Virus record (IMG/VR): IMGVR_UViG_2703718851_000003
Length of the DNA: 32,999 nucleotides
Reading direction: 5' to 3' (one strand)
Source of the DNA: a virus
Lineage: Duplodnaviria > Heunggongvirae > Uroviricota > Caudoviricetes
The notes under the pieces were generated by a model. The model did no database searches. It saw only the letters and a list, made by a program, of their open reading frames with translations, and was not told the DNA's origin. The position numbers were made by a program, and so were the translations under genes. This document shows positions 1-32,999 of this stretch, in pieces (positions within the stretch are counted from its first letter, which is position 1; the number at the start of each line of letters is the position of its first letter).

Positions 1-219
1 TTACATCCACATAATTTGCTGCCCTGACGGCAACGGGTGCGGCCTTACTGCGTGGACTTCTCCCGGCTTCACGATGTATCGCTGTACCGACTCATAAGTG
101 ATGAACGTGGCGCTGCAATTCACGTTCTGACACTGGTGATAACGCTCTTTTGTCGTGTCAGTGATATAGCGACTTGTACGCGCATGTGCGGCATGCTGGC
201 ATAAAGGACAATGAAACAT
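1..219 (-). CDS. ogr: Late gene transcription activator Ogr (zinc-finger)
   Basis: Track ORF 1..282 trimmed to the internal ATG at 219, giving 72 aa (MFHCPLCQHAAHAR...); Cys-x2-Cys ... Cys-x4-Cys zinc-finger pattern; last gene after D as in P2. Confidence 0.9.
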   Translation of the reverse strand: MFHCPLCQHAAHARTSRYITDTTKERYHQCQNVNCSATFITYESVQRYIVKPGEVHAVRPHPLPSGQQIMWM

Positions 220-300
220 CGCGAGCACCTCTTCCGGTTTTGTTGATGGTGCCATTTTAGTTAATTTATCCTTACAAAACAAACAGATAAATAAAACACA

Positions 301-1464
301 TCATTCTTCATCTTCTGTTTCGTACTCCACATCAGAAAGCCTGACCTCAAGCTCCAAGGACGTCGTGAAGCCGCTATTATTCAGAAAATGTGTCACCTTA
401 GTGATTGTCCAGTCCTGCTCGTCTATGACGCGCTTAAAGCCTGACACTTTGACCGGCGTTTCCGTGTAAATATCTGCACGACCGGTAGCCAGGCTGATGG
501 AGAACTCCGCAACGCCCCGTTGCAGCTTATCCCACTTCGCCTGAGCGGCGCGCATGGCCTGCGCTTTCGTGGCATATACCGTGGTCAGGGCAAAAACGTT
601 GTCAGCCTCACCGGCCATGTATTCACCTTCACGCGCTTCCGGTACTTTAGGCGCTTTCTTCTGCCTGACCGGTTTCGCTTTCGGGTGCTCCAGTGCGCGC
701 AGGTGTTTCTCTTTCTTTTTGCGTTTCAGTTTTACCTTCTGCTTTTGAGGCTTCGGGTCTTTGGTGTGTAGCCATTTTGCCGTTACACCAGTGTAGGCTC
801 CACGGTCAGCAATCGCAAAATGATGGCGGTCGCCGTCGCTGCGGGTTATGGTGACCTGCGGGATTTTTTTACCGCTGGCCGTCACTCCCTGCCCCGCTTT
901 GAGAAACAACAGTTTTCCCATTTTTACCGACACCTCACCGCCGTTGCGTTCAGCAAGGCGGGTCAGGAATTTTGCATCAGACTCCTGCGACTGGTCGATG
1001 TGCGGGATTTTAATTCCGGCCAGTGACGGCGCGACACTGGCTTCCAGCCTGTTACGGGAGGCTATCACCTCAACAATCGCACCGAGCGTGGTGTCATGCC
1101 AGGAGCCTTCACGGCGGGAATTGAGCGTCCCGCGAAAATCTGCACTCCGGGCGCGGATGGTAACCACATCCGGCGCGCCCCGGTGTTCAACCTCATCAAC
1201 GGTAAATTTCCCTTTGCATACCAGGGCAAAACCTTTCCAGCCGATATACACCGTCAGGACAGCGCCACGAACCGGCAGCCCGACCTGCCCGTCGGCATCG
1301 TTCAGTTCAATATCAAGCTGGTCAGCCTCAAAGCCCCGGTTATCCGTCAGGGTCATGCTCATCAGACGGTCGCTGATATTGCCGGTAATATCCCTGCTGT
1401 CGAGCATCAGCATGTAATCCGGCGTCAGCGTACTGCCTGCATCAAATGTCAGCGCATCCAGCAT
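301..1464 (-). CDS. D: Tail protein D (late control gene D)
   Basis: 387-aa ORF, ATG start verified, ATGA overlap with the U stop; position and length as P2 gpD. Confidence 0.9.
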   Translation of the reverse strand: MLDALTFDAGSTLTPDYMLMLDSRDITGNISDRLMSMTLTDNRGFEADQLDIELNDADGQVGLPVRGAVLTVYIGWKGFALVCKGKFTVDEVEHRGAPDVVTIRARSADFRGTLNSRREGSWHDTTLGAIVEVIASRNRLEASVAPSLAGIKIPHIDQSQESDAKFLTRLAERNGGEVSVKMGKLLFLKAGQGVTASGKKIPQVTITRSDGDRHHFAIADRGAYTGVTAKWLHTKDPKPQKQKVKLKRKKKEKHLRALEHPKAKPVRQKKAPKVPEAREGEYMAGEADNVFALTTVYATKAQAMRAAQAKWDKLQRGVAEFSISLATGRADIYTETPVKVSGFKRVIDEQDWTITKVTHFLNNSGFTTSLELEVRLSDVEYETEDEE

Positions 1465-1943
1465 TATCCCGCCCCCGTCATACCCGTGAATCTGGTCGCC
1501 ATACTGCCAGCCTTACCGATGAGCGATTCCGCCTGTTTACCGATATCGCCATAAAGCGCGGCCAGTGATTCATCAACGCGGGTGAGCGACAGCGTAAAAT
1601 CAATTTTCCGGGGTGTGCCGTCTGCAAAGAAAATACTCCCTGTTTCACTCACCCTGCTGATGACATACATGCCGTAAATCATGCCGGTGCCATCCAGCAA
1701 CGGCCACGCCCGACCTTCCTCTGCCATCAGCCTGAGCGTGGTCATCGTCAGCTTTCCGCCTGTCAGTTCGGGATAAAGCACACCGGCAAGCGTAATGTTT
1801 TCCTCACCCACACCGAGAAACTGAAAGGCATCCCGTTTACCGATACGGGAATTTGACGGCCAGCGATAATCTGATTCACGCTGCATGGCCTGGTGTGGCA
1901 GCGTCTGGCGCATAAAAACAAACATACCTAACGCGAGCATCAT
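1464..1943 (-). CDS. U: Tail protein U
   Basis: 159-aa ORF between T and D; length and position as P2 gpU. Confidence 0.88.
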   Translation of the reverse strand: MMLALGMFVFMRQTLPHQAMQRESDYRWPSNSRIGKRDAFQFLGVGEENITLAGVLYPELTGGKLTMTTLRLMAEEGRAWPLLDGTGMIYGMYVISRVSETGSIFFADGTPRKIDFTLSLTRVDESLAALYGDIGKQAESLIGKAGSMATRFTGMTGAG

Positions 1944-1957
1944 TTTTCGTCACCTCC

Positions 1958-4405
1958 TTAACCGTCATGCATCATGCTGGCACGGGCGCGCGCACGTTTA
2001 TCCCGCTCGTATTTTTCGAGCGCATCCTGTAACTGGCGGTCAAGCTGTGTTCCCGGCGCAGTACCGCCCGTCAGGTTGATGTGATATTCGTTTTTACTCT
2101 GGTCCACATAAGAGCGACCAGCCGGTGCCGTGACCGGCTGATAAGCCTGATAGCCTGCATAAGAGCTGGTCGCCGGAATATAACCACCGGTGCCATACGT
2201 GGCGGCATGAGTCCTTGCGGCGGTCTGGTCAAGTGTGTCTGACTCTTTGTTGATAACACCGAGTTTTTCCAGTACCCAGTCAATACCGCTGCGCAGTTTG
2301 TTGAACGCATTAAGCGGCAGCATCAGCGCGTCAGCCAGTGCCTGCCCGAACATGACGCCCGTGTCACGGCAACGGTTCAGGGTGTCCTGGGTGGCTTTGA
2401 CCGGGGCAATCAGGTTTTTAAACCACTGCCACGCGGCCTGTAACTTTTCGCCCAGCCAGTCAAACACCGGTTTCAGTGGCGTGAACAGCTCCCCCACCGG
2501 CGCAAATGCCGCTTTCAGCCCTTCAACCACACCGCCAAAGAATGCGCTGACAGGCCCCCAGTATTTACGGATAAGCAACGCCCCGGCGACAATGGCGGCC
2601 ACCACAGCCACAACCGGCCAGCTAATCGCCCCGATGGCCGTCATAACGGCACTACCAACCGTCGTGAAGATTGCCCCCATTGCGCCTGCTGCCGCGATGA
2701 TGGCATTGATGCCGGTGATAACCGGCCAGGCTACAAGACCAATTGCACCGATGATGCCAGTAAGCGCCAGCGCACCACCGGCAATGAGGCCAATGGTTGA
2801 CGCCAGTGATTTGTTTTTCTGTATCCAGCCGTCGAGTTTTAACACATACTTTGTGGCCGTCTGCGTGAGCTTACGCAGCGCGCCTTCCTGCTGGTCAAAC
2901 AGGTCAGTCCCCACCGCCTCATAAGCGGACTGAAACTCCTTAAAGTCACCGCCGAGGTTATCCTGCATGATTTTAACCAGCTCTTCCGTTTTACCGTCCG
3001 AGGCTTTCAGCGTGGCGGTCAGCGTATCCAGTTTTCCGCTTGCTGCCGCTGCCAGTAAAACGTTCGCTGATTTCAGGGCTTCCTCACCAAAAATGGTTTT
3101 AAGGTATTCCCCCTTCTGAGACGTTCCCAGCTTGTGTTTATCAAAGCTGGCCTGAATCTCTTTCAGAATGGTGAACAACGGGCGCATATTTCCCTTTTTG
3201 TCCGAGGTTTTAACGCCAAGCTCTTTGAGTGCATCCCATGCTTTCCCTGTCGGAGCCTGTAATCGGGTGACAACGGCACTGCTACCCGTACCCGCCATTG
3301 ACCCCCTGATGTTATTGTCATGCAGCACACCTGTCATGGCTGCTGCCTGCTCAAGACTTACACCTGCCGTCTTCGCAACCGGGCCGAGATAAGTCAGTGC
3401 ATCACTGAGTCCCTGAAAATCAGCCGCCGACTTATTCATCGTTGCCGACAACACGTCGCCCACATGACTGACATCATCATTTGACAGTTGAAAGGATGCC
3501 TTAGTCCCCAGCAACAGTTGCGCGTTTTCTTCCATCGACCGCTGATTCGCCAGTGCCATATTCAGCGTGACCGGCGTTGCCGCCTGAATAGCCGCAGCAT
3601 CTCCACCGGCTTTCGCAATGATAATCTGTGCACCGGCTGCATCATCCGCCGAGGCGGCAGTATTGTCACCGAGCTGGCGCGCCTGCTTGCGGAGTGCGGC
3701 CATTTCGGCGGAGTCTTTTGCCACGCCGAGCACGGCCTGCAATTCTGAGTTTTTCTGCGCAAACTCATAACCGGGCATCAGCAACTTAACACCGGCCATC
3801 GTTCCCGCCGCCGCAATCCCCACACCGGCAGCGCCCACTGAGGCCATAGTTCCGGCCAGTTCCTTTCCGGCCTGATAACGCTGTTTTACTGCGTTAAGTT
3901 TTGCCTGTTGCGCACTGACACGCGCCAGCGCGTCACGCTGCCGGTTAAGCTGCGCGGTGGTTTCACTGATACGGTTTTTCAGCCCCTGCTCATCATGTGC
4001 AAGATTGCGGGTATTAATTCCCACAGCAGCCAGTTCCCGCTGCTGGCGTTTAACGGAATCCGTCAGGCGGTTATATTTCGCCTGTAAGTCCTCCGCTGCT
4101 CGCTTTGCGGATTCCAGCACTTTCGCCTGAGCACGGGTCGGACGCTCGGTGTTTTTAAACTGTGTGGCAAGGGCTTCGGCCTCCTGCCGTGCCTTTTCAA
4201 GTGCATGACCAGTCACGGCGAGCTGTGCACTGGTCTTGCGGAATCCCTCAATACGGGATGCCTGACCGTTCAGCTCGCGCAGTGATTTTTGTGTTTCCCG
4301 GATATCACCCGACAGCGACCTGCTCGCTGTACGGATGGATTTAAACGGGCGGGATGCCTGGTCAACAGCCCTGAGCAATACCTGTAATTTTACATTGTCA
4401 CTCAT
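1958..4405 (-). CDS. T: Tail tape measure protein T
   Basis: 815-aa ORF, Ala/Gly-rich with a central hydrophobic stretch typical of tape measure proteins; start MSDNVKLQ overlaps the E' stop; same length as P2 gpT. Confidence 0.92.
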   Translation of the reverse strand: MSDNVKLQVLLRAVDQASRPFKSIRTASRSLSGDIRETQKSLRELNGQASRIEGFRKTSAQLAVTGHALEKARQEAEALATQFKNTERPTRAQAKVLESAKRAAEDLQAKYNRLTDSVKRQQRELAAVGINTRNLAHDEQGLKNRISETTAQLNRQRDALARVSAQQAKLNAVKQRYQAGKELAGTMASVGAAGVGIAAAGTMAGVKLLMPGYEFAQKNSELQAVLGVAKDSAEMAALRKQARQLGDNTAASADDAAGAQIIIAKAGGDAAAIQAATPVTLNMALANQRSMEENAQLLLGTKASFQLSNDDVSHVGDVLSATMNKSAADFQGLSDALTYLGPVAKTAGVSLEQAAAMTGVLHDNNIRGSMAGTGSSAVVTRLQAPTGKAWDALKELGVKTSDKKGNMRPLFTILKEIQASFDKHKLGTSQKGEYLKTIFGEEALKSANVLLAAAASGKLDTLTATLKASDGKTEELVKIMQDNLGGDFKEFQSAYEAVGTDLFDQQEGALRKLTQTATKYVLKLDGWIQKNKSLASTIGLIAGGALALTGIIGAIGLVAWPVITGINAIIAAAGAMGAIFTTVGSAVMTAIGAISWPVVAVVAAIVAGALLIRKYWGPVSAFFGGVVEGLKAAFAPVGELFTPLKPVFDWLGEKLQAAWQWFKNLIAPVKATQDTLNRCRDTGVMFGQALADALMLPLNAFNKLRSGIDWVLEKLGVINKESDTLDQTAARTHAATYGTGGYIPATSSYAGYQAYQPVTAPAGRSYVDQSKNEYHINLTGGTAPGTQLDRQLQDALEKYERDKRARARASMMHDG

Positions 4406-4825
4406 TCGTGTTTCCGCTTCGCCGGAGCGCCTTTTCGCGCCATGTGATGAGTTCGGTCAGGCTCATGGGATACAGTTCTGATGGCGGCCAGTGAAATATC
4501 ACTGCCACATCCGCCATCAGGTCATCGACCGAGAAATTTTTCGGGAACGTCACTGCACCGAGTTCGGCGACAAAAAACCGACCACCTTACCGGCCAGCGC
4601 CACAAGGTCAGGCAGTTCCAGCGCGGCGACCTCCTGCTCGGTCAGCATTGGTGCCGTCATGCGCGGCAGCACCTTAATCAGCGCATCGACTTCGGAGTTT
4701 GCGACCGCAGCCAGACTGACACCGCGCAGCGTCCCGGCATTGGGTTTCATCAGCGTGACCTGTTCGATAACCTGCTCACCACGCTTGACCGGATTGTCCA
4801 GGGTAATCACATTTTCTTTGTTCAT
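4398..4825 (-). CDS. E+E': Tail assembly chaperone E+E' (programmed -1 frameshift product, about 142 aa)
   Basis: Minus-strand heptamer TTTTTTG at 4577..4571. The -1 frame stays open for 57 codons (VAELGAVTFPKNFSVDDLMADVAVIFHWPPSELYPMSLTELITWREKALRRSGNTNE) and stops at 4400..4398, overlapping the T start. Same architecture as the P2 E/E' and lambda G/GT recoding. Confidence 0.8.
4550..4825 (-). CDS. E: Tail assembly chaperone E
   Basis: 91-aa ORF upstream of T; contains the slippery run GGT TTT TTG near its 3' end. Confidence 0.9.
   Translation of the reverse strand: MNKENVITLDNPVKRGEQVIEQVTLMKPNAGTLRGVSLAAVANSEVDALIKVLPRMTAPMLTEQEVAALELPDLVALAGKVVGFLSPNSVQ
4571..4577 (-). other. Slippery heptamer T6G for the E to E' -1 ribosomal frameshift
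   Basis: Read directly from the sequence: plus caaaaaa, minus TTTTTTG in the E zero frame as GGT TTT TTG. Confidence 0.75.
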
Positions 4826-4881
4826 GGTTTTCTCACTTCTGAATCGGGGTTAACCGGTCAGCCAGGCTGACCGGATGAAAA

Positions 4882-5400
4882 TCACAGGCCGATATTGCGG
4901 CGGTGTTGCTCCAGCCGGTCGACGCCGTTCACCTTCTCAATCATGTTGATGGTGTCGATTTCGACCAGCTCCTTACCGTCCATCGTCAGCCGGAAATAGG
5001 TGCAGACCACGGAGATTTTCGACTCGGTGTCTTCTCCCTGTTTGCCCTCGCCGGTGTCGATTTCTTTCTGACGTCCACGCATGACCACTTCGACGGCCAC
5101 CGTTTCGCCGGTATCGTCACGCTGGTAAGAGCCTGCAAAACGAATCGGCACAGCATCCACACCGGTTGCGGCGTAAAGCTCCCAGATAACCGAATCCGGG
5201 AAGCCACCGAGCGACCACTCCATTGACAGCGCATCGTCATCAAGGCCGAGGTCTACCGGTGCGCTGCCGTTCATCCCCGCACCGCGATAGTTTTCGAGCT
5301 TACGGGTCAGTTTTGGCAGCGTGACGGACTTTGCAACGCCCTGATAGCTGTAGCCGTTCAGAAAGACGTTCATTAACTTGAGTTTGCGCGGCATTGCCAT
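4882..5400 (-). CDS. FII: Tail tube protein FII
   Basis: 172-aa ORF directly downstream of FI; length and order as P2 gpFII. Confidence 0.9.
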   Translation of the reverse strand: MAMPRKLKLMNVFLNGYSYQGVAKSVTLPKLTRKLENYRGAGMNGSAPVDLGLDDDALSMEWSLGGFPDSVIWELYAATGVDAVPIRFAGSYQRDDTGETVAVEVVMRGRQKEIDTGEGKQGEDTESKISVVCTYFRLTMDGKELVEIDTINMIEKVNGVDRLEQHRRNIGL

Positions 5401-5412
5401 CGGTCAGGCTCC

Positions 5413-6603
5413 TTAATTGCTGTTAACCGAGGTGACCAGATTTGCCAGGTATTTATCGGTAATACGCTGGCGCAGGGTCAGGTTTTCAAGAGGAGGCACC
5501 GGGGTATAGTCATAGTCGATATACAGTTTTCCGGCCTTGAGGGTTTCCGCATCATTGGATTCTTCGCTGAACCAGCAGGTCGCATCCACGATATAGCCGT
5601 TTGTTTTCAGCTCACGGAATTTGGCATTGATGCCGTCAACGATGTCGCGAATCAGCGTTGCAGTGATGGGCTTGTCCACCGCCCACATGTGCGCCTCAGC
5701 CATCGTGTCGGCCAGCACCTGCGCGGTGCGGGTGTAGTTTTCAAAGAGGAACAGCGGGTCATCGGAGCAGGTACGGTTACCCCAGAAGCGGAAACCGTCG
5801 CGGCGAATCAGCGTAGTGACGCCTGACTCGTTAAGCAGGTCAGCATCGGTGCCGGACTCCTGCAAATCCCAGAAGACGGATGCGCTGATGCCGGTAACAC
5901 CGTTCACCCCGACATTGGACAGCGTTTTATGCCAGCCCTGCTCCTGGTCGATTTTAGCGCGCAGACCCAGCGCACGGGCGGTGGCATACGCGGTGGCGGT
6001 GGTACTGGTGACCGTATCCCATGCGAGGAAATCCGGCCAGATGACCATCAGCTCACGCTGGCTGAAATTCTGGCGGTAGGCTTTCACCTCGGAAATGGTT
6101 TTACAGCCCCATGCGCTGATATACCCGAAAGCGCGCAGCTTCTGACAGACTGATGCCAGTGCAACAGCCACCTCTTTGGTGTCCAGTCCCGGCACGCCGA
6201 GAATACGCGGTTTAACACCGGTTACCGACTCTGCCGCCAGCAGGGCTTTCAGTCCGGTGTACTGACCGTTTTCGTCGGTGGTGCCGATGATATTGGAAAC
6301 GGTCTGCGCGAGTTTCGTTTCCTCGTCGTCACCGGTGCCGTCTTCCACACGCACGACAACGGTGACCGGTTTTGACTGGTCGGCGATGGCCTGTAACGAC
6401 GCCGCCAGCGTGCCTTTTTTACCGGCCTTTGCAATTGCGCTCTGCACATTGGTAATCAGCACCGGTTTATTGAGGGGGAAGGTTTCCGCATCCGCATCGC
6501 TGGCCGTGCAGACCATGCCGACAATGGCAGTGGATACGGTGGAAATGACGCGGGTGCCGTCGTTAATCTCCAGCACCTGCACGCCGTGATGATAGTCACT
6601 CAT
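5413..6603 (-). CDS. FI: Contractile tail sheath protein FI
   Basis: 396-aa ORF, first gene of the FI-FII-E-T-U-D block; length as P2 gpFI. Confidence 0.92.
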   Translation of the reverse strand: MSDYHHGVQVLEINDGTRVISTVSTAIVGMVCTASDADAETFPLNKPVLITNVQSAIAKAGKKGTLAASLQAIADQSKPVTVVVRVEDGTGDDEETKLAQTVSNIIGTTDENGQYTGLKALLAAESVTGVKPRILGVPGLDTKEVAVALASVCQKLRAFGYISAWGCKTISEVKAYRQNFSQRELMVIWPDFLAWDTVTSTTATAYATARALGLRAKIDQEQGWHKTLSNVGVNGVTGISASVFWDLQESGTDADLLNESGVTTLIRRDGFRFWGNRTCSDDPLFLFENYTRTAQVLADTMAEAHMWAVDKPITATLIRDIVDGINAKFRELKTNGYIVDATCWFSEESNDAETLKAGKLYIDYDYTPVPPLENLTLRQRITDKYLANLVTSVNSN

Positions 6604-6711
6604 CCGTTTAACTCCGTGGTTAATGGGTGAGTGGTATTTTCAGTTGTGCCGGAGATGTCAGGCTATTTGTCCCGGTTGGCTAATCGACAGCACAACCACC
6701 GGTAAAGAAAA

Positions 6712-6730
6712 GGCGGGCAATTTGCCCGCC
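6712..6730 (-). terminator. GC-rich hairpin followed by a T-run on the minus strand (intrinsic terminator candidate upstream of FI)
   Basis: Near-palindrome ggcgggcaatttgcccgcc; the minus strand continues TTTTCTTT. Lies between the Z/fun-locus gene and the FI start. Confidence 0.55.
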
Positions 6731-6929
6731 TGTCCTGATTTGTACTCACTCATTTTCCGACTGACAATTTACATAGCCCAAACGCTATCAAATCTGACAG
6801 TCTGCTTTGGGTAAACTGATAATGGGCAGAGCTTTGTATGGCTAACTTCAGCATGATACCTTACAGTCAAGCTGACAAAAGGCGGAATGATTATTCGTTG
6901 ATACACATCCTCCTGTAAGGAAACAAAGC

Positions 6930-7700
6930 ATGTATAAAGAACTTATAGAACAGAGACTGAATGAGGCAAAAGCCGCCAGAGCTGCGCTGAGCAAGACTAA
7001 TGGTGTAATTGTCGAAAAAACACATAACCCTGACCGCGGACTGTATCTCGTTAATTATGCCAATTTACTTATGAACAGGCAGATAGACATCTTCGATGAT
7101 GCGCTTCTCCTCCTCGAAAACGAACGATACCAAAGCGCTTGTATTGTTAGCCGAGGAATGATTGAAACTCATGCCTTCTCACGACTCTTAAACAAGAAAG
7201 TAGAGAAAATTTTGACTACCCAAAATGGCCACGCAAGTGTAGATAACGCTATCGAAGTTATATTGAACTTTACGAATAGTTCTCGATTTAAAAAGTCAGA
7301 GCAAGAAAAGATTCAGAAAGGAGTATTTGACCCGAACGACTACATGTTTACTGAGGAGGCTAAATATCGTTTTGAAAACCTACTTGCTGTCAGTATGCAT
7401 GTGATGACTGCTTTACGCGAACTCTATAAAGATGAGATGAAGCAGACTAATCAGATGGAAAGTGATTTTGAACTGACTTATGACATACTTAGCGAATATG
7501 TTCATCCTTCACAAACGAGCATCTACCACTACTACACACCTGAAACCCACTTAGTTCCTACTTCAGTTGGTAATATTCATGCTTATGTGCATGCTCAGCT
7601 ACAATGTGTGAGAGCGCTACTTTTCATATTAGAAGCAAAGAGTCAACATTATTGGTCTACACAGTTAGCAAATGAGATGACCAAACGAGCTAAAGAGTAA
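6930..7700 (+). CDS. AT-rich accessory protein of unknown function at the Z/fun locus (opposite strand to the tail genes)
   Basis: 256-aa ORF with AAGGA Shine-Dalgarno 8 nt before the ATG; visibly AT-rich; occupies the slot between FI and G where P2 carries the non-essential Z/fun gene. Homology to Fun itself cannot be confirmed from memory. Confidence 0.75.
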   Translation: MYKELIEQRLNEAKAARAALSKTNGVIVEKTHNPDRGLYLVNYANLLMNRQIDIFDDALLLLENERYQSACIVSRGMIETHAFSRLLNKKVEKILTTQNGHASVDNAIEVILNFTNSSRFKKSEQEKIQKGVFDPNDYMFTEEAKYRFENLLAVSMHVMTALRELYKDEMKQTNQMESDFELTYDILSEYVHPSQTSIYHYYTPETHLVPTSVGNIHAYVHAQLQCVRALLFILEAKSQHYWSTQLANEMTKRAKE

Positions 7701-7890
7701 GGCCTAAGCCCTGCAATGTGTTTATTTGAAAAATATTTCAATTTTTTCTTTGTATGCTGTAAATGACCTGAGCCCCTCTGACCAGAGAGCCTTGATGTTA
7801 TCAATGTCCGCTCTTGGCACAGAGCGGACTGTCAGATTAGGGGTTACTCTGTGTTATAGATATGTGAGCTCACACCAGAGTTTATACAGC

Positions 7891-8418
7891 TTATTGTGGC
7901 ATTTCCGGCCATTCAGGATTTGCAGGATCCACACGACTGACCAGAACGCTGTAGCGTTCCCATGACTCCAGTCGTGCGCGCTCCTCATCCGTCGCCATAT
8001 TCAGCCTGACGGCGCGTTCCAGCGGCTGAATAACGCTTTCCGCTTCGGAAAGTAACGCGGCCTTTTGTGATTCTGCCTGTTGTTGCTGTTCATCTGCCGT
8101 ATAAATCCGTTTAACCACAGCACCATCCTTAAACATCCATTTACCTGAGTCGTCAGCACGTCGATTGGAGGTAATATCAGGAACCTCAACAACGCTAAAA
8201 CCTTCAGGATTAAGCGTTGAAGCATCTCTGGTGATGGCGACAATAATATTATTTTCATCGTAAACAATCTTTATTGTGTCTGGCTGAAAGTTCTTCACTT
8301 CCTCATACCAGTTTTTTCCGTCTTCGGACCATAACCAGATAACATCAAAATTCTTTGTTAGCTGATATTGCTCTTTTGTTTTTGGATTACCTGACTTAAT
8401 GTTCTTTAAATGCTGCAT
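7891..8418 (-). CDS. G: Tail fiber assembly chaperone G
   Basis: 175-aa ORF immediately downstream of H; length as P2 gpG. Confidence 0.9.
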
Positions 8419-8421
8419 AAC

Positions 8422-10431
8422 TTATACCTGCGCAACGTTATACCATGTGCCATTGATGTACTTTTGTATCGGCCTGAAGATGGCTTCATCATCGCCATCT
8501 ACTTCACCAATGATTCTTAATCCGGTAATCGTGTGTCCGGCTTTTTCATAACGACCACCTCGCGCCATCAATTGAACAACTCGCGTACCCAGGCGAACAT
8601 CTTTCACATAGCGGGAATCAAAATTTCCCCAGTTGCTGGGTTGCATCTGACCGTTAACAGCAAATATTACCGAGTTATCTGTATTTCGCTGGCTATAGAA
8701 ATGCCATCCGGCCTCATCGCCTAACTCTGCAACCACTGGACGGGTGGAAGCACCCCATAAATTAAAGGTAATATTCTTCGTGGATGTGTTAGAGCTGGAT
8801 AGCGAGAACTTTTTACTATCCCCTGCCTGAATATTTTTAAAAGCAATAGCCACTCCATTCTGAAAACGGAATACTCGCTGACTGTTAGCATAAACATCAA
8901 GAATACCGTCTCCATTCTGTTTAAATCCGGTATCATTATCACCAAGAACAATTGAGCTACCACCTAGTGCATTCGTCGTACCAACTCCAAAACAGCCATT
9001 AATGACGGCATTAACAAGAATATTTAGTGCATCCCATTTCAACGTCATCAGGTCTTTTGTTGTGGTACTCTGGCGGCTTCTCCATTTGAAATATTCATTG
9101 CCGTTATCCCCCGTTTCAAACCACATGTATGAATCAGTGTCACCATCGGCATCATTTTTAAATCCAATCTTCGCCCAGTCAGTATTTCGAATCCAGGCAA
9201 GGATTGAGTCGTTTTCAAAAGTAAGTCCACCGGACAAGGTATCGCCATTTTTTTGCACGGCGTTCCCGGCTCGGTTTACCGTTTCCTGTAAACCGAGATA
9301 TTCGATAACGGCGGCAACGGTCGATTTAGCCAGAATATCCCGCCCGACTTTTGTCAGGGTCGCCAGGCTGGCAACATCATTCCCCGTAAAATACGGAAAC
9401 CTGTCTGCCGCAGTAGCAAGCCCCGCCAGCGCCGTCAAAGTGGCATCTTTCGGTTGCTTACCCGCAAGCGCATTAGTCATGGTGGTAGCAAAATTCGGGT
9501 CATTGCCCAGCGCCGCCGCCAGCTCGTTCAGCGTATTCAGTGCGTCAGGCGACGAGTCTACAAGGGCGGCAATCGCGGCCATAACGAAAGCCGTGTTTGC
9601 GATCTGAGTATTATTCGTTCCCTGTCGCGCAGTTGGCGTCGTTGGCGTTCCGGTCAGTGCAGGGCTGTTTAATGGCGCTTTCTTGTTCGTTTCATCCATT
9701 ACCGTCTTAACGGCTTTTGGTGTTGCGGCGAGCGTTTCAGACATGCTGTTGGTCGCACTACTTAGCTGGACAAGACCTTTTCGCGCTGTGGTAGCGTCCT
9801 GTGCGGTATATTTCCCGTTAGCAAGGTCATATGCGGCCTTAACCGCTTTCGGCGTTGCGGCCAGTGTTTCAGACGTGCTGTTGGTCGCATTGCTTAACTG
9901 AGTAAAACCTTTTGCGGTCAGCGAGGCGTCCGGGTGACGTCGTGACTGTTCATGCTCTGCAATTTTGTCATCAACGTAATCCTGCGTCGCCATCACCGTT
10001 GTGGTGTCAATGGTCAGCTCCACTGAGGCCACACTGCTGACGATGATGACCATGCGACAGGTCTGCGAACGCCCTGAGCCTTCGGCAAGAGCTGGCTTAT
10101 AACTTTCGGCCATGTTCGCCACGGCAATTAATGTTCCCGCATCATCGTACAGGCCAAGCTCACGCATCCAGAAACCGCCCACCTCCGGCGGAATAACCAG
10201 CTCTGCGATAATATAATTACTGTTTCGTTTGTCCTGGCTGATTTTGTTCAGCGCATGTCGCCAGACTTCATGGATAAGCCCGGTCTGTCCGGCATCCGGG
10301 ACAGGCAATTTACCACCGCCATCCCCGACGGCCATCGTGGTAATGTTGACCTTCCGCCCTCCCGGCGCGGTTGCCGCTGCCAGCTTTGCTGCACCGGCAG
10401 TGGTGATAACGGTTTTAAATTTCGTGCTCAT
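8422..10431 (-). CDS. H: Tail fiber protein H
   Basis: 669-aa ORF; repeated SETLAATPKAVK motif; length as P2 gpH. Confidence 0.92.
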   Translation of the reverse strand: MSTKFKTVITTAGAAKLAAATAPGGRKVNITTMAVGDGGGKLPVPDAGQTGLIHEVWRHALNKISQDKRNSNYIIAELVIPPEVGGFWMRELGLYDDAGTLIAVANMAESYKPALAEGSGRSQTCRMVIIVSSVASVELTIDTTTVMATQDYVDDKIAEHEQSRRHPDASLTAKGFTQLSNATNSTSETLAATPKAVKAAYDLANGKYTAQDATTARKGLVQLSSATNSMSETLAATPKAVKTVMDETNKKAPLNSPALTGTPTTPTARQGTNNTQIANTAFVMAAIAALVDSSPDALNTLNELAAALGNDPNFATTMTNALAGKQPKDATLTALAGLATAADRFPYFTGNDVASLATLTKVGRDILAKSTVAAVIEYLGLQETVNRAGNAVQKNGDTLSGGLTFENDSILAWIRNTDWAKIGFKNDADGDTDSYMWFETGDNGNEYFKWRSRQSTTTKDLMTLKWDALNILVNAVINGCFGVGTTNALGGSSIVLGDNDTGFKQNGDGILDVYANSQRVFRFQNGVAIAFKNIQAGDSKKFSLSSSNTSTKNITFNLWGASTRPVVAELGDEAGWHFYSQRNTDNSVIFAVNGQMQPSNWGNFDSRYVKDVRLGTRVVQLMARGGRYEKAGHTITGLRIIGEVDGDDEAIFRPIQKYINGTWYNVAQV
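9706..9900 (-). repeat. Imperfect direct repeat of about 63 bp, two copies about 130 bp apart, inside the H tail fiber gene
   Basis: Copy 1 about 9706..9768 and copy 2 about 9838..9900; they encode the duplicated ...SETLAATPKAVK... segments of H. Confidence 0.8.
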
Positions 10432-10441
10432 TATTCCTCAC

Positions 10442-10972
10442 TTATCCGGGGTAAACCGTAATTACATCGCCGTCGTAAGCCACACCACCGGCGAACAGAT
10501 AGCCGGGAATGTCCCGGGTAATGTTCAGGCCAATAAGGTGGCGGCTTGCAGGTTTGGCATCGGCAATCAGCCGTTCCATTTCCTGATACATTGCCTCTGT
10601 GATACCGCTTTCCAGTACACCAATATCAAGCCGGAAGGTGCCGGGCGGGTCACTGTTTTCCCACCACTCCGTCACGTTGATGAGATAGCCGAGCGGCTCC
10701 ACCACACGCCGGATTGCACCTATCGTGCCCTTATGACAGTGGATGAAATAGGCATCGCGGATAACGGCGCGTTTTGTCGCTTCCGGCCACTTTTCATCCC
10801 ACCTGTCGACCGAAAACGCCCACGCCAGCCACGGCAGCAGATTTGCCGGACAGGTATCCGGGTTCCACAGCTCACGAATACTGACCGGCGTTTTTTCAAT
10901 TTCCGCACAGGCTTTTGCGGCGGCAACTTCAAGCGGTGATGAGCCGGTCGGCAGCAGTCGCGAATCACTCAT
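10442..10972 (-). CDS. I: Baseplate protein I
   Basis: 176-aa ORF; order J-I-H; length as P2 gpI. Confidence 0.9.
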   Translation of the reverse strand: MSDSRLLPTGSSPLEVAAAKACAEIEKTPVSIRELWNPDTCPANLLPWLAWAFSVDRWDEKWPEATKRAVIRDAYFIHCHKGTIGAIRRVVEPLGYLINVTEWWENSDPPGTFRLDIGVLESGITEAMYQEMERLIADAKPASRHLIGLNITRDIPGYLFAGGVAYDGDVITVYPG

Positions 10973-11873
10973 CCGAGCCTCCGGTCACGACGTGGTATTC
11001 GGTACAGAAAGACGCCTGCGTACTGTTGAGCACGATATCGACCAGTGGTGCAGCCAGTTCGACACGCTGCACGCCTTCCACATGCAAAGCGGCATAAATG
11101 GCAGACAGACGGATGTCGCGCCCCAGCCGGTGCTGTGCCGTGATGTACGCTTCCAGTTTTTTCACGGCAGCAGCGCGGATGGGTTCGCTTTCGGGACCAG
11201 GGTAAAGGTAAAGCGTGGCGTTTATCTGGTATTCAACGATGGCGGCAGACTGCACGGTCACGCGGTCGGCCACCGGCCTGACGTCCTCGCCATTAAGGGC
11301 GTTACGCACCACCGCCAGCAGGTCTTCGGATGCGACACCGTTATTTTCACGTGACAGCACAGAGATGGTGACGCAGGCCGGAGACGGACTGGTGACAGAG
11401 ATATCCGCGACACGCCCGTCGGCACTGCGACCATGATACTGATAAGCCCCCACCGACCCGGCGACGCTTAAACCTTCAAACGCCTGCTGAATACGCAGAC
11501 GATAATCCGTGTCAGATTCCATCACGGCCGGTGTCGGCGGGAGGGTCGAATCATCTGCCGGGGTGATAATCAGGCGTGTGGTGTTGTAATTGGCACCAAT
11601 CACATCAAGGTCATTACCGGCGGCACAGGCCAGCATCACCGCCCGTGCAGCCTCATTCACACGCTGACGCCAGATAAGCTCACGATAAGCATTTTCCTCC
11701 AGCAGTTTGACGAGAGGCTCGGATTCCAGCGTCAGGGTACGGGCGACCGCCTCCTGCTGGTCTTCCGGGTAAAGGGAAATCAGTGTCGCCTTGCGTTCAG
11801 CAAGAATGGTTTCAAAGTCCAGCTCCTCGACCACATCCGGTGCGGGTAGCTGGTTCAGGTCGATAATCGGCAT
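10965..11873 (-). CDS. J: Baseplate protein J
   Basis: 302-aa ORF; 8-nt overlap with I; length as P2 gpJ. Confidence 0.9.
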   Translation of the reverse strand: MPIIDLNQLPAPDVVEELDFETILAERKATLISLYPEDQQEAVARTLTLESEPLVKLLEENAYRELIWRQRVNEAARAVMLACAAGNDLDVIGANYNTTRLIITPADDSTLPPTPAVMESDTDYRLRIQQAFEGLSVAGSVGAYQYHGRSADGRVADISVTSPSPACVTISVLSRENNGVASEDLLAVVRNALNGEDVRPVADRVTVQSAAIVEYQINATLYLYPGPESEPIRAAAVKKLEAYITAQHRLGRDIRLSAIYAALHVEGVQRVELAAPLVDIVLNSTQASFCTEYHVVTGGSDE

Positions 11874-11877
11874 GGTT

Positions 11878-12225
11878 TCAACTCACAGGGATGGTTAACG
11901 AAAGTGGCTGGCCGGTGTCGTTGTGCAGGCCGGTTAACGTGACCGTCATTCGCCCGTCAAAACTGCGCGCCGTGGTGACGGATGACAGGGTGACGCGGGG
12001 TTCCCATTTCAGCACTGCCATGTAACAGGCGACTTTAATCTGCAACTCAAGCGCCGGGGTCTGCGGCTGGTCAATCATTGACGCCAGCAACGAGCCGTAA
12101 TCACGACGCATCACCCGTGAGCCGACCGGTGTGCGCAGGATATCGCCGATACTCTGGCTGATATGCTCAAGGTCAGTGACAGTCAGGCCATCACTGCGAT
12201 TCATTCCGAGATAACGCGCTGTCAT
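11878..12225 (-). CDS. W: Baseplate protein W
   Basis: 115-aa ORF; length as P2 gpW. Confidence 0.9.
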   Translation of the reverse strand: MTARYLGMNRSDGLTVTDLEHISQSIGDILRTPVGSRVMRRDYGSLLASMIDQPQTPALELQIKVACYMAVLKWEPRVTLSSVTTARSFDGRMTVTLTGLHNDTGQPLSLTIPVS

Positions 12226-12857
12226 AGAGGTCCCCCTGTTGTGCCGCCACTGTCGCCGGGGTGTTTATGGGTATGCAGTACCTTACCGTTTGATGAGAGT
12301 TCACCGCCGGTGTGTTCAATGTTGCCGCGCATCGTCCCGCCCTTCTGCACTTCCAGCGTGCCGGTAATCAGCCTGTTGGTGCAGACCACCTCCGGTGTGT
12401 CCAGGGTGACGCGGGTTGATGCTTTCACCATGACCACCGGCACCGTGGCAGTAACAGAATCAGAAGCCGTCACGCTGGCCGTTTTAATTCCGCTTACCGT
12501 AAGTGCACTGGTTTCGGGTTCATACTCAATCACCGCCCCGTCAGGGAAACGGATATGCAGGGCATCCGCCGACGCAGACGGCGCGGGGTTATCGCCGGAA
12601 TAAATCCCCGGCAGAACGAATGCCGTGTCGAGTTCACCGCCCACGGACAGAATCAGCACCTGTTCTCCCACGGAAGGTGCCCACCATGTGCGCGAACGAC
12701 CGGCGCGATGGGTCAGCCACTGAAGCCAGTCGGTGCACATGCCGCCGGTCTGCACGCGGCAGCGACCGGCGTTAAGGTCGGTTTCGACGATAATGCCGGT
12801 GCGAATCATGTTGCGCAGTGCGCGCGCGAGTTCCTGAATATTTGCGAGAGTGTTCAT
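12222..12857 (-). CDS. V: Baseplate spike protein V
   Basis: Track ORF begins with a TTG at 12875; the first ATG at 12857 gives 211 aa (MNTLANIQELARAL...), the P2 gpV length; ATGA overlap with the W start. Confidence 0.88.
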   Translation of the reverse strand: MNTLANIQELARALRNMIRTGIIVETDLNAGRCRVQTGGMCTDWLQWLTHRAGRSRTWWAPSVGEQVLILSVGGELDTAFVLPGIYSGDNPAPSASADALHIRFPDGAVIEYEPETSALTVSGIKTASVTASDSVTATVPVVMVKASTRVTLDTPEVVCTNRLITGTLEVQKGGTMRGNIEHTGGELSSNGKVLHTHKHPGDSGGTTGGPL

Positions 12858-12940
12858 GCATGTGAGATTGCACAATATATAAAAGTTATGCTATCTGGAT
12901 TCATTTGTAGAACTACCAGACAACATTCAAGGAGAGCGTA

Positions 12941-13726
12941 ATGGTCAGCTATAATGTGACTAATGTGTGGGGGCTAATCGTTTTTTTCCTTTGTAGCTTT
13001 GCAGTATTAGCATTTTTTAGCTTTGGTAAAAGCAACCTTATGAGGCTTATTGCACATTATTTCAATTTTGGATATTCAGACAAAAAATTAAAAAGACTTG
13101 ACCGCGAGTGGCGCGACATTCAACTATTTAAAATAATTAACGGAATCAATGTATCAGGCATTGAAAATGTGAGAATGATACAGCAGGGACTGATTGATGG
13201 AAAACTAAAAACATCGTATTTTTTCCTTACTCGCATCTGGGGTGACACAACAAAACCACCACACATAATTAAAACAATAATTGTAATTCTGACCAGTATT
13301 TTTTACATTCTCCTCGCATGTTACATACACAACAAACAATCCGTTATAGTAAGGGATGCCATAGGCATACCATATAAAAACATGATGTACTATGTTTATA
13401 GTGACAAAGTTCTTTTATCCTTCAAAAATAAAGCAGTTGAATTTAATAAAACTTATAGCCTTGCCGATTGCAAGAAACTGCAAAACGTATTTATAAAAGA
13501 CACACTTCCTGAGATCGCCTGCAATAAGCTCTTACAGCTAAACGAGGAGGACTCCGAATGGTTAAGCCAGGAGATTAAAGATAATAACAGTCACAAAAAA
13601 GCATTATTAATACTATCCCTCGTCTATTTCACTTCAGGTCTGGTTATATTCCTGTCATATACAAAATTCTTTTACGCCAATAAGAAGGTTTTAGAATACA
13701 AAGCATCAAATAAAAATCACTCATAA
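12941..13726 (+). CDS. AT-rich predicted membrane protein (three hydrophobic segments) at the orf30 locus
   Basis: 261-aa ORF with a strong AAGGAG Shine-Dalgarno 7 nt before the ATG; hydrophobic stretches VWGLIVFFLCSFAVLAFFSF, IIKTIIVILTSIFYILLACYI, ALLILSLVYFTSGLVIFLSY; opposite strand to the flanking V and S genes. Confidence 0.8.
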   Translation: MVSYNVTNVWGLIVFFLCSFAVLAFFSFGKSNLMRLIAHYFNFGYSDKKLKRLDREWRDIQLFKIINGINVSGIENVRMIQQGLIDGKLKTSYFFLTRIWGDTTKPPHIIKTIIVILTSIFYILLACYIHNKQSVIVRDAIGIPYKNMMYYVYSDKVLLSFKNKAVEFNKTYSLADCKKLQNVFIKDTLPEIACNKLLQLNEEDSEWLSQEIKDNNSHKKALLILSLVYFTSGLVIFLSYTKFFYANKKVLEYKASNKNHS

Positions 13727-13732
13727 ACCTCT

Positions 13733-13767
13733 AAACATTGAGCGACCAGCATGGCCGCTCAATGTTT
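13733..13767. terminator. 12-bp perfect-stem hairpin between convergent genes (orf30-locus gene and S)
   Basis: aaacattgagcg - 11-nt loop - cgctcaatgttt; sits between the plus-strand stop at 13726 and the minus-strand S stop at 13798. No long U-run on either side, so terminator function is inferred. Confidence 0.55.
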
Positions 13768-13797
13768 AATTGCGCATCAGCCTCTGCCTGGATAAAA

Positions 13798-14250
13798 CTA
13801 ACGCTCAAGGTGAGCCAGGATAATCTCTTCAATCATCTGCACATCCTCACCGGTAAAGCCGAGCAGAGGACGCGCCGGATAATCAATTTTCTTACCGTCT
13901 TTCCGGTTTTCTTCCGACAGACCGAACTGATGCACACTGGCGATTTTCGGTGACTTCCCGCCGTAAAATTCCATTGATGCCTGCTCCGGGCTGGCGCGGA
14001 TATGCAAAAAACGACTGGTGATAAGTTTCGCAAACATTTTTCGCTTAACACGACCGGTCTTTTTTCTGGCGCTCTGCTGCTGGCGTGGCGCGTAGGGTGT
14101 GCCGTCCGGGGCTTTCTGTGCCATCACCCGACGCTGCTGACTCTGCCGCAGGCGCTTCGCCAGTTCGGCACTCAGTCGCCGACGCCCTGACGGTGACAGC
14201 GATTCAATCAGCCCGGTCAGCCGGTCTTCAAAACGCTTAAACTCATTCAT
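13798..14250 (-). CDS. S: Tail completion protein S
   Basis: 150-aa ORF; length and order as P2 gpS. Confidence 0.88.
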   Translation of the reverse strand: MNEFKRFEDRLTGLIESLSPSGRRRLSAELAKRLRQSQQRRVMAQKAPDGTPYAPRQQQSARKKTGRVKRKMFAKLITSRFLHIRASPEQASMEFYGGKSPKIASVHQFGLSEENRKDGKKIDYPARPLLGFTGEDVQMIEEIILAHLER

Positions 14251-14710
14251 CCCACTTACTCACCAGTTCGCCATTGATATAAAGCTCCATCGGGCGGGTG
14301 ACCGGCTTCGGCGGCGGGGGTTCCGGGATATTCTTCACATGCAGTGCGCCGTCGACCTCACTGACCAGCGTGCGCTCGGTCAGCATCAGGCTGATGCTGA
14401 CATCAAAGCTGCTGTCATTGTTGATGTCTGCATAAAACGTGAAGCCCTTTTTCTGGCCTTCGTCGGTGGTCATGATGTCGGGCTGATTTTCCCGCAGCCA
14501 CGCCAGTACCGGCACGATGAGCAGGTCAAAATCACCGGTAAAGTCGGTCACAATGACATTGAGCGTGTAACGCTTTTCGAATGACAACGACGCCGCCAGC
14601 GTGGAGGCAATACTCCCGTTATCCACGAATATCCGCAGCATATCGGGGTTAGTTTTCAGCACCGTGACGGCATCAGTCAGCGCCCTGCGCAGGCTGTCGG
14701 GTTTGAGCAT
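14243..14710 (-). CDS. R: Tail completion protein R
   Basis: 155-aa ORF; length and order as P2 gpR. Confidence 0.88.
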   Translation of the reverse strand: MLKPDSLRRALTDAVTVLKTNPDMLRIFVDNGSIASTLAASLSFEKRYTLNVIVTDFTGDFDLLIVPVLAWLRENQPDIMTTDEGQKKGFTFYADINNDSSFDVSISLMLTERTLVSEVDGALHVKNIPEPPPPKPVTRPMELYINGELVSKWDE

Positions 14711-14963
14711 CGTTTTCGTCCTGACAGTGTTTAATCATTTTTACCTGGCTGGCACAGCGTGCCAGCGCGTTCTCAAGCTGCCGGATATCAGCACTTAAAT
14801 CGCCGTTCGTCTGCGGGTCACTGCCCGGCATCGGGCAAAGACTCACTTTCGGGCAGGCGTTGGCGACAATCACTGGCGTCGGTGCAGGCCGGACGCTGGT
14901 GCAACCGGCGCACAGCATCAGGCAGGCCAGCGCCGTACCAGCGGCGAAAATCTTCGTTTTCAT
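14673..14963 (-). CDS. lysC: Rz1-like outer-membrane lipoprotein spanin LysC, nested out of frame in the lysB 3' region
   Basis: 96 aa from the ATG at 14963 (MKTKIFAAGTALACLMLCAGC...); lipobox-like LCAGC; GAGG Shine-Dalgarno 9 nt upstream; overlaps lysB and extends into R. Confidence 0.8.
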   Translation of the reverse strand: MKTKIFAAGTALACLMLCAGCTSVRPAPTPVIVANACPKVSLCPMPGSDPQTNGDLSADIRQLENALARCASQVKMIKHCQDENDAQTRQPAQGAD

Positions 14964-15243
14964 TGAGTAACCTCGTGATGGTTTTCTCGCGCTGTGCTTC
15001 ACGCTTCGCGGCGTTTTCCAGTTCCTGACGCAGTGCAACCTGCGCCAGCTCGTTTTTGTCTGCCCTGGTGATGGCAACATGAAGCTGATTTTTCAGCATG
15101 GAGATAGTCGCCTGCTGTTCACTGGCGACGTTGTTCGCCCTGTCCAGTGAGGCGCGCAGTCTGGCGTTTTCATGCTTCGCCAGAAACAGCCCCGCCACCG
15201 CCAGCGATAACAACACGACCAGTGCAATCATCAGCCTTGACAT
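14818..15243 (-). CDS. lysB: Rz-like spanin LysB (inner-membrane component)
   Basis: 141-aa ORF with an N-terminal hydrophobic anchor (IALVVLLSLAVAGLFLA) and a charged coiled-coil-like body; position after lysA. Confidence 0.85.
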   Translation of the reverse strand: MSRLMIALVVLLSLAVAGLFLAKHENARLRASLDRANNVASEQQATISMLKNQLHVAITRADKNELAQVALRQELENAAKREAQREKTITRLLNENEDFRRWYGAGLPDAVRRLHQRPACTDASDCRQRLPESESLPDAGQ

Positions 15244-15656
15244 AGTTCCCGCCCCTCAAGACGCTGACGGCAGGCCGTGCGTATCAGCCGGAAAAACAGC
15301 GACGCCACGAGATAAATCAGCGCAGTAAAAATCCACCCGGCAGCGACCAGCGAGATAAACGTCGCCACCATCACTACCAGAGCCGCCGCCCGTCTGCGCC
15401 ACGGCACCGGCTGCAAAAACAGCGACGTGACAATCTTCACGGCCAGCGATTCCGGCGGCAGCTCCCGCCCGTAGCGTTCCAGTACATACTCAGTGGCATA
15501 CATGCCGACACCACCGGCAACCACACAGATAACCGTCGCCATAATCGCCCAGGCGGCGACAAAATTAACGGCCACGCTCTGCGGGTAAATCAGGGACAGT
15601 GCCAGCATCAGCGCCAGCGACACGTTCAGCGTCAGTGAAAGGGATAATTTCTTCAT
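15231..15656 (-). CDS. lysA: Lysis regulatory membrane protein LysA
   Basis: 141-aa ORF with several hydrophobic helices; between K and lysB as in P2. Confidence 0.85.
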   Translation of the reverse strand: MKKLSLSLTLNVSLALMLALSLIYPQSVAVNFVAAWAIMATVICVVAGGVGMYATEYVLERYGRELPPESLAVKIVTSLFLQPVPWRRRAAALVVMVATFISLVAAGWIFTALIYLVASLFFRLIRTACRQRLEGRELCQG

Positions 15657-15670
15657 GGTGTTTACTCCGT

Positions 15671-16168
15671 TTAAGCCGGTACGCCGCCAGCGGTACGCCA
15701 GACGGTGACCAGTTTTTCCAGTGAATGCTCACGCTGACCGTAACCGGCACCCGGCAGGGACGCCCAGATATTGCGACAGCGTGAAATGGCGCGCTCAATG
15801 CGTCCCGCCCGGATGTCATCCAGTGCACCGCGTTCGCGGATCAACTGAATGGCGAGTCTGTCCTGTGACAACGGACTGAAATCCGGCAGGGCAAGCTGTT
15901 TGCGGTAGTGCGGCCAGAACAGGTAAAGCTGCTGATAGCGACCGGAGGCCGTGGATTTTTCACCGCGACGGTTAAACACCTTCGCCGGTCGGCCATGCGC
16001 AAACGGGTGGTCACTGTAGTCAGTGAAAATTTCCGGCTTCCCGTCCAGTCCGGTGACTATCACGTCATAGCCCCGGTTTTTCGTCAGCGGATGATTCGCC
16101 GTCCCTTCGGACACGGCCAGCATGTCGAGAAAGGCCGCGATATTCTGATGCGTGTTAATTACCGGCAT
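15671..16168 (-). CDS. K: Endolysin (lysozyme) K
   Basis: 165-aa ORF; downstream of holin Y; length as P2 gpK. Confidence 0.9.
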   Translation of the reverse strand: MPVINTHQNIAAFLDMLAVSEGTANHPLTKNRGYDVIVTGLDGKPEIFTDYSDHPFAHGRPAKVFNRRGEKSTASGRYQQLYLFWPHYRKQLALPDFSPLSQDRLAIQLIRERGALDDIRAGRIERAISRCRNIWASLPGAGYGQREHSLEKLVTVWRTAGGVPA

Positions 16169-16449
16169 TACGGTTTCCCCCTGCCCTTAAAACGGCGCTG
16201 AATGGCAATCTCAATCACCTGATAACCGGCGATACCCAGCATGGAGCCGATGCCGCACACCGCAGGCAGTGACAGGTCAGGAAACTGCACCAGAACAACA
16301 CCGGCAACCATCGAGACAAAACCACCGAGCAACATGCGCCCGATAAACAGACGCGGGGTGATGGGTTCACCACCGGCAAGCACCTTGCCGACAACAATCA
16401 GCACCCCAATCATGAAAAGCGACAGGACGCTTTTTTCTTCTGCTGTCAT
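16168..16449 (-). CDS. Y: Holin Y
   Basis: 93-aa ORF with hydrophobic transmembrane segments; immediately upstream of the endolysin. Confidence 0.88.
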   Translation of the reverse strand: MTAEEKSVLSLFMIGVLIVVGKVLAGGEPITPRLFIGRMLLGGFVSMVAGVVLVQFPDLSLPAVCGIGSMLGIAGYQVIEIAIQRRFKGRGKP

Positions 16450-16452
16450 GCG

Positions 16453-16656
16453 TTACTCCCACAGATTGACAGTTTCAGCCACGGGCGCGGTCTGAACGTC
16501 GGGCAGTTCGACGGCGGTGCCGTGCGGCAGCACCGCACCCAGTTCAGCCAGTCCCGGATTTGCGGCGAGCACGGCTTCAACCACGCCCTCAGTGCGCCCG
16601 TAATACCGGACACAAATGGCGTCGAGCGTGTCGCCCTGTAGCGCAAAGGTCTTCAT
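16453..16656 (-). CDS. X: Tail protein X
   Basis: Track ORF trimmed to the ATG at 16656, giving 67 aa (MKTFALQGDTLDAICV...); one-nt overlap with the L stop; length as P2 gpX. Confidence 0.85.
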   Translation of the reverse strand: MKTFALQGDTLDAICVRYYGRTEGVVEAVLAANPGLAELGAVLPHGTAVELPDVQTAPVAETVNLWE

Positions 16657-17165
16657 CAGATTTGACTCACGATGCAGCGCGGCTTGTCCTGGATACGCGC
16701 CACCGCCCAGCGCATATCCCGCCACAGTTCATCAATGGTGCTGTCAATGCTGTCGGCCTTCTTGTCGCCTTTCGCACTGGCATCCACGCCGCGATAACGC
16801 TCATAAAGCGACGCGGTCGCCATCGCACACACGGCGCGCTCGTAGTAAAAAACTTTGATGCTTTCACCGTCGATATCGTCCGCCGGGACGTCCGCCAGAC
16901 GCGTAAAACCGGCGGCAATTTTCTGTTCGCGGTACTCGTACAGCTCCGCATTTGTTTCCGCCATACCTGACTTGATGGCCTCACGCAGACGGGCGGGGGC
17001 GACGGTCTGCTCAAGGCGCATACGTTCCCGGACGCGCTTCGGGTCGATATCGGGAAAAAAGAACGTGTTTTTAATCACCGGCTCGTCGCCTGCCGGTTGC
17101 GGGATGACCACCGTACCCTCACCGGACACGGGAGCCTCCTTTCGCGGAATAATCAGCGTCATCAT
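16656..17165 (-). CDS. L: Capsid completion protein L
   Basis: Track ORF trimmed to the ATG at 17165, giving 169 aa (MMTLIIPRKEAP...); length as P2 gpL. Confidence 0.85.
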   Translation of the reverse strand: MMTLIIPRKEAPVSGEGTVVIPQPAGDEPVIKNTFFFPDIDPKRVRERMRLEQTVAPARLREAIKSGMAETNAELYEYREQKIAAGFTRLADVPADDIDGESIKVFYYERAVCAMATASLYERYRGVDASAKGDKKADSIDSTIDELWRDMRWAVARIQDKPRCIVSQI

Positions 17166-17264
17166 GACTACCTCTGAAAAGTCGGGCGGTGGACGCCGGT
17201 ACAGCGTCAGGTGATTCACCCTCACTGACCGGCGTGCCGCCCTGGCGCGGGGCGCATTCGGTTG

Positions 17265-18008
17265 TTAACTGGCTTTCTTTTTCGGGCGTCCACGTTTTGC
17301 CGGTGTCACGCTCCGGGTCTTACGCGGGGCGCGGGTGGCCGCTTTGGGCTGCGGCTCCGGCTTCGGTTTCAGCTCCCGCTCCAGTCGTTCAATCTCTTTT
17401 TTGACGCCTGCCTGACAGTCGAGCTGTGTCGCACGTTGCAGGTGAGCCAGCGCACCGGCGGCATCACCACCGTCACGCAGAAACAGACCGGTAATTTTGT
17501 GCAGCTTTGCGCGCACTTCATCAGGCATGTCAGCCGTGGCGGTCAGTTCAAGGGTCTCCGTCAGCAGGCGGGTATCCACAGACTCACCGGCAGCGTGAGC
17601 GCGCATGGCCGCAAGCGCTACCTCCTCGGTGAACATGTACGGCGGGGTACGGCGGTGTTTACCCGGCATGGTCAGACCGTACTTCAGGGCATAACGGGCA
17701 ATCTCCAGCGCACCGGCAATATCGCCGGTATCCAGACGCCACAGCATGACCGTCATCAGAATGTCATCCTGTGCACCTTTGCCCTGCTCCAGCACGCCGT
17801 TCACCCACGGCAACCAGAACGGCAGCAGTTCGCGCTTTTTCGCGGCCTTCAGCTCTTTTGAATAAATCGCTTTCAGTGTGCGCTGGTCTGCGGCGAGCTT
17901 AACCAGCATCTGCTCATAGACAGTTGCATGTCGCAGCGGGGCGGCGTCCCGCTGCGCGGTCATCGCTGCCGAGACCCGCATCATGTGGCGCTGTGCGGGA
18001 CTCGTCAT
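17265..18008 (-). CDS. M: Terminase small (endonuclease) subunit M
   Basis: 247-aa ORF downstream of N; length as P2 gpM. Confidence 0.88.
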   Translation of the reverse strand: MTSPAQRHMMRVSAAMTAQRDAAPLRHATVYEQMLVKLAADQRTLKAIYSKELKAAKKRELLPFWLPWVNGVLEQGKGAQDDILMTVMLWRLDTGDIAGALEIARYALKYGLTMPGKHRRTPPYMFTEEVALAAMRAHAAGESVDTRLLTETLELTATADMPDEVRAKLHKITGLFLRDGGDAAGALAHLQRATQLDCQAGVKKEIERLERELKPKPEPQPKAATRAPRKTRSVTPAKRGRPKKKAS

Positions 18009-18011
18009 CAG

Positions 18012-19085
18012 TTACGCTCCCGGCTCTGCGGTCGCCTTAGCCGGTGTGGAGAAGTCACCGACCTTGATTTTTTCCACCAGACAACCGGCGGCGTAGTCTT
18101 CCACCACGTAATCAATGTTCATTGACTCGTAGTTCTCCACGCGGTCGAGTTTCGGGTTTTCCACAATCACGCGGCGATGGCTGTCATCCATGTAGTAGAT
18201 GGACAGGTTTTCCAGCTTCGTGATGAGCATCGCATCCGCCGGGAAGTACGGGACGCGTACCGCCGGCAGGTTACCGATGCGTTTCTGGCTGATGATGACG
18301 TCAGCGGCCAGCATTTCGCTGTTGTCCTGCTCCTTGTTAACGATGGGGAAATACTTGTCCGCCAGTAACTGACGCCCCACAATCACCACAAGGTCAGGGT
18401 CTTCCTGATACCACGGCTCAATCAGGTTGTTGGTCGCATCCATCACCAGTGCATCAAGGCTGGCATAATCACCGCCCTTACCCACGCGGATGACCTCAGA
18501 GGTGGTGTGACCTTCCTCGTCAGTTACCTTGCTCATCACACGCGCCGGGGCTTCATTGCGGTATTTCTGCAGCCAGCCGACCGCCACATCCTGCAGCATC
18601 GGATTACTGTTGCGGTCAGAGGTTTCGGCACGCCTCACGCCGTTAAAACCGGCCATGATTAAATCAAGGGACTGGCGTTTGATAATGGCGTTACGGACAC
18701 GGAGCTGGAAATCCTGATAACGCGCCCACAGGTCCAGCGTTTTGTAGCGGATATAAAAATCGAAGTTAATCTGGTCGCATTCGTACTTGTTTGACGCCAG
18801 CTTCGAGAAGTCCTTCGGCTGACGCTCGGTGCCACCGGCGGTGTCGGTGGTGCTGGCGATGGAGCCGGTGACACCGATGCCAATTTTTTCCCCTTTCATT
18901 TCGCTGACCGGCACAATATTGATGCGGGTCAGAAAGTCAGAGGACTCCTGCATGGTGTTCATCAGGGTCTGGGTGACCGACGGTTCAACGGTGAATTTTT
19001 TCGACACATCACCGGCGTCGATGCCGTTCAGTTCGGCAACACGGGACAGGTAGGCATTAAATTTAAAGCGGGTTTCCTGGCGCAT
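18012..19085 (-). CDS. N: Major capsid protein N
   Basis: 357-aa ORF; length and order as P2 gpN. Confidence 0.92.
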   Translation of the reverse strand: MRQETRFKFNAYLSRVAELNGIDAGDVSKKFTVEPSVTQTLMNTMQESSDFLTRINIVPVSEMKGEKIGIGVTGSIASTTDTAGGTERQPKDFSKLASNKYECDQINFDFYIRYKTLDLWARYQDFQLRVRNAIIKRQSLDLIMAGFNGVRRAETSDRNSNPMLQDVAVGWLQKYRNEAPARVMSKVTDEEGHTTSEVIRVGKGGDYASLDALVMDATNNLIEPWYQEDPDLVVIVGRQLLADKYFPIVNKEQDNSEMLAADVIISQKRIGNLPAVRVPYFPADAMLITKLENLSIYYMDDSHRRVIVENPKLDRVENYESMNIDYVVEDYAAGCLVEKIKVGDFSTPAKATAEPGA

Positions 19086-19143
19086 AGTTTTTCCTGAAAT
19101 TAAGGGTTAATCGTGAAGGTTTTCCCGGACTGACTGACGCCGG

Positions 19144-19998
19144 TCAGCAGTTCGTCATCAGGGCGTCACCGCCACCACCGGTGGCCTTGCTGCGGCGCTG
19201 CTGGGTCAGACTTTCGGTGTGGTCGAGACTGTTTTTCAGGCGGGTGAATGCCTGGCTGGTTTCATCCGCCCTGTCAGTCACATCCTGCTTAAGTGCGGAA
19301 AAAGCGGTTTCCATCTCAGCGAGGCGCTGCTCAGTGGCGCTCAGTTTTTCCTGCACATGTTCAGCAACAGCGGTCACCGCTTCATGCACGTCATTCAGAC
19401 GGGCGTCATCGCTGGCCTGTTTGCGGCCAAAAATGGACTTCACCTTTTCGGTCAGGGCGGTGAACACGGTTTCAGGCAGGTCTTCAAATTCCAGCTCAAC
19501 GGGCGTTGCCACTGAAATCAGGTTTTCAGGGCTTAATTTGAAGCGGTTCAGGGGGTTGTGTTTTGCCGTGCGGCAGAATTCCAGGTATTCCGTGCCGAGG
19601 CTTGCCGGGTCATCGGTGACGGCCAGACCCACCAGATAACATTTGCCGGTATTGGCAAAGTTCGGCTGAATTTCCATTGAGGTATAGACCTTCTGCGCGG
19701 CCTTGTTCATCGCGATAAGGTCATCGGTCGGGGTGATTTTCGCAAACAGCGCCCATTTGCCTTTCAGCGCCGAATCATCGTCAATCTTTTCGGCCTTCAG
19801 TTCGGCCACATCGCCATAACGCTTAAAAATACCGTCAGGCAGGATGCCGCGCAGATGTTCCAGGTTAATGCGGCAACCATAGACACGCGGGTCAAAGGTT
19901 TCGGCCATTTCCTGAATATCCTGCGCACTGATGACACGCCCGTCACAGGTGTCACCCTCAACGCCGATACGAAAGAATTTTGAGACTTTTTTTGCCAT
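19144..19998 (-). CDS. O: Capsid scaffolding protein O
   Basis: Track ORF trimmed to the ATG at 19998, giving 284 aa (MAKKVSKFFRIGVEG...); length as P2 gpO; divergent from P. Confidence 0.88.
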   Translation of the reverse strand: MAKKVSKFFRIGVEGDTCDGRVISAQDIQEMAETFDPRVYGCRINLEHLRGILPDGIFKRYGDVAELKAEKIDDDSALKGKWALFAKITPTDDLIAMNKAAQKVYTSMEIQPNFANTGKCYLVGLAVTDDPASLGTEYLEFCRTAKHNPLNRFKLSPENLISVATPVELEFEDLPETVFTALTEKVKSIFGRKQASDDARLNDVHEAVTAVAEHVQEKLSATEQRLAEMETAFSALKQDVTDRADETSQAFTRLKNSLDHTESLTQQRRSKATGGGGDALMTNC

Positions 19999-20171
19999 TG
20001 TCAGGAGTCCTGAATAGTGATTAGAGGAGTCACATGTCGGCATCAGTTTCCCGACGATGCGCATCCTCCGCCATCAGTCCCGGATGGCTTATCACTGACA
20101 CAACAGCACCTTAGCGAATCGCGGGGCGCGACTCAGTAGCCTTGCCGTGTATTCATCACGGCGAGGTATTC

Positions 20172-21944
20172 ATGACCATCACCACAGACACCACTCTTTT
20201 ACACGACCCGCGTCGTCAGGCGGCGCTGCTGTACTGGCAGGGGTTTTCCGTGCCGCAGATTGCCGCCATGTTGCAGATGAAACGCCCGACGGTGCAGAGC
20301 TGGAAACAGCGCGACGGCTGGGACAGCGTTGCCCCCATCAGCCGTGTCGAAATGAGTCTGGAAGCGCGGCTGACCCAGCTCATCATCAAACCGCAGAAAA
20401 CCGGCGGTGACTTCAAGGAAATTGACCTGCTGGGACGCCAGATTGAACGACTGGCACGGGTAAACCGTTACAGTCAGACCGGCAACGAGGCAGACCTTAA
20501 TCCGAACGTCGCTAACCGCAACAAAGGCGGGCGGCGCAAACCGAAAAAGAATTTTTTCAGTGACGAGGCCATCGAAAAGCTGGAGCAGATTTTCTTTGAG
20601 CAGTCTTTCGAATATCAGCTGCACTGGTATCGCGCCGGGCTTGAGCACCGCATCCGCGATATCCTGAAATCCCGCCAGATTGGCGCGACGTTTTATTTTT
20701 CCCGCGAGGCGCTGCTGCGCGCCCTGAAAACCGGCCATAACCAGATTTTTCTGTCGGCCAGTAAAACGCAGGCGTATGTGTTCCGCGAATACATCATCGC
20801 CTTTGCCCGTCTGGTTGACGTTGACCTGACCGGTGACCCGATTGTCCTGGGCAATAACGGTGCAAAACTGATTTTTCTCGGCACCAACTCCAACACCGCA
20901 CAGAGCCATAACGGCGACCTGTACGTCGATGAGATTTTCTGGATCCCGAATTTTCAGGTACTGCGTAAGGTGGCATCAGGTATGGCCTCACAGAGTCACC
21001 TGCGCTCGACCTATTTCTCCACCCCGTCCACGCTGGCGCACGACGCCTACCCGTTCTGGTCGGGTGAACTGTTCAACCGGGGACGCGCCAGCGCCGCCGA
21101 ACGCGTGGAAATCGACGTCAGTCATAACGCCCTTGCCGGAGGTCTTCTCTGTGCGGACGGCCAGTGGCGGCAGATTGTCACCATTGAGGACGCCCTGAAA
21201 GGCGGCTGCACGCTGTTCGACATTGAGCAGCTCAAACGCGAAAACAGCGCCGACGATTTTAAAAACCTGTTCATGTGTGAATTTGTTGACGACAAGGCAT
21301 CGGTGTTCCCGTTCGAGGAGCTGCAACGCTGCATGGTCGACACACTGGAAGAATGGGAAGACTATGCGCCGTTTGCCGCCAATCCGTTCGGCTCCCGCCC
21401 GGTATGGATTGGTTACGACCCGTCACACCGTGGCGACAGCGCCGGATGCGTGGTGCTGGCACCGCCGGTGGTGGCCGGTGGCAAATTCAGAATACTTGAG
21501 CGTCACCAGTGGAAAGGCATGGACTTTGCCACCCAGGCTGAATCCATCCGCAAACTCACCGAAAAATACAACGTCGAATACATCGGAATTGATGCCACCG
21601 GCCTCGGTGTCGGCGTGTTCCAGCTCGTGCGCTCGTTCTATCCCGCCGCGCGTGATATCCGCTACACGCCGGAAATGAAAACCGCAATGGTGCTCAAGGC
21701 AAAAGACGTTATCCGCCGTGGCTGTCTGGAATACGACGTCAGCGCCACCGACATCACCAGCTCGTTTATGGCTATCCGCAAGACCATGACCAGCAGCGGA
21801 CGCAGCGCCACCTATGAGGCCAGCCGCAGCGAGGAAGCCAGCCACGCCGACCTCGCCTGGGCGACCATGCACGCCCTGTTAAATGAGCCACTCACCGCCG
21901 GTATCAGCACCCCGCTGACATCCACCATTCTGGAGTTTTACTGA
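20172..21944 (+). CDS. P: Terminase large (ATPase) subunit P
   Basis: Track ORF trimmed to the ATG at 20172, giving 590 aa (MTITTDTTLLHDP...); GAGG Shine-Dalgarno; length as P2 gpP. Confidence 0.9.
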   Translation: MTITTDTTLLHDPRRQAALLYWQGFSVPQIAAMLQMKRPTVQSWKQRDGWDSVAPISRVEMSLEARLTQLIIKPQKTGGDFKEIDLLGRQIERLARVNRYSQTGNEADLNPNVANRNKGGRRKPKKNFFSDEAIEKLEQIFFEQSFEYQLHWYRAGLEHRIRDILKSRQIGATFYFSREALLRALKTGHNQIFLSASKTQAYVFREYIIAFARLVDVDLTGDPIVLGNNGAKLIFLGTNSNTAQSHNGDLYVDEIFWIPNFQVLRKVASGMASQSHLRSTYFSTPSTLAHDAYPFWSGELFNRGRASAAERVEIDVSHNALAGGLLCADGQWRQIVTIEDALKGGCTLFDIEQLKRENSADDFKNLFMCEFVDDKASVFPFEELQRCMVDTLEEWEDYAPFAANPFGSRPVWIGYDPSHRGDSAGCVVLAPPVVAGGKFRILERHQWKGMDFATQAESIRKLTEKYNVEYIGIDATGLGVGVFQLVRSFYPAARDIRYTPEMKTAMVLKAKDVIRRGCLEYDVSATDITSSFMAIRKTMTSSGRSATYEASRSEEASHADLAWATMHALLNEPLTAGISTPLTSTILEFY

Positions 21945-22978
21945 TGAGTAAGAAAAAAGGGAAAACACCGCAGCCAGCGGTGAAAACAATGACTGCCAGC
22001 GCCCCGAAAATGGAGGCATTCACCTTTGGTGAGCCGGTGCCGGTACTCGACCGCCGTGATATTCTGGATTACGTCGAGTGCATCAGTAACGGCAGATGGT
22101 ATGAGCCACCGGTCAGCTTTACCGGTCTGGCAAAAAGCCTGCGTGCTGCCGTGCATCACAGCTCACCGATTTACGTCAAACGTAATATTCTGGCCTCAAC
22201 GTTTATCCCGCACCCGTGGCTTTCCCAGCAGGATTTCAGCCGCTTTGTGCTGGATTTTCTGGTGTTCGGTAATGCGTTTCTGGAAAAGCGCTACAGCACT
22301 ACCGGTAAGGTCATCAGACTGGAAACCTCACCGGCAAAATATACCCGCCGTGGCGTGGAGGAGGATGTTTACTGGTGGGTGCCATCCTTCAACGAGCCGA
22401 CACCTTTCGCGCCCGGCTCCGTGTTTCACCTGCTGGAGCCGGATATCAATCAGGAGCTGTACGGCCTGCCGGAATATCTCAGCGCCCTTAACTCTGCCTG
22501 GCTGAATGAGTCGGCCACGCTGTTCCGCCGCAAGTATTACGAAAACGGCGCACATGCCGGATACATCATGTACGTCACCGATGCCGTGCAGGATCGCAAC
22601 GATATCGAAATGCTTCGCGAAAACATGGTGAAGTCGAAAGGCCGCAACAACTTTAAAAACCTGTTTCTCTACGCCCCACAGGGAAAAGCCGACGGTATTA
22701 AAATTATCCCGCTCAGTGAAGTGGCAACGAAGGACGATTTTTTTAATATCAAAAAAGCCAGCGCCGCAGACCTGCTGGACGCGCACCGCATCCCTTTTCA
22801 GTTGATGGGCGGCAAGCCGGAGAACGTCGGGTCGCTGGGTGATATTGAGAAAGTGGCAAAGGTCTTTGTCCGCAATGAGCTTATCCCGTTACAGGACAGG
22901 ATCCGCGAGATAAACGGCTGGCTCGGTCAGGAGGTCATCCGCTTTAAAAACTACTCACTGGACACTGACAACGGCTGA
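21944..22978 (+). CDS. Q: Portal protein Q
   Basis: 344-aa ORF; ATGA overlap with the P stop; followed by a terminator and cos; length as P2 gpQ. Confidence 0.92.
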   Translation: MSKKKGKTPQPAVKTMTASAPKMEAFTFGEPVPVLDRRDILDYVECISNGRWYEPPVSFTGLAKSLRAAVHHSSPIYVKRNILASTFIPHPWLSQQDFSRFVLDFLVFGNAFLEKRYSTTGKVIRLETSPAKYTRRGVEEDVYWWVPSFNEPTPFAPGSVFHLLEPDINQELYGLPEYLSALNSAWLNESATLFRRKYYENGAHAGYIMYVTDAVQDRNDIEMLRENMVKSKGRNNFKNLFLYAPQGKADGIKIIPLSEVATKDDFFNIKKASAADLLDAHRIPFQLMGGKPENVGSLGDIEKVAKVFVRNELIPLQDRIREINGWLGQEVIRFKNYSLDTDNG

Positions 22979-22983
22979 ACATC

Positions 22984-23005
22984 GCCGCCTGCGGGCGGCT
23001 TTTTT
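22984..23005 (+). terminator. Rho-independent terminator downstream of Q
   Basis: gccgcc-tgcg-ggcggc stem-loop followed by six T, starting 6 nt after the Q stop. Confidence 0.85.
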
Positions 23006-23147
23006 ACACCCCGTCATCACGCCCTCACACGCTCACCACCGCACAAAACAGCCCGCATACACACCAACGCCCCGGCGAACAATCCAAACGCCATCACGAC
23101 GCGCTCAGACGCTGAAAAAATAAAATCAGCACCACCGCCAGCGCGCA

Positions 23148-23166
23148 GTGCTTTCCCCGCCTCGCC
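23148..23166 (-). other. cos cohesive-end sequence (19 nt, P2-type)
   Basis: The minus strand reads GGCGAGGCGGGGAAAGCAC, which matches my recollection of the P2 cohesive end; it sits directly beyond Q, where cos lies in P2. Confidence 0.7.
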
Positions 23167-23322
23167 CGCCCGCTTCGTGGGGCTGTTTTAATGCAGTTGC
23201 ATGAACACTCCAAGAGCGCGCCAGCACTGGCGGCGCCCACACGTAACGGGGAAGGAAAACGCATGCGATTCGATGCAGTAATGCATGCGGAGCTGAAAAT
23301 GGCAGAAAATACTGAAAAACGC

Positions 23323-23352
23323 ATAAAAAACCGGCATTCAGGTTGCCGGTTT
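23323..23352 (-). terminator. Rho-independent terminator on the minus strand
   Basis: Minus strand AAACCGGCA-acctgaa-TGCCGGTT followed by TTTTTT; about 18 nt after the stop of the 33-aa hydrophobic ORF. Confidence 0.7.
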
Positions 23353-23370
23353 GAGTCAGCTTCATTGTGG

Positions 23371-23472
23371 TTACTTGTCGCGCAATGCGCCAATAATACT
23401 GGTAAGGCAACAAGTGGCAACAATCAGCAAAAAAACCGTCGTCCACGGATTTTCATAAACGAGAGATAACAT
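23371..23472 (-). CDS. Candidate 33-aa hydrophobic membrane peptide (MLSLVYENPWTTVFLLIVATCCLTSIIGALRDK)
   Basis: Below the ORF-track size cut-off; found by translating the minus strand. Single transmembrane-like helix, terminator right after the stop, weak and distant AGGA ribosome-binding site. Confidence 0.3.
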   Translation of the reverse strand: MLSLVYENPWTTVFLLIVATCCLTSIIGALRDK

Positions 23473-23488
23473 ATTGATAAAGATCCTT

Positions 23489-23620
23489 TTATTTGTTCAT
23501 TCTGATGTGGTTTAAAAGGTGTTTGATAACGACCGTAAGCTCATCTTTACTGGCTTGCTCGACCATTTTTTCGGTGTAGCTTTCCACTTCGCGGGAACTC
23601 AGGTCGTTATTTGAGGCCAT
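23489..23620 (-). CDS. Candidate small hydrophilic protein (43 aa from ATG 23620; 64 aa if started at 23683)
   Basis: In-frame portion of track ORF 23489..23770 that does not overlap the divergent 145-aa gene; ribosome-binding sites weak; coding status uncertain. Confidence 0.25.
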   Translation of the reverse strand: MASNNDLSSREVESYTEKMVEQASKDELTVVIKHLLNHIRMNK

Positions 23621-23681
23621 TACAGTGAGTCTCTTTGCCCAGTCGGCATAAGGGTCTTTAATTGATGAAAGGGAATTATGC

Positions 23682-24119
23682 ATGTCCAAAAACCTCGAAT
23701 TATTTAACCAGCAGACGGCTGAAATCTTTGCGGTGCTATGGGATAACTTTCCTGTACCACAAGTCATCACCTACAAAAAATTTAACGCCGCGTTACCTGA
23801 TGACTACTTTGACCAACTTAACTCACCGGAAATGAAAGCACTGAATCAGTTGCGTAGTGTGGTTGATGGCACATTCACTTTCCTAAGCGAAAACGGCTAT
23901 ATTCTGTACGGAACAGACCATCAGACCGGTTTTCATGATGTGCGCCTGACCGAGAAAGCACTCGCGGTGCTCAACAAAAAACCCGAAGCACTTGGCGGTA
24001 ATGAAACGATGGGAGATAAAATTATCAGTGCAGTAAAAGACGGGACTCCAGGTGTCATTGCTGGAGCAGTGACAAACCTGTTGACTCTTGGTGTTAATTT
24101 TGTGACGTCAGCTTCATAG
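23682..24119 (+). CDS. Hypothetical 145-aa protein with a C-terminal hydrophobic tail (accessory cargo)
   Basis: ATG start with AAGGG Shine-Dalgarno 8 nt upstream; no recognisable motif; C-terminus GTPGVIAGAVTNLLTLGVNFV is hydrophobic; convergent with the RT gene. Confidence 0.6.
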   Translation: MSKNLELFNQQTAEIFAVLWDNFPVPQVITYKKFNAALPDDYFDQLNSPEMKALNQLRSVVDGTFTFLSENGYILYGTDHQTGFHDVRLTEKALAVLNKKPEALGGNETMGDKIISAVKDGTPGVIAGAVTNLLTLGVNFVTSAS

Positions 24120-24145
24120 CTAACTACTTTCTGAGGTTTCTAATC

Positions 24146-24188
24146 AACGCCGCCTGCACCGAAAGTAAATTCCTGCACTGGCGGCGTT
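24146..24188. other. 9-bp inverted repeat (AACGCCGCC / GGCGGCGTT) with about 25-nt loop between the convergent 145-aa gene and the RT gene
   Basis: Read from the sequence; no U-run on either side, so terminator function is uncertain. Confidence 0.4.
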
Positions 24189-24243
24189 ACTAGCGCCAAA
24201 GTTATTTTATTTATTGATGCTATTATGCAATATATTCAATATG

Positions 24244-25194
24244 TTAATTTGCAGTATTAGCCTTTAAAGTAAGCACCTTAGATTTGTAACGTTGCTCAAT
24301 CACTCCCATTGAATGCAAACGACCAAAGAGCTTTTTGGCAATGATTGTTTCTCTCGCATTTTCGGCGTCTTTAATTATTTTCCAATAATCTATTTCCCTA
24401 GCCATCAAAAAATGCTGCTCATTCCTAACTTTTAATGCATTGCCTAATACAATAACTCCAGTTACCAACTTAGGCTTATCTCTGGCATATAGTTTTGTTT
24501 TCGTTGGGTGTATAACATGCCCATGCTTATTAACGATCTTACGAATTACAGCGCAGAACAATCGATTTACGTTACTACCTGAAAAAGTGAGATCATCAAC
24601 ATAAACAGTCATGTTAACTCGTAACTTTTGGCAAAGTTGATATATTTCACCAAACATTCTTGAATTTGCAAAATATGCCAACGGCATACTGATGCGACTA
24701 CCTGTTGGCAATCGGTCATGACAAGTACATATGTGGGACAAAACATCAGCAACATCAGATGACATTTTCATCACCGAAAAGAAAAAAGAAAATATCATCC
24801 CTCTTGTAGTTGATGGAAAAAAAGCTTTAATATCTGTTGTCATCATCTTTTCATTATTAAGATGAGCTTTAGCATTCGTCACATTAGAGCACTTCTTCTT
24901 CCCTGAGTGCAGATATTCTGGCAAAGCAATCCGCGATAACAAACTTGCAATTCGTGTATGTACAAGTTCTAGTTTTTCTAAAGGCTTTTGTATTTTTCGT
25001 GCTTTCCCTTTTTTAGAAAGCTGCTCAAAAACGGAATAGTTTCCTTCATCTTTTCTCAAAGAGTATAAATCATCAAGACTAACACAAAGCAAATTCGCCA
25101 GTTTTCTTTTACTTTTGAGTTTATAAAATGGCGAATCCATTATGTCATAAGATTTATTTTTAGTATTAACTTTAAGCTTTTTCCGTTTTTTCAT
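24244..25194 (-). CDS. Reverse transcriptase, short retron-like type (no C-terminal effector domain)
   Basis: 316-aa ORF with RT motifs in canonical order: NAKAHLNN, DIKAFFPS (motif A), LPTGSRISMPLAYF (motif B), YVDD (motif C), then KLVTGVIV (the VTG triplet typical of retron RTs). Pattern resembles the Ec86 retron RT as I recall it. Confidence 0.85.
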   Translation of the reverse strand: MKKRKKLKVNTKNKSYDIMDSPFYKLKSKRKLANLLCVSLDDLYSLRKDEGNYSVFEQLSKKGKARKIQKPLEKLELVHTRIASLLSRIALPEYLHSGKKKCSNVTNAKAHLNNEKMMTTDIKAFFPSTTRGMIFSFFFSVMKMSSDVADVLSHICTCHDRLPTGSRISMPLAYFANSRMFGEIYQLCQKLRVNMTVYVDDLTFSGSNVNRLFCAVIRKIVNKHGHVIHPTKTKLYARDKPKLVTGVIVLGNALKVRNEQHFLMAREIDYWKIIKDAENARETIIAKKLFGRLHSMGVIEQRYKSKVLTLKANTAN

Positions 25195-25492
25195 TTTTAT
25201 TACTTACCCACTCCAGAACATCCAGAACTTTACCGGCTAAATTTAAACGCAATCGCTTAGACAAACGGCCTTGCGTGCCTAATGATTCCGAAAAGAATAC
25301 TAAAGAGGATACTGGTATGTCGAAATGGGAGGCGTAACGCTCTAAGACTTCAATCGACGGTGACCAAACTCCGCTTTCAAGCGATACTATTTTGTCTTTT
25401 GGAATACCTAAAGATGAAGATAACTCAACTATTGATTCTTTATGGTATTGCCTTATTAAACGAAGGGCTTTATGTAACATAGGCAACTCCAT
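25172..25492 (-). CDS. Xre/Cro-type helix-turn-helix protein, overlapping the RT start (start may be the ATG at 25480, GGAG ribosome-binding site)
   Basis: 106-aa ORF; HTH segment ...ESIVELSSSLGIPKDKIVSLESG...; 23-nt overlap with the RT ORF suggests translational coupling. Confidence 0.75.
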   Translation of the reverse strand: MELPMLHKALRLIRQYHKESIVELSSSLGIPKDKIVSLESGVWSPSIEVLERYASHFDIPVSSLVFFSESLGTQGRLSKRLRLNLAGKVLDVLEWVSNKNEKTEKA

Positions 25493-25516
25493 GCTATTGA
25501 AACTAGGGAGGACGCA

Positions 25517-25672
25517 TTACTCATCACCCCCTTCGAAGTAGTCCAGTGCTCGAGTAACTAAATCAAACAGTCTAATACCCCATTTGATTAATTTCCAAGC
25601 GTAACCAGCCCACTTTTTCAGGTTTGACTTGTTCTGCGCCTGCTGTTCGTTGGTTAATTTATCATTCTTCAT
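25517..25672 (-). CDS. 51-aa small protein (MKNDKLTNEQQAQNKSNLKKWAGYAWKLIKWGIRLFDLVTRALDYFEGGDE), first ORF of the RT operon
   Basis: Internal ATG of track ORF 25517..25909 preceded by a strong AAGGAG Shine-Dalgarno at 6-nt spacing; the Shine-Dalgarno is embedded in the 3' arm of a hairpin. Confidence 0.5.
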   Translation of the reverse strand: MKNDKLTNEQQAQNKSNLKKWAGYAWKLIKWGIRLFDLVTRALDYFEGGDE

Positions 25673-25980
25673 GATTTGCTCCTTATGCCCATAGTGTGCA
25701 AACGGTATGTCTGCTCCAACACTATGGTTCGCCCTCATAAGGATGAGATTGAACAGCACTAGCCCCCTGCTCCACGAACCCTTGGTCGCCCAAAGGGTTC
25801 GAATACCCATACGCCATACCTCCTGATCCTGTGACTCCTGTCGCTGGCAGGGGCGTTGCGCGGGGTAAGTGTTAGAAAGCGTTAACTTTCCACGGGTAAA
25901 AATACCCAATTGATGGCGATATATCTCACTAACTAACCAATGTTTGCATCATAACAAGTAAACCGTTGTATTTGCTCCCC
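25673..25980 (-). ncRNA. Candidate structured non-coding RNA / leader of the RT operon (possible retron msr-msd-like or DRT-type template RNA)
   Basis: Series of stem-loops on the minus strand: GGGTA-TTTT-TACCC, GAAAG-TTAACG-CTTTC, an 8-bp stem at 25776..25800, and a composite 7+8-bp hairpin at 25681..25742. 12-bp inverted repeat GGTTTACTTGTT (25964..25953) / AACAAGTCAAACC (25633..25621). No protein-coding potential seen. Confidence 0.35.
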
Positions 25981-26008
25981 CTGTATATGATATTTTTTCA
26001 TATAAAAC

Positions 26009-26037
26009 AAATATATAGTAACTTAAAGGCATATCAA
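26009..26037 (-). promoter_or_regulatory. Candidate sigma70 promoter for the RT module, about 45 nt downstream of the A stop
   Basis: Minus strand TTGATA (-35, 26037..26032), 16-17 nt spacer, TATATT (-10) in an AT-rich block. Confidence 0.35.
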
Positions 26038-26080
26038 TGCGACATGGATATGCTTTCATTGCATTGAATTTTAAAGTGTT

Positions 26081-28375
26081 TTACATGAAAAATGACACTT
26101 CATCTTGAAATCCGAACCACTCATTAGTAACCATATACGTGAATTTTTTCCCGTCATAATTTACGGTTGCCCCACGCGCCAGCGCCTCAATCTCCCATCG
26201 CTGAGGCCTGATACCGTTCTGAGCAAGGTCAACGCGGATACGGGTAATTTGCATTCGTTCCGACCGGGTCAGTCTGGCCGATGGCGCTATTTCATGTGGT
26301 TTTAACGGGCTTCCGTTTCTTTGCTGGCGATTTGGTCTTCTCAGTCCGTGTTTTAATGCACCCCTGAGCGCCCTCACAACCTCCGGGTCATTCCATTCGA
26401 TAACACCGTCATCTACCAGATTAAGCACTGCTGCGGCGTGTTCAGAAGGTGTGGGAGCCGGTAACGAAGCATCACTGCTGGCAGGCTTTCCACAGTTATT
26501 GACAGGACTCCGAGGCGCGGCGATGCCGCTTTTTAAAGTCAAAGGCTCAACGACCGGCACTTTCGGCACAATGCGCCAGTCCGTGGTTCTGGTGATATGA
26601 ATATGACGCGCGCCGAGATGCGGCGCGTAAATGCCGACCACTCTCTCGACTTCTTCCTCGTACTCGTTAACGTCATCCGACGGGCTACGGGCGACCCTGA
26701 CAGTCTGACAATCGCGCGGAACATTTGCCCCACCCTGCGCGCTGATATACAACGCAAAATCACCACTGTCTGCGGCGGCGCGTGCAGCCTCGACGCGCTC
26801 GTCAAACTCATCAGCAATGCTGACGCCGCGAGGCAATTTGCGTAGTTCACGGTAAGCCCCCATTGTCGGCAGGCCAACCGTTTTAAATTGCGGGATGCGC
26901 CACGTTGACGCCCATGCGGTAACAGCCGCCGCTGTGTCTTTCAGCGGCCTGCCGGTATCGTTATCGAGCTGACCATCCAGTGCATAGCCGTCGATGTTTT
27001 TTGAGATGTATTTCGCGATATACCCCGCAGCACCGCCCCGGTTAAGGTGTTTCGCCTGAAAACGGTTTCGCGCGGCTCCTCTTTCGTCGCCATCCTCTTT
27101 GAGCGCGTAGCGACGCATGATTTCGATAATCTGGTTACGCTGGCGCGGATTACAAAAAAGCATCATATGCCAGTGCGGCGTTCCGTCGTGGTGTGGCTCG
27201 ACGACACGCAAACCGTAGACCTGTAAATCATTATCCTTGAATGCCGTGCGCATCAGGCTCCAGATACGGCAGAGATAACGCTGCGCATCCTTTGGATTAA
27301 ATGCCTCATCGTTCCAGCCGTGATTAAGCTGCACGGTTTTACTTTCGCCTTTTCCGACCTGACGTGTCGGGTGATACTTTGACGGCGCGGTCAGCGTGAT
27401 AAACATCCCCACATCACCCTCTGCGGCGGCGTAACGCTCAATACCGGCAATGGTGTTCATCAGCTCCATCCGGCGAATTTCAGGATTAGAAATACTGCCC
27501 ATCACCTTACTGATAAGGTCGATGCGCTCGCCGGTTTCCCTGTTTTCGAGGTCACACGATTTAAGAAATTCCAGATTTGCCTGGCGGCGCGCACGCACAT
27601 CACGAATGGCATGTTTACTGGCATAAGGAGAACGGTCTTTATTGACCTCCCCGACAGCTATCAGTAACGCCTCATGCCAGCGCATACGCTGGCCTTTAAG
27701 CTGATGAGTCCACCACTCATCGTTAAACAGGCGGGCAATGGCAGAATATGCCTGCCTCGTGGTCATCTGTCCTTTACGGTATTTTTTCCAGTAGAGAGGG
27801 GAAATATTGAAAGCACGTGCAGCGCCAGCAACATGACCATACAGGTGAGCCTGCGCCTCATCCGTAAACAGCGATTCTTTTTCGCCATGCGCATCCACCC
27901 AGGCATCGCTGAGTTCCTCATACATCATGAAAAGCTGCGATGAGATACGGGCGGCAAACTTTTTCAGCTCCTTGTCATTCATTCCCGGCAGGCGCGCATA
28001 GTGGTCACGCTCTGCCAGAAACAGCAACGACGCGTCGGTGTTCATTTCATGGCGCTGATTCACACGCTCAATGCGCGGCCATAAACGACGCTGAAAAGTG
28101 GATGTGAGGAAATAAAACCCGTGCACCGGGCTTTTATTGCGCCGGATGTAGTCATAGCGTGAAGTAAACAGCGAGCGCAAAAAGTAAGGCAGGCGGTTAA
28201 TCGTGGATAAAACACCTTGCACCTGACGCATCTCGTCACGTGTAAGGGGTCTTTCGCGCCCGACGGCCTCGCGTGGCGCGTTCCATGCATAAGCACCGGT
28301 AAACGCCTTACCGGTGCCTGCAGCAAATGCTGACGGAGGTACGCAGGTGTATTGCTCCTGGAAAGAATGACTCAT
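26081..28375 (-). CDS. A: Rolling-circle replication initiator A
   Basis: 764-aa ORF (P2 gpA is about 761 aa as I recall); last gene of the early operon; ATGA overlap with the upstream PP-loop gene. Confidence 0.9.
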   Translation of the reverse strand: MSHSFQEQYTCVPPSAFAAGTGKAFTGAYAWNAPREAVGRERPLTRDEMRQVQGVLSTINRLPYFLRSLFTSRYDYIRRNKSPVHGFYFLTSTFQRRLWPRIERVNQRHEMNTDASLLFLAERDHYARLPGMNDKELKKFAARISSQLFMMYEELSDAWVDAHGEKESLFTDEAQAHLYGHVAGAARAFNISPLYWKKYRKGQMTTRQAYSAIARLFNDEWWTHQLKGQRMRWHEALLIAVGEVNKDRSPYASKHAIRDVRARRQANLEFLKSCDLENRETGERIDLISKVMGSISNPEIRRMELMNTIAGIERYAAAEGDVGMFITLTAPSKYHPTRQVGKGESKTVQLNHGWNDEAFNPKDAQRYLCRIWSLMRTAFKDNDLQVYGLRVVEPHHDGTPHWHMMLFCNPRQRNQIIEIMRRYALKEDGDERGAARNRFQAKHLNRGGAAGYIAKYISKNIDGYALDGQLDNDTGRPLKDTAAAVTAWASTWRIPQFKTVGLPTMGAYRELRKLPRGVSIADEFDERVEAARAAADSGDFALYISAQGGANVPRDCQTVRVARSPSDDVNEYEEEVERVVGIYAPHLGARHIHITRTTDWRIVPKVPVVEPLTLKSGIAAPRSPVNNCGKPASSDASLPAPTPSEHAAAVLNLVDDGVIEWNDPEVVRALRGALKHGLRRPNRQQRNGSPLKPHEIAPSARLTRSERMQITRIRVDLAQNGIRPQRWEIEALARGATVNYDGKKFTYMVTNEWFGFQDEVSFFM

Positions 28376-29379
28376 TCACATACACCGGCATAGACACTAC
28401 TGCAAACTGACTTATCATTCACCGAAGCCAGCAAATCAAACTGTGCCCCGCCACGCGTGGTCATCGCCCAGTCACGATAAGACTCAATTCCGTAAGCATC
28501 GACAGTAATAATATCAATGCGGCGTTCCGCACGACGCGGGTCATGAGTTGACGGGAAGAAAGTAGAATTTCCGCGTCTGGAGCATGCGGCGACAAGTCGC
28601 TCCCATTCCGCAACACGCTTAACCTCTTCCGGCCAGCGACTAAAAATTTCAGCTAATTCAGACTTTCTGGCGTGGATGCAGGGCATACAACCGACACGAC
28701 TGCATCCCTGCTGGTATAACGGATTAGGTTTAATTCCATGACGTCTTGCAAATGCAAATACCTCCTCATGCGTCCAGTTCAGAATAGGACGGTATACATG
28801 GAGCCCGGGCGTATTGTCCGCATCCTCTTCCCAGGCAGGCAGACCCGCGCGCGCAGGAGACTCCTGAGCGCGAACCCCCTGCCAGCTAATTACCTCATCA
28901 AACTCATTAAGCGCAGGTAACACGACCTGAGTACGTACTGGCTCATGTTTAAGGTCAAAAGTGCAAAATCTGGCTTTAGTGGAAGGAAATCGCCCTTTCC
29001 ACATGCACAAATCAAGAAATGGGATACCAGTAGGCTTGAGAATTTCCAGCGCACAATTGATGCGCTCTGCCGCTTCCCCCGGAGACATTCCGCACTCTTC
29101 AACCAAAGAAACAGGCCATTTCTCAGCAATAAACTTGCGCTTACCTTCAATCTGTCGGGAGAAGTCAGCTTTAACCCGTTTAACCGGCCCGAGTCGGTTC
29201 TCCAGATAATCGAGATACTCCATTGTCTGCGGATGCTCATGCCCGGTGTCTGCAAAAACCGGCAAAAAATGCACACCGCTTTCAATACCAACAAGCCATT
29301 GAGCAAGGCTATCCTTTCCGCCAGAAACAGAAATAATATTGATAGAGCTTTCAGCTCGGCAGCGGGTATCAACTATCAT
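28372..29379 (-). CDS. PAPS-reductase / PP-loop ATP-pyrophosphatase family protein (DndC-like fold), function in phage unknown
   Basis: 335-aa ORF; N-terminal ISVSGGKDS (SGGxDS PP-loop signature); C-terminal cysteine cluster CSRVGCMPC; translationally coupled to A. Confidence 0.8.
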   Translation of the reverse strand: MIVDTRCRAESSINIISVSGGKDSLAQWLVGIESGVHFLPVFADTGHEHPQTMEYLDYLENRLGPVKRVKADFSRQIEGKRKFIAEKWPVSLVEECGMSPGEAAERINCALEILKPTGIPFLDLCMWKGRFPSTKARFCTFDLKHEPVRTQVVLPALNEFDEVISWQGVRAQESPARAGLPAWEEDADNTPGLHVYRPILNWTHEEVFAFARRHGIKPNPLYQQGCSRVGCMPCIHARKSELAEIFSRWPEEVKRVAEWERLVAACSRRGNSTFFPSTHDPRRAERRIDIITVDAYGIESYRDWAMTTRGGAQFDLLASVNDKSVCSSVYAGVCE

Positions 29380-29657
29380 TTAGATTTCCCCGCACAGAGA
29401 AACGCAGTCAGACACTGCTGACCGAGCTGCTCAACCTGAGAGCTCAGCGCCTCAAAAGAGACAGCGTTACCGCTCAAAATATCGTGATGGATCAGACCGG
29501 AAACGAGCTGGTTTAATTTGGGGTAATAGCCGACAACATCCAGCCACTCTTTACCGGCATTCTTCCCGGTTTCAGCGATCTTTCTCTCCTGCAAAATGAA
29601 CTGAAAACGGTCATTTGTGACGACATAACGCTCGCCAATCTCGATACGAATGCTCAT
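29376..29657 (-). CDS. Hypothetical early-operon protein (93 aa)
   Basis: ATG start; ATGA overlaps with both neighbours. Confidence 0.6.
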   Translation of the reverse strand: MSIRIEIGERYVVTNDRFQFILQERKIAETGKNAGKEWLDVVGYYPKLNQLVSGLIHHDILSGNAVSFEALSSQVEQLGQQCLTAFLCAGKSK

Positions 29658-29878
29658 GCCATTCTCCGGTAATGCTTGTTTTTTGCTTCAAAGACTGACT
29701 GGCAGGAAACACAACGCGTGGCTGACGGATAAGCCGCACGACGGGCAGCAGGTATTGGCGCGTCACACTCTTCGCAAACCAGCGCAGAAGCACCGCAATG
29801 TTTTACCCTTGCCGCGTTAATCTGGCGCTCCAGTAATTCAGCCTGTTGTTCCTGAATAAAATCTACGTTGTCCGGCAT
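29654..29878 (-). CDS. DksA/TraR-family C4 zinc-finger protein (P2 orf82-like)
   Basis: 74-aa ORF with CEEC ... CVSC (Cys-x2-Cys-x17-Cys-x2-Cys) motif. Confidence 0.75.
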   Translation of the reverse strand: MPDNVDFIQEQQAELLERQINAARVKHCGASALVCEECDAPIPAARRAAYPSATRCVSCQSVFEAKNKHYRRMA

Positions 29879-29880
29879 TA

Positions 29881-30180
29881 TCAGCTCCTTTTATCGTTAA
29901 GTTTCCTGGATACATCAGCGCAATAACTGGCAAGTTCTGTCGTTAATTTTGTCAGTTCATCCACGGAGGAAATTTGCTTGTGGAATACAGCGCGTTTAAC
30001 AAGTAAATTGACCACATCAGACAGGAGGTTTAATTCATTCTGATAAATCGCGATAACAGATTCAGTTATGTCGCGTTTTTCTTTATCAAGACAAAGTTGA
30101 ATAAGAGACAAATCGCCATTTTTCATAACGGCGATTTTTAAGGCGTTATTCAGTAATACAACTGAATGAGAACAGGACAT
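29881..30180 (-). CDS. Hypothetical early-operon protein (99 aa from ATG; track ORF begins with an upstream TTG)
   Basis: ATG at 30180 overlaps the stop of the upstream 74-aa ORF. Confidence 0.55.
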   Translation of the reverse strand: MSCSHSVVLLNNALKIAVMKNGDLSLIQLCLDKEKRDITESVIAIYQNELNLLSDVVNLLVKRAVFHKQISSVDELTKLTTELASYCADVSRKLNDKRS

Positions 30181-30404
30181 CAAAGTACCTCCCCGCGAGA
30201 CAATCCGATATTGTGAAATTTTTCCGACTCCTGACTGAGCAGCTCGACTATCTCCACGCGGGATAACTCCGCCTTTGTGATATGGCGAATCATGGCGTCA
30301 AGATGAGAAGAAAAGCGCGTCGCAGCGTCGGCCTGTGCTTCGGTTCTGGCCTGTTGCAGCAGTAATGCGTATTTACCGCACTGATTTTCAGAAACTGTAT
30401 GCAT
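30180..30404 (-). CDS. Hypothetical early-operon protein (74 aa)
   Basis: ATG start; downstream of B in the same operon. Confidence 0.55.
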
Positions 30405-30467
30405 GACTTTCTCCAGGCAAAAAGAAGCCCCGCACGATTAAGTGCGTTAAAAACTCTGGTTAATTAC

Positions 30468-30968
30468 TTAATGCAGATATTGCTCTGGTTTTACCGACGT
30501 CAGAATTGTCGGTGCATACTCAAACAGACTGAATAATTCACGTAATGCACGGAATAAAGCATCACGCCAGTAACATGATTCTTCATTAATTCGCCAGTAT
30601 GGCTGGTTAAATTCTTTTTCTGTCAGTCGTGCGTGCATAAATAAAGTGCGACGCTGACTGACTGTTAAAAAACTAATATATGCATACTCACTTGCGCCAA
30701 CCTGACGGCGTTTTGAGAATGCGCCACGCAATTCATCAATTGCACATACCAGTCGTTCACGTTCGACGTCGTTCATTTCTTCAAAACGCATCGTTGCGTG
30801 ACGCTGTTTTAACTGCGCATGAAAGCAAACCGTTAGCCGTTCACGTTCCATCATCTGATTATAATAATCGCATGTCTCCTGCCAGCGAGGGACGGCCAGA
30901 TGCTTACCAATTATCCGGCGCATAGTTGCTGGCTGTTTTTCAACGAGATTGAGCGTCATCACTGTCAT
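30468..30968 (-). CDS. B: Replication protein B (helicase-loader-like, lagging-strand synthesis)
   Basis: Track ORF trimmed to the ATG at 30968 (GGAGGG Shine-Dalgarno at 7-nt spacing), giving 166 aa, the P2 gpB length. Confidence 0.85.
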   Translation of the reverse strand: MTVMTLNLVEKQPATMRRIIGKHLAVPRWQETCDYYNQMMERERLTVCFHAQLKQRHATMRFEEMNDVERERLVCAIDELRGAFSKRRQVGASEYAYISFLTVSQRRTLFMHARLTEKEFNQPYWRINEESCYWRDALFRALRELFSLFEYAPTILTSVKPEQYLH

Positions 30969-31135
30969 TTCCATACCCTCCGGCTTTTCAGAAAAGTCAG
31001 AGCCTTTTTTAACGGACTCTGTTTTTTGGTGCGGATAATGATTCCCTTGCGTCCCTTCCCGTGGGTGATGGTAAAGTCAATCGCCCTGGGGCTTTCGTTA
31101 CGCAATAACTGAGCAATACAACGAGGCTCGTTCAT
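30965..31135 (-). CDS. Small early protein between cox and B (P2 orf78 position); start uncertain
   Basis: ATG at 31135 has an AAGGTGG Shine-Dalgarno and lies 10 nt after the cox stop; longer in-frame starts would overlap cox by 20-56 nt. Confidence 0.45.
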   Translation of the reverse strand: MNEPRCIAQLLRNESPRAIDFTITHGKGRKGIIIRTKKQSPLKKALTFLKSRRVWK

Positions 31136-31145
31136 CCTTTCCACC

Positions 31146-31517
31146 TTAAGCCGCACGGCCATGTCTTGATTTGCTGTAACTAATGCGATTTTTCCAGTCA
31201 TGCCATTCTGTCGGAGCTTCATCAACCAGTTGGGCTGCGTACTTGTCCCACTCACGGCGATTAATCCATAATTCAGCTTTCCCTCTTGGTTTTAATGGGT
31301 CTGTCATGTAGAAGGCTGGCAGCTTTCCTGCTTTAGCCATTTCAGCCACCGCGCGTGGTGTCTTACCGATGTAAAGAGCAAAACCTTCTTTCGACAGCAA
31401 ATCAGATGGGCGCTCTGAAATCTGAATGCTTTTACGTTTGGCTTCATTTTCGAAACTTGCCTCATCGCTAGTTGGACAAGAAATTTCTACATTTGTCGTC
31501 ACTTTGCTATCCTCCAT
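31146..31517 (-). CDS. cox: Cox-like excisionase / transcriptional regulator (start uncertain)
   Basis: First gene of the early operon, divergent from C; segment ...GKLPAFYMTDP... resembles my recollection of P2 Cox. The first ATG has no Shine-Dalgarno; a GTG five codons in has GGAGG. Confidence 0.7.
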   Translation of the reverse strand: MEDSKVTTNVEISCPTSDEASFENEAKRKSIQISERPSDLLSKEGFALYIGKTPRAVAEMAKAGKLPAFYMTDPLKPRGKAELWINRREWDKYAAQLVDEAPTEWHDWKNRISYSKSRHGRAA

Positions 31518-31610
31518 AAGATTTGCGATTCACCAACTGGAGCCATCTAGAGCCTTTTTGAGTGAATCACAAATTGCCAAGTAGCAATATAATTGGAGAT
31601 TAGCAAAATT
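31518..31610. promoter_or_regulatory. Divergent immunity-switch region (expected Pe/Pc promoters and operators) between cox and C
   Basis: 93-nt intergenic spacer; perfect TATAAT at 31588..31593 on the plus strand about 18 nt before the C start; 7-bp inverted repeat GATTCAC (31527..31533) / GTGAATC (31563..31569). Confidence 0.5.
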
Positions 31611-31910
31611 ATGTCAAGTGAACAAAGTGAGAAACTAAAGCTCATCCGTGAATCCGAACGCCTTAAAACCAAGGAACTTGCTGAATTAATTGGAATTAAT
31701 TACTACACATATCATGGATATGAATCAGGAAAATCAAAAATGCCTATGGAAGCAGGTATGAAGCTGTTTAAGCATCCACGCTTTCGCAAGTATCGTGACT
31801 GGTTCATGTTTGATGAAACAGATCCAGCAGCTGGACAAATAGCCCCGGCTCTCGCACACATTGGGCAAGACTCAACAACCTTGCACCACTCAGACCAGAA
31901 GACTGGCTGA
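31611..31910 (+). CDS. C: Immunity repressor C
   Basis: 99 aa from the ATG at 31611 (track ORF starts at an upstream TTG); C-terminus ...AGQIAPALAHIGQ...KTG resembles P2 C as I recall; length as P2 C. Confidence 0.85.
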   Translation: MSSEQSEKLKLIRESERLKTKELAELIGINYYTYHGYESGKSKMPMEAGMKLFKHPRFRKYRDWFMFDETDPAAGQIAPALAHIGQDSTTLHHSDQKTG

Positions 31911-32003
31911 CGATTTATTCAGCATATGTGTGTAGTAAATGTACGAAAGAAAATTGCATTAATTTTCAAGTAGTAGAAGTAAACAGCGTCATCGGAGGGC
32001 TTT

Positions 32004-32999
32004 ATGTCTATTAAAAAGCTCGATGATGGTCGTTATGAAGTGGACGTCAGACCGCAGGGTGCAGATGGAAAACGTATCAGGCGGAAATTTAAAACTAAAG
32101 GTGAAGCTCAGGCATTCGAACGTCATGTACTGGTTAACTACCACAACAAAGAGTGGTTGGAGAAACCAGCCGACCGCCGAACTCTTACAGAGTTGTTAGG
32201 TAGATGGTGGATATATCACGGAAAATCACATGAGCGTGGAGATATTGAACGGGGGCGTTTAACGACAATAATCGCCAAATTTGCAGAAATGGGAGTGTCC
32301 AGAGCTGACCAGCTAACAAAGAAAACGATAACTGATTATCGCGTTGTAATGATGAACGATGGTCTAAAACCAGCCAGCGTAAATCGACATCTGGCAATAA
32401 TGAGCGGGATGTTCACCAAGTTAATTGACGCCGGTGAATACCACTCCCACAACCCGTTCCGTGAGATTAAACGGTTACGTGAAGCTGTTACGGAAATGGC
32501 TTTTTTGTCCAGTGAAGAGATTACGCGGCTGTTATCCATGCTTGATGGTGATGAATTAAATGCAACTCTGGTCTGCCTTTCTACTGGTGGACGCTGGAGT
32601 GAAGTGTCTAATTTAAAAGCTGAACACATCATTAACCAGATGGTTACGTTTATGAAAACTAAAAACGGAAAACGCAGAACAATTCCCGTTTCGCAGGACC
32701 TGATTAAACGGATCAAGACCAAAAATTCAGGCAGGCTTTTTAATGCCAGTTACTACAAAGTACGTAACGCTCTCAGGGAAGTAAAACCCGATTTACCTGA
32801 CGGACAAGCAGTACATGTTTTGAGGCATACATTTGCCACACATTTTATAATGAATGGAGGTAACATAATCACATTGCAGCGCATCCTGGGTCATTCTAAC
32901 ATTCAGCAAACTATGACCTACGCACACTTTGCACCGGATTTCTTACAAGATGCTGTGACTCTTAACCCGGTGTCAGGAATGTCCATAATGCGTCCATAA
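32004..32999 (+). CDS. int: Tyrosine integrase (P2 Int family)
   Basis: 331-aa ORF ending with TAA exactly at the window end; C-terminal catalytic region ...HVLRHTFATHF...ITLQRILGHSNIQQTMTYAHF... typical of tyrosine recombinases. Confidence 0.92.
   Translation: MSIKKLDDGRYEVDVRPQGADGKRIRRKFKTKGEAQAFERHVLVNYHNKEWLEKPADRRTLTELLGRWWIYHGKSHERGDIERGRLTTIIAKFAEMGVSRADQLTKKTITDYRVVMMNDGLKPASVNRHLAIMSGMFTKLIDAGEYHSHNPFREIKRLREAVTEMAFLSSEEITRLLSMLDGDELNATLVCLSTGGRWSEVSNLKAEHIINQMVTFMKTKNGKRRTIPVSQDLIKRIKTKNSGRLFNASYYKVRNALREVKPDLPDGQAVHVLRHTFATHFIMNGGNIITLQRILGHSNIQQTMTYAHFAPDFLQDAVTLNPVSGMSIMRP

Follow-up and report, generated by a model that had tools for sequence, protein, structure and literature searches.

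Gene content of the Z/fun slot

The window analyzed here, a stretch of 32,999 nucleotides, comprises almost an entire P2-like prophage, and Escherichia coli MFDS1001074 holds a near-identical prophage (100% identity over 6810-7890; 99.3% over 6500-8000). Between the genes for the tail sheath protein FI (5413..6603, minus strand) and the tail-fibre assembly protein G (7891..8418, minus strand) lies a gene with an ATG start (6930..7700, plus strand) that encodes a soluble protein of 256 aa (29.7 kDa, pI 6.2) of the DUF5677 family. A first-pass annotation had described this gene as a 256-aa ORF with a good Shine-Dalgarno sequence, opposite in orientation to the flanking tail genes, in a visibly AT-rich segment at the P2 Z/fun locus between FI and G; all of this is borne out. 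The Shine-Dalgarno sequence AAGGAA (6917..6922, plus strand) stands 7 nt 5' of the ATG at 6930, the gene is opposite to both FI and G, the GC content is 37-44% over 6700-7900 vs 55-60% in both flanks, and the P2 record puts fun(Z) between the same two tail genes and in the same orientation.

The Shine-Dalgarno stretch GTAAGGAAACA is kept in the copies at loci L004, L005, and L012-L015, with GTAAGGATGCA in its place at L006. The homology search returned 108 homologs, the full-length ones being 38-98% identical to the 256-aa protein, and dN/dS for the gene is 0.12-0.38, above the 0.06 of FI; the full-length homologs and these dN/dS values identify a genuine gene and not a chance ORF, and indicate that selection on it is purifying, if looser than on FI. 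GC3 is lower, at 0.38 compared with 0.69 in FI. The identical gene is entered in RefSeq as WP_000276253.1, "DUF5677 domain-containing protein".

Unrelated genes hold this slot in other P2-like phages, as the first-pass annotation had stated, examples being pro147, P2-EC46, P2-EC58, P24E6b, and P22H4. The two Z-region ORFs of P2-EC46 (locus L023, 294-1292 and 1819-2925), which are labeled "putative lysogenic conversion", match models for a Lit-like Peptidase_U49 (PADLOC Lit, E 5.5e-11) and a nuclease effector (PDC-M68A, E 1e-23), and ORF1 of P2-EC58 gives a weak match to a DRT-associated transmembrane protein. The Z/fun slot is a documented hotspot for accessory and defence cargo (PMC9122126; bioRxiv 10.1101/2024.10.15.618418; PMC13586616), and in such an established reservoir an unknown gene is to be expected.

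It had been left open whether the occupant of the slot is Fun itself, and a fragment of a tail gene had been named as the result that would overturn the annotation. The 256-aa protein is no tail-gene fragment, and pairwise comparison with P2 Fun(Z) (NP_046777) gives a best BLASTP E-value of 20. In P2, Fun(Z) is a lysogenic-conversion gene product that blocks phage T5 and also confers sensitivity to FUdR. The slot and the orientation that the two genes share would fit a reading in which the 256-aa protein is Fun(Z), a diverged ortholog of it, or a piece of a tail gene, but we regard this as exceedingly improbable given the BLASTP result and the restriction of the DUF5677 domain to the 256-aa protein, together with a tblastn search of 50,697 phage records in which no relative was found in any deposited phage genome. 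Identity with Fun(Z) was also dropped on length (528 aa vs 256 aa) and on the lack of any Pfam hit in Fun(Z). The place of fun(Z) is taken by an unrelated, rare, and horizontally mobile DUF5677 protein, and the gene is horizontally acquired cargo (a "moron") of the Z/fun accessory-gene hotspot.

Insert boundaries and flanking repeats

Homology of the flanks to P2, P2-EC46, P2-EC58, and pro147 (alignments and blastn) ends at 6809 and resumes at approximately 7806; the variable insert, or cargo cassette, is therefore 6810..7805 (996 bp) and contains this one gene. On the left, the conserved P2 flank ends in an inverted-repeat arm, AATCTGACAGTCTGCTTTG (6791..6809), which corresponds to the feature called "right inverted repeat" in records AJ512680 and AJ512683. 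The right boundary (7806..7838) consists of a hairpin, GTCCGCTCT-TGGCAC-AGAGCGGAC (7806-7829), followed by TGTCAGATT, with folding energies (dG) of -18.5 and -17.9 kcal/mol; here 7820-7838 is an inverted copy of 6791-6809 (19 nt, 89% complementary). These flank repeats agree with those that the P2-EC Z-region records annotate as inverted repeats, so that the location between G and FI and the inverted-repeat flanks that mark the Z hotspot are both present. Outside P2, the TGGCAC-loop hairpin goes with the DUF5677 gene at four further loci (L004, L012, L013, and L006).

Short direct repeats are also found at the two edges of the insert (GTCTGCTTTG at 6800-6809 and GTCCGCTCTTG at 7806-7816), and deletion of the insert between them would give a palindrome with an 18-bp stem, AATCTGACAGTCCGCTCT-TGGCAC-AGAGCGGACTGTCAGATT. 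No empty Z slot with this ancestral palindrome was found among 70 P2-like phage records. Most P2-like phages retain a full left hairpin, as in P22H4 (GTCTGCTTT-GAGCGA-AAAGCGGAC). The TGGCAC-loop hairpin of Pantoea carries a compensatory stem change, Rouxiella has such hairpins at both sides, and an island of E. coli ws5-3 that has no tail genes holds the unit whole, from the left repeat through the cargo to the right repeat. From the window (6791-6809 and 7806-7838) and loci L004, L012, L013, L006, and L026 taken together, Z-slot cassettes are broken inside hairpins. The hairpin pattern of the Z slot suggests an attC-like exchange of cassettes that would be targeted to hairpins; Nilsson et al. 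in 2004 reportedly may already cover the breaks of Z-slot cassettes within hairpins.

Transcription signals

The first-pass annotation had described the ORF as flanked by a GC-rich hairpin terminator at 6712..6730 and a candidate promoter at approximately 6794-6823. Both sequence features are present; the hairpin is wrongly assigned in orientation and ownership. The hairpin (6711..6731, minus strand) has nine pairs, seven of them G-C, with a dG of -20.8 kcal/mol and a z-score of -3.1. It lies within a stretch (6604..6809) that is 95.6% identical to P2, it stands 5' of the ORF, and the T-run belongs to the minus strand; thus, it is an intrinsic terminator-like element of the P2 backbone and does not serve the 256-aa gene as a terminator. 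The hairpin is upstream of the activator site of pF, the late promoter of the F operon, for which the P2 annotation could be transferred to the window free of gaps (6627..6700, minus strand; transcription start at approximately 6627-6629, activator binding site at approximately 6672-6700), and it would halt leftward transcription ahead of pF.

The promoter-like sequence (CTGACA, 18 nt, GATAAT; 6794..6823, plus strand) matches 10 of 12 consensus positions; its -35 hexamer belongs to the conserved inverted repeat of P2 and its -10 hexamer to the insert. Across 1.5 kb we counted two promoter-like sites against a mean of 3.0 in shuffled sequences, a number that is not above the shuffles, so the site is to be read as a consensus match only. 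Its 18-nt spacing arises because 17 nt of the E. coli ws5-3 copy are deleted here. The window copy also is without some 16 nt upstream of the gene (6860-6880) containing TGCTATCAAAA, an extended -10-like element that other enterobacterial copies keep; the ORF here is still intact. The cassette's own terminator is intact in relatives, as AGCCC-TGCAAT-GGGCTTTTTATTT (L004 and L012) or GCCCCT-GTAG-AGGGGCTTTTT (L013), and compared with these copies it has decayed in the window, where the stem is lost (7701-7760). No structured RNA in the region was matched by Rfam.

Protein family, predicted structure, and conserved residues

The sole Pfam domain of the 256-aa protein is DUF5677 (PF18928; residues 43-202; E 1.1e-9; 39 bits vs a gathering cutoff of 27.1), and distant relatives also match PF18928. 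PHROGs and NCBIfam gave no match for the protein, and none of the PADLOC 2.0 families (5,027 models) matched it at E <= 1; 43 relatives likewise had no match in PADLOC, the DitA and DitB models included. This is a small family: a set of 1.84 billion representatives yields 66 clusters at E <= 0.001. In a second homology search all relatives were stand-alone proteins of approximately 180-315 aa, a few partial sequences aside, and this search yielded no domain fusion that would hint at a function. The UniRef label of the Rouxiella ortholog is "HEPN domain-containing protein".

The AlphaFold2 model (pLDDT 91.3, pTM 0.86) is all-alpha with one beta hairpin. Foldseek comparison with the PDB and BFVD gave no match below an E-value of 0.1, and sequence-profile searches of PDB sequences were empty, with no relative of solved structure. 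The protein has no predicted transmembrane segment or signal peptide.

Just three residues, R75, Y184, and H192, are invariant in 44 divergent relatives, and a further four (E79, L187, E189, and P193) reach at least 90% conservation; the close family additionally conserves N49-R50-Q51, D53/D56/D57, N116-S-S-R119-x-K121, R147, and H157. The R75-x5-H81 sequence of the 256-aa protein resembles the HEPN motif Rx4-6H. We considered it as a canonical motif and dropped it for lack of conservation of H81: position 81 is tyrosine in most relatives, so that the canonical HEPN motif is no feature of the family. The invariant H192 has no arginine 4-6 residues upstream. In the model, R75 and E79 sit on the second long helix (67-97), and E189-x-x-H192-P falls in a non-helical stretch right behind helix 179-188. 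HEPN proteins have an acidic/basic pair on helix 2 and a histidine at the end of helix 3 (PMC3710099), positions that agree with those of R75/E79 and E189-x-x-H192-P, and an alternative histidine is used in AbiV and the AF0298 family (PMC3710099). On the basis of the model, R75/E79 and E189/H192 could together form a rearranged HEPN-like site in the DUF5677 protein.

Distribution and mobility of the DUF5677 gene

The gene is rare: among 5,426 complete E. coli genomes eight carry it, as do 10 of 185,579 species genomes. Four of the eight E. coli carriers have it in the P2 Z slot, and the other four have a variant that is 89.5% identical; the one variant genome examined, E. coli ws5-3, holds it in an IS3/H-NS/integrase island. 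On 203 public contigs the protein is present in identical form, labeled either "DUF5677 domain-containing" or "hypothetical". DNA identity of the cassette to its counterparts in Rouxiella, Pantoea, Huaxiibacter, and an E. coli island outside P2 is 85-91%, with identity across genera that spans approximately 60 bp upstream as well as the downstream TGGCAC-loop hairpin, and the GC content of the cassette is 39-43% in all close enterobacterial copies examined. In every case the surrounding DNA is mobile or variable: besides the P2 Z slot, homologs occupy IS/integrase islands and the termini of lambdoid prophages close to umuDC, and others adjoin Phd/VapC on a circular Klebsiella plasmid of 30.5 kb and on contigs like it. 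The gene thus moves among mobile elements of different types, and its nucleotide composition is foreign.

Two homologs deserve separate description. The Rouxiella silvae copy (L012, 1992-2759) has an in-frame stop at codon 29, and the database product is a protein of 226 aa from a downstream start; this copy may be a pseudogene or encode a shortened form. In Pseudomonas sivasensis (L019, 4525-6608), a 53%-identical homolog lies approximately 3.4 kb from the P2-type tail genes U and D, and Phage_P2_GpU is among the neighbors of homologs; the DUF5677 family may also be present in P2-like prophages or tailocin clusters beyond the Enterobacterales.

The prophage carries further cargo of low GC content. 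The Q-A (old/tin) hotspot contains a type VI retron (24244..25194 and 25172..25492, both minus strand; GC 37-40%), the reverse transcriptase of which matches PADLOC RT_VI (E 4e-105) and the adjacent 106-aa protein HTH_VI (E 8e-31); no msr/msd RNA was detected there by Rfam at the gathering threshold. A third AT-rich gene on the opposite strand (12941..13726, plus strand; 261 aa, 38% GC) is located between V (baseplate) and virion morphogenesis genes; its product, a RefSeq hypothetical protein (WP_047087877.1), has no Pfam or PADLOC match.

Genomic neighbors and proposed function

We propose that the DUF5677 cargo is an anti-phage defence gene, with a single-gene system of the abortive-infection type as the most likely form, and give this reading an even chance. 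It is a reasonable one, and its basis is guilt by association together with a domain that is shared but uncharacterised and a marginal match of the fold. The first-pass annotation had named the gene as a candidate for superinfection exclusion or defence. The context favors the broader part of that suggestion, in that the gene occupies a known defence hotspot, homologs stand beside known defence systems, and DUF5677 is annotated in the Aditi protein DitA; exclusion at the membrane is unlikely for a soluble protein without a transmembrane segment.

A known defence system lies within 1.5 kb of the homolog at three of 10 species-level loci, namely Avs4 (E 1e-174) in Pantoea septica, Gabija GajA/GajB (E 1e-236) in a Rhizobiales genome, and Lamassu LmuB (E 8.5e-75) in a betaproteobacterial metagenome-assembled genome. 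Matches to SIR2, TIR, AbiEi, HEC-08, and PDC-S35 were also obtained in the pooled set of homolog neighbors. This proximity argues against the alternative that the gene serves lysogenic conversion or host fitness, for example as a regulator, in stress, or in host interaction, with no role in defence and in a slot that tolerates insertions. We rate that alternative as unlikely, although several observations fit it: the Z and Q-A hotspots also hold cargo unrelated to defence (cytolethal distending toxin, partition systems, and tail-fibre swaps), many homologs are in generic mobile elements with no adjacent defence genes, the protein matches no defence model, and one DUF5677 ORF that was assayed elsewhere was not reported active. 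The latter is a Bacillota ORF challenged in Enterococcus faecalis with six Enterococcus phages, which falls outside the five active ORFs reported (bioRxiv 10.1101/2025.10.07.681051). Besides the neighboring defence systems, the Pfam domain in common with DitA and the lack of a signal peptide, a transmembrane segment, or any further Pfam domain speak against a host-fitness role.

The link to DitA comes from the DefensePredictor study (PMC13092281), in which the portion of the supplement available to us places PF18928 at residues 276-427 of the DitA representative of Aditi (HHpred probability 99) and includes a 219-aa E. coli DUF5677 protein among the predicted novel defence genes. DUF5677 is not among the domains validated in that paper (PMC13092281), and the same portion of the supplements has no entry under the RefSeq accessions of the 256-aa protein; nor is there an entry for WP_000276253 in the supplements of Rousset. 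Millman et al. (2022) described the Aditi proteins as having no identified domain and gave no mechanism.

No neighbor family recurs in more than two of 18 loci, and no conserved partner or antitoxin was seen; from this we infer that the DUF5677 protein acts either by itself or together with factors of the host or phage. The Phd/VapC pairs next to some homologs are complete modules that switch side from locus to locus, and the one-gene insert of the window has no adjacent cognate antitoxin. These surroundings also bear on the alternative that the protein aids infection by the P2-like phage itself, as a counter-defence or phage-regulatory factor such as an inhibitor of a host defence. Anti-defence genes do occur in variable regions of mobile elements, anti-defence systems were counted in 28 of 1,511 P2-like prophages, and a small, soluble, all-helical protein would be suited to such a task; we nonetheless hold this to be quite improbable. 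Homologs are found by complete defence systems or toxin-antitoxin modules in islands and on a plasmid, and not in phage early regions; the gene is oriented against the late operons, as is fun(Z), which is expressed in the lysogen; and the invariant polar residues form a dense group that resembles an active site more than a binding surface.

For the defence gene that we favor, the sequence of events would be as follows. The gene would be transcribed in the lysogen from its own promoter, against the late tail operons, and its product, soluble, cytoplasmic, and all-alpha, would remain inactive until triggered by an infecting phage. Once triggered, the protein would act through a polar site that combines R75 and E79 on one long helix with E189-x-x-H192-P after another helix. 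The core fold may be like that of a HEPN bundle, which makes RNA cleavage or RNA binding the first guess, but action through a HEPN-like nuclease or RNA-binding site is put forward tentatively and is doubtful. We infer expression in the lysogen and anti-phage activity as well as the HEPN-like site and its substrate.

A more far-reaching version, which is speculative and rather unlikely to hold as a whole, would make the stand-alone DUF5677 proteins a new family of single-gene anti-phage effectors that share the DitA domain, have a rearranged HEPN-like site, and move as cassettes with the TGGCAC-loop hairpin. In this family Rx4-6H would give way to a putative site made up of R-x3-E in helix 2 and E-x-x-H-P where helix 3 ends, and the carriers would be prophages, plasmids, and defence islands. 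DUF5677 is a catalogued and uncharacterised family that the annotation table, as far as it was available, also places in Aditi DitA. The stand-alone form is small, soluble, confidently modeled, and has few invariant residues, and if protective it would be a minimal, tractable system in which to study the DUF5677 domain and perhaps Aditi as well; if not protective, it would be another unexplained prophage moron.

Comparison with known systems

P2 Fun(Z) is the positional counterpart of the DUF5677 protein, with the same slot between G and FI, the same orientation against the tail operons, inverted-repeat flanks, and the status of non-essential cargo; they differ in that Fun(Z) is a 528-aa protein of unrelated sequence and without a Pfam hit, whereas the cargo here is a 256-aa DUF5677 protein. 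Other short, AT-rich cassettes of P2 hotspots, namely the DUF4238 protein, the Lit-like ORF1 of P2-EC46, and PD-T4/PD-T7, are similar in kind, and several of them have been validated as defences, but they have no homology to the 256-aa candidate.

AbiV of lactococci and the AF0298 (2hsb) family depart from the canonical HEPN arrangement. In these proteins the alternative histidine is N-terminal to the arginine, whereas here R75 is approximately 117 residues N-terminal to H192; the 256-aa protein is also double a HEPN domain in size and has a large insert (100-175), and there is no link at the sequence level (no PADLOC hit; PDB profile searches empty). By domain, the comparison is with Aditi, an experimentally validated defence system, since PF18928 is on both DitA and the 256-aa protein. 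DitA is longer, with an N-terminal region of approximately 275 residues, and acts with DitB, whereas the 256-aa protein stands alone: the DitA and DitB pair is absent from an insert that has room for one gene, and the PADLOC models for DitA miss both the 256-aa protein and its relatives.

What the first reader, a model, noticed from the sequence alone, without database searches (positions are those of the whole stretch)
12876..13797. AT-rich three-helix membrane protein on the opposite strand at the orf30 locus between V and S
Seen in sequence: a 261-aa ORF with a strong AAGGAG ribosome-binding site, three hydrophobic segments consistent with transmembrane helices, a Lys/Asn-rich composition, followed by a 12-bp perfect-stem hairpin (13733..13767) shared with the convergent S gene. 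Inference: a second accessory gene inserted inside the late region; candidate for membrane-level exclusion of superinfecting phage or lysogenic conversion.
Basis: inference. Interest (0 to 1): 0.5.

Follow-up and report, generated by a model that had tools for sequence, protein, structure and literature searches.

The report
Phage P2 orf30 membrane protein gene
This is the long-annotated but never explained orf30 gene of phage P2, a fast-evolving three-helix inner-membrane protein that sits in a cargo slot between two tail genes where related prophages carry anti-phage defence genes, so it probably protects the lysogen against other phages, though nobody has tested this.

Summary
Window 12941..13726 (+) is a 261-aa ORF with an AAGGAG ribosome-binding site, three hydrophobic helices, 34% GC against 57-60% in the flanks, and a stable hairpin shared with the convergent gene S.

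It is not a new gene. It is phage P2 orf30, 98% identical in protein and annotated "nonessential" since 1998. Its function is still unknown.

- Orf30 belongs to a family of about 40 clusters at 50% identity. Members are 250-270 aa and 17-37% identical to it.
- Nearly every member whose context could be read lies between tail genes V and S of P2-like prophages of Enterobacterales, on the opposite strand.
- The S-V junction is a cargo hotspot. About 53 of 73 species-level loci are occupied, some by recognisable defence genes (PARIS, Septu, RelA/SpoT, TIR, SIR2, GmrSD, HigBA).
- The protein evolves fast (dN/dS 0.44, against 0.04 for S and 0.15 for V), but both soluble loops are constrained.
- The predicted topology is N-terminus out and C-terminus in, with a conserved cytoplasmic domain and a periplasmic domain carrying two conserved cysteines.
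- A confident AlphaFold model has no fold match.

The best guess is an inner-membrane exclusion protein analogous to P22 SieA but not homologous to it. Expression and phenotype are untested.

The parts
12941..13726 (+). orf30 coding sequence, 261 aa. Predicted three-pass inner-membrane protein: TM1 at about 9-29, cytoplasmic loop 30-107, TM2 at about 108-131, periplasmic loop 132-219 with conserved C177 and C194, TM3 at about 220-240, and a Lys-rich cytoplasmic tail.
   Evidence: ORF. 98.1% identical to P2 Orf30, AAD03281. Full-length match to phrog_2407, E = 1.9e-147. Hydropathy and charge bias. AlphaFold pLDDT 86.2. dN/dS 0.44, with no stops or indels in 21 haplotypes.
12929..12934 (+). Shine-Dalgarno sequence AAGGAG, 6 nt upstream of the ATG.
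   Evidence: Read directly from the sequence. A similar motif is conserved upstream of most distant homologues.
12899..12926 (-). Ogr activator binding site of the late promoter pV. It is placed here by its position in the P2 record. It lies directly against the orf30 ribosome-binding site, so any orf30 promoter must overlap the pV control region.
   Evidence: P2 annotation 10239..10266 transferred by the fixed offset between L001 and the window. The CACAAC half-site is conserved 10-50 nt upstream of Orf30-family start codons in other genera.
12853..12881 (+). Weak candidate promoter for orf30, TTCATG-17-TATATA. It overlaps the V start codon and the AT-rich -10 region of pV. This is a hypothesis only.
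   Evidence: Position-weight scan, score 5.5, weak. The consensus scan found no + strand promoter upstream of the gene.
13732..13768 (.). Bidirectional terminator-like hairpin between the convergent genes orf30 and S.
   Evidence: Perfect 12-bp stem. 17-nt arms at 94% complementarity. Folding z-scores of -5.0 and -4.6. Annotated in P2 as the putative terminator of the O operon.
12858..13797 (.). The whole AT-rich cargo module that fills the S-V junction, 940 nt. In relatives with an empty junction, about 66 nt of unrelated GC-rich sequence takes its place.
   Evidence: Composition. Junction lengths of 70, 944, 1043 and 1267 nt in 80 IMG/VR loci. Junction sequences. No flanking direct repeats.
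12222..12857 (-). Gene V (baseplate spike), the left flank of the junction.
   Evidence: P2 annotation. ORF.
13798..14250 (-). Gene S (tail completion), the right flank of the junction, convergent with orf30.
   Evidence: P2 annotation. ORF.

Best explanation
orf30 encodes a three-pass inner-membrane protein that the P2 prophage makes for the benefit of the lysogen. It most likely acts at the cytoplasmic membrane to stop other phages, probably by interfering with genome entry in the way superinfection-exclusion proteins do.

Shown or directly computed:
- It is a real, translated-looking gene whose loops are under purifying selection.
- It is an accessory module.
- It belongs to a hypervariable family tied to the S-V junction of P2-like prophages.
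- That junction carries defence genes in other prophages.
- The predicted topology is N-terminus out and C-terminus in.
  - The cytoplasmic domain of about 80 residues is the most conserved part of the family.
  - The periplasmic domain of about 90 residues is a beta-meander plus helices, with two nearly invariant cysteines.

Inferred:
- The cysteines form a periplasmic disulfide.
- The gene is expressed in the lysogen and shut off when Ogr activates pV across its 5' end.
- The variable periplasmic and transmembrane parts meet the incoming phage's ejection apparatus, while the conserved cytoplasmic domain binds a constant partner.
For: Real gene under selection:
- It is intact in 461 of 464 E. 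coli genomes that carry it.
- There are no stops or indels in 21 haplotypes.
- dN/dS is 0.30 in loop 1, and 0.30 and 0.10 in the two halves of loop 2.
- The Shine-Dalgarno sequence is conserved.

Accessory module in a hotspot:
- In 80 E. coli-type IMG/VR loci the junction is empty in 54, holds orf30 in 23, and holds other cargo in 3.
- In complete E. coli genomes there are 482 orf30 places against 1803 gpS places, about 27%.
- In 73 loci from different species about 53 are occupied by 0.6-4.1 kb of AT-rich cargo.
- That cargo includes AriA, PtuA, mad3, HEC-01A, NsnC, methyltransferases, RelA_SpoT, GmrSD_N, a TIR domain, SIR2, a caspase domain and HigB/HTH pairs.
- Orf30 relatives are the largest single cargo family there, 8 of 53.

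Positional conservation at low identity:
- Homologues only 17-37% identical occupy the same place and strand.
- They are found in Serratia, Yersinia, Rahnella, Buttiauxella, Enterobacter and Pseudescherichia.

Fast divergence of the kind seen in conflict genes:
- dN/dS is 0.44 at a dS equal to that of the flanks.
- Median cross-genus identity is 27%, against 69% for V and 61% for S.
- Two Serratia prophages with V 95% and S 91% identical have Orf30 proteins only 46% identical.

Retention in decayed elements:
- An intact homologue sits in a Serratia rubidaea remnant that keeps only Ogr, V and a fragment of S.
- Another sits beside an integrase fragment.
- This points to a benefit for the host rather than a role in the lytic cycle.

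Topology, mean K+R versus D+E:
- N-terminus 0.4 versus 1.2.
- Loop 1 14.3 versus 8.2.
- Loop 2 12.0 versus 12.2.
- C-tail 4.3 versus 2.3.

Other points:
- C177 and C194 are at least 90% conserved.
- P22 SieA is a proven precedent with the same outline: three predicted membrane helices, inner-membrane location, sequence types below 30% identity, and a conserved cytoplasmic motif (bioRxiv 10.1101/2023.08.15.553423).
- sieA also lies on the opposite strand at the end of virion genes.
Against: - No experiment or phenotype was found in the searchable literature.
- From my own knowledge, not checked here: the classical exclusion phenotypes of P2 lysogens are assigned to old, tin and Z/fun, and P2 vir mutants plate on P2 lysogens. 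This argues against strong exclusion of P2 itself.
- No sigma-70-like promoter lies upstream, and a 34% GC gene may be silenced by H-NS.
- There is no hit in PADLOC or Pfam.
- There is no homology to SieA.
- There is no fold match that would indicate a mechanism.
- Sharing a hotspot with defence genes is association only. The same slot also holds methyltransferases, toxin-antitoxin pairs and many unknowns.
- dN/dS of about 1 or more in TM1 and TM3 may simply reflect loose constraint on lipid-facing residues.
- NG86 estimates are approximate at this skewed composition.
Confidence: 0.4

Rival explanations
1. Abortive-infection effector. Orf30 sits quietly in the inner membrane. When an infecting phage is sensed through its conserved cytoplasmic domain, it oligomerises or opens and collapses membrane integrity. 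The cell dies before the phage completes its cycle.
For: - Many neighbouring cargoes in the same slot are abortive-infection-type systems: PARIS AriA, Septu PtuA, TIR, SIR2, caspase and RelA/SpoT.
- The most conserved part of the family is cytoplasmic, residues 58-101, which would suit a sensor.
- The model has a long helix, 202-258, running through TM3.
Against: - There are no charged residues inside the membrane helices.
- No partner gene is present in most loci.
- There is no PADLOC match.
- Two conserved cysteines in the non-cytoplasmic loop suggest that the periplasmic side matters.
Confidence: 0.17
2. Lysogenic conversion unrelated to phages. Orf30 is an envelope protein that changes host physiology in a way that favours the lysogen, for example stress tolerance, envelope permeability or colonisation.
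For: - It is a membrane protein with a structured periplasmic domain.
- It is retained intact in prophage remnants.
- It is present in about 8.6% of complete E. coli genomes from many sources.
- Other membrane proteins of unknown function share the slot: 8xMP, DUF6232 and several unannotated two- to five-helix proteins.
Against: - The family is almost confined to P2-like elements and to one position in them. There are no plasmid copies, and among phage isolates only the P2 group carries it.
- Divergence is extreme between otherwise near-identical prophages, 46% against 91-95%. That looks more like antagonistic coevolution than a housekeeping-type host function.
- There are no enzyme-like invariant residues.
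Confidence: 0.15
3. An accessory function in the phage's own cycle. Candidates are tuning of lysis timing, preventing progeny from injecting into lysing or already infected cells, or interfering with the satellite P4.
For: - It is embedded in the late region next to the lysis and tail genes.
- It is always adjacent to the spike gene V.
- Its 5' end abuts the Ogr site of pV, so it could be regulated with the late switch.
Against: - It is annotated nonessential in P2.
- About 70% of close P2 relatives lack it altogether and have an empty junction.
- It is on the strand opposite to every late operon and has no Ogr-type promoter of its own.
- It survives in remnants that can no longer make phage.
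- Pfam holin and spanin models do not match.
Confidence: 0.1
4. Cargo without a current function: a neutral hitch-hiker kept only because it also brings the terminator of the O operon and the pV promoter region.
For: - No promoter was found.
- dN/dS of 0.44 is high.
- In P2 the module supplies the S terminator and the pV control region, so deleting it could be costly.
Against: - Loop regions have dN/dS of 0.10-0.30.
- There are no frameshifts or stops in 21 haplotypes, and 461 of 464 genomic copies are full length.
- Family members at 17-37% identity keep their length, three helices, two cysteines and motifs.
- AlphaFold confidence rose from 52 to 86 when the diverse alignment was used. This shows coherent coevolution of a fold.
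Confidence: 0.05

Closest known systems
Bacteriophage P2 Orf30 (AAD03281, AF063097 9439..10224; PHROG phrog_2407, 'unknown function')
   Same: It is the same gene. Identity is 98.6% in DNA and 98.1% in protein. The position between V and S, the opposite strand, the terminator hairpin and the adjacent Ogr site of pV all match.
   Different: There are five amino-acid differences. The window's phage is closer to P2_AC1 (99.4%). It carries a type VI retron where P2 has old/tin.
P22 SieA superinfection-exclusion protein
   Same: - It has three predicted membrane helices.
- It is an inner-membrane protein encoded on the opposite strand at the edge of virion genes.
- It exists as sequence types below 30% identity in related phages, with a conserved cytoplasmic motif.
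- It is a single-gene system.
   Different: - There is no detectable homology: hhalign probability 0.3%.
- SieA is 162-164 aa with short loops. Orf30 is 261 aa with two folded loops of 80-90 residues.
- SieA has an annotated promoter and a proven DNA-injection block. Orf30 has neither.
HK97 gp15 moron (superinfection exclusion at the inner membrane)
   Same: It is an accessory gene inserted among tail genes of a temperate phage. It is predicted to be an inner-membrane protein and blocks genome entry of related phages. This description comes from the SieA preprint and my own knowledge of Cumby et al. 2012.
   Different: The phage type is different (a siphovirus). No sequence relationship is seen: the only PHROG match of Orf30 is phrog_2407. 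I did not compare the gp15 sequence directly.
P2 old, tin and Z/fun (the other AT-rich nonessential exclusion genes of P2)
   Same: They are horizontally acquired, AT-rich, nonessential cargo at fixed variable slots of P2-like genomes (PMC3091744, PMC9122126). In this window the equivalent slots are also AT-rich.
   Different: Their anti-phage phenotypes are established and the proteins are not three-pass membrane proteins. Recent hotspot surveys do not resolve the S-V slot. They describe the gpA-gpQ and Z/fun slots, or lump the tail region as 'downstream of GpL'.

Membership tests
P2 Orf30 / phrog_2407 | Full-length sequence similarity to P2 Orf30 | tested here: met
   98.1% amino-acid identity over 261 residues. 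phrog_2407 E = 1.9e-147 over residues 1-261.
P2 Orf30 / phrog_2407 | Location between tail genes V and S, on the opposite strand, followed by the O-operon terminator | tested here: met
   Matches the P2 annotation. The same arrangement holds for homologues in other genera.
P22 SieA-type superinfection exclusion proteins | Sequence or profile homology to SieA | tested here: not met
   hhalign of the 42-sequence family profile against P22 SieA gave probability 0.3%, with 4 aligned columns.
P22 SieA-type superinfection exclusion proteins | Integral inner-membrane protein with about three membrane helices | tested here: inconclusive
   Three helices are predicted in 37 of 42 members, and the charge bias fits N-out/C-in. 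The AlphaFold helices agree. Localisation itself cannot be tested here.
P22 SieA-type superinfection exclusion proteins | Blocks DNA injection by superinfecting phage and is expressed from the prophage | not testable with these tools
   This needs plating, potassium-efflux or DNA-entry assays, and transcript mapping. No promoter consensus was found.
Known anti-phage defence systems (PADLOC-DB v2.0.0) | Match to a model of a described defence protein | tested here: not met
   0 families at E up to 10.
Any curated protein domain family (Pfam-A), including holins and spanins | Match to a Pfam model | tested here: not met
   0 families at E up to 10. PDB sequence search gave a best E of 0.35.
Any solved or predicted viral fold | Structural similarity of a confident model | tested here: not met
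Moron (autonomous accessory cassette in a late operon) | Compositionally foreign insert with its own terminator and promoter, absent from close relatives | tested here: inconclusive
   Foreign composition, terminator and absence from relatives are met. An own promoter was not found.

The most novel reading that the evidence does not exclude
The Orf30 family is a previously unrecognised, structurally novel class of hypervariable inner-membrane exclusion proteins specific to P2-like phages. A conserved cytoplasmic domain would anchor it to a constant partner. A disulfide-stabilised periplasmic domain and variable membrane helices would set which incoming phages, or which ejection machineries, are blocked. 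The S-V junction would then be a third distinct defence hotspot of P2-like phages, one that current surveys do not resolve.
Probability: 0.35. Interest if true: 0.55.

Novelty: already known. Interest (0 to 1): 0.36.

Why it matters
orf30 is the last of the classical nonessential, horizontally acquired genes of the model phage P2 without an assigned function. old, tin and Z/fun all turned out to be phage-exclusion genes.

This analysis shows that orf30 is not a one-off insertion. It represents the commonest cargo family of a variable slot between tail genes S and V that also carries recognisable defence systems. About 27% of P2-type prophages in E. coli carry it, which is about 8.6% of complete genomes.

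If it excludes phages, it would add a membrane-level mechanism with a new fold. It would also give defence-hotspot surveys a third P2 slot to mine, and it would affect phage host-range predictions for E. coli.

If it does nothing detectable, it remains an ordinary hypothetical prophage gene.

Tried and rejected
- **AlphaFold on the five close homologues.** This gave a poor model, pLDDT 51.7. It became useful only after the exhaustive HMMER search supplied distant homologues.
- **Word-indexed homologue search.** It found only 4 close clusters at first. Even with profiles it returned only 14, so the apparent orphan status was an artefact of search sensitivity.
- **The search for related loci with the family alignment.** I used a gpS alignment instead.
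- **afdb50 fold library.** It was unavailable.
- **Pfam, PADLOC and PDB-sequence searches.** All were negative.
- **Homology to P22 SieA.** Rejected.
- **Lipoprotein or cleavable signal peptide.**
  - The N-terminus has no positive charge.
  - The only early cysteine, C18, lacks a lipobox context and is not conserved among alleles.
- **Insertion scars.** There are no flanking direct repeats or target duplication.
- **Rfam.** The only hits are sub-threshold matches to the hairpin itself.
- **Promoter search.** The consensus scan found nothing upstream on the + strand. A weight-matrix scan gave only weak candidates in P2. Extended -10-like motifs (TGnTACAAT, TGnTAATAT) appeared by eye in two Serratia homologues.
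- **My first ORF script.** It gave mirrored coordinates for minus-strand ORFs. It was corrected and rerun.
- **Literature.** The Christie & Calendar P2 review and the Casjens & Grose paper are not held, nor is the 2026 H-NS preprint. No paper assigning a function to orf30 was found.
Full report
**What is there**

Window 12941..13726 (+) is an ATG-initiated ORF of 261 codons.
- AAGGAG lies 6 nt upstream.
- GC content drops to 0.33-0.36 across the gene, from 0.56-0.61 on both sides.
- Kyte-Doolittle analysis gives three strongly hydrophobic 19-residue windows at 9-27, 109-127 and 221-239.
- The protein is rich in Leu, Lys, Ile and Asn.
- Seven bases after the stop codon a perfect 12-bp stem (13733-13767) forms a hairpin. 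It is far more stable than shuffled sequence on both strands, z about -5.
- The gene lies between baseplate-spike gene V (12222..12857, -) and tail-completion gene S (13798..14250, -), on the opposite strand.

**Identity**

The 1.5-kb stretch is 98.6% identical to bacteriophage P2 and 99.4% identical to phage P2_AC1.
- In the P2 record the ORF is 'orf30, Orf30, nonessential'.
- The hairpin is the 'putative rho-independent terminator for O operon'.
- The 28 bp just upstream of the orf30 ribosome-binding site is the activator (Ogr) binding site of late promoter pV.

So the finding is P2 orf30 itself, not something at the orf30 locus. The literature I could search lists Orf30 as 'unknown' and names orf30 as one of three regions of P2 thought to be horizontally acquired, along with the TO region and Z/fun (PMC3091744; PMC6823313).

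Recent defence-hotspot papers do not resolve the S-V slot.
- They treat the gpA-gpQ slot and Z/fun (PMC9122126; bioRxiv 10.1101/2024.10.15.618418).
- Or they lump the tail region as 'downstream of GpL' (PMC13586616).
- No paper assigning a function was found.

**Database matches of the protein**

Pfam gave 0 families, PADLOC gave 0, and PHROGs gave only phrog_2407 ('unknown function'). The PDB sequence search found nothing below E = 0.35.

**The family is larger than it first looked**

The word-indexed search found only four clusters of at least 79% identity. An exhaustive HMMER search of 1.84 billion representatives found 42 clusters at 50% identity, about 25 of them full length at 250-271 aa. 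In alignment they are 17-37% identical to P2 Orf30.
- C194 and I212 are invariant in the 42-sequence alignment A6.
- Q61, G68, D76, G87, C177 and L208 are conserved in at least 90% of its sequences.

**Genomic context**

Homologues from Serratia nevei and S. ureilytica lie between V and S on the opposite strand of complete P2-like prophages. So do P0006 and P0033.

An unbiased sample of the junction, fetched with a gpS alignment from one genome per species, gave 73 loci where both S and V could be placed.
- About 20 are empty, with 23-124 nt and GC 0.48-0.65.
- About 53 hold 0.6-4.1 kb of AT-rich cargo, GC 0.30-0.49.
- Orf30 relatives are the largest cargo family, present in 8 loci, always antisense to S and V.
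- Those 8 come from Rahnella, Yersinia, Buttiauxella, Pseudescherichia, Enterobacter and unnamed Enterobacteriaceae.

Two contexts are remnants.
- In Serratia rubidaea an intact homologue is flanked only by Ogr, V and a 49-aa fragment of S, among chromosomal genes.
- P0017 lies beside a fragment that reads like the C-terminus of a tyrosine integrase, next to a GNAT acetyltransferase gene.

No copy is on a plasmid in PLSDB. Among sequenced phage isolates only the P2 group carries it.

**The slot is a cargo hotspot with defence content**

In 80 E. coli-type IMG/VR loci the S-V distance takes four values.

| S-V distance | Content | Loci |
|---|---|---|
| 70 nt | empty | 54 |
| 944 nt | orf30 | 23 |
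| 1043 nt | other cargo | 2 |
| 1267 nt | other cargo | 1 |

- In the empty form the whole intergenic sequence differs from that of P2.
- No flanking repeats mark the orf30 module.
- In complete E. coli genomes orf30 occurs at 482 places in 464 of 5426 genomes, all chromosomal.
- P2-type gpS occurs at 1803 places, so about 27% of junctions carry orf30.

Of 87 cargo ORFs of at least 100 aa from the cross-species sample:
- PADLOC recognises AriA (PARIS), PtuA (Septu), mad3, HEC-01A, NsnC, methyltransferases and PDC-S33.
- Pfam recognises RelA_SpoT, AAA_21, SMC_N, GmrSD_N, a CAP12/Pycsar TIR domain, SIR2_2, Peptidase_C14, HigB with HTH partners, ORF6N, an ion-channel domain and the membrane family 8xMP.
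- 35 of the 87 have at least one predicted membrane helix.

**Evolution**

Values below come from 21 E. coli haplotypes of the S-orf30-V block.

| Gene | dS | dN/dS |
|---|---|---|
| orf30 | 0.13 | 0.44 |
| S | 0.11 | 0.04 |
| V | 0.09 | 0.15 |

There are no stops or indels. Within E. coli the gene has therefore diverged alongside its neighbours, but much faster at the protein level.

dN/dS by region:

| Region | dN/dS |
|---|---|
| N-terminus plus TM1 | 1.18 |
| Loop 1 | 0.30 |
| TM2 | 0.52 |
| First part of loop 2 | 0.30 |
| Second part of loop 2 | 0.10 |
| TM3 | 2.1 (few sites, low dS) |
| C-tail | 0.33 |

Both soluble loops are under purifying selection.

Across genera the median identity is 27% for Orf30, against 69% for V and 61% for S. 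Two Serratia prophages with V 95% and S 91% identical have Orf30 proteins only 46% identical. Across the family the cytoplasmic stretch 58-101 is the most conserved. The membrane helices and the beta-region 132-173 are the most variable. NG86 estimates at this composition are approximate.

**Topology and structure**

37 of 42 members show exactly three hydrophobic segments.

| Segment | Mean K+R | Mean D+E |
|---|---|---|
| N-terminus | 0.4 | 1.2 |
| Loop 1 | 14.3 | 8.2 |
| Loop 2 | 12.0 | 12.2 |
| C-tail | 4.3 | 2.3 |

By the positive-inside rule this puts the N-terminus and loop 2 outside, and loop 1 and the tail inside. The two nearly invariant cysteines both lie in loop 2, which fits a periplasmic disulfide. 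That is an inference; I could not measure the distance in the model.

AlphaFold with the 43-sequence alignment gave pLDDT 86.2 and pTM 0.77, against 51.7 with five close sequences. The model contains:
- TM1 at 7-28.
- A small helical cytoplasmic domain: 30-40, 48-67, 74-86 and 91-94.
- TM2 at 109-133.
- A four-strand beta-meander: 141-173.
- Two short helices: 174-179 and 189-198.
- One long helix at 202-258 that contains TM3.

No library gave a specific match.
- BFVD: best E 0.07.
- PDB Foldseek: best E 0.05, TM at most 0.21.
- The AlphaFold-database library was not available.

There are no enzyme-like invariant residues.

**Expression**

This is the weak point.
- The 83 bp between the V start codon (12857) and the orf30 ATG contains the pV promoter and its Ogr site.
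- A conserved CACAAC half-site lies 10-50 nt upstream of Orf30-family start codons in other genera.
- The cargo is therefore always inserted just beyond the pV control region, and any orf30 promoter must overlap it.
- The consensus scan finds no + strand promoter upstream.
- A weight-matrix scan gives only weak candidates in P2, such as TTCATG-17-TATATA at 12853-12881. This overlaps the V start and the AT-rich -10 region of pV.
- Two Serratia homologues show extended -10-like motifs by eye.

A plausible but untested arrangement is a weak promoter active in the lysogen that is occluded when Ogr recruits RNA polymerase to pV. The hairpin would stop both orf30 and the O operon.

**Mechanism**

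The evidence fits a prophage-borne protein that benefits the host and is engaged in some conflict.
- It is accessory cargo, and it sits in a slot shared with defence systems.
- It is hypervariable between near-identical prophages, yet its loops are constrained.
- It is retained in prophage remnants.
- It has no enzymatic signature, and it has structured domains on both faces of the inner membrane.

The closest working precedent is P22 SieA.
- It is an inner-membrane protein with three predicted helices.
- It blocks DNA injection.
- It occurs as types below 30% identical, with a conserved cytoplasmic motif.
- It is encoded on the opposite strand at the end of virion genes.

Orf30 is not homologous to it: hhalign probability 0.3%. 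I therefore rank the explanations as follows.

| Explanation | Confidence |
|---|---|
| Inner-membrane exclusion that blocks genome entry | about 0.4 |
| Abortive-infection membrane effector | 0.17 |
| Conversion function unrelated to phages | 0.15 |
| Accessory role in the phage's own cycle | 0.1 |
| No current function | 0.05 |

From my own knowledge, P2 vir plates on P2 lysogens, and the known exclusion phenotypes of P2 lysogens are explained by old, tin and Z/fun. Any Orf30 target is therefore probably not P2 itself or the classical test phages.

**Verdict**

The object is already known: it is P2 orf30. The new content of this analysis is:
- the extent of the family;
- its fixed position in P2-like prophages;
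- its evolutionary rate;
- the predicted topology;
- the novelty of the fold;
- the defence content of the S-V slot.

Noticed in passing
window 24244-25492 (- strand): The AT-rich slot next to replication gene A (26081-28375) is where P2 carries old/tin. Here it holds a type VI retron-like pair: a reverse transcriptase matching PADLOC RT_VI (E = 4e-105) and a 106-aa protein matching HTH_VI (E = 8e-31). Two further unannotated ORFs lie at 25517-25909 and 23682-24119.
   Followed up: partly
window 6930-7700 (+ strand): A second opposite-strand ORF of 256 aa lies in an AT-rich island (GC 0.38-0.45 over 6600-9000) at the Z/fun position. It matches Pfam DUF5677 (E = 1e-9) and no PADLOC model.
   Followed up: partly
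L009, L015, L045, L066 (S-V junction, about 6450-6520 in each locus): Relatives with an empty junction have a 66-nt intergenic region unrelated to that of P2. It contains a TGTGCC...GGCACA inverted repeat and a GC-rich hairpin (GCCGCCGG-N6-CCGGCGGC) directly before the V start codon. The pV control region therefore differs between the empty and the orf30-carrying forms.
   Followed up: partly
L083 6001-6801 versus L084 6001-6804: Two Serratia P2-like prophages have V 95% and S 91% identical, but their Orf30 homologues are only 46% identical. In both, the 3' end of the homologue overlaps the 3' end of the convergent gene S by 23-29 nt.
   Followed up: partly
L085 4486-7021 (Serratia rubidaea chromosome): A prophage remnant consists of Ogr, V, an intact 253-aa Orf30 homologue and a 49-aa fragment of S, flanked by ordinary chromosomal genes.
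   Followed up: no
L168 682-1767 (also L169, L170): An Orf30-family gene (P0017, 258 aa) lies outside any recognisable P2 context. It sits directly after two short ORFs that read like the C-terminal end of a tyrosine integrase, and it is convergent with a high-GC GNAT acetyltransferase gene.
   Followed up: partly
L171 3965-5816 (also L172): Here the Orf30 homologue (271 aa) is the last of three same-strand genes in the S-V slot. It is preceded by a 180-aa ORF and a 133-aa DUF7480 protein, so it may form an operon.
   Followed up: no
L078 6557-7726; L026 and L033 6451-7495: Other E. coli cargo occupies the same slot.
- L078 holds a 389-aa protein with two C-terminal hydrophobic helices and no Pfam or PADLOC match.
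- L026 and L033 hold a 1043-nt AT-rich insert whose longest ORF is only 126 aa, so it may be a decayed gene.
   Followed up: partly
L113 5537-7009 and L142 5470-6291: In two loci the Orf30 homologue shares the slot with a second gene on the other strand. One is a 490-aa caspase-domain protein (Peptidase_C14, E = 3e-15). The other is an unannotated 273-aa protein with two predicted membrane helices.
   Followed up: partly
L105 5481-6146 and L116 6352-7017: Members of the Pfam 'octameric membrane protein' family 8xMP (E = 2e-39), with four predicted helices, are another recurrent membrane cargo of the S-V slot.
   Followed up: no

Follow-up and report, generated by a model that had tools for sequence, protein, structure and literature searches.

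The cos-to-A locus of a P2-like prophage very probably exchanged orf91-tin-old for a Type VI retron and an unrelated conserved gene pair

Phage P2 carries old and tin between gene A and cos, and the literature describes Old and Tin as dispensable exclusion functions that the prophage expresses. What, then, does a P2-like prophage hold at this place when its DNA looks entirely different? Here we address this question in IMG/VR record IMGVR_UViG_2703718851_000003, the whole 32,999-nucleotide stretch of which is called the window. We conclude that the locus has very probably swapped orf91-tin-old for a complete Type VI retron together with an unrelated, conserved divergent gene pair. The landmarks are as follows.

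23148 to 23166, no strand: cos, the 19-nt cohesive-end sequence, exact reverse complement of P2 cos GGCGAGGCGGGGAAAGCAC
23196 to 26104, no strand: replaced segment, 2909 bp, GC 0.401, delimited by blastn against P2
26081 to 28375, minus: gene A, replication nickase (Pfam Phage_GPA, 7e-124)

The left landmark of the hotspot is cos and the right one is gene A. Because cos occupies 23148-23166, position 23167 is the first base past it, and an earlier sequence-only reading had set the limits of the region correctly, directly after cos on one side and at the gene A ORF (26081-28375, minus) on the other.

Homology to P2 (NC_001895; blastn) runs through the left flank from 20000 to 23195 at 97.5% identity, ending 29 bp beyond cos, and resumes in the right flank from 26105 to 28342 at 96.4%. 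The right-hand limit at 26105 falls within gene A near its 3' end, 21 nt ahead of the stop codon; on this alignment, the recombination junction lies within the last ~7 codons of gene A. From the flank limits it follows that window positions 23196-26104 replace P2 30300-33545 (orf91, tin, old). Searching the whole window by tblastn with Orf91, Tin and Old of P2 gave no match with E <0.1; the best E-values, 0.54 for Old and 0.15 for Tin, belong to short chance matches, and the cargo has no sequence relationship to old/tin. The locus thus has flanks 96-97.5% identical to P2 around an unrelated interior, which bears out the view that old and tin are missing here and that the cos-to-A region is a variable, exchanged site with unrelated cargo. 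The interior is also AT-rich, as had been noticed by eye: GC is 0.401 in the segment and 0.345 in the RT gene, compared with 0.54-0.56 in the flanks (P+Q, 0.559; gene A, 0.538) and 0.516 in the window. Only 0.8% of 2909-bp windows have a GC content as low, and every one of them overlaps the replaced segment. The cos-proximal hotspot of P2 (old/tin, the 'TO' locus), a variable segment flanked by the conserved gene A and, at its other end, by cos and the portal gene Q, is known to hold retrons and other defence systems (Rousset 2022; PMC9122126), and we found vbhT/Fic, DUF4209 or DinI as other cargo at this site in other P2-like phages.

Three overlapping or closely spaced genes make up the RT operon that the sequence-only reading had seen and left unnamed.

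24244 to 25194, minus: retron reverse transcriptase (RT), Type VI, 316 aa (PADLOC RT_VI, Pfam RVT_1)
25172 to 25492, minus: Cro/C1-type HTH protein, 106 aa (PADLOC HTH_VI, 7.7e-31)
25517 to 25672, minus: small protein SP, 51 aa, MKNDKLTNEQQAQNKSNLKKWAGYAWKLIKWGIRLFDLVTRALDYFEGGDE (AAGGAG ribosome-binding site, phrog_15287)

The RT matches PADLOC RT_VI at 4.1e-105 over 278/279 profile positions, the next family being RT_III-A at 5e-45. NAxxH, YxDD and VTG are the defining motifs of retron RTs, and the 316-aa ORF shows all three, as NAKAH, the catalytic YVDD and VTG. The 3' end of the HTH gene, which also gives weak Pfam matches to HTH_3, HTH_19 and HTH_31, overlaps the RT start by 23 nt. SP matches phrog_15287 at 1.6e-38, has its AAGGAG ribosome-binding site 7 nt upstream and completes the order SP-HTH-RT. 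An intact 47-55-aa ORF occupies the SP position in the homologues examined, whose RTs are 45-100% identical to this one and which include Yersinia, Serratia, Dickeya, Providencia, Vibrio and Acinetobacter; among these homologues, no ORF was called at this position in an Aeromonas locus (L035). By analogy with its counterparts, SP is a predicted toxic effector. Judged by its sequence, this minus-strand operon is a Type VI retron with all its parts.

An RT that blocks phages is already known at this hotspot. The Abi-P2 RT of P2-EC30 (Odegrip et al. 2006; PMC9122126; PMC9508834) is a defence gene of the RT family from this place, of another class that acts as a single gene in untemplated, protein-primed synthesis. 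Could the present RT be such an Abi-P2 or DRT-type polymerase, with untemplated or protein-primed synthesis? In PADLOC, each of the 25 best matches out of 37 is to a retron RT model, Abi and DRT models are absent from these 25, and RT_VI stands far ahead (349 bits versus <=152 for the others). The sub-threshold NCBIfam matches likewise all fall in retron families, the NAxxH and VTG motifs are present, and the RT comes with its own HTH_VI partner, with an SP and with a homologous structured RNA. This identity is effectively refuted by the RT_VI match, the RNA homology and the retron architecture, and we give it next to no credence.

The RNA of the Type VI retron was delineated by folding, nhmmer and covariation, and contains or adjoins the following elements.

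25498 to 25977, minus: hybrid RNA (hyRNA)
25680 to 25743, minus: riboregulator, in which the anti-RBS UCCUUAUG (25743-25736) pairs with the SP ribosome-binding site CAUAAGGA (25687-25680)
25806 to 25864, minus: variable long stem-loop, candidate msd (reverse-transcription template)
25498 to 25516, minus: 3' inverted repeat past the SP stop, pairing with 25640-25635, 25767-25763 and 25928-25923
26010 to 26037, minus: candidate sigma-70-like promoter (TTGATA, 16 nt, TATATT), 10/12 matches in a consensus scan

The hyRNA is made up of a structured non-coding part (25673-25977, ~300 nt) and the 3' inverted repeat, with the SP coding sequence embedded in it. Its minimum free energy has a z-score of -6.15, and its non-coding part is conserved more strongly than the SP coding sequence. 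In the consensus structure 35/84 pairs covary, compared with 17.5 +/- 2.8 in shuffles (0/500 reached the observed count) and 10-19 in slid controls. The structure spans SP, sequesters its ribosome-binding site and is closed by a long-range repeat. Rfam has no family for it. The helix that sequesters the ribosome-binding site is invariant in close relatives, and 4/8 of its pairs covary in the broad alignment; the hairpin that it encloses (25727-25689) has 11 covarying pairs. Covariation in the alignment thus supports a helix that would sequester the SP ribosome-binding site. The 3' inverted repeat closes the hyRNA, its three long-range helices are among those supported by covariation, and it resembles the long-range pairing described for Retron-Vpa2 and Retron-Sen3. 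At the base of the variable stem-loop a conserved CCCG pairs with UGGG, and the interior differs in sequence and length among relatives, with an 18-nt insertion in three loci (L014-L016) and with greater length in Yersinia and Serratia. Since the msDNA of Vpa2 maps to a long stem-loop of the msr-msd arm (10.1101/2025.10.22.683967), we infer by analogy that 25806-25864 is the msd. The promoter call is weak, because such sites are as numerous as expected from shuffles; its location agrees with the place where conservation ends on the 5' side, at about 25977.

The closest guide to the function of this element is Retron-Vpa2 of Vibrio parahaemolyticus, whose locus we located through its published SP sequence. 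Both elements have the order ncRNA-SP-HTH-RT, and their RTs and HTH proteins are 54% and 48% identical. The two hyRNAs are homologous at the nucleotide level (nhmmer, 3e-15; 1e-24 for a second V. parahaemolyticus retron) and have the conserved helices, the sequestration of the ribosome-binding site and the 3' closing repeat in common, whereas the variable stem-loop has diverged in both its sequence and its length and no 7-nt repeat is common to both RNAs. The SPs are alike in size, have a C-terminal half that is basic and hydrophobic, and end in F-(D/E)-G-G-D (F-E-G-G-D here, ...LFDGGDT in Vpa2); the likeness is confined to this C-terminal motif (BLASTP E 0.034), the remainder being unalignable. 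Vpa2 sits at a Vibrio chromosomal site beside hipA and rpoD, and the present element in a P2-like prophage hotspot. Zhang et al. (10.1101/2025.10.22.683967) described the composition of Type VI retrons, the toxicity of SP, the hyRNA, the msDNA-dependent derepression and the triggering by Red. Retron-Eco12, a Vpa2-related Type VI retron of E. coli, defends against lambda-vir, with no baseline msDNA detected (same source); set beside our element by description only, it may be the same element or a close variant.

How would such a retron act in a lysogen? We hypothesize that the retron module (about 24200-26104, minus) is driven by a promoter just downstream of gene A, which would produce a hyRNA that carries the reverse-transcription template and the embedded, toxic 51-aa SP and is followed by the HTH gene and the overlapping RT gene. 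HTH would keep reverse transcription low, and the SP ribosome-binding site would be locked in the conserved helix. Upon entry of a second phage, its recombination or anti-RecBCD functions (lambda Red/Gam-like) would cause msDNA to build up and open the riboregulator, so that SP is translated and the infected cell stops growing; this abortive infection would shield the lysogen population and the prophage. Homology to Vpa2 makes msDNA formation, toxicity of SP, defence and this trigger the most likely properties of the element. Anti-phage abortive infection with SP as the toxin has been reported for Vpa2, Eco12 and Sen3 (10.1101/2025.10.22.683967; 10.64898/2026.04.27.721009).

The mechanism of Vpa2 need not transfer, because the Type VI Retron-Sen3 acts post-translationally with constitutive ssDNA. 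Sen3 comes from Salmonella, an enterobacterium (cl2075 lineage; 10.64898/2026.04.27.721009), and responds to lambda Red and to RecBCD inhibition. As here, its architecture is SP-HTH-RT, the ribosome-binding site is sequestered in the ncRNA and the structured ncRNA, which reaches across SP, has a long-range inverted repeat. The present retron might therefore make SP and RT-dependent ssDNA constitutively, with HTH as a protein antitoxin and msDNA without translational control, and loss of RecBCD activity during infection would free the toxin. We regard this as rather unlikely. The Sen3 SP belongs to another family (79 aa, ending DWMK, as for cl2075 SPs), whereas the 51-aa SP here ends FEGGDE and resembles that of Vpa2 (55 aa, FDGGDT). 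Moreover, the hyRNA aligns directly to that of Vpa2, the E. coli relative Eco12 is like Vpa2 in its lack of detectable baseline msDNA, and the covarying helix around the ribosome-binding site argues for translational control.

The hotspots of P2 also bear genes unrelated to defence, for instance partition systems and toxins (PMC9122126), and the operon could be an inactive remnant, or a regulatory cassette with an HTH repressor and an incidental RT that plays no role in defence. This is very improbable. None of the three ORFs is disrupted, the catalytic YVDD is intact, and the retron genes are 100% identical to copies in other genomes, the RT matching a deposited NCBI E. coli protein at 100%. 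In addition, the RNA is under structural selection, and two cloned Type VI members defend against lambda. We therefore retain a functional, Vpa2-like retron as the preferred reading.

The remainder of the segment, on the cos side, has a different content.

23196 to 23488, minus: non-coding spacer beside cos, with two terminator-like hairpins downstream of the 64-aa gene
23489 to 23683, minus: 64-aa gene, phrog_2454 (1.4e-40 over residues 30-93 of a longer ORF)
23682 to 24119, plus: 145-aa conserved protein, phrog_2266 (2e-61)
24146 to 24188, no strand: strong hairpin in the gap between the 145-aa gene and the RT gene, which are convergent, found by folding

The 145-aa gene had been taken for an orphan, which it is not: besides the phrog_2266 match it has 70 homologues in Enterobacterales. 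Its product has a winged-helix-like domain at the N terminus and a hydrophobic, glycine-rich helical hairpin at the C terminus. The 64-aa gene, annotated alike in Midge and a Klebsiella phage, is divergent from it, with start codons that overlap in the palindrome ATGCAT (23681-23686), and adjoins it in every locus that has the 145-aa gene. The small ORFs of the sequence-only reading held up in the case of SP (25517-25672) and the 64-aa gene; a 92-aa ORF (23191-23469) is unconserved as a protein, its frame being lost in relatives. The hairpins proved real on folding. On the minus strand of the spacer, that at 23320-23352 has a 9-bp stem and a U6 run (-12.9 kcal/mol) and is kept in Midge, the Klebsiella phage and two further loci (L013 and L015), and that at 23436-23466 (-9.6 kcal/mol) is followed by a U run. 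The hairpin at 24146-24188 folds at -22.7 kcal/mol (z -3.9) when read from the plus strand and at -27.9 kcal/mol from the minus strand, and is a probable bidirectional terminator and boundary between the modules.

The second module would thus run from 23196 to about 24200 and comprise the divergent pair of the 145-aa winged-helix protein and the 64-aa protein. The pair assorts independently of the retron in the P2-like loci compared: the order A-retron-X-cos occurs in >18 of them with three different X modules, and P22H1 has a 454-aa gene beside the retron at the same site. On this comparison, the segment consists of at least two independently assorting modules and is not one cargo. Its independent assortment, its wide occurrence in Enterobacterales and the lack of any PADLOC match would fit an exclusion or defence module of two genes that is new for P2-like phages, a reading that we nevertheless think doubtful; in that case the glycine-rich, hydrophobic hairpin at the C terminus of the 145-aa protein could act on membranes as an effector, under the control of the winged-helix domain or the 64-aa partner.

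Elsewhere in the prophage, the proposal of three independent cargos went too far. At the Z/fun locus a true replacement was found, window 6810-7797 standing in place of P2 15366-17445 and holding a 256-aa DUF5677 ORF with no PADLOC or PHROG family match. The gene at the orf30 locus (12941-13726), however, is P2 orf30 with 98% amino-acid identity and therefore backbone relative to P2. Besides cos-to-A, Z/fun is thus, by alignment, the only one of the proposed loci that is replaced.

The locus was already known in its parts, because publications exist on the hotspot (Rousset 2022) and on this type of retron (Zhang 2025; Garcia-Rodriguez 2026): a catalogue of the hotspot with its retron cargo appeared in 2022 and the Type VI mechanism was dissected in 2025-2026, and we consider the locus an ordinary instance of a described cargo hotspot. 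RefSeq labels these genes only 'reverse transcriptase family protein / helix-turn-helix / hypothetical', and a Type VI model is missing from NCBIfam; SP and hyRNA are therefore unannotated, and the coordinates given here can guide their annotation. The element is a natural, P2-borne relative of Vpa2 in E. coli and is useful for asking whether msDNA-dependent derepression generalises. Old of P2 is an ATPase-TOPRIM tRNA nuclease (586 aa) that kills upon lambda infection or RecBCD deficiency; here an RT, an RNA and a small toxin take its place. As the retron replaces Old, which is also triggered by lambda infection or RecBCD deficiency, we infer that the cos-to-A slot may repeatedly recruit sensors of the same phage functions.

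In this P2-like prophage, the DNA between cos and replication gene A has been exchanged for a different cargo. The prophage lies in the orientation opposite to the P2 map, and the region is framed by the following features.

20142-21944, plus strand: terminase gene P
21944-22978, plus strand: portal gene Q
23148-23166: cos, matching the P2 cohesive end exactly in reverse complement
26081-28375, minus strand: replication gene A (Pfam Phage_GPA, 7e-124)

The interval proposed by the sequence-only reading, 23167-26080, is exactly the stretch between cos and the stop codon of A. Comparison with P2 by blastn (NC_001895, with its right end joined to its left at cos) gave two blocks of homology, 20000-23195 at 97.5% and 26105-28342 at 96.4%. 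Because homology ends at 23195 and resumes at 26105, window 23196-26104 (2,909 bp) replaces P2 30300-33545, which contains orf91, tin, and old with the old promoter. The junctions lie 29 bp beyond cos and within the last ~7 codons of A. These codons (26084-26104) are unlike those of P2, and the protein has 764 aa versus 761 in P2; the retron-bearing E. coli groups have the same changed 3' end and the same ~60 nt following it.

The earlier observation on the cos-A region is confirmed. Old and Tin, said to be missing there, are indeed absent, as a whole-window tblastn with P2 Orf91, Tin, and Old gave no match with E < 0.1. The segment is AT rich, as had been claimed (GC content of 0.401 versus 0.516 for the whole window and 0.54-0.56 for the flanking genes; 0.345 in the RT gene), and windowed GC identifies it as the lowest-GC 2.9-kb stretch in the window. 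The hairpins that had been noted are real, and three were found.

23320-23352, minus strand: canonical terminator (-12.9 kcal/mol, U6 tail)
23436-23466, minus strand: second terminator-like hairpin
24146-24188: strong hairpin where the 145-aa and RT genes converge

The part of the segment next to A encodes three proteins of a retron.

24244-25194, minus strand: reverse transcriptase (RT), 316 aa (PADLOC RT_VI, 4.1e-105 over the full profile)
25172-25492, minus strand: HTH protein, 106 aa (PADLOC HTH_VI, 7.7e-31)
25517-25672, upstream of HTH: small protein (SP), 51 aa, with an AAGGAG ribosome-binding site (phrog_15287, 1.6e-38)

The best 25 listed PADLOC matches of the RT are all retron models, with no Abi or DRT model among them; the motifs NAKAH, YVDD, and VTG can be read in the protein, and the catalytic motif is intact. 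[quoted passage not shown] A 130-aa ORF (25517-25909), annotated in P22H1, was rejected in favor of the 51-aa SP plus ncRNA, because the conservation of its upstream part is that of an RNA structure and because only the short ORF is supported by distant relatives and by the record of the Klebsiella phage.

The RT shares 100% identity with an E. coli entry deposited as "reverse transcriptase family protein" and 58% and 54% identity with relatives in V. parahaemolyticus. On the contig of the 54% relative, the protein MSNNTQRDQQVNIIKPTKREKRQKQFKRFLKALSWLYRIWYWFNFLLGLFDGGDT is encoded directly upstream of HTH; it is the SP of Retron-Vpa2 listed in Table S3 of the paper on Sen3 (10.64898/2026.04.27.721009), and this locus (L031) is therefore Retron-Vpa2. 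The HTH protein is 48% identical to its counterpart there. A nucleotide profile of the RNA region matches Retron-Vpa2 at E = 3e-15 and another V. parahaemolyticus retron (L028) at 1e-24, and the match extends from a 5' conserved box to the CUCCCUAGUUUCAA repeat past the SP stop. Only the C-terminal F-(D/E)-G-G-D end is common to the SP and the Vpa2 SP, and the L028 SP (…NQQAQ…WFEGGE) forms a bridge between them. The locus has all the computable features of a Type VI retron, and its assignment to this type and to the Vpa2 lineage is well supported.

The structured ncRNA and the embedded SP coding sequence form a hybrid RNA (hyRNA), for which the 516-nt stretch 26005-25490 (minus strand) has a predicted fold of -174 kcal/mol (z = -6.15). 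In 13 close relatives from IMG/VR, conservation is higher in the ncRNA part than in the coding sequence of SP, one stem-loop is variable (with an 18-nt insertion in 3/13), and compensatory changes affect 13 of 145 consensus pairs versus 7.3 ± 1.7 in shuffles. A broad set of 14 sequences, with Yersinia, Serratia, Dickeya, Providencia, Aeromonas, and two Vibrio loci added, was analyzed with RNAalifold, which kept 84 pairs. Covariation was seen in 35 of these, versus 17.5 ± 2.8 in shuffles (0/500) and 10-19 with partners slid, and 92.5% of the cells were paired versus about 45% with partners slid. The RNA structure is under selection, and it hides the start region of the SP.

25928-25923 / 25503-25498, minus strand: helix supported by covariation
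25767-25763 / 25510-25506, minus strand: helix supported by covariation
25758-25751 / 25648-25641 (within SP), minus strand: helix supported by covariation
25743-25736 / 25687-25680, minus strand: anti-RBS paired with the SP RBS, 4 of 8 pairs covarying
25727-25689, minus strand: hairpin enclosed by the anti-RBS/RBS helix, 11 covarying pairs
25640-25635 / 25516-25511, minus strand: helix supported by covariation

By analogy with the mapping of Vpa2, the variable stem-loop (25864-25806) is a candidate msd, the reverse-transcription template. Three copies of the heptamer GGGUAUU lie in the hyRNA (minus-strand starts 25907, 25808, and 25580), one in a 5' hairpin, one at the base of the variable stem, and one in the loop of a hairpin within the SP gene, and at least two copies are kept in 13/13 close relatives; conserved 7-nt direct repeats have been described for Type VI hyRNAs (10.1101/2025.10.22.683967). 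No repeated 6- or 7-mer common to this hyRNA and the Vpa2, L028, or Acinetobacter RNAs was found. The hyRNA has no Rfam family, and a search of 22900-26300 at a permissive threshold gave only a chance match, BTnc060 (E of 0.48, 25 bits versus a gathering score of 229). Directly past the A stop, an imperfect palindrome or hairpin (26024-26058, minus strand; AAAGCATATCCATG tcg CATTGATATGCCTTT, -10.3 kcal/mol) overlaps the -35 box of the retron's candidate promoter and could serve to terminate the early operon or as an operator of the HTH protein.

If the retron works like Vpa2, reverse transcription would be restrained by HTH, and phage recombination or anti-RecBCD proteins would cause msDNA to accumulate. 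The msDNA would open the riboregulator, and the SP would then be produced and arrest the cell. The main rival is the mode of Retron-Sen3 of Salmonella, in which ssDNA and SP are produced constitutively and HTH serves as a protein antitoxin that is released when RecBCD is inhibited. We rate this mode lower, because the size and C terminus of the SP as well as the RNA homology assign the element to the side of Vpa2 rather than to the cl2075 lineage, and because Retron-Eco12, an E. coli relative, is also without baseline msDNA.

The second module of the segment is a pair of divergent genes.

23489-23683, minus strand: 64-aa gene, divergent from the 145-aa gene (phrog_2454, 1.4e-40)
23682-24119, plus strand: 145-aa gene (phrog_2266, 2e-61)

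The 145-aa gene had been taken for an orphan, which is refuted by its PHROG match and by 70 homologues of the protein (59-99% identity) across Enterobacterales. These 70 homologues have no Pfam domain. In an AF2 model (pLDDT of 84.7), the protein has a winged-helix-like domain and ends in a hydrophobic helical hairpin at its C terminus; fold searches gave only generic winged-helix matches, and neither gene has a PADLOC match. The 145-aa gene is always paired with the 64-aa gene. Their ATG start codons overlap in the palindrome ATGCAT (23681-23686), so that each promoter must sit inside the partner gene. IMG/VR loci, Midge, and the Klebsiella phage keep this arrangement. Phages Midge and FSL SP-004 have the pair but lack the retron, and the retron, always directly downstream of A, has other neighbors in P22H1 and further IMG/VR loci. 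Since each is found apart from the other, the segment is a mosaic of at least two modules, split at the hairpin 24146-24188.

A 92-aa ORF (23191-23469) was rejected as a gene, as its PHROG match covers no more than the first 47 residues and its frame is lost in Midge; the region is non-coding, with conserved terminators. Near cos, the non-coding stretch 23230-23300 carries repeated ATGCA/TGCAT motifs (cgcATGCgattcgATGCAgtaATGCATGCgg) and a GCCAGC.CTGGCGG palindrome, which are kept in Midge, the Klebsiella phage, and two of the compared loci (L013 and L015).

The sequence-only reading had counted three cargos, adding those of the Z/fun and orf30 loci.

6930-7700, plus strand: DUF5677 ORF, 256 aa, low GC, on the strand opposite to the tail genes
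12941-13726, plus strand: orf30-locus ORF, low GC (phrog_2407; 98% amino acid identity to P2 orf30)

Replacement relative to P2 is confirmed for the Z/fun locus, where window 6810-7797 (988 bp) stands in place of P2 15366-17445 and fun(Z) is absent; its 256-aa ORF matched no PADLOC, PHROG, or NCBIfam family. The count fails for the orf30 locus, whose ORF is P2 orf30 and is therefore common to P2 and no cargo difference.

At least 80% of the segment is present in 29 of 5,426 complete E. coli genomes (best identity, 98.9%), and Klebsiella phage ST147-VIM1phi7.1 has the whole arrangement at 82% identity. A genome-contig scan with the single RT sequence returned 2 distant loci only, and relatives were taken from IMG/VR and contig look-ups. 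Outside P2-like phages, retron relatives occur in Dickeya, Providencia, Aeromonas, and Vibrio. The lineage adjoins gpA (Yersinia) or the portal gene (Serratia) of P2-like phages in L032 and L036, and other contexts (L028, L031, and L033-L035) are hipA/rpoD in Vibrio, TatD/QueC in Dickeya, FdhD in Providencia, and ParA/Hok in Aeromonas. From these varied neighborhoods it follows that the module moves between element types.

The A-cos hotspot, retrons included, was described by Rousset et al. 2022 (PMC9122126), the unrelated RT Abi-P2 is known from the same site (PMC9122126; PMC9508834), and Type VI retrons are now experimentally characterized (10.1101/2025.10.22.683967; 10.64898/2026.04.27.721009). 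That the locus, identical to deposited sequences, is an ordinary instance of a known thing is well supported. The annotation in the 29 E. coli genomes reads only [quoted passage not shown] For the genes at 24244-25672, the RefSeq names are "reverse transcriptase family protein," "helix-turn-helix domain-containing protein," and "hypothetical," NCBIfam gives only subthreshold matches to other retron families, and the P22H1 record places its 130-aa ORF across the ncRNA. Public annotation thus under-describes the retron system.

Follow-up and report, generated by a model that had tools for sequence, protein, structure and literature searches.

Peptides of about 30 amino acids with one transmembrane (TM) segment, a basic tail and a weak ribosome-binding site (RBS) often go unannotated; they include the small inner-membrane proteins of enterobacteria as well as LdrD, TisB and Fst. 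P2-like phages have a known place for extra genes, the slot between gpA and gpQ, which is a hotspot for accessory and anti-phage genes (Rousset et al, 2022; PMC9122126). P2 itself carries tin and old in this slot (Odegrip et al, 2006, as cited by Rousset et al). Type VI retrons are ordered SP-HTH-RT, with a small toxin whose gene precedes the HTH gene within the retron RNA (bioRxiv 10.1101/2025.10.22.683967; 10.64898/2026.04.27.721009). The GenBank record of phage 186 (30624 bp) has 't95b; p95 transcript terminator' at 30436-30463, where the p95 SOS operon (tum-orf97) ends.

The window analysed here, 32,999 nucleotides of IMG/VR record IMGVR_UViG_2703718851_000003, is almost a whole P2/186-like prophage. 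Our locus is in the interval from replication gene A to portal gene Q and adjoins cos (Table 1), which is the slot that holds tin and old in P2, and it likewise has variable cargo beside it (retron, Fic, DinI, ComEC-like). Two of its neighbours, WP_000042038 and WP_000551925, appear in the supplementary table of Rousset et al (PMC9122126). It differs from the P2 arrangement in that its trio of genes, encoding a winged-helix protein, a 64-aa protein and a 33-aa peptide (the last referred to as ORF33), is a semi-conserved flank and not swapped cargo, and is only a candidate for an anti-phage role. We consider it probable that ORF33 is a real, dispensable gene for a small inner-membrane protein, and the second cistron of a two-gene accessory operon that ends at a 186-type terminator. 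The terminator and the hotspot were already known; the peptide is of a familiar kind (prophage accessory single-pass small membrane proteins), and its family is uncharacterised and missed by RefSeq.

Table 1. Features at and around the ORF33 locus, with positions in the window
Feature	Position	Strand	Basis or remark
Holin gene	16168-16449		PF04550, E 3e-42; late operon, beside tail protein X gene
Terminase ATPase gene	20142-21944		
Portal gene (Q)	21944-22978		
P2-type 19-nt cohesive end (cos), GGCGAGGCGGGGAAAGCAC	23148..23166	-	Identical to annotated P2 cosR
cos-proximal block with TGCATGC-type repeats	23167..23324	.	Conserved with 186; distal part also with P2
Intrinsic terminator, 9-bp stem, 7-nt loop, T6	23325..23352	-	dG, 186 annotation, alignment, invariant stem
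Probable single-pass membrane peptide gene, 33 codons (ORF33)	23371..23472	-	Sequence, hydropathy, frame-specific synonymous excess, diverged intact copies
Shine-Dalgarno-like AAGGA	23484..23488	-	11 nt 5' of ORF33 ATG, directly after 64-aa gene stop codon
64-aa hydrophilic protein gene (phrog_2454), first cistron	23489..23683	-	Full length in 32/35 terminator-anchored loci
145-aa gene (phrog_2266), divergent, winged-helix (MarR-like) fold	23682..24119	+	
RT and HTH genes	24244-25492		Match PADLOC RT_VI and HTH_VI
SP-position ORF of retron, 51 aa	25672-25517		
Replication gene A	28375-26081		

The cos-proximal terminator and t95b of phage 186

The first-pass annotation had placed a strong intrinsic terminator 18 nt beyond a short hydrophobic reading frame, next to cos, and this holds: the hairpin (AAACCGGCA, ACCTGAA loop, TGCCGGTTT; 23352-23328, with the T-run reaching 23325) begins 18 nt past the ORF33 stop codon, adjoins cos and has a predicted dG of -14.8 kcal/mol (z = -3.5 vs shuffles). 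The accompanying idea that it caps the peptide gene had to be given up. The hairpin aligns with t95b (GACCGGTA...AAGCCGGTTTTTTT in 186 against AACCGGCA...TGCCGGTTTTTT in the window), and the alignment continues through the TGCATGC-type repeats as far as cos; in both genomes the hairpin stands about 160 bp from the cohesive end, the right one in 186. What differs is the sequence ahead of it: t95b directly follows orf97, whereas in the window the operon of the 64-aa gene and ORF33 lies between. The stem was invariant in the 44 loci found by a stem-pattern scan of IMG/VR; that scan was productive, while the same pattern in genome contigs gave only 2 loci (1 Citrobacter prophage and 1 unrelated Marinomonas match). 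The terminator is also kept at loci without the peptide region, with an orf97-like 3' end abutting it as in 186, and it is therefore a backbone feature and not a cap specific to ORF33.

By position and by alignment, then, the hairpin is the homologue of t95b, and it would end rightward accessory and SOS transcription ahead of the packaging site. The block between the hairpin and cos is presumed from its position to be the packaging-recognition region. A literature search for t95b returned nothing relevant.

ORF33 as a probable coding sequence

ORF33 has its ATG at 23472-23470 and its TAA at 23373-23371, just as first annotated, and translates as MLSLVYENPWTTVFLLIVATCCLTSIIGALRDK. The single TM helix that had been proposed is predicted here as well, with the best 19-residue Kyte-Doolittle window (residues 12-30) averaging 2.38; in the predicted topology, the N-terminal YENPW motif would be outside, residues ~11-30 would span the membrane and the basic C-terminus would be inside. 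The RBS had rightly been called weak, as AAGGA is present (23488-23484) but sub-optimal, its spacing of 11 nt being long. In some relatives the RBS is GAGGAG with a 9-nt spacer; intact copies keep or strengthen it, and it is degraded in a broken copy (L079). The gap from the stop codon of the 64-aa gene to the ORF33 ATG is 16 nt. Since the surrounding 4-kb stretch contains 61 ORFs of at least 20 aa, the existence of ORF33 alone is within chance, and its significance rests on comparison with relatives.

DNA homologous to the locus was found in 15 phage records and in 95/5426 complete E. coli genomes, and ORF33 occurs in prophages of Escherichia, Salmonella, Klebsiella, Citrobacter, Yersinia and Scandinavium. 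Identical sequences are deposited under the label hypothetical protein (e.g., ELG37235.1 of E. coli KTE84) from 566 contigs; some individual variants reach 1000 contigs or more, and variants have UniProt entries. RefSeq PGAP does not call ORF33 and instead annotates an ORF antisense to it, which looks spurious. A protein search with a 41-aa in-frame extension of ORF33 found only 33-aa relatives. The peptide has no family in Pfam, NCBIfam, PHROG or PADLOC: at E ≤ 1, Pfam gave only a 10-residue match to DUF883_C (E 0.45), and three variants gave nothing in NCBIfam at E ≤ 10. This agrees with the first-pass view that the peptide is not Hok, Ldr, Ibs, TisB, ShoB, DinQ or ZorO, for none of which there was a Pfam or NCBIfam match. 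The searchable literature does not contain the peptide string.

For the comparison, we used three sets of loci: one anchored on the terminator alone and so unbiased as to ORF33, one anchored on the 64-aa protein, and one made up of the most distant homologues of that protein (Serratia, Yersinia, Citrobacter, Klebsiella, Scandinavium and metagenomes). We then asked which of all possible single-nucleotide changes to the codon 2-33 consensus occur in 54 unique homologues. In ORF33's own frame, 48/69 synonymous alleles were seen, versus 90/219 non-synonymous ones (OR 3.3, P=5e-5; P=0.0035 for transversions alone). The same test gave an OR of 0.9-1.1 in the other two sense frames and 0.87 in the frame of the antisense ORF annotated by PGAP (-0). 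Antisense frame (-2) gave an OR of 2.09 (P=0.012), which we take to echo the variable positions that the frames share; stop codons in frame (-2) leave no ORF there.

Close relatives alone gave only a weak signal, with variable sites numbering 12/12/16 by codon position and a synonymous fraction of 0.38 vs 0.28 expected (P=0.07). Deeper comparisons have 3-nt periodicity. The window and the Yersinia ruckeri copy (MLNLIYENPWPTCYLMVIASMCINSIIRALRGK) differ at 35/96 nt, distributed 10/7/18 over the codon positions, and the Yersinia copy retains 33 codons and the hydrophobic TM core. So does a diverged copy from Scandinavium, the diverged copies differing at 29-35/96 nt. Between SW9 and locus L075, ORF33 has 10 synonymous changes to 1 non-synonymous, and pairwise dN/dS is 0.1-0.3 for deep pairs. 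Tree-based Fitch counts, which are inflated by homoplasy and recombination, were used only qualitatively. These patterns show, at the level of sequence comparison, purifying selection on the amino-acid sequence while the gene is intact. Given the frame-specific synonymous excess and the diverged intact copies, we conclude on comparative grounds that ORF33 is, or recently was, protein-coding; conservation of the frame in homologous loci, which had been proposed as a check, thus favours coding.

A competing reading is that ORF33 is untranslated and that its conservation reflects a non-coding role of cos-proximal DNA or of the 3' UTR of the 64-aa mRNA, such as an IHF site, a packaging accessory site or an sRNA. 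We found no sign of selection against disrupting alleles, as would suit this reading: 13/24 of the possible ORF33 knock-outs were seen (5/7 start-loss, 5/10 nonsense and 3/7 stop-loss) versus 135/282 other changes (Fisher P=0.67). The sole match to WATCAANNNNTTR in the window overlaps the ORF33 start, and five start-loss variants retain this consensus; one match is however the chance level for IHF (1.3 expected), and SW9-type copies break the consensus while retaining ORF33. A promoter-like site inside ORF33 could yield an RNA of about 60 nt ending at the terminator, but its -10 element is not conserved. PGAP's failure to call ORF33 also fits an untranslated region. The region is, on the other hand, absent from 186 and other phages that have the terminator and cos, and no conserved RNA structure besides the terminator or Rfam match was found. 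Above all, a synonymous excess specific to the ORF33 frame and 3-nt periodicity in the deep comparisons are hard to reconcile with a purely non-coding role, and we regard that role as unlikely.

Two particular elements of this kind were tried and rejected. For an IHF site or RNA element in codons 1-10, synonymous alleles were not depleted (13/20 vs 35/49, P=0.77) and the internal hairpin lacked compensatory changes. For a short sRNA from the internal promoter, neither the -10 element nor a small GCGC hairpin was conserved.

Recurrent loss of ORF33

ORF33 was intact in 71/103 loci having the region, a count in which L080 and L086 were scored as intact despite a 1-nt deletion in the spacer. Of the 45 loci anchored on the terminator, 28 have an intact ORF33, 9 an altered and 3 a partial one, and 5 lack it. 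At least 11 disruptions are independent. The start codon has become CTG, AAG, AGG (twice), ACA or ACG and has once been deleted; a stop (TAG or TGA) has replaced Trp10 in three lineages independently; and several 1-nt frameshifts are among the remaining cases. The 64-aa gene, although twice as long, was complete in 32/35 loci of the terminator-anchored set. With ORF33 recurrently knocked out and the 64-aa gene intact, the peptide is accessory and dispensable to the phage. Losing it is tolerated, or even favoured, and the peptide may be costly. The combination of protein-level constraint and frequent loss makes ORF33 an instructive case for the evolution of accessory small ORFs. As a side observation, recurrent knock-outs are compatible with toxicity.

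Frequent inactivation would also suit the type I toxin-antitoxin architecture suggested by the first-pass annotation, where a toxic peptide's mRNA is repressed by an antisense or nearby sRNA. ORF33 has one trait of such loci, a small hydrophobic peptide (33 aa), and in size, hydrophobicity and basic C-terminus it resembles the Ldr, TisB and Fst-type toxins. It differs from LdrD, TisB, Fst and the small membrane proteins in having no family match (none to a toxin family in Pfam or NCBIfam), in lacking a predicted antisense RNA or structured leader, and in being the distal cistron of an operon on a prophage, 16 nt behind another cistron and without a long structured 5' UTR. A consensus scan, which a weak promoter could escape, found no promoter-like site on the plus strand within 400 nt of ORF33, and the plus-strand hairpin is followed only by TTTGAG and so has no T-run. 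Rfam gave no match at the locus at E ≤ 1, antitoxin RNAs included. As to a leader that sequesters the RBS, the 183-nt fold had z = -1.5 vs shuffles, and the consensus fold for its relatives supported only the terminator, with an unfavourable covariation term; the L018 row of this comparison has wrong coordinates and is to be disregarded. A type I locus is accordingly a very unlikely explanation.

The suggestion of a lysis-type peptide (holin, antiholin or spanin-like) has in its favour that ORF33, on a phage genome, would encode a small peptide with one TM segment. The prophage's holin is however encoded 7 kb away, in the late operon (Table 1), while ORF33 sits in the accessory hotspot in the early/SOS orientation. 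P2, 186 and other family members also lack ORF33, which is frequently knocked out where it occurs, and a part in lysis is hardly credible.

Partner genes and proposed role

The first-pass annotation had noted a hydrophilic ORF of 43-64 aa upstream of ORF33. The 64-aa version stands and the 43-aa version does not: the internal Met that would start the shorter protein is Leu in the Klebsiella/Yersinia clade, so that this start is rejected and the conserved start is the ATG at 23683. Third codon positions of the 64-aa gene are about twice as variable as first and second positions. In the protein, which is predicted to form three helices, the motifs NNDLSSRE and LLNHIR are invariant, and a fold search gave no significant match. 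The start codon of the divergent 145-aa gene overlaps the start of the 64-aa gene by 2 nt, and its winged-helix product is a putative regulator of the module. We found no homologue of known function for the winged-helix, 64-aa or 33-aa genes.

The pair formed by the 64-aa gene and ORF33 is conserved from Escherichia to Yersinia and Serratia, and the cargo beside it varies (type VI retron, Fic, DinI, ComEC-like and SMC-like ATPase genes). In SW9-type phages, all that is left upstream of the 64-aa gene is ~57 nt, presumably the region with its promoter; a promoter scan identified no promoter for the operon. In SEN1-type phages, a short deletion has removed the 64-aa gene and left the RBS, ORF33 and the terminator, and the winged-helix gene is absent too.

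As the window has an HTH-RT pair of type VI in this same hotspot, we considered whether ORF33 could be the SP toxin of the retron. Like the SP toxins of Retron-Vpa2 and Retron-Sen3, it would encode a small protein with a hydrophobic segment. SP is however upstream of the HTH gene, a position taken here by the 51-aa ORF (Table 1), whereas ORF33 lies beyond a divergent gene downstream of RT, and membership of the retron was rejected. ORF33 is also found with Fic, DinI and ComEC-like cargo and without a retron.

A sharper version of our account, which does not contradict it, is that ORF33 is the toxic, membrane-depolarising part of a small protein toxin-antitoxin or abortive-infection module and is held in check by the 64-aa protein, and perhaps by the winged-helix protein. 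Several features would fit: a hydrophobic peptide with a basic tail; an operon order of small soluble protein followed by peptide; the orphan-antitoxin pattern of an intact 64-aa gene where ORF33 is dead; the recurrent knock-outs, with three independent stops at Trp10 among them; and a location within a defence hotspot. There is also a precedent in the small hydrophobic toxins of type VI retrons, which are neutralised by a protein partner. Against it, SEN1-type phages have an intact ORF33 and neither the 64-aa nor the winged-helix gene, although this is a weak objection because ORF33 may there be read only from the SOS operon. In addition, none of the three components has a PADLOC or other family match. 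Overall, we consider this version possible but doubtful. Much the same tentative standing applies to the wider proposal that the winged-helix, 64-aa and 33-aa genes are an unrecognised three-gene module, in which the peptide might be a depolarising effector (for abortive infection, superinfection exclusion or addiction) held by the 64-aa protein and regulated by the winged-helix protein, and the knock-outs might reflect toxicity to the host.

Returning to the small inner-membrane protein gene that we think probable, the locus would work as follows. The 64-aa three-helix protein and then the 33-aa peptide would be encoded by a two-gene accessory (moron) operon, adjoining the divergent winged-helix gene where the P2/186 gpA-gpQ hotspot borders on cos. 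Transcription of this operon would run toward cos and stop at the t95b-homologous terminator, which may shield the packaging site from transcription of both accessory genes and the SOS operon. ORF33 would be translated from its weak RBS just past the upstream stop codon, and the peptide would insert into the inner membrane with its YENPW end outside and its basic tail inside. We infer that it serves as an accessory factor of the lysogen, perhaps in partnership with the 64-aa protein. As to its activity, our preference is for an exclusion-type peptide or an effector acting on the membrane, costly upon expression, and not for a lysis protein or type I toxin.

This account overturns nothing known. 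Should the peptide be made, a genuine small membrane protein is missing from the RefSeq annotation of many Escherichia, Salmonella and Klebsiella prophages. As ORF33 lies in the best-studied defence hotspot of P2-like phages, it would, together with its two partner genes, be a well-defined candidate for a membrane effector or exclusion factor.

Antisense annotation and altered copies of the peptide ORF

In the RefSeq annotation, an antisense ORF overlies the 33-codon membrane-peptide ORF together with the terminator and the repeats near cos, and the length of this call varies from 45 to 92 aa depending on the relative. Its frame carries no coding signal in the test of synonymous versus non-synonymous alleles (odds ratio 0.87). 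The antisense ORF looks like a spurious call that takes the place of the real small ORF.

Among the collected homologous loci, three different lineages (L079; L097/L103; L101/L107/L108) carry a stop mutation at Trp10 of the peptide ORF (TGG, 23443-23445): the codon has changed to TAG both in an IMG/VR phage and in Serratia, and to TGA in a Citrobacter/metagenome clade. The frame beyond this stop is still open in L108. Phage SEN1 (L005, 2455-2622) has lost the upstream 64-aa gene through a short deletion, which joined the peptide ORF in frame with the leftover of an orf97-like gene, and the product of this fusion is the annotated 55-aa SEN1_42.

Candidate regulatory sites

The 64-aa gene (start 23683-23681, minus strand) and the 145-aa winged-helix gene (start 23682-23684, plus strand) diverge from start codons that overlap by 2 nt, both being held in the palindrome ATGCAT. 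The promoter of each must therefore be within the other gene; a search for sigma-70-like promoters found none for either gene. Within the peptide ORF, an RNA of ~60 nt could start from the promoter-like site TTGCCA-16-TATTAT, with the terminator as its 3' end, and the -10 element of this site is unconserved among relatives. The start codon of the peptide ORF is overlapped by TATCAATATGTTA, the sole perfect IHF-consensus match in the 33-kb window, where one match is what chance predicts. This match is retained in five start-loss variants and disrupted in SW9-type copies (a group of related phages).

Features around the peptide ORF and cos
Feature	Position	Strand	Basis or remark
Terminator-like hairpin GCCGCCTGCGGGCGGC, then T6	22984-22999	+	Strong; directly after portal gene
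Antisense ORF, 89-92 aa	23191-23469	+	RefSeq PGAP (WP_001177885.1 in O157:H7)
Promoter-like site	23393-23420	-	10/12 positions match; within peptide ORF
IHF-consensus match	23467-23479	-	Perfect match; A-tract before it
Type VI retron, SP-HTH-RT order, complete	24244-25672	-	PADLOC matches and ORF position
RT gene	24244-25194	-	PADLOC RT_VI, E 4e-105
HTH gene	25172-25492	-	PADLOC HTH_VI, E 8e-31
51-aa ORF, MKNDKLTNEQQ...	25672-25517	-	Small-protein toxin position of type VI retrons
Second cargo site, some relatives	L098 3252-3847; L101 3094-5195; L007 3668-5247; L103 3312-5195		cos-portal gene interval

Neighboring retron and the portal side of cos

The small-protein toxin of type VI retrons is described in 2025-26 preprints (bioRxiv 10.1101/2025.10.22.683967; 10.64898/2026.04.27.721009). 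Upstream of the retron genes, a non-coding stretch reaches ~26080; the presumed retron RNA of the window matched no Rfam model.

Across cos, the second cargo site of some relatives holds HicAB, AAA_15/AAA_21 ATPases, a P-loop NTPase pair, or phospholipase-like and ankyrin genes, and the window has no cargo between cos and the portal gene. The hairpin there points at cos from the portal-gene side, opposite the terminator homologous to 186 t95b, and convergent terminators thus bracket cos.

Follow-up and report, generated by a model that had tools for sequence, protein, structure and literature searches.

A predicted winged-helix gene beside a type VI retron of a P2-like prophage is coupled to a small divergent gene with an overlapping start codon

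Gene Content of the gpA-cos Region

The stretch of DNA analyzed here (hereafter, the window; all 32,999 nucleotides of the IMG/VR virus record IMGVR_UViG_2703718851_000003) is a P2-like prophage in which the capsid genes, on the minus strand, are followed by the genes for terminase gpP and portal protein gpQ, the cos region, a cassette of two small genes together with a type VI retron, and the replication gene gpA (Table 1). In this region, the window is 99.8% identical to E. coli O157:H7 strains. Its plus-strand gene, ORF145, is located between gpA and cos/portal gene gpQ, that is, within the gpA-to-cos stretch that has been described as a variable "hotspot" of P2-like phages and in which exclusion genes reside, old and tin among them (Rousset et al. 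2022, PMC9122126); WP_000042038 is among the arrangements compiled in Table S5A of that study (PMC9122126). The GC content of the window falls into three blocks, with 54-59% in the phage backbone, 40-48% in the cassette, and 31-38% in the retron. The leftmost ~65 bp of the block that is shared by ORF145 loci with different neighbors correspond to the cos region, which every P2-like locus shares, and phages Midge and FSL SP-004 have their genome ends close to positions 23158-23185.

Table 1. Positions of the genes and signals between the terminase gene and gpA in the window
Feature	Position	Strand	Basis
Terminase gpP	20142-21944	+	
Portal gpQ	21944-22978	+	
Cos-proximal block of ~1 kb, common to ORF145 loci with different neighbors	23141-24191	.	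blastn boundaries
Terminator-like hairpin of orf64, followed by a T run, directly past the stop codon	23439-23462	-	
orf64, 64 aa, phrog_2454	23489-23683	-	E 4.3e-41
CATG, both divergent start codons overlapping head to head	23681-23684	.	sequence
ORF145, 145 aa plus stop, ATG start, acidic winged-helix protein (predicted fold), phrog_2266 family	23682-24119	+	
Perfect 9-bp inverted repeat (24146-24154/24180-24188, 25-nt loop) with overlapping small hairpin and U-rich tract	24146-24197	+	
Type VI retron, SP-HTH-RT, outside the cassette	24244-25672	-	
RT	24244-25194	-	PADLOC RT_VI, 4e-105
HTH	25172-25492	-	PADLOC HTH_VI, 8e-31
SP candidate, 51 aa (MKNDKLTNEQ...), upstream of HTH-RT	25517-25672	-	
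Replication gene gpA	26081-28375	-	

An 89-aa hypothetical protein (WP_001177885; phrog_6595) encoded at 23191-23469 on the plus strand was considered as a third gene of the cassette and rejected, its pN/pS being 0.6-1.2 and its frame being interrupted by in-frame stop codons in most of the homologous loci compared. This RefSeq-annotated frame is located within the cos-proximal region and looks noncoding.

ORF145 and orf64 Are Conserved Genes with Overlapping Start Codons

A previous reading of the window, made from the sequence alone, described ORF145 as a well-initiated ORF of 145 codons that is convergent with the RT gene and separated from the RT stop codon by an inverted repeat with a 9-bp stem. 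All these elements are present. The ATG is preceded, at a distance of 8 nt, by an AAGGG Shine-Dalgarno sequence (23669-23673), the gene has the boundaries proposed, and the RT ORF faces it from the opposite strand. In a comparison with six homologous loci of 81-95% nucleotide identity, ORF145 is free of stop codons, with pN/pS values of 0.01-0.14, and is a genuine gene under strong purifying selection. The inverted repeat beyond its stop codon is perfect and folds as an extended hairpin of -25 kcal/mol (z = -3.2 relative to shuffled sequences); together with the U-rich tract, this hairpin is the probable terminator of ORF145.

On its other side, ORF145 adjoins orf64, a divergently oriented gene that is also stop-free in homologous loci, has pN/pS values of 0.06-0.17, and is likewise a real gene under purifying selection. 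The start codons of the two genes overlap head to head within a single CATG tetranucleotide. Because this arrangement leaves no intergenic space, each Shine-Dalgarno sequence lies inside the first codons of the other gene, and each promoter has to be inside the other gene as well: the GAGG of orf64 (the complement of CCTC at 23693-23696) falls within the first codons of ORF145, and the AAGGG of ORF145 falls within those of orf64. Scanned for consensus promoters, the sequence shows no sigma-70-like site ahead of orf64 or ORF145.

Enterobacterial loci whose identity elsewhere is 70-85% hardly differ in the ~45 nt surrounding the CATG. When only amino acid-invariant codons are compared, codons 1-60 of ORF145 show less synonymous variation than the codons that follow (variant fraction 0.159 vs. 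0.274; Mann-Whitney p = 0.0017). The lowered variation in this segment (23684-23861) suggests an overlapping noncoding constraint, for example, signals for the expression of orf64; recombinational mosaicism could produce the same pattern.

ORF145 Belongs to a Widespread Phage Family and Is Recurrently Paired with a Small Divergent Gene

ORF145 had also been labeled an orphan with no recognizable motif, a characterization that does not hold. Residues 1-142 align with positions 1-143 of the 144 in the phrog_2266 profile (E 2.4e-61), that is, over the full length of the protein. A word-seeded search with ORF145 retrieved relatives solely from Enterobacteriaceae, nearly all of them more than 60% identical; an exhaustive profile search against 1.84 billion representatives yielded 664 clusters (defined at 50% identity) with E values of 1e-3 or better. 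Among the best 150 of these 664 clusters, nearly all consist of proteins of about 125-170 aa that match end to end, with a few shorter fragments. Scans of ORF145 and 40 family members against Pfam, NCBIfam, and PADLOC produced no significant match; a single member of the 40 scored against PADLOC WH_III-A (E 0.024), and for ORF145 itself the PADLOC scan returned 0 families. The homologs occupy differing positions in P2-like, Mu-like, and lambdoid phages, and the distribution of the family is phage "moron"-like.

ORF145 thus belongs to a catalogued family, phrog_2266, as orf64 does to phrog_2454, and what is new is its conserved association, head to head, with a small, divergently oriented gene. 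In the literature found, neither PHROG family is described as part of a head-to-head pair, the family of 664 clusters is not described either, and no functional study appears under the RefSeq accessions or on the topic of divergent genes with overlapping start codons.

In all 12 enterobacterial loci examined (L001-L007 and L032-L036; the loci compared are cited by L number where they have to be told apart), the start of orf64 is at position +1 relative to the start of ORF145, whatever the other neighbors are. Across the entire family, the CATG head-to-head arrangement was observed in 7 of the 12 sampled lineages, including homologs that are only 26-33% identical; the distant cases comprise L009/10, L016-19, L025, L028-30, L031, and the Mu-like phage PhiKM of the genus Bcepmuvirus. 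By a rough estimate, chance alone would give a C ahead of the ATG together with an opposite open frame of at least 60 codons in only a few percent of lineages. These observations show that ORF145 is coupled to orf64. The partner is not obligatory for the family, because it is absent in the remaining 5 lineages, in which the ORF145 homolog is part of a tail operon, a lambdoid nin/lysis region, or a Mu-like tail module or lies on contigs too short for the setting to be judged.

The minus-strand partners of the distant homologs encode 64-84 aa and, in one case, 153 aa. The distant partner proteins can be aligned with one another and have in common an AEAL/AEGL-like stretch, whose A-E pair is invariant, as well as a largely conserved Trp. 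The comparison of enterobacterial orf64 with these distant small partners by hhalign was not significant (probability 3.5%, P 0.012). Several of the distant partners (among L009, L016-L019, and L025) have Cys-rich ends (CCGCK, CCCKR, RRCCAYRG; CCxCK), which the enterobacterial 64-aa version lacks.

Predicted Fold of the ORF145 Protein

With a shallow alignment, AF2 modeled residues 1-98 of ORF145 as a winged helix and left the C-terminal helices uncertain or disordered. When the alignment included 146 diverse sequences, the whole chain was modeled with confidence (pLDDT 93.1, pTM 0.88). This deeper model contains helices 3-22 and 49-70, a β-hairpin wing (78-89), a helix at 91-98, and two C-terminal helices (110-120 and 123-144); it has the H-β-H-H-β-hairpin topology and is structurally similar to solved winged-helix domains. 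ORF145 is thus predicted to be a compact winged-helix protein whose last 35 residues are modeled, with confidence, as two helices. Sequence-profile searches of the PDB yielded only subthreshold winged-helix matches (MarR, YjcQ, and eS10), and a Foldseek search of BFVD returned nothing at E ≤ 1e-3.

The protein is acidic, with a pI of 4.87 and a net charge of -5 (-5.3 for the N-terminal domain), and so is the family, in which the median pI is 5.15 and 87% of the members are below 6. The conserved positions map mostly to the hydrophobic core and to the motifs NIxxFN, LYExFP, TxxWLxxxGYI, LTxKGL, PxSL, and GDxLxxAxKxG. The family alignment contains no conserved Lys or Arg in the recognition helix (H3) or in the wing, the latter being neutral to acidic.

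Within the winged-helix superfamily, the nearest sequence neighbor of ORF145 is the MarR family, though without a significant match. ORF145 might, then, be a divergent MarR-like dimeric transcription factor that binds around the overlapping starts and controls a switch between orf64 and ORF145, with the C-terminal helices forming the dimer interface. Such a role would fit the winged-helix fold, the length of 145 aa, which is that of MarR proteins, and the disorder of the C-terminal helices in the shallow model of the monomer. Two independent profile searches, moreover, align residues ~50-140, a segment beginning at the recognition helix and taking in the C-terminal helices, with MarR chains (6jbx, E 0.6; 3s2w, E 0.09), with all E values in the subthreshold range of 0.09-0.9. 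MarR-type regulators are typically divergent from their targets, and ORF145 is similarly divergent from orf64. However, no Pfam, NCBIfam, or PDB match is significant, the best PDB profile E value being the 0.09 cited above; one helix of the MarR core is absent; the acidic character of ORF145 and its family, along with the lack of conserved basic residues in the recognition helix and the wing, is at odds with this function; and the overlap of the start codons leaves no intergenic operator region. Protein-binding winged-helix domains, namely kleisin C-WHD, RPA32C, and cullin WHB, score against ORF145 as well as MarR does or better. On this balance, we consider a MarR-like regulator unlikely, although the subthreshold MarR alignments leave DNA binding by ORF145 possible.

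The hydrophobic C-terminal tail attributed to ORF145 (GTPGVIAGAVTNLLTLGVNFV) is present, but it is only borderline hydrophobic. The mean of its best 19-residue Kyte-Doolittle window, the measure used here, is 1.52, compared with a usual transmembrane threshold of 1.6. If the tail were a transmembrane anchor, ORF145 would be a tail-anchored inner-membrane protein acting in superinfection exclusion or abortive infection. The C-terminal segment GVIAGAVTNLLTLGVNFVT indeed includes a GxxxG motif, the tail is unpacked in the shallow AF2 model, and the gene is located in the P2 hotspot, from which the exclusion genes old and tin are known (PMC9122126). However, the tail contains two Asn residues, and the equivalent helix in the wider family is amphipathic and charged, with a median window value of 1.08 and only 2% of the members reaching at least 1.6. 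The deeper AF2 model, furthermore, packs helix 123-144 into the compact fold, with pLDDT above 90 and pTM 0.88. A tail-anchored exclusion protein thus appears improbable, and we take the modeled tail to be a helix with a structural or interface role in a soluble protein rather than a conserved membrane anchor. Peripheral membrane association, or an anchor specific to the clade of enterobacterial members, is possible.

The Cassette Is Independent of the Neighboring Type VI Retron

The physical neighbor of ORF145 in the window is a type VI retron, the type that includes Retron-Vpa2, Retron-Sen3, and Retron-Eco12, with the 51-aa SP candidate upstream of the HTH and RT genes. Type VI retrons were curated as RT+HTH only in Table S5B of Rousset et al. 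(2022, PMC9122126), and the HTH sequence given there is identical to that of the window from the fifth residue on. In the SP-HTH-RT architecture, SP, a small protein whose gene precedes HTH-RT, serves as the toxic effector (10.1101/2025.10.22.683967; 10.64898/2026.04.27.721009). L007 and L011-L013 all retain SP, HTH, and RT as a set. Judging from the analogous Retron-Vpa2 and Retron-Sen3, the ~400 bp between the SP gene and gpA (25673-26080) should hold the retron promoter and the msr-msd (hyRNA); an Rfam search of positions 23000-26200 found nothing meaningful, the sole match (BTnc060, E 0.45) being at chance level. A convergent gene of 145 aa is absent from the descriptions of type VI retrons found in the literature.

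The sequence-only reading offered two options for ORF145, an independent function or a role in the RT module as a partner or effector under separate regulation. In favor of the second option, considered here along with a role as an anti-toxin of the retron, ORF145 is adjacent to and convergent with RT not only in the window but also in Klebsiella phage ST147-VIM1phi7.1 and 29 genomes of E. coli. However, in the co-occurrence analysis of 5,426 complete E. coli genomes, in which a match had to cover at least 80% of the query and adjacency was assessed by a query spanning ORF145 and RT, ORF145 was found in 79 and the HTH+RT unit in 99, such that those 29 adjacent pairs leave 50 of the 79 ORF145 genomes without an adjacent retron and 70 of the 99 retron genomes without an adjacent ORF145. 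In one E. coli genome, ORF145 and the retron are present at two separate places. This double dissociation refutes an obligate partnership and amounts to the pattern, consistent absence from otherwise identical RT loci, that the sequence-only reading had named as evidence against one. In addition, the SP-HTH-RT unit is conserved without ORF145, its known effector, SP, is present, and members of the ORF145 family are encoded in phages with no RT nearby; among species-representative genomes, the retron RT occurs in 0 of 5 ORF145 loci.

The neighbors found when only one of the two modules is present also differ. The ORF145 loci that lack the retron contain a GNAT + AAA-ATPase system (L002), DinI (L003 and phage Midge, L005), an MBL-fold gene (L004), or Fic (phage FSL SP-004, L006). 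In retron-only loci, SP-HTH-RT is located beside an FRG-domain gene (L011 and phage P2_2H1, L012) or a gene for a 266-aa hypothetical protein (L013).

In most retron-bearing E. coli genomes, those of the ~79.5% identity class, the FRG-domain gene apparently replaces ORF145, as inspected in one genome and in P2_2H1.

Homology between the window and the retron-less loci L002, L005, and L006 extends through about 24188-24191, whereas the match of the retron-only loci begins at the RT stop codon at 24244 (24254 in L013). The hairpin at 24146-24197 is therefore part of the ORF145 cassette and not of the retron, because the homology of ORF145 loci without a retron passes through the inverted repeat, and the retron-only homology begins at the RT stop. 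ORF145 is outside the retron operon, on the opposite strand and convergent with RT, with its own terminator-like hairpin in between, and the two are statistically uncoupled. Because ORF145 is adjacent to the retron in only 29 of the 79 genomes that contain it, and because each module also occurs beside other genes, ORF145 is not a retron partner, and the cassette is independent of the retron. The claim of an independent function is borne out by the same features, that is, the separate orientation and hairpin, the distinct base composition, and the occurrence without the retron; a role as effector, partner, or anti-toxin is highly improbable. We conclude that the cassette occupies the cos-proximal edge of the gpA-cos hotspot and that the retron is separate cargo inserted beside it.

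The GenBank annotation of phage Midge (PV287706; HHpred 91%) points instead to an inhibitor of H-NS or RNA polymerase similar to T7 gp5.5/5.7, which are, like ORF145, small acidic phage proteins, but this assignment is hardly credible given that hhalign of the family profile yields probabilities of 0.1% against gp5.5 and 1.3% against gp5.7 and that there is neither a DUF2675 match in Pfam nor a structural match in BFVD.

Possible Role of the Two-Gene Cassette

The analysis shows that ORF145 is a genuine gene that does not belong to the type VI retron but forms one half of an autonomous two-gene accessory cassette, shared with orf64, in the gpA-cos hotspot; the overall reading that we build on this, including the proposals below, has a probability of roughly 60%. 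As for the function, the charge of the protein and the genomic context suggest a protein-binding winged-helix adaptor, as opposed to a classical DNA-binding repressor or a membrane anchor. Its ligand would be the product of orf64 and/or a host or phage protein, and its role would be in prophage accessory biology, that is, in conflicts among phages or between phage and host or in the regulation of the prophage. We consider this functional assignment plausible, at somewhat less than even odds.

The geometry of the locus implies a particular mode of expression. Because each promoter and each ribosome-binding site has to be inside the other gene, the mRNAs of orf64 and ORF145 would be complementary across both ribosome-binding sites, and expression of the two genes would be expected to be mutually antagonistic, through face-to-face promoters combined with antisense pairing. 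More tentatively, orf64 and ORF145 might represent an undescribed class of two-gene phage module, pairing an acidic winged-helix protein with a small helical one, in which the CATG-fused starts and the embedded signals would constitute a compact bistable or antisense-controlled switch governing a new defense, anti-defense, or exclusion activity, and which would have been kept from the P2-like phages of Enterobacteriaceae to distant P2-like and Mu-like phages. We rate this broader proposal as possible but rather doubtful.

Comparable arrangements are known. In the face-to-face promoter switches of P2 and 186 (Pe/Pc and pR/pL), and in 5'-overlapping antisense pairs such as those of type I toxin-antitoxin systems, the genes are likewise divergent, the transcripts overlap at their 5' ends, and mutual interference is expected. 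The likeness is one of analogy only: in the cassette, both partners are conserved protein-coding genes and the ATG codons themselves overlap. An interpretation of orf64/ORF145 as a type II toxin-antitoxin pair was considered and rejected, the genes being divergent with overlapping starts and not co-oriented.

These findings have both practical and general implications. The type VI retron of the window is complete as SP-HTH-RT, and constructs can therefore omit the convergent ORF145 gene. The analysis also brings to notice a widespread phage family of ~140-aa winged-helix proteins (by predicted fold) that has neither a Pfam family nor a functional annotation, and its recurrent divergent partner with an overlapping start codon represents an unusual gene arrangement. 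Given that, in experimental screens of the hotspot, a large share of the tested unknown genes proved antiviral, the cassette is a reasonable candidate for a defense, anti-defense, or regulatory module.

The cassette occupies the same gpA-to-cos/portal position as the known cargo of the P2 hotspot, including old, tin, and the defense systems of Rousset et al. (2022). Unlike typical cargo, which is swapped in and out, it is fixed in the cos-proximal position while the cargo to its left and right is exchanged. E. coli strain 2452 has an AAA-ATPase gene and a hypothetical gene between the portal gene and the cassette (L002, positions 2624-4371), and cargo can therefore enter on either side of it. 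In distant P2-like phages represented by IMG/VR contigs (L028-L030), in which gpA is only ~30% identical, the homologous pair adjoins gpA at the genome end, and the cos-proximal position of the pair therefore appears to have been kept over large evolutionary distances.

Follow-up and report, generated by a model that had tools for sequence, protein, structure and literature searches.

Between gene A and cos, a P2 prophage carries a reverse transcriptase (RT) gene and its partners in the place of other P2 genes, which raises the question of what kind of system this is and how it might work. A preliminary description, made from the letters of the window (the whole stretch of 32,999 nucleotides that was analysed, IMG/VR record IMGVR_UViG_2703718851_000003), had proposed an RT-based anti-phage module of a retron or DRT type and had kept a new arrangement in view. 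The module is supported by the present analysis and its type is settled by matches to the RT_VI and HTH_VI profiles: judged from their sequences, the three genes together with a structured RNA are a genuine Type VI retron of the 'Large' lineage. The idea of a new arrangement does not hold up, as the proteins are identical to catalogued ones.

Genomic setting

The homology to P2 stops at position 26105, within A, and restarts at 23195-23148 (cosR). In P2 itself, orf91, tin and old sit between these two boundaries, and a cargo of 2.9 kb (23196-26104) stands here in their place, so the earlier claim that tin and old are replaced was right. The minus-strand genes for the small protein (SP), the HTH protein and the RT are found directly past P2 A, as had been described (Table 1). 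The span first assigned to the system, 24244-25672, holds the three ORFs but omits the conserved structured RNA and the promoter upstream of the 51-aa ORF (25673 to ~25956), an essential portion of the system. The neighbouring ORFs of the hotspot gave no match in Pfam or PADLOC. The P2 gpA-gpQ hotspot is a known retron site and a reservoir of defence systems, and 100 complete E. coli genomes out of 5426 carry the Type VI retron, O157:H7 strains among them.

Table 1. Positions of the genes, RT motifs and RNA elements of the P2-borne retron (window numbering, or residues of the RT where indicated).
Feature	Position	Strand	Remarks
Retron reverse transcriptase, 316 aa	24244..25194	(-)	RT_VI, NAKAH/YVDD/VTG, WP_000746343.1
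RT retron-specific motif NAxxH = NAKAH	residues 107-111
RT motif A, DIKAFFPS	residues 121-128
RT motif B, LPTGSRISMPLAYF	residues 162-175
RT motif C, YVDD	residues 198-201
RT VTG	residues 244-246
HTH protein, 102 aa, Cro/C1 (Xre) type	25172..25480	(-)	HTH_VI; start corrected
SP, 51 aa, predicted toxin effector	25517..25672	(-)	conserved ORF, CDS inside hybrid RNA
Probable promoter, extended -10 TGT-TATGAT	25948..25956	(-)	conserved hexamer column
Hybrid RNA, non-coding 5' part (msr-msd-like region and translational repressor arm)	25673..25941	(-)	
Stem-loop SL-A, UGGGUA/UACCCG	25908-25893	(-)	RNAalifold consensus, 22 loci
Stem-loop SL-B, GGAAAGU/GCUUUCU	25891-25874	(-)	RNAalifold consensus, 22 loci
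Long imperfect hairpin, predicted msd (ssDNA template)	25804..25867	(-)	
Perfect 9-bp hairpin, CGAACCCUU-UGGGCGACC-AAGGGUUCG	25775..25801	(-)	loop holds direct repeat 1
Anti-Shine-Dalgarno segment, UCCUUAUG	25743-25736	(-)	pairs with CAUAAGGA at 25687-25680
Direct repeat 2, GGGCGAA	25734-25728	(-)	3' of anti-SD
Hybrid RNA 3' closing arms, UGCGUC, CCUCCC, GUUUCA	25498..25516	(-)	just past SP stop codon

Classification of the three genes

A retron RT is defined by NAxxH in region X, the VTG triplet in region Y and a YxDD catalytic site (Mestre 2020). All the RT motifs listed in the preliminary description (A, B, C and VTG) are present, and so is NAKAH; the motif residues, including N107, A108, H111, T245 and G246, are invariant among 21 homologues. 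The 316-aa protein indeed lacks a C-terminal domain, and no extra domain of any other kind was found. In the profile-HMM comparison that had been proposed as a check, run with PADLOC, the RT matches RT_VI with an E value of 4e-105 and 349 bits over model positions 1-278 of 279 (the next family scores 152 bits), and the HTH protein matches HTH_VI over its full length (E 8e-31), values far from anything expected by chance; the outcome is thus a retron and not a group II intron. All families among the best 25 PADLOC matches listed for the RT are retron RTs, no Abi family is among these 25, and the best match is not a UG/DRT family, RT_VI leading the list by ~200 bits.

A Type VI retron has, by definition, an RT of clade 3 (profile RT_VI) and a Cro/C1-type HTH protein of 91-110 aa (cluster 2_1) encoded upstream of the RT or overlapping it (Mestre 2020). 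The HTH_VI protein found here has 102 aa, and its ORF, ending at 25172, shares 23 nt with the start of the RT gene (25172-25194), exactly as noted earlier. The further elements of the type are a conserved, predicted-helical ORF of 51 aa inside the structured transcript, with its ribosome-binding site sequestered, and an adjacent structured RNA with a long variable hairpin. The SP-HTH-RT gene order is constant from E. coli to Legionellaceae. Each of the three proteins has a RefSeq entry with 100% identity (WP_000746343.1 for the RT, WP_001310277.1, and WP_001302990.1 for the 51-aa protein), and WP_000746343.1 is a named 'Large'-lineage leaf in the published tree of Type VI RTs, the lineage that includes the characterised Retron-Vpa2. 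The system is therefore already known: it is catalogued, and its close relatives have been studied experimentally. No new biology is added by proteins that are identical to RefSeq, an RT that is listed in published datasets and a type that has been dissected in 2025-2026 preprints. The practical value lies in a native E. coli/P2 Type VI retron whose predicted RNA is mapped at the nucleotide level, with which the Vpa2-type and Sen3-type regulatory models can easily be tested in the natural host.

The HTH protein most likely starts at the second ATG, at 25480, and not at 25492, because RefSeq uses that start, a 1-nt indel lies between both ATGs in two homologous loci (L009 and L010), a third (L022) carries GTG at the equivalent position, and GGAG at 25490-25487 is a properly spaced Shine-Dalgarno (SD) sequence. 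The protein is 48% identical to the HTH protein of a Vpa2-like locus (L103), R7 included, and is predicted to act as a repressor or antitoxin and as a partner of the RT.

The small protein

The near-perfect Shine-Dalgarno previously ascribed to the 51-aa ORF is AAGGAG at 25684-25679, six nt ahead of the ATG. The length of the ORF is exactly 51 codons across 8 lineages, with pN/pS of 0.16-0.62, so SP is under purifying selection, and an SP ORF of 47-56 aa is kept in all SP-HTH-RT loci examined. Longer ORFs extended upstream (130 aa from TTG 25909, or 97 aa, equal to phrog_5826) were rejected because indels of 1 nt and 18 nt break the frame in L008-L010 and L022. SP (RefSeq WP_001302990.1) matches phrog_15287, labelled 'unknown function' in PHROGs, and gave nothing significant in Pfam or PADLOC. 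Its AlphaFold2 model is a single helix of residues 2-47 (pLDDT 78), of which residues 20-47 are strongly amphipathic (muH up to 0.85). Over 24 C-terminal residues it shows 33% identity to the SP of Vpa2. SP is predicted to be the toxic effector, toxicity having been demonstrated only for the SPs of Vpa2 and Sen3; the earlier claim that the effector must lie outside the RT fits the published identification of the small protein as the toxin.

Promoter and structured hybrid RNA

The -10 hexamer of the probable promoter is TATnnT-like and falls in the same alignment column in 26 of 26 homologous loci, with TTGACA-like -35 boxes upstream of it in several distant ones. The conservation with the Klebsiella phage copies starts at ~25958, and the transcript is predicted to start at ~25941. 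Another promoter suggested by a consensus scan (TTGATA/TATATT at 26037-26010) was rejected, because it is not conserved among the homologues, unlike TGT-TATGAT.

The transcript contains a structured RNA of ~450 nt (~25941-25495, both ends predicted), with the 51-aa ORF inside it and the Shine-Dalgarno of that ORF sequestered. The 586-nt region folds at z = -5.4 in respect to shuffled sequences and is more conserved than the adjacent coding DNA. Iterative nhmmer searches found the homologous RNA in 34 loci, including the Vpa2-like locus L103 (E 6e-33). No curated Rfam family covers this RNA: a scan of 23000-27000 returned a chance match only (BTnc060, E 0.57, with 25 bits where the gathering score is 229). 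With alignments made by MAFFT L-INS-i plus folding of each sequence, the helices of the hybrid RNA are seen to covary over 22 loci, from E. coli to Legionellaceae, and compensatory double changes occur in 26 of the 35 consensus pairs, including those of the long-range helices around the SP gene (statistics that ignore the kinship of the 22 loci).

The 5' part opens with the stem-loops SL-A and SL-B, in which both sides of a pair have often changed in a compensatory way (GC to AU, for example, in 10 of 22 sequences). In the long hairpin that follows, the base is conserved (UACCC...GGGUA, ACGCC...GGCGU) and the tip variable; the hairpin is formed in 19 of 19 homologues although their sequence and length differ (18-nt indel in L008-L010). 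By position it is the counterpart of the stem-loop that the 63-nt msDNA covers in Vpa2, and from this homology it is predicted to be the template of the ssDNA. The perfect 9-bp hairpin next to it likewise has a counterpart in 19 of 19 homologues although the stem sequences are completely different, i.e. it is maintained by covariation; we infer that the full-length msDNA has its 5' stem-loop copied from this hairpin. The duplex between the Shine-Dalgarno of SP and the anti-SD segment is found in 22 of 22 loci although its sequence varies between them (dG from -9.4 to -17.7 kcal/mol).

The rest of the fold consists of pairings over a long range. GGCGCA (25640-25635) pairs with UGCGUC (25516-25511), GGGG/UGGAG (25775-25763) with CUCC/UUUCA, and UGCUGUUC (25758-25751) with GAACAGCA in codons 9-11 of SP (25648-25641). 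The RNA is closed by the inverted repeats 25775-25763 and 25511-25498, and repeats of this kind resemble a1/a2 according to Zhang et al. (10.1101/2025.10.22.683967). Neither a branching G nor a priming duplex of the a1/a2 type was identified in the hybrid RNA sequence.

The hybrid RNA has two copies of the motif GG(C/U/A)GA(A/C), one (25792-25784) in the loop of the 9-bp hairpin and the other as direct repeat 2. Both copies change together between lineages, and direct repeat 2 matches the hairpin loop of its own RNA more closely than it does those from other lineages.

Proposed mechanism and its alternatives

The P2-borne element is probably an abortive-infection anti-phage system that works as Vpa2 does. 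A constitutive promoter would give the hybrid RNA with its embedded SP gene, and in the uninfected cell the ribosome-binding site of SP would be held in the helix with the upstream anti-SD segment, while the HTH protein, bound to the RNA together with the RT, would keep reverse transcription and SP activity low. Upon expression of recombination or anti-RecBCD functions by a competing phage (e.g. lambda Red/Gam), ssDNA copied by the RT from the long hairpin and the adjacent 9-bp hairpin (predicted to be ~90 nt) would accumulate and relieve the translational block; the SP thus made would stop the growth of the infected cell before the phage cycle is completed. What the sequences show for the P2-borne retron itself is its family, the order of its genes, the RNA architecture with its covariation and the sequestration of the Shine-Dalgarno, whereas the toxicity of SP, its neutralisation by the HTH protein, the need for RT activity, the triggers and the derepression by msDNA are properties seen only in the relatives Retron-Vpa2, Retron-Eco12 and Retron-Sen3.

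As to how msDNA could act on the RNA, the DNA copy of the first repeat (loop GGTCGCCC) is complementary to the second repeat (GGGCGAACC), and therefore msDNA could dock beside the anti-SD helix. Such a loop-to-junction 'kissing' contact, opening the ribosome-binding site of SP, is a tentative proposal that we rate as unlikely; if true, it would provide a concrete base-pairing route to the msDNA-dependent derepression reported for Vpa2. A different possibility is that one protein, the RT or the HTH protein, binds at both copies of the repeat. A competition for the anti-SD by an msDNA carrying a Shine-Dalgarno mimic (AAGG) was dropped, because AAGG is absent as a conserved feature in the other lineages.

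The same Type VI retron might instead work in the mode of Retron-Sen3, with constitutive ssDNA and SP, post-translational control by the HTH protein as antitoxin, and inhibition of RecBCD as the trigger, a mode that Sen3 itself demonstrates in its constitutive ssDNA and SP and its post-translational regulation (10.64898/2026.04.27.721009). The amphipathic character of the P2-borne SP agrees with it, a feature that, according to the Sen3 paper, is typical among the cl2075 SPs and is weak in Vpa2, and the sequestration of the ribosome-binding site, predicted in Sen3 too, does not discriminate between the modes. The RT, however, belongs to the 'Large' lineage with Vpa2 and not to cl2075, SP (51 aa, with 55 aa in Vpa2) is devoid of the ~25-residue N-terminal extension of the 79-aa Sen3 protein, and the Vpa2-like locus has a homologous RNA. 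Moreover, Eco12, an E. coli Type VI retron, has no detectable msDNA absent phage (10.1101/2025.10.22.683967). The Sen3 mode is thus a real but somewhat improbable alternative, and the P2-borne retron is more probably Vpa2-like than Sen3-like in its behaviour; since Sen3 and Vpa2 differ, membership of the lineage gives no guarantee of the Vpa2 mode.

That SP and the HTH protein serve mainly as a toxin-antitoxin addiction module stabilising the P2 prophage, with RT and RNA as accessories and defence not under selection, is highly unlikely. In Sen3 the HTH protein and SP do work as antitoxin and toxin when RT and ncRNA are absent, and losing the HTH protein is lethal (10.64898/2026.04.27.721009); the locus, moreover, is located in a prophage. 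Yet RT, RNA, SP and HTH protein co-occur and co-evolve in distant taxa, also outside P2 prophages, all Type VI retrons that were tested give phage defence for which RT catalysis is needed, and the P2 hotspot is a site where defence systems are known to gather. Scarcely conceivable is an RT from outside the retrons, be it Abi-P2, DRT/UG, group II intron or DGR. Abi-P2 RTs do sit in the same P2 hotspot, and the preliminary description had pointed to an RT reported there to block T5. That RT (Odegrip 2006, as given in a review) is Abi-P2, which belongs to another RT family, has YRDD and a further domain at its C-terminus and lacks an associated ncRNA, so the link had to be corrected: the present protein of 316 aa has YVDD and ends without such a domain. 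NAxxH and VTG are both in place, the locus shows no maturase, endonuclease or template-repeat features, and the PADLOC classification of the sequence, with RT_VI as the best match and retron families throughout the best 25 listed, effectively refutes a non-retron reading already.

Comparison with known systems

Among the characterised relatives, the P2-borne retron is most readily compared with Retron-Vpa2 of Vibrio parahaemolyticus, which belongs to the 'Large' lineage of Type VI retrons (Zhang et al., bioRxiv 10.1101/2025.10.22.683967). In each of the two, the genes run SP-HTH-RT, the HTH gene overlaps the RT start, and a hybrid RNA of ~450-470 nt, closed by inverted repeats, comprises three arms: one is msr-msd-like, one sequesters the ribosome-binding site of SP, and the third has the remaining SP coding sequence; direct repeats are found in two loops in both systems. 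[quoted passage not shown] The Vpa2-like locus L103 has exactly those residues, K15, I39, F43 and F45 of SP and R7 of the HTH protein, at which mutations were made in the Vpa2 paper; it shares 54% identity with the P2-borne system in the RT, along with the HTH and RNA similarity given above. The SPs differ in length and are only weakly similar, the P2-borne one being more amphipathic, and the setting is a P2 prophage hotspot here and a chromosomal site beside rpoD/dnaG in L103.

Retron-Sen3 of Salmonella enterica belongs to the cl2075 lineage of the Type VI retrons (Garcia-Rodriguez et al., bioRxiv 10.64898/2026.04.27.721009); in Sen3, SP is the toxin and the HTH protein the neutraliser, RT catalysis is required and defence is directed against lambda (10.64898/2026.04.27.721009). 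It resembles the P2-borne retron in its three proteins, a structured ncRNA, a sequestered ribosome-binding site of SP and long-range pairing around the SP gene, and differs in its RT sublineage, its SP cluster and the regulation described above. The strongly amphipathic C-terminal helix of the P2-borne SP is nearer to the published description of Sen3 than to that of Vpa2. Retron-Eco12 is, like the P2-borne system, an E. coli Type VI retron; it defends against lambda-vir from its native promoter (10.1101/2025.10.22.683967), defence being all that was demonstrated for it (10.1101/2025.10.22.683967), and it may be the P2-borne system itself or a close allele.

In respect to the other cargo of P2, old/tin and Abi-P2 occupy the same slot between gene A and cos as the P2-borne retron, and they exclude other phages. 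Their proteins and mechanisms are unrelated to it, Old being an ATPase-TOPRIM nuclease and Abi-P2 a protein-primed, template-independent polymerase. The locus thus represents one more swap of cargo in the P2 hotspot, in which the incoming system is unrelated to what it replaces and has relatives that respond to lambda Red/Gam or to the inhibition of RecBCD.

Gene content and classification

The three minus-strand reading frames anticipated downstream of replication gene A are found there (see the table) and encode a small protein (SP, a predicted toxin), an Xre/Cro/C1-type HTH protein, and a reverse transcriptase (RT). Profile matches and published records place the element among the Type VI retrons, in their 'Large' lineage; it sits in the P2 tin/old hotspot. 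The RT covers the full PADLOC RT_VI model (E 4e-105, 349 bits; 152 bits for the next family), and the HTH protein matches HTH_VI (E 8e-31); Pfam returns a weak generic RVT_1 for the RT and generic HTH domains, nothing more. The RT motifs DIKAFFPS, LPTGSRISMPLAYF, YVDD and VTG, listed in the preliminary description, are all present together with NAKAH, and are invariant across 21 homologues. Retron RTs are defined by NAxxH and VTG, and Type VI by a clade-3 RT and a 91-110-aa Cro/C1 HTH protein, often with a small helical protein (Mestre et al. 2020); the locus has all of these features. Its three proteins are 100% identical to RefSeq entries belonging to the annotation of a P2-like prophage in E. 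coli O157:H7 FRIK944, and 'Large_WP_000746343.1' is a leaf name in the Type VI RT tree, where Retron-Vpa2 belongs to the same lineage (Garcia-Rodriguez et al. 2026). Together these lines identify a catalogued Type VI retron.

The proposed RT-based anti-phage module is thus given a type, and the suggestion that it might be a new arrangement is dropped: the element is already known, being recognised by PADLOC and represented in RefSeq and the published tree, with relatives dissected experimentally. Since the best 25 PADLOC matches of the RT are to retron RT families without exception, DRT/UG systems, group II introns and DGRs are excluded. The P2-hotspot RT that blocks T5, mentioned in the preliminary description, is Abi-P2, and this identity is excluded for the locus by the same matches and by comparison with Abi-P2.

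The HTH gene ends 23 nt within the RT gene, confirming the reported overlap, and most likely starts at 25480, where RefSeq places it: GGAG (25490-25487) has the right spacing, in one homologous locus (L022) the corresponding codon is GTG, and two others (L009, L010) carry a 1-nt indel between the two candidate ATGs. The Shine-Dalgarno (SD) sequence of SP, earlier called near-perfect, is AAGGAG (25684-25679), six nt ahead of the ATG. The span first assigned to the element (24244-25672) covers the three ORFs but ends at this ATG, leaving out ~280 nt of upstream non-coding DNA, which is more conserved than the neighbouring coding sequence.

Features of the retron locus and the adjoining cargo
Feature	Position	Strand	Details
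Replication gene A	26081-28375		764 aa
Probable promoter	25956-25948	-	TGT-TATGAT
Two small stem-loops	25908-25893; 25891-25874	-	RNAalifold covariation, 22 loci
Long hairpin, variable tip	25867-25804	-	after second small stem-loop
Perfect hairpin	25801-25775	-	8-12 bp across homologues
Direct repeats	25792-25784; 25734-25728	-	GGGCGAC (hairpin loop); GGGCGAA (beside anti-SD)
Long-range helix	25775-25763 with 25511-25498	-	GGGG/UGGAG with CUCC/UUUCA; RNAalifold
Long-range helix	25758-25751 with 25648-25641	-	UGCUGUUC with GAACAGCA; RNAalifold
SD:anti-SD duplex	25743-25736 with 25687-25680	-	anti-SD UCCUUAUG with SD region CAUAAGGA; per-sequence check
SP gene	25517-25672	-	51 aa; WP_001302990.1
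Long-range helix	25640-25635 with 25516-25511	-	GGCGCA with UGCGUC (just past SP stop codon); RNAalifold
HTH gene	stop 25172; likely start 25480	-	102 aa; WP_001310277.1
RT gene	24244-25194	-	316 aa; WP_000746343.1
145-aa ORF	23682-24119	+	phrog_2266; RefSeq hypothetical
64-aa ORF	23489-23683	-	phrog_2454; RefSeq hypothetical

Genomic setting and distribution

Over positions 1-23000, bacteriophage P2 aligns to 96% of the length at 97% identity. P2 homology runs through gene A up to 26105 and returns at 23195-23148 (P2 cosR); between these breakpoints P2 has orf91, tin and old. A 2.9-kb cargo (23196-26104; 40% GC vs 51.6% over the whole window) therefore replaces these genes, in line with the proposed replacement of tin/old. 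For this gpA-gpQ hotspot, 1,650 different arrangements of genes have been described in E. coli, some with retrons (Rousset et al. 2022). Of 5426 complete E. coli genomes, 100 carry the same 2-kb locus, chromosomal every time (18 copies at least 99% identical, O157:H7 strains among them), and ~85% identical copies are carried by Peduovirus P22H1 and Klebsiella P2-like phages.

The P2 cosR (23148-23166) is adjoined by a 92-aa ORF (23191-23469, plus strand), whose similarity to phrog_6595 (89 aa) is confined to the N-terminal 47 residues; it is perhaps a relic, or a chimera formed at the hotspot's recombination junction. The hotspot holds a second cargo (23489-24119), two divergent ORFs of 145 and 64 aa whose start codons share 2 nt and which have no match in Pfam or PADLOC; they may form a further pair for defence or counter-defence. 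A GC-rich hairpin, GGCGTTACTAGCGCC (24183-24197), lies between the convergent 145-aa and RT genes and, having a T-run on the plus strand only, is probably the terminator of the former. The retron operon itself showed no evident intrinsic terminator.

Structure of the RNA

The interval from gene A to the HTH gene (586 nt) has a fold z-score of -5.4 against dinucleotide shuffles and matches no Rfam family. Homologous loci were gathered from viral contigs and species-representative genomes, and iterative nhmmer searches retrieved the region made up of the non-coding part and SP from 34 of them (hosts include Xenorhabdus, Shewanella, Colwellia, Marinobacter, Alcanivorax, Hafnia, Yersinia aldovae and a Legionellaceae MAG), all with the gene order SP (47-56 aa), HTH (~102 aa), RT. 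A TATnnT hexamer aligned in all loci marks the probable promoter; homology with the Klebsiella phage copies begins at ~25958.

In the RNAalifold consensus of 22 loci, 26 of the 35 pairs show double-sided compensatory changes. Helices left unaligned by MAFFT were examined one sequence at a time: the SD:anti-SD duplex has an equivalent, differing in sequence, in 22/22 loci, and both the long and the perfect hairpin are present in 19/19 homologues, the stem of the latter being wholly different between lineages. Longer ORFs in the SP frame within 25673-25909 are gene-calling artefacts running through the structured RNA; those of 130 aa (TTG 25909) and 97 aa (ATG 25810, phrog_5826) are broken by 1- and 18-nt indels in close relatives.

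The motif GG(C/U/A)GA(A/C) occurs twice, once within the loop of the perfect hairpin (9 bp in the window) and once directly 3' of the anti-SD; for Vpa2, Zhang et al. note direct repeats in two loops. The copies co-vary, with GGUGAC in both (L030, L032, L068), AGCGAAG in both (L057), or GGACGAA in both (L103, a V. parahaemolyticus locus). Across 15 lineages each repeat resembles the second copy from its own lineage more closely than the copies from others (mean longest common string 6.3 vs 5.05 nt), a match reached in 2/10,000 permutations, which is not a true probability as the sequences are related. Since an msDNA copy of the first repeat would be complementary to the second, the msDNA could dock there, next to the anti-SD helix; equally possibly, the two copies are a shared protein-binding site.

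The small protein

A length of exactly 51 codons is retained by SP across eight enterobacterial lineages (pN/pS 0.16-0.62), and its homologues are in Enterobacterales only (67-96% identity). AlphaFold2 gives one helix (residues 2-47, mean pLDDT 78), polar in the N-terminal third of the protein and strongly amphipathic at residues 20-47 (muH up to 0.85). The conserved EQQ/DQQ near the N-terminus is encoded by GAACAGCA (25641-25648, codons 9-11), which also supplies the 3' side of a long-range helix that covaries, so this stretch is under both coding and structural constraint.

Mechanism and comparison with known retrons

L103 encodes a 55-aa SP with K15, I39, F43 and F45 and an HTH protein with R7, exactly the residues mutated in the study of Retron-Vpa2 (Zhang et al., bioRxiv 10.1101/2025.10.22.683967), and is thus Vpa2 or a near-identical relative. 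Its RT (L103:2501-3460) has YVDD, where the preprint has 'YADD to YAAA'; either the notation there is generic or the Vpa2 allele differs slightly. The window shares with L103 54% identity in the RT, 48% in HTH (E 5e-35), and 33% over the last 24 residues of SP, with a common F-(D/E)-GGD tail; the RNAs are homologous (E 6e-33). In Vpa2, a 63-nt msDNA maps to the long stem-loop, and the full-length msDNA is 86 nt, the extra 23-nt 5' stem-loop being required for derepression (Zhang et al.). By position these correspond to 25867-25804 and 25801-25775, respectively, which predicts a window msDNA of ~90 nt.

The Vpa2 model is the best-supported for the window retron. The hybrid RNA, a structured transcript with an msr-msd-like part and the embedded SP coding sequence, would form a complex with RT and HTH, in which the SD:anti-SD helix would block SP translation and HTH would keep reverse transcription repressed. 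In the presence of Gam and phage recombination proteins, msDNA would accumulate, and this would derepress SP translation and arrest growth. The main rival is the Retron-Sen3 model (Garcia-Rodriguez et al., bioRxiv 10.64898/2026.04.27.721009), in which ssDNA and SP are made constitutively, HTH works as an antitoxin at the post-translational level, and inhibition of RecBCD triggers the system. The amphipathicity of SP is the one feature resembling Sen3, whereas the 'Large' RT, the SP length (51 aa, 55 aa in L103), the homology to the Vpa2-like RNA, and the absence of basal msDNA for Retron-Eco12, an E. coli Type VI retron (Zhang et al.), argue for the Vpa2 model. In architecture, the window RNA is the same as the three-arm 'hybrid RNA' of Vpa2 (Zhang et al.), and it also matches the RBS-sequestering ncRNA of Sen3, with its long-range pairing around SP (Garcia-Rodriguez et al.).

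Follow-up and report, generated by a model that had tools for sequence, protein, structure and literature searches.

In the Mestre 2020 classification, a Type VI retron is recognized by a reverse transcriptase (RT) of the Type VI clade, an intact catalytic YxDD motif in that RT, a gene for a Cro/C1-type HTH protein that directly precedes or overlaps the RT gene, and a small protein (SP) ORF upstream of the HTH gene. The mechanism and architecture of one such element, Retron-Vpa2 of Vibrio parahaemolyticus, have been published (Zhang et al., 2025; bioRxiv 10.1101/2025.10.22.683967). The text of that preprint describes a class of hybrid RNA (hyRNA) in which one abundant, contiguous transcript of ~470 nt extends over msr-msd and the SP coding sequence, with msDNA that is made on a trigger, SP translation that depends on this msDNA, a toxic SP and defense against phages, and leaves open how the single-stranded DNA (ssDNA) unlocks translation. 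It also reports Retron-Eco12, a Vpa2-related Type VI retron of E. coli that defends against lambda-vir and for which baseline msDNA was not detected. A second characterized Type VI element, Retron-Sen3, belongs to the cl2075 lineage (Garcia-Rodriguez et al., bioRxiv 10.64898/2026.04.27.721009); as described in the text of that preprint, its ssDNA (112 and 145 nt) is constitutive and its control post-translational.

The locus analyzed here lies in a 32,999-nt stretch of viral DNA (hereafter, the window). A first-pass annotation, made from the letters alone, had proposed a highly structured leader of roughly 300 nt upstream of an RT operon, to be read as an msr-msd-like template RNA, a DRT-type template or a riboregulatory 5′ UTR. 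Our analysis indicates, with high confidence, that this region makes up the non-coding 5′ portion of a Type VI retron hyRNA, and that the retron lies in a P2-like prophage, in its gpA-portal variable slot. Because the hyRNA class was described in preprints of 2025-26, the finding, though real, is not new. Its value lies in showing that a reading of raw sequence recovers a recently described RNA class, in which a single transcript acts as retron template, as riboswitch-like translational lock and as toxin mRNA, and in a coordinate-level map of this locus (Table 1) that gives the promoter, the template, the repeats and the three long-range helices that covary, and that corrects the position of the priming-like helix and of the promoter.

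Table 1. Features of the retron locus, with positions in the window.
Feature	Position	Strand	Remarks
RT, Retron Type VI, 316 aa, YVDD	24244..25194	-	PADLOC RT_VI, 4.1e-105; Pfam RVT_1
HTH accessory protein, 106 aa from ATG 25492	25172..25492	-	PADLOC HTH_VI, 7.7e-31; annotation of relatives
Y arm, CUCCCUAGUUUCA	25498..25510	-	Directly 3′ of SP stop codon; likely 3′ boundary of hybrid RNA structure
SP ORF, 51 aa, predicted toxic effector	25517..25672	-	Start codon in small hairpin; coding sequence forms third RNA arm
Helix 2, 3′ arm, GAACAGCA	25641..25648	-	Inside SP coding sequence, codons 9-11 (Glu9-Gln10-Gln11)
Composite RBS-sequestering hairpin (riboregulator)	25680..25743	-	Helices 3-7, 93-100% paired, all changed on both sides
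Helix c, 3′ arm, AUCUCA	25744..25749	-	Pairs with UGAGAU
Helix 2, 5′ arm, UGCUGUUC	25751..25758	-	Pairs with GAACAGCA at 25648-25641
X arm, UGGAGCAGGGGG, of long-range helix, a2-like	25763..25774	-	Pairs with 25510-25498
SL-c hairpin, CGAACCCUU[UGGGCGACC]AAGGGUUCG	25775..25801	-	99-99.6% paired; 9/9 pairs changed on both sides
Long hairpin with variable tip, main part of predicted msd	25806..25865	-	Base conserved, interior variable
SL-b hairpin, GGAAAG...CUUUCU, msr-like	25874..25891	-	99.0% paired; 4/6 pairs changed on both sides
SL-a hairpin, UGGGUA...UACCCG, msr-like	25893..25908	-	98.4% of cells paired; 5/6 pairs changed on both sides
5′ anti-DR box, AUCGCCA	25914..25920	-	Complementary to both direct repeats; modest support
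Helix c, 5′ arm, UGAGAU, closing the msr-msd domain	25923..25928	-	Pairs with AUCUCA at 25749-25744
Extended -10 element, TGtTATGAT (-10 TATGAT, 25953-25948)	25948..25956	-	TAnnAT invariant in 8 relatives
Promoter-like site, TTGATA-16-TATATT	26010..26037	-	10/12 matches; lineage-specific

The operon has the gene order of a Type VI retron, SP, HTH and RT. Among the PADLOC matches listed for the RT, all 25 were retron RT families, with RT_VI on top and RT_III-A second (5e-45). In a tblastn comparison the RT was 100% identical to that of a near-identical E. coli locus, L007 (WP_000746343.1), which the published Type VI tree shows as a leaf with the label 'Large_'; Retron-Vpa2 belongs to the same 'Large' lineage. 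The RT thus sits within the Type VI clade, and its catalytic YxDD motif is intact, with Y198, V199, D200 and D201 invariant in an alignment that has the identical RT as first row. The HTH gene lies directly upstream of the RT gene, overlaps the RT ORF by 23 nt and gives weak matches to Pfam HTH_3/19/31; in RefSeq relatives the protein begins at ATG 25480 (102 aa), with GGAG upstream. Upstream of it, SP-like ORFs were found at the same position in 42 loci and share a polar N-terminus, a basic stretch, a hydrophobic helix and an acidic tail; the C-terminus, YFEGGDE here, compares with LFDGGDT in Vpa2. The SP start codon (ATG at 25672) follows the Shine-Dalgarno sequence AAGGAG (25684-25679) by 6 nt. 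Extensions of the SP ORF to 97 and 130 aa upstream were rejected as not conserved: the in-frame ATG at 25810 that would open the 97-aa ORF is confined to a close E. coli clade, and the ORF is missing in loci L006, L008 and L020. Substitutions in the leader compensate within base pairs, and the earlier statement that it has no coding potential is borne out.

All of the local stem-loops described in the leader exist, some with altered dimensions. The GGGTA/TACCC and GAAAG/CTTTC stems were recovered as SL-a and SL-b (GGGUA/UACCC, 25908-25893; GGAAAG/CUUUCU, 25891-25874), the reported 8-bp stem is one of 9 bp (25801-25793 with 25783-25775), and the composite hairpin, given as 7+8 bp, has an outer stem of 8 bp (UCCUUAUG/CAUAAGGA; 25743-25736 with 25687-25680) and an inner stem of 9 bp (25727-25719 with 25697-25689). 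Sequestration of the ribosome-binding site (RBS) was also as proposed, the outer 3′ arm CAUAAGGA spanning AAGGAG. The leader folds at -113 kcal/mol, as compared to -90.4 ± 4.5 kcal/mol for shuffled sequences (z -5.06), and z reaches -5.9 once the small ORF is included. The covariation analysis that had been suggested as a check showed the stems to be conserved across homologous loci, with many compensatory changes in ~30 loci from other species. In the 5′ domain (33 loci), 94.0% of cells were paired versus 37-47% with slid partners, and 32 of 35 pairs had changed on both sides; in the riboregulator (27 loci) the figures were 95.7% versus 35-46% and 44 of 45 pairs, all of these counts being taken from alignments fitted to the model and leaning towards structure. 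As an independent check, single-sequence MFE folds regained 71% of the consensus pairs. The RNAalifold consensus has 123 pairs in three arms, with the RBS of the SP and its start codon in stem-loops, as in the hyRNA of Zhang et al. (2025). Two helices from the same consensus were set aside: GUGA/UCGC (25929-25926 with 25919-25916) is only 73.8% paired and is better explained by helix c and the anti-DR box, and an outermost 4-bp helix (A2 alignment columns 104-107 with 603-606) is weak and lies upstream of the likely transcription start.

The long hairpin, which carries a 17-nt insertion in L008, corresponds in position to the long stem-loop over which the Vpa2 msDNA extends. Together with SL-c, a 27-nt hairpin, it makes up a predicted template of ~91 nt (25865-25775), and the predicted 91-nt msDNA would form two DNA hairpins (z -3.55), comparable with the 86-nt msDNA of Vpa2. 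Two 7-nt direct repeats lie in the msd and riboregulator loops: DR1 (GGGCGAC, 25791-25785) lies in the loop of SL-c and DR2 (GGGCGAA, 25734-25728) in the internal loop of the riboregulator, and both are conserved across loci and change together. When two overlapping covariance models (R1 and R2), built from the E. coli clade only, were used for searching, both matched the V. parahaemolyticus locus L089, which encodes the exact Vpa2 SP, with E=2.8e-12 for R1 and E ~1e-17 for R2. The match sits at the hyRNA position, directly upstream of the Vpa2 SP, and the two RNAs are therefore homologous in sequence and structure.

Three helices connect distant parts of the RNA. The X and Y arms (25774-25763 with 25510-25498) form a pairing of the a1/a2 kind between the 3′ end and the msr-msd arm; cognate duplexes reached -14.2 kcal/mol versus -11.0 kcal/mol for non-cognate ones (p<1e-4, n=17), and compensations are visible. 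Helix 2 was paired in 98.1% of cells, and all 8 of its 8 pairs had changed on both sides. Helix c covaries across loci (GGGAU/AUCCC, GAGAG/CUCUC, GGAUG/CAUCC), its cognate duplexes reaching -7.3 versus -4.7 kcal/mol for non-cognate ones (p<5e-5). As helix c crosses both X:Y and helix 2, the fold is either a pseudoknot or a switch.

Taken feature by feature, the locus resembles Retron-Vpa2 in its SP-HTH-RT operon with an RT of the 'Large' lineage, in a three-arm RNA in which msr-like hairpins precede a long and a short hairpin as template, in stem-loops that hold the RBS and start codon, in a 3′ segment that pairs directly after the msd, and in the two 7-nt repeats in the msd and riboregulator loops. 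It differs in that the RTs are ~54% identical, the SP has 51 aa rather than 55 (with weak pairwise similarity, E 0.008), the repeats read GGGCGA(C/A) rather than GGACGAA, the X:Y arms are UGGAGCAGGGGG/CUCCCUAGUUUCA rather than UCGAGACGGGGGC/CUCCCCCUAGUUUCGA, and the msd is predicted at 91 nt rather than 86 nt; Vpa2 resides in a chromosomal island, whereas the present element lies in a P2-like prophage. The window may carry Retron-Eco12 or a close allele of it.

Based on homology to Vpa2, we propose a mechanism for this locus in which the transcript ends, msDNA, toxicity and trigger are all predictions. From 5′ to 3′, the RNA would consist of a 5′ domain that carries a pair of short msr-like hairpins, the ~91-nt template, the riboregulator, the start-codon hairpin, the toxin ORF arm and a 3′ segment that would pair back to the sequence directly after the template. 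In the uninfected cell, RT, HTH protein and hyRNA would form a complex in which reverse transcription is restrained and the SP remains untranslated. Phage recombination or anti-RecBCD functions would cause msDNA to accumulate, and its 5′ hairpin, bearing the complement of the 7-nt repeat, would pair with DR2 in the riboregulator. This pairing would free the RBS, allowing the toxic SP to be made and the infection to be aborted. Counting against derepression by msDNA is the size of the DNA:RNA contact with DR2, which would be only ~6 bp here. In the mRNA leaders of type I toxin-antitoxin systems such as hok and tisB, a small toxic peptide likewise stays untranslated while its RBS is buried in mRNA structure. 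The present RNA would work alike without being a member of that group; the proposed activator is reverse-transcribed ssDNA rather than processing of the mRNA or the loss of an antisense transcript.

A further element of the 5′ domain bears on this lock. The anti-DR box can pair with either repeat because it has the same sense as the DR1-derived segment of the msDNA, and box and both repeats appear to co-vary in several lineages, the sets being UCGCC/GGGCGA in the window, UCGUC/GGACGAA in Vpa2, AUCACCA/UGGUGAU in L019 and L030, and UCUCAC/GUGAGA in L045 and L047. We tentatively suggest, at somewhat less than even odds, that the hyRNA carries in this box a third copy of the repeat logic, giving an intramolecular pseudoknot or a three-way switch. 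The box might, in the RNA at rest, mask the template start by binding DR1 or lock the riboregulator by binding DR2, and reverse transcription or msDNA binding might then re-partition these contacts such that the RBS opens. Figures aside, the text of the Vpa2 and Sen3 preprints mentions no such box, pseudoknot or kissing contact, and this detail is possibly unreported so far. The box may offer a concrete handle on how ssDNA unlocks translation.

Since ssDNA and SP are constitutive products in Sen3, with control exerted post-translationally, the Vpa2 mechanism cannot be assumed for every Type VI member. A Sen3-like mode of action would have both products constitutive here as well, with the HTH protein neutralizing the toxin post-translationally and inhibition of RecBCD triggering defense; the leader would then act as both template and scaffold, with sequestration of the RBS doing no more than tune expression. 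Sen3 is, after all, a characterized Type VI retron with the same gene order, and the two loci have much in common: in each, a structured ncRNA lies within ~280 nt of the SP start, a long variable hairpin is the candidate msd, a stem (basal in Sen3) hides the RBS, the SP gene is spanned by an inverted repeat of which one arm lies just downstream of its stop codon, and the SP coding sequence is under selection for RNA structure. We nevertheless regard this mode as unlikely. The locus belongs with Vpa2 in the 'Large' lineage and not to the cl2075 sub-lineage of Sen3, and its SP, at 51 aa, is Vpa2-like and not the 79-aa protein with N-terminal extension found in Sen3. The two co-varying 7-nt repeats invoked for msDNA-dependent derepression are present here and are not mentioned in the text of the Sen3 preprint (10.64898/2026.04.27.721009), and Retron-Eco12, described as Vpa2-related, has no detectable msDNA at baseline.

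The Vpa2-like hyRNA differs in extent from the leader originally drawn. Conserved structure is not confined to a self-contained ~300-nt leader but continues through the small ORF to 25498, a span of ~447 nt. The promoter proposed at 26037-26010 was found as a sequence match but is absent even from a 96%-identical relative and is not conserved in the A2 alignment, and promoter-like sites were no more common in the region than in shuffled sequences (4 found, 6.3 expected); the site is probably not the conserved promoter. Its -35 hexamer falls within the 3′ arm of a 14-bp hairpin directly after the gpA stop codon. The best sigma-70 match, in many cases TTGACA-17-TAnnnT, stops 2-9 nt short of the start of the conserved RNA in ~25 of 33 loci, which places the predicted transcription start at ~25941. 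On the basis of this promoter comparison and the position of the Y arm, we predict a single minus-strand RNA of ~447 nt, from ~25941 to ~25495.

These observations also bear on the canonical msr-msd that the first-pass annotation had sketched, with transcription from the 26037-26010 site and a 12-bp bulged inverted repeat (25964-25953 with 25633-25621) as a1/a2. That repeat exists (-13.1 kcal/mol), and one change within the close clade looks compensatory (ACUUGCU/AGCAAGU in L008). It is, however, at chance level and not conserved: 28% of the shuffled versions of the 45-nt upstream segment paired with the downstream RNA as well as the real segment does in its best duplex, which is in any case a different one, and in 23 loci the pairing of cognate 5′ and SP segments was not better than that of mismatched segments (-12.3 vs. 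-11.9 kcal/mol; p = 0.25). In L004 and L005 the repeat has a mismatch that is not compensated, L006 and L020 lack the repeat, and its 5′ arm collides with the comparison-supported extended -10 element. Nor was there any pairing signal between the 45-nt segment and the region from the SP stop to the HTH gene (p=0.89). Like the canonical msr-msd of Retron-Eco1 (Ec86), the RNA lies upstream of the RT gene, places short msr hairpins ahead of a long msd hairpin, and has inverted repeats adjoining its template. It differs in running on into an effector ORF, in using the 3′ end of the whole transcript for the helix that abuts the template, and in an msDNA expected to activate the toxin rather than neutralize it. 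A conserved branching G, another canonical feature, was sought after the Y arm and after helix c and was not found; likewise, no conserved G follows the 5′-side arm of helix c or of X:Y. A canonical msr-msd in the form first drawn is very improbable, although the interpretation as a retron template RNA combined with an RBS-hiding riboregulatory leader is retained.

Least credible of all is a purely riboregulatory 5′ UTR of a small toxin gene (type I toxin-antitoxin-like) that templates nothing, or a DRT-type template of a UG/Abi RT: covarying hairpins do sequester the RBS and start codon, but the RT is a retron Type VI enzyme outside the UG/Abi clade, which leaves the DRT option unsupported, and conservation extends far upstream of the riboregulator, over the 5′ domain made up of SL-a, SL-b, the long hairpin and SL-c, a domain homologous to that segment of the Vpa2 RNA for which reverse transcription was shown.

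In Rfam, the whole window gave no match at the gathering score, and the two matches obtained for 25300-26200 at E<=10 were both at chance level and of no relevance. The surroundings of the retron are those of a P2-like prophage. The allele occurs in ~100 of 5,426 complete E. coli genomes, many of which are O157:H7 (strains ATCC 43890 and FRIK944, for instance, have a locus 99.6% identical to this one), and at least five alleles, 74-100% identical, were found in complete E. coli genomes. Peduovirus and Klebsiella phage genomes carry the allele at 84-85% identity.

According to its PADLOC profile matches, the system encoded by the small protein (SP), HTH and reverse transcriptase (RT) genes of the window is a Type VI retron. 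The window RT was 100% identical by tblastn to that of a near-identical E. coli locus (L007), annotated as WP_000746343.1. In the published Type VI tree this accession is a leaf marked 'Large', with Retron-Vpa2 in the same lineage, and the system is therefore already catalogued; as its family was also described in 2025-26, its novelty is low. The window as a whole is a P2-like prophage, which carries genes for integrase, replication, portal, terminase, scaffold and capsid; its variable slot, flanked by gpA and the portal gene, holds the RT operon. The locus was found in ~100 of 5,426 complete E. coli genomes, chromosomal every time and as several alleles, and, at 84-85% identity, in Peduovirus P22H1 and Klebsiella phage ST147-VIM1phi7.1. 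The HTH gene has two candidate start codons, ATG 25492 (106 aa) and ATG 25480 (102 aa), the latter being the choice in RefSeq relatives and preceded by GGAG at 25489-25486.

Genes and RNA elements of the retron locus in window coordinates, all on the minus strand
Feature	Position	Detail
P2 gpA-type replication endonuclease	26081-28375	Pfam Phage_GPA 7e-124
Intergenic stretch	between gpA-type gene and 51-aa ORF	~400 nt
Extended -10 TGtTATGAT	25956-25948	comparison-supported position; TAnnAT invariant in close relatives
SL-a stem UGGGUA/UACCCG	25908-25893	
SL-b stem GGAAAG/CUUUCU	25891-25874	
Long hairpin, variable tip	25865-25806	RNAalifold; 17-nt insertion in compared locus L008
SL-c, 9-bp stem	25801-25793 with 25783-25775	
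DR1 GGGCGAC	25791-25785	direct repeat, SL-c loop
X:Y helix, long-range	25774-25763 with 25510-25498	RNAalifold; Y arm directly after SP stop codon
Helix 2	25758-25751 with 25648-25641	RNAalifold; second arm in SP codons 9-11
Composite hairpin, outer stem	25743-25736 with 25687-25680	8 bp
DR2 GGGCGAA	25734-25728	direct repeat, internal loop of RBS hairpin
Composite hairpin, inner stem	25727-25719 with 25697-25689	9 bp
51-aa ORF (SP)	25672-25517	
HTH protein	25492-25172	PADLOC HTH_VI 7.7e-31
Reverse transcriptase, 316 aa	25194-24244	PADLOC RT_VI 4.1e-105; overlaps HTH gene

The first-pass annotation had read the leader as a possible retron template RNA that sequesters the ribosome binding site (RBS) of the 51-aa ORF. 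This core reading was right, and all of the local stems it listed were found in the sequence. The Shine-Dalgarno AAGGAG (25684-25679) is overlapped by CAUAAGGA, the outer 3' arm of the composite hairpin. The leader folded at -113 kcal/mol, compared with -90.4 +/- 4.5 kcal/mol in dinucleotide shuffles (z -5.06), and the leader plus small ORF gave a z of -5.9.

The comparison set consisted of five additional E. coli alleles (L001-L006), V. parahaemolyticus loci, and 80 loci of other species chosen by RT similarity. In 42 loci whose RT was at least 40% identical, a 44-56-aa ORF of SP-like character lay directly upstream of the HTH gene. Among eight close relatives conservation was higher in the leader than in the SP coding sequence, and leader substitutions were compensatory within stems. 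RNAalifold returned a three-arm fold that contained, besides the long hairpin, X:Y and helix 2, the stems SL-a, SL-b and SL-c, the RBS hairpin, a start-codon hairpin and an arm made of the remaining SP coding sequence. A 5'-domain covariance model built on eight close sequences gave one match per locus in 33 loci, on the coding strand each time and directly upstream of SP wherever SP was mapped; 94.0% of cells in its alignment were paired, versus 37-47% with slid partners, and in 32 of 35 pairs both partners had changed. The riboregulator-region model (27 loci) gave 95.7% versus 35-46%, and both partners had changed in 44 of 45 pairs. Because these alignments were fitted to the model, each sequence was also folded singly, and the MFE structures recovered 71% of consensus pairs overall. 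For X:Y, cognate arms from 17 non-redundant loci paired at -14.2 kcal/mol versus -11.0 kcal/mol for mismatched arms (permutation p<1e-4), with clear compensations in Xenorhabdus (UCGAGAC/GUUUCGA) and a Vibrio (GGGAA/UUUCCC). An in-frame ATG at 25810 would lengthen the small ORF to 97 aa, and a TTG at 25909 to 130 aa; the extension occurs in the close E. coli clade only and is missing in compared loci L006, L008 and L020. A conserved upstream-extended protein was rejected, the extension being a by-product of conserved RNA sequence.

In Retron-Vpa2, a 'hybrid RNA' (hyRNA) of ~470 nt unites the msr-msd with the toxic SP coding sequence; its 3' end base-pairs with the msr-msd arm, and two conserved 7-nt direct repeats occupy an msd loop and the riboregulator loop (Zhang et al., 10.1101/2025.10.22.683967). 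The Vpa2 msDNA measures 86 nt at full length, or 63 nt if its 5' hairpin is missing; it accumulates only when triggered, and SP translation requires it (10.1101/2025.10.22.683967). One V. parahaemolyticus locus in our set (L089) encodes a 55-aa protein with exactly the Vpa2 SP sequence that we reconstructed from the published table. Directly upstream of this ORF, L089 was matched by the E. coli-derived 5'-domain model (1238-1403; E=2.8e-12) and riboregulator model (1374-1538; E about 1e-17), and side by side the two systems had the same RNA elements in identical order. Since the 86-nt msDNA of Vpa2 corresponds to the long hairpin together with SL-c, the predicted msd of the window was placed at 25865-25775 (91 nt). 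The resulting ssDNA is predicted to form two hairpins, a long one and a 5' one of 27 nt whose loop holds the DR1 complement. Both repeats changed together across loci, reading GGACGAA twice in Vpa2 and UGGUGAU twice in two other loci (L019 and L030).

A further helix, c, is formed by UGAGAU (25928-25923) and AUCUCA (25749-25744); its 6 bp covary widely (cognate -7.3 versus non-cognate -4.7 kcal/mol; p<5e-5) and close the msr-msd domain. As helix c crosses both X:Y and helix 2, the hyRNA would either be pseudoknotted at its central node or switch between conformers. Nearby, DR1 and DR2 both have a complement in the box AUCGCCA (25920-25914), which appears to vary in step with them across lineages, Vpa2 included. 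It reads UCGUC in Vpa2, AUCACCA in L019 and L030 and UCUCAC in L045 and L047, and G.U intermediates occur in L006, L020 and L026. Counted in fixed columns of an alignment not fitted to the pairing, 81% were paired versus 8-59% when slid, and the covariation score was 0.135, a value reached by 1 of 500 shuffles, versus 0.077; this count lends modest support to the co-variation, and the cognate versus non-cognate test gave p=0.003. The box may be a pseudoknot partner or an RNA mimic of msDNA. A check of the running text of the Zhang et al. and Garcia-Rodriguez et al. preprints turned up no reference to it, and only this anti-repeat box and the crossing helix c might be new.

In about 25 of the 33 loci the best sigma-70 match ended 2-9 nt ahead of where the 5'-domain model begins, often as a near-consensus TTGACA-17-TAnnnT in distant relatives. 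From the position of the extended -10 and the invariance of TAnnAT in close relatives, we predict that transcription starts near 25941; as the Y arm ends at 25498, the RNA would be ~447 nt long. The boundaries first proposed for the element were not right. The promoter suggested at 26037-26010 (TTGATA-16-TATATT) is present as sequence but is probably not the right one. Promoter-like sites are no commoner in the region than in shuffles, and the suggested promoter is absent from relatives. The -35 hexamer of the suggested promoter falls inside the 3' arm of a 14-bp hairpin (26026-26056; 86% complementary, 3-nt loop) directly after the gpA stop codon. This hairpin, which the scan did not call as a terminator, may end gpA transcription or serve in processing.

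Of the explanations considered, the Vpa2 model, carried over by homology, has the best support. An RT-HTH-hyRNA complex would hold reverse transcription low and prevent translation of the toxin; phage recombination or anti-RecBCD functions would cause msDNA to accumulate, and the repeat complement in its 5' hairpin would open the riboregulator. The main rival is constitutive arming with post-translational control, as described for Retron-Sen3 of the cl2075 lineage (Garcia-Rodriguez et al., 10.64898/2026.04.27.721009); since the lineage, the SP type and the direct repeats all agree with Vpa2, this alternative is less likely. A canonical a1/a2 retron had been drawn from a 12-bp bulged inverted repeat that does exist (-13.1 kcal/mol) but is not a conserved or meaningful pairing. 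This reading is contradicted: 28% of shuffled segments equalled the best duplex of the 45-nt upstream segment with downstream RNA, and the proposed arms gave no signal across loci (cognate -12.3 versus mismatched -11.9 kcal/mol; p=0.25). With a start near 25941, the 5' arm (25964-25953) would fall in promoter DNA. Specific tests also contradicted the readings as a plain regulatory UTR or as a DRT-type element.

The cargo of the prophage slot is a mosaic. The gene beyond the retron varies by allele: in the window (23682-24119, plus strand) it encodes a 145-aa protein of unknown function (phrog_2266), in alleles L002 and L003 an FRG-domain protein (L002 3474-4838), and in L004 and L005 a 266-aa hypothetical protein (L004 3440-4240). 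Upstream of and overlapping gpA, a 335-aa ORF (28372-29379, minus strand) matched phrog_424 (2e-84; phage PAPS-reductase-like families) and may be a further accessory or defence-related prophage gene. Finally, a diverged allele of the window's retron (RT 65%, leader ~75% identical) was found in E. coli C5 (NZ_CP010122.1; L006 2486-4190) at a chromosomal site near yeiP, not within any P2-like prophage; its RT, WP_001461245.1, likewise belongs to the published 'Large' lineage.

Follow-up and report, generated by a model that had tools for sequence, protein, structure and literature searches.

The window analysed here (the whole stretch of 32,999 nucleotides from a virus of the Caudoviricetes, IMG/VR record IMGVR_UViG_2703718851_000003) carries on its minus strand a 335-aa open reading frame, listed among the window's ORFs with an ATG start, that lies between a gene resembling orf83 and a P2-type replication initiator gene A (Table 1). 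At the junction with A, the plus-strand letters tcat read ATGA on the coding strand, such that the TGA stop of the frame overlaps the ATG of A. An earlier note, made from the sequence alone, had described this overlap, the length of the frame, and an SGGKDS signature near its N-terminus, all of which are present in the sequence as stated; absent from that note was a second ATGA overlap, at which the ATG of the 335-aa frame lies on the stop of the upstream DUF5405/orf83-like frame. The early operon of the window otherwise consists only of cox, B, orf80-83 and A, and a candidate Pe-like promoter, at the position that Pe occupies in the P2 record, would drive that operon in the order cox-B-orf80-83-PAPS-A. 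The operon mRNA serves as the message for the PP-loop gene, which has a stop/start overlap at either end, and as a result of those overlaps ribosomes finishing the frame would hand translation on to A. Elsewhere in the window, the lysogenic-conversion hotspot holds a retron.

Table 1. Features of the locus, in window positions (the coordinates of the 335-aa frame include its stop codon)
Feature	Position	Strand	Basis
186-Orf84-type PP-loop / PAPS-reductase-superfamily ORF, 335 aa	28372..29379	-	Pfam, phrog, identity to P37 and 186, AF2
SGGKDS PP-loop, ATP pyrophosphatase signature, aa 19-24	29308..29325	-	read from translation
Cys139 in RFC-T-x-x-L-K144, proposed Fe-S ligand	28963..28965	-	conservation and manual alignment extension
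Cys231-x-x-Cys234 in RVGCMPC, proposed Fe-S ligands	28678..28689	-	alignment to APS reductases and conservation
C-terminal tail C326-SSVYAGV-C334-E335, proposed mobile catalytic/persulfide-carrying Cys pair	28375..28404	-	conservation, pLDDT
ATGA stop/start overlap, 335-aa ORF / gene A	28372..28375	-	sequence
ATGA stop/start overlap, orf83-like gene / 335-aa ORF	29376..29379	-	sequence
orf83-like gene (DUF5405), upstream neighbour, left insertion boundary	29376..29657	-	Pfam DUF5405 E=1.3e-13
P2-type replication initiator gene A, 764 aa, downstream neighbour, right insertion boundary	26081..28375	-	Pfam Phage_GPA E=7e-124
Candidate early promoter, Pe-like, TTGACA-17-AATTAT, upstream of cox	31589..31617	-	consensus scan only

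In coliphage 186 the orthologue of the gene is orf84, and the gene, being already annotated, is not new. Its product displays 99.7% amino acid identity to 'PAPS reductase family' proteins of Yersinia phage P37 (QIW90028), and 82.3% identity over aa 2-335 to Orf84 (CP84) of coliphage 186 (GenBank U32222.1 25743-26747), with which it also shares full-length alignment, the gene order orf83 - gene - A, and the ATGA onto A. The homology to 186 switches exactly at that ATGA junction, where the 5' end of A aligns with its L-413C/P2-type rather than its 186-type counterpart; on the other side, homology to L-413C orf83 extends to near the 3' end of the window's orf83-like gene. The earlier note had asked whether P2 itself carries an equivalent frame, and a comparison of the early regions demonstrated that it does not: the PP-loop gene is missing from P2 (NC_001895), where Orf83 overlaps A directly, from L-413C, and from 71 of the 75 P2-type phage records matched, and is present in 186. 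Because it is missing from the canonical P2, from L-413C and from most P2-type phages, this non-essential gene is an accessory insertion that separates orf83 from A within a P2-type phage's early lytic operon.

The 186 record (U32222.1) further indicates that Orf84 is not essential, and that translation of A appears to need translation to the end of orf84, which agrees, as does the position of the ATGA within an early replication operon, with the translational coupling to A that had been proposed for the window. Overlaps of this kind are conserved throughout the family: a TGA stop occurs in 35 of 39 enterobacterial loci, whereas its share among other ORFs is 45% (Fisher p=3.6e-8), and the RTG of 55 of the 63 RTGA loci starts a downstream ORF of at least 40 codons. 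Both the 186 record and this conserved overlap would suit a frame that serves mainly as a translational leader for A, its enzyme being dispensable or decaying. That explanation, together with the related suggestion of a gene for lysogenic conversion or superinfection exclusion, appears to be extremely improbable, since dN/dS does not exceed 0.08, unrelated phages with some gene other than A downstream keep the catalytic motifs invariant at 40-50% identity, and P2 couples orf83 to A directly with no PP-loop gene between them; as for lysogenic conversion, the gene resides in a repressor-controlled early lytic operon and not in the conversion hotspot. The frame is not a chance one: it matches 3056 cluster representatives at E<=1e-3, and purifying selection upon it is strong (dN/dS 0.04-0.08 where computable, with pN 0.09-0.33 versus a saturated pS of 0.63-0.86). 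Its carriers, at least hundreds of viral contigs, include phages of the P2-like and lambdoid groups and many others.

The assignment of the protein to the PAPS-reductase superfamily, as a PP-loop enzyme, was borne out by its match to Pfam PF01507 (PAPS_reduct) across aa 15-236 (123.3 bits against a gathering threshold of 22.5, E=1.4e-35), and it further matches phrog_424 with E=2e-84. The SGGKDS motif follows a strand (E12-17) in the structural model and corresponds to the motif of PP-loop ATP pyrophosphatases; each of its S, G, G, K, D and S residues is kept in essentially all non-gapped members among 150 representatives of 50%-identity clusters, the set from which all of the following conservation counts were taken. 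Where the earlier note had described a single cysteine cluster near the C-terminus, two groups are found: C326 and C334 do lie in the last ten residues, but C226, C231 and C234 are located roughly 70% of the way along the protein. C139 is present in 149 of the 150 representatives, C231 in 143 and C234 in 137, and the adjacent C226 is not conserved; at the tail, C326 is kept in 132 and C334 in 133 of the 135 non-gapped representatives, and an exact 'CE' terminus occurs in 108 of 150. The C231/C234 CxxC aligns with the Fe-S CxxC of the APS reductases 2goy (sIGCEPCT) and 7lhr (sIGCAPCT). C139 was matched to the first cysteine of the CC pair of those enzymes by manual extension, given that the computed alignment begins just downstream of it, and with the aid of what we take to be the CC-pair motif of the Pseudomonas aeruginosa APS reductase (PaAPR); the family itself lacks the pair, with Thr or Ser at residue 140. 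These alignments and patterns of conservation suggest that C139, C231 and C234 may be the ligands of an Fe-S cluster, and that the C326/C334 tail may act as a mobile catalytic or persulfide-carrying pair. The AlphaFold2 model has a pLDDT of 94.3 that drops to 73, and then to 60, in the last 20 residues, such that the tail and its cysteine pair (C326...C334-E-COOH) are predicted with lower confidence and are possibly flexible.

Databases and virome papers usually apply a metabolic label to such genes (in GenBank and PHROG, 'phosphoadenosine phosphosulfate reductase' or 'cysH'), according to which the product would be a genuine assimilatory PAPS/APS reductase, a CysH-like auxiliary metabolic enzyme that generates sulfite and hence more cysteine during infection. 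The best PDB matches, by both sequence and fold, are indeed CysH and APS reductases; the CxxC and C-terminal cysteine tail resemble those of APS reductase, and the conserved K144 and R170 occupy what are presumably the APS-binding positions of PaAPR (Lys144 and Arg171). A role in sulfate assimilation and fitness has also been proposed in older literature (PMC2920897). Nevertheless, the curated models are missed widely, both for CysH (66.8 versus 154 bits for NF002537, 45.6 versus 165.1 for TIGR00434 and 41.7 versus 254.2 for TIGR02057) and for thioredoxin-dependent APS reductase (55.2 versus 235.3 for TIGR02055). The catalytic ECGLH motif of CysH is found nowhere in the 335-aa sequence, which ends in ...CSSVYAGVCE; the four-cysteine arrangement of APS reductases (CC ... 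CxxC) is represented by the aligned CxxC without the CC pair; and superposition on solved reductases covers only about 180 of the 335 residues. The SGGKDS loop, moreover, is of the canonical ATP-cleaving form, whereas the aligned reductases are degenerate at that point (SSSFGIQA in 6vpu, SFSGAED in 2goy), the genomic context consists of replication and DNA-modification genes and not of sulfur metabolism, and E. coli hosts already carry their own cysH. An assimilatory role, which the earlier note had named as the outcome that would count against its proposal, is therefore considered very unlikely.

The same note had called the protein 'DndC-like', a description that holds at the level of the superfamily and no further: the DndC model TIGR03183, whose cut-off is 290.4 bits, yields 22.6, with a match limited to aa 132-212, which rules out membership of that family, and no Dnd or Ssp partner is seen nearby. 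An IbrA-like (DUF3440-type, PRK06850) identity is likewise ruled out, by a score of 23 against 536 bits for NF005316. Matches to PADLOC models include one to SspD (E=8.6e-22, 76 bits, for a model that has no curated cut-off), the best stretch of which pairs only aa 126-263 with profile positions 72-202 of 277, and others to BrxP (1.1e-15) and DndC (6.5e-7).

A relationship at profile level was found to the NinC family of phage lambda, to which the Orf84-family profile aligns with 99.4% probability (E=5.6e-22, 212 columns). The window protein does not belong to that family, as a direct tblastn comparison gives E=7 at about 24% identity and the SGGRTS loop and GSCSESCE motif of NinC differ from its own; the profile match indicates instead that NinC is a sister family of the Orf84 family. 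The cysteine equivalent to C139 is invariant in the NinC family, as is an SCSESCE in the region that corresponds to the tail of the window protein. In Vibrio phage 44E38.1, the protein p0018, described as a 'Dam methyltransferase with PAPS reductase domain' (Piel et al., bioRxiv 10.1101/2021.05.05.442762; Nat Microbiol 2022), is 59% identical to NinC and fused to Dam, and the transfer of p0018 together with p0019 into a sensitive phage was found to confer escape from host Dnd (bioRxiv 10.1101/2021.05.05.442762). In Vibrio phage 367.14, which encodes a protein 32% identical to that of the window, presence of the gene was reported to show no correlation with host Dnd (PMC10945359).

The genes that surround members of the family were examined at 55 non-P2 viral loci (by Pfam matches on the same strand and within three genes), where the neighbours are replication, recombination and DNA-methylase genes, including 13 methyltransferase matches as well as Mom, RecT, ERF, DnaB and SSB. 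The excess of methyltransferases is modest, and may only mirror membership of an early-gene module. No recurring partner gene was found at these loci, with no neighbour cluster present in more than four of them; nor were Dnd/Ssp partners (cysteine desulfurase, DndD/SspC ATPase, DndE/SspB) found in the early operon of the window or among the 25 commonest neighbour families of the 55 loci. The upstream neighbour at four loci of lambdoid type is a dNMP phosphatase, and a neighbour resembling dATP/dGTP diphosphohydrolases occurs at one locus.

These nucleotide-directed neighbours hint at the nucleotide pool, and thus at a variant of sulfur-transfer chemistry in which the modified target is a free nucleotide or an RNA (for example tRNA, as for TtuA, TtcA and ThiI), serving to tune translation or to evade defences directed at tRNA or nucleotides. 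The three cysteines with an open iron site of TtuA and NcsA provide a precedent for that arrangement, and a DNA-recognition partner is missing here; but Pfam recognises no domain of RNA-binding type (such as THUMP or PUA) in the window protein, the neighbours belong mostly to DNA metabolism, and the genetics of the sister family implicate Dnd, a DNA-directed defence. Such a target appears unlikely, if by no means negligible. A further explanation dispenses with sulfur, and holds that the protein joins an adenylated substrate to an amine or protein (as do QueC, QatC, Cap9 and enzymes of the asparagine-synthetase type), or consumes a signalling nucleotide, in the service of anti-defence. It draws on the proposal that CysH-like proteins of type IV-B CRISPR systems are pure ATP alpha-hydrolases (PMC8175902), and on the occurrence of PAPS reductases in Aca-regulated anti-defence operons (PMC13551039). 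It would, however, leave five conserved cysteines, in the layout of an Fe-S sulfur-transfer enzyme or reductase, unexplained, while the closest folds are sulfonucleotide reductases and not QueC, and the type IV-B protein is described as having no catalytic cysteine where the Orf84 family keeps one (PMC8175902); we regard it as somewhat more doubtful than an RNA or nucleotide target.

Judged by its motifs, the protein is more likely to carry out ATP-driven sulfur transfer than sulfate assimilation, and the explanation that we tentatively favour, at somewhat less than even confidence, is that it is a stand-alone, ATP-dependent Fe-S sulfurtransferase whose most likely substrate would be newly made phage DNA, marked as a form of counter-defence. 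The proposed reaction would proceed as follows: (i) ATP would be bound and an oxygen of the substrate adenylated, with release of pyrophosphate; (ii) the host's cysteine desulfurase (IscS) would mobilise sulfur, which would reside at the open iron site of a three-cysteine [4Fe-4S] cluster and/or, in persulfide form, on the tail cysteines; (iii) that sulfur would displace AMP, in chemistry akin to that of DndC, SspD and TtuA; and (iv) the mark, most likely placed on the backbone or a base of newly made phage DNA, would permit escape from host defences (Dnd or Ssp, for example) by which unmodified DNA is restricted. We count in its favour the identity and synteny with 186, the low dN/dS, the PF01507 match, the predicted fold, the CxxC alignment, the conserved PP-loop and cysteines and the cysteine layout shared with DndC, as well as the NinC profile match, the anti-Dnd escape associated with p0018 and p0019, the PAPS reductases of Aca-regulated operons and the DNA-metabolism neighbourhood. 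Against it, we count that the anti-Dnd phenotype was obtained with a member of the sister family (identity about 24%), and with a Dam fusion accompanied by a second gene, that the gene of phage 367.14 showed no correlation with host Dnd, and that DndD/E or SspB/C, which known DNA phosphorothioation requires for site recognition and nicking, are missing here. We know of no report that the DNA of 186 or of P2-type phages is modified. The part in modifying DNA or nucleotides, or in anti-restriction, that the earlier note had suggested is plausible but unproven, and the same is true of its action 'in concert with replication', the basis of which is the translational coupling to A, the 186 gene being recorded as non-essential.

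A bolder form of the proposal is that the Orf84/NinC clade represents a single-protein phage sulfurtransferase for nucleic acids that would draw only upon sulfur from host IscS, place phosphorothioate or thio-base marks on replicating phage DNA without the specificity factors DndD/E or SspB/C, and be timed and dosed at the replication origin or fork through the conserved stop/start overlap that couples it to whichever early gene follows (in the window, the cis-acting nickase A). We consider this a speculative and rather unlikely prospect. If true, lambda NinC and 186 Orf84, which have gone unexplained for decades, would together form a class of self-marking counter-defence, both new and widespread, against Dnd/Ssp-type immunity.

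While the gene in the window is an ordinary annotated accessory gene, and no news in itself, the protein family merits attention. It is found in two textbook phages (as orf84 in 186 and, as a sister family, ninC in lambda), and virome surveys routinely count it as a 'cysH sulfur-metabolism AMG', a label against which the evidence from motifs, thresholds and context argues. The analysis offers in its place a concrete model (adenylation by the PP-loop, a three-cysteine Fe-S site and a C-terminal cysteine pair), and the profile comparison ties the family to the sole phage protein with an anti-Dnd phenotype; should the model prove true, many AMG annotations would need correction, and a one-gene, DNA-marking counter-defence would be defined.

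Among known systems, Orf84 of coliphage 186 shares with the window protein its place between Orf83 and A, the ATGA overlap and an identical coding sequence for the C-terminal ...YAGVCE; the 186 gene is accompanied by a 186-type A and early operon, whereas A and the other early operon genes of the window are P2-type. Lambda NinC (290 aa) has in common with the Orf84 family the PP-loop, FC-T..LK, W.G.R..E and GC..C-I motifs, a conserved cysteine pair with Glu after it close to the C-terminus, and a non-essential place in an early replication-recombination module (the nin region). It differs in its SGGRTS loop in place of SGGKDS, in the lack of a helical insert of ~40 aa (aa ~85-115 of the window protein), and in a CxxxCE followed by 15-20 further residues, where the window protein has Cx7CE at its very end. 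The p0018 protein is a PP-loop member of the same NinC/Orf84 clade, and the only one with a phenotype (anti-Dnd), but differs from the window protein in its fusion to Dam, in having been assayed jointly with p0019 (DUF6475), and in the weakness of the direct match (tblastn E=4).

The APS/PAPS reductases (CysH; PDB 2goy, 7lhr, 6vpu and 1sur) resemble the window protein in the equivalent placement of the APS-reductase Fe-S CxxC and probably in a nucleophilic cysteine on a flexible C-terminal tail; the window protein is distinguished from them by its canonical ATP-type PP-loop in place of a degenerate loop, by a single cysteine in place of the CC pair, by about 150 extra residues, and by the missing ECGLH. 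The CysH-like CasCysH of type IV-B CRISPR systems possesses a PP-loop and, by description, no catalytic cysteine (PMC8175902), unlike the Orf84 family with its conserved tail cysteines, and no csf genes are found in the window. DndC, SspD and BrxP share the Pfam superfamily and the canonical PP-loop with the window protein, DndC and BrxP being far larger. DndC is described as combining a PP-loop with a 4Fe-4S centre, held by three cysteines, and with an additional cysteine dyad (PMC10853773), and the cysteines conserved across the Orf84 family follow that same layout.

The window features discussed here are collected in the table. The product of the PP-loop open reading frame displays SGGKDS at residues 19-24 of its translation, and the plus-strand tcat at the downstream junction corresponds to ATGA in the coding direction, so that the TGA stop codon of this frame overlaps the ATG of gene A; the frame, the signature and the overlap onto A are all present as an earlier, sequence-only note had described them. 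The frame is not a product of chance, since its translation matches Pfam PAPS_reduct (E=1.4e-35), 3056 relatives (351 at E<=1e-30) were recovered from among 1.84 billion cluster representatives, and comparison with homologues indicates strong constraint (pN 0.09-0.33 versus a saturated pS of 0.63-0.86, with dN/dS of 0.04-0.08 where computable). The gene is real, and the earlier reading was correct at the level of annotation.

Window coordinates of the features discussed
Feature	Coordinates	Strand	Basis or remark
RT_VI of type VI retron	24244-25194	minus	E=4e-105; Pfam RVT_1
HTH_VI of type VI retron	25172-25492	minus	PADLOC E=7.7e-31
130-aa ORF after retron	25517-25909		
Gene A, 764-aa ORF, P2 gpA-type replication initiator	26081-28375	minus	Pfam Phage_GPA E=7e-124
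Perfect 10-bp hairpin in gene A	28293-28317		
ATGA overlap, PP-loop ORF stop / gene A start	28372-28375	minus	plus strand reads tcat
PP-loop ORF, 335 aa	28372-29379	minus	ATG start, ORF listing
ATGA overlap, DUF5405/orf83-like stop / PP-loop ORF start	29376-29379	minus	same ATGA type
orf83-like gene	29376-29657	minus	DUF5405 E=1.3e-13
orf81-like gene	29881-30183	minus	DUF5405 E=3.5e-30

The window genome is that of a P2-type (Peduovirus) phage, in which the PP-loop gene (99.8% DNA identity with Yersinia phage P37 and with the 'Peduovirus P2' record OU784746) resides in an early lytic operon ordered cox - B - orf80 - orf81 - orf82 - orf83 - PP-loop ORF - A, with a Pe-like promoter match upstream of cox. 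Of the 75 P2-type phage records that matched here, 4 (two distinct phages) contain it, and the others match in two segments that flank it; in alignment, homology ends at the 3' end of orf83 and restarts at the 5' end of A, and in both L-413C and canonical P2 (NC_001895) A is overlapped directly by Orf83. These split matches and direct overlaps therefore establish the gene as an accessory insertion, and settle the question of a P2 equivalent that the earlier note had raised: canonical P2 does not carry one. The gene was also present in 67 of 5426 complete E. coli genomes, at 99% identity or more in 14 and at 60-80% in 53. The orf81-like and orf83-like genes both match DUF5405 and are therefore paralogues; PHROGs labels each a 'replication initiation protein', on a basis that is not evident.

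A tblastn search of phage records demonstrated that the PP-loop gene is the counterpart of coliphage 186 orf84, whose product is 82.3% identical over its full length and is likewise encoded between Orf83 and A; the gene was thus already known and annotated, the 186 orthologue having been entered as Orf84 in GenBank U32222.1. The 186 annotation describes orf84 as 'unknown function; not essential', and further indicates that translation of the A protein appears to require translation to the end of orf84, so that the translational coupling proposed from the window sequence has experimental backing in the orthologue. Such stop/start coupling seems to be a family trait: an invariant C-terminal Glu codon followed by TGA yields (A/G)TGA, the gene ends in TGA at 35 of 39 enterobacterial-type loci, compared with 45% of the remaining ORFs at those loci (Fisher p=3.6e-8), and at 55 of 63 RTGA loci an ORF of 40 codons or more begins at the RTG, regardless of the downstream gene. 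The window and 186 agree exactly in the final codons of the frame (...YAGVCE) and in the ATGA junction, and 3' of that junction the window gene A is of P2 type rather than 186 type; because the sequence is 186-like up to ATGA and P2-type thereafter, a mosaic joint is located at the junction, and transfer of the gene between Peduovirus and Eganvirus backbones seems to have had its breakpoint precisely at the stop/start overlap.

Taken over its full extent, the RNA fold around the start of gene A did not reach significance (z=-1.58), though it includes a perfect 10-bp hairpin (GCACCGGTAA-loop-TTACCGGTGC) located 58-82 nt inside the gene. This hairpin is conserved in L-413C/P2-type A, and an annotated terminator of differing sequence, tM1, occupies a comparable place in 186 A, where it is 'expected ... 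in absence of translation of A'.

A type VI retron occupies the window's copy of the P2 'tin/old' lysogenic-conversion hotspot, which lies between the portal gene Q and gene A; an Rfam scan of the retron region returned no ncRNA family, and msr/msd were not located. The corresponding hotspot of P37 (locus L001, 9293-13008) contains genes for an ASCH protein, a C5-methyltransferase and a large hypothetical protein, and that of an E. coli C11 prophage (locus L084, 12396-15445) a type II restriction-modification system composed of a C5-methyltransferase and a BbrUII/HgiDII restriction enzyme. The early operons of the P37 and C11 prophages, PP-loop gene included, are almost identical despite this difference in cargo; hotspot cargo is unlinked to the PP-loop gene and varies independently of it. 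The designation 'prophage defence gene' was rejected, the gene being situated in the early lytic operon and not in the hotspot.

When IMG/VR was scanned with a degenerate pattern, 301 of the 600 matched stretches listed proved to be relatives (the true number being higher), and 80 loci were kept from these. In 25 of the loci, all P2-like, gpA follows the gene, immediately in 17 and after one or two ORFs in 8, and the neighbours of the remaining 55 varied. Clustering of the ORFs of all 80 loci by blastp and phmmer, together with Pfam analysis of same-strand genes within three genes, revealed no obligate partner: the largest neighbour cluster, a dNMP phosphatase, was found at 4 of the 55 loci, and the commonest neighbour Pfam families were DNA methyltransferases (13 same-strand matches within three genes, among the matches listed), accompanied by Mom, RecT, ERF, Rad52, DnaB, SSB, lambda P and RusA. 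Elsewhere, then, the gene lies in an early module for replication, recombination and modification. Full-length homologues of 42-46% identity were found in Burkholderia (phiE125, phi644-2), Pseudomonas, Serratia, Stenotrophomonas, Acidovorax and Agrobacterium phages. Closer copies, 85-87% identical to the window protein, are encoded in three lambdoid/nin-like, non-P2 loci that lack gpA (L003, ~6001-7005; L005, ~4571-5575; L010, ~6001-6990), where they adjoin a dNMP phosphatase gene (phrog_318) or lie near a NinB homologue; such similarity across non-P2 contexts shows recent gene exchange between unrelated temperate phage types.

The only class test that the protein passed was that of the superfamily (PAPS_reduct); in NCBIfam, the CysH, APS-reductase, DndC and PRK06850 models each gave a score far under the curated cut-off, and membership of DndC was rejected on that score. 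PADLOC returned partial matches to SspD (E=8.6e-22), BrxP and DndC. In fold searches, other proteins named 'PAPS reductase' in BFVD matched only in part (TMq <=0.49), and among PDB chains none resembling DndC or SspD was nearer than the CysH and APS-reductase structures. Larger family members (P0248, P0126, P0256 and others) displayed no informative extra Pfam domain, bar one weak methyltransferase match. The database label, which would make the protein a sulfate-assimilation CysH, is the least likely of the serious rivals, because the curated CysH thresholds are failed, the PP-loop is canonical, ECGLH is absent and the genomic context argues against it; identity as a true CysH was rejected on these grounds.

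An AlphaFold2 model built from a 59-sequence alignment reached a pLDDT of 94.3 and a pTM of 0.91, with confidence dropping to 73 and then 60 within the final 20 residues. Conservation, counted over the family alignment and over 150 proteins that each represent a 50%-identity cluster, identified the PP-loop, DTGxE, K144 and WQGVRxxES as invariant or nearly so, together with C139 (149/150), C231 (143/150), C234 (137/150) and the tail residues C326 (132/135) and C334 (133/135); the exact ending 'CE' occurs in 108 of the 150, and C226 is not conserved across this set. The C-terminal cysteine cluster of the earlier note resolves into one group of C226/C231/C234 and another of C326/C334. When PDB sequences were searched with the profile, RVGC231xPC234 fell on the Fe-S CxxC of the APS reductases from P. 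aeruginosa and M. tuberculosis, and extension of that alignment by hand places C139 opposite what we take to be the first cysteine of the APS-reductase CC pair (PaAPR motif). The motifs, the alignment and this placement together give a layout of an intact ATP-cleaving PP-loop, a predicted three-cysteine Fe-S site and a tail cysteine pair, the tail being modelled at lower confidence and possibly flexible. The C-terminal 132 residues alone matched nothing in the PDB. The family profile weakly matched PDB chain 21fy_C ('PptA', 270 aa; E=6.8e-5) at profile positions 185-249, the NPLY..RVGCxPC region; this chain may be a structurally characterised relative, and literature searches found no description of PptA.

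A permissive tblastn search returned weak matches to lambda NinC (E=7) and to a 'Dam methyltransferase with PAPS reductase domain' of Vibrio phage 44E38.1 (E=4), and a four-way alignment displayed the PP-loop, FC-T..LK, W.G.R..E and GC..C-I motifs in common. Profile-profile comparison (99.4% probability, E=5.6e-22, 212 columns) identifies the NinC family as a sister of the Orf84-type family. The 44E38.1 protein p0018 is 59% identical to NinC; transfer of p0018 and p0019 into a sensitive phage allowed high-titre growth on a Dnd-carrying host, and the pair was named an anti-Dnd system (Piel et al., bioRxiv 10.1101/2021.05.05.442762). This finding has been taken up in later papers, which also remark that Aca-regulated anti-defence operons include PAPS reductases (PMC13551039), and another Vibrio phage, 367.14, showed no correlation with Dnd (PMC10945359). 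The protein of 367.14 is 32% identical to the window protein, and lambda ninC is non-essential. The second gene of the pair, p0019 (locus L085, 1911-2498), carries DUF6475, which among the IMG/VR loci clustered recurs in only one (L075, 3240-3908), upstream of an Orf84-family gene.

We tentatively favour a model, possible although short of probable, in which the protein would bind an Fe-S cluster and catalyse ATP-dependent adenylation followed by sulfur transfer, acting on a nucleic acid, most likely phage DNA, in a counter-defence role. That the same enzyme might instead target RNA or a nucleotide is unlikely, and a PP-loop ligase chemistry that does not involve sulfur is slightly less likely again. 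No biochemical study of an Orf84- or NinC-type protein emerged from the literature searched, and the main interest of this analysis, which offers specific and testable predictions, lies in the biochemistry of the Orf84/NinC clade. The lambda NinC family possesses its own invariant SCSESCE close to the C-terminus, and three cysteines with an open iron are also found in TtuA-type thiolases. DndC has been described in the same terms as the layout predicted here, as a PP-loop enzyme with a 4Fe-4S cluster on three cysteines and a cysteine dyad (PMC10853773).
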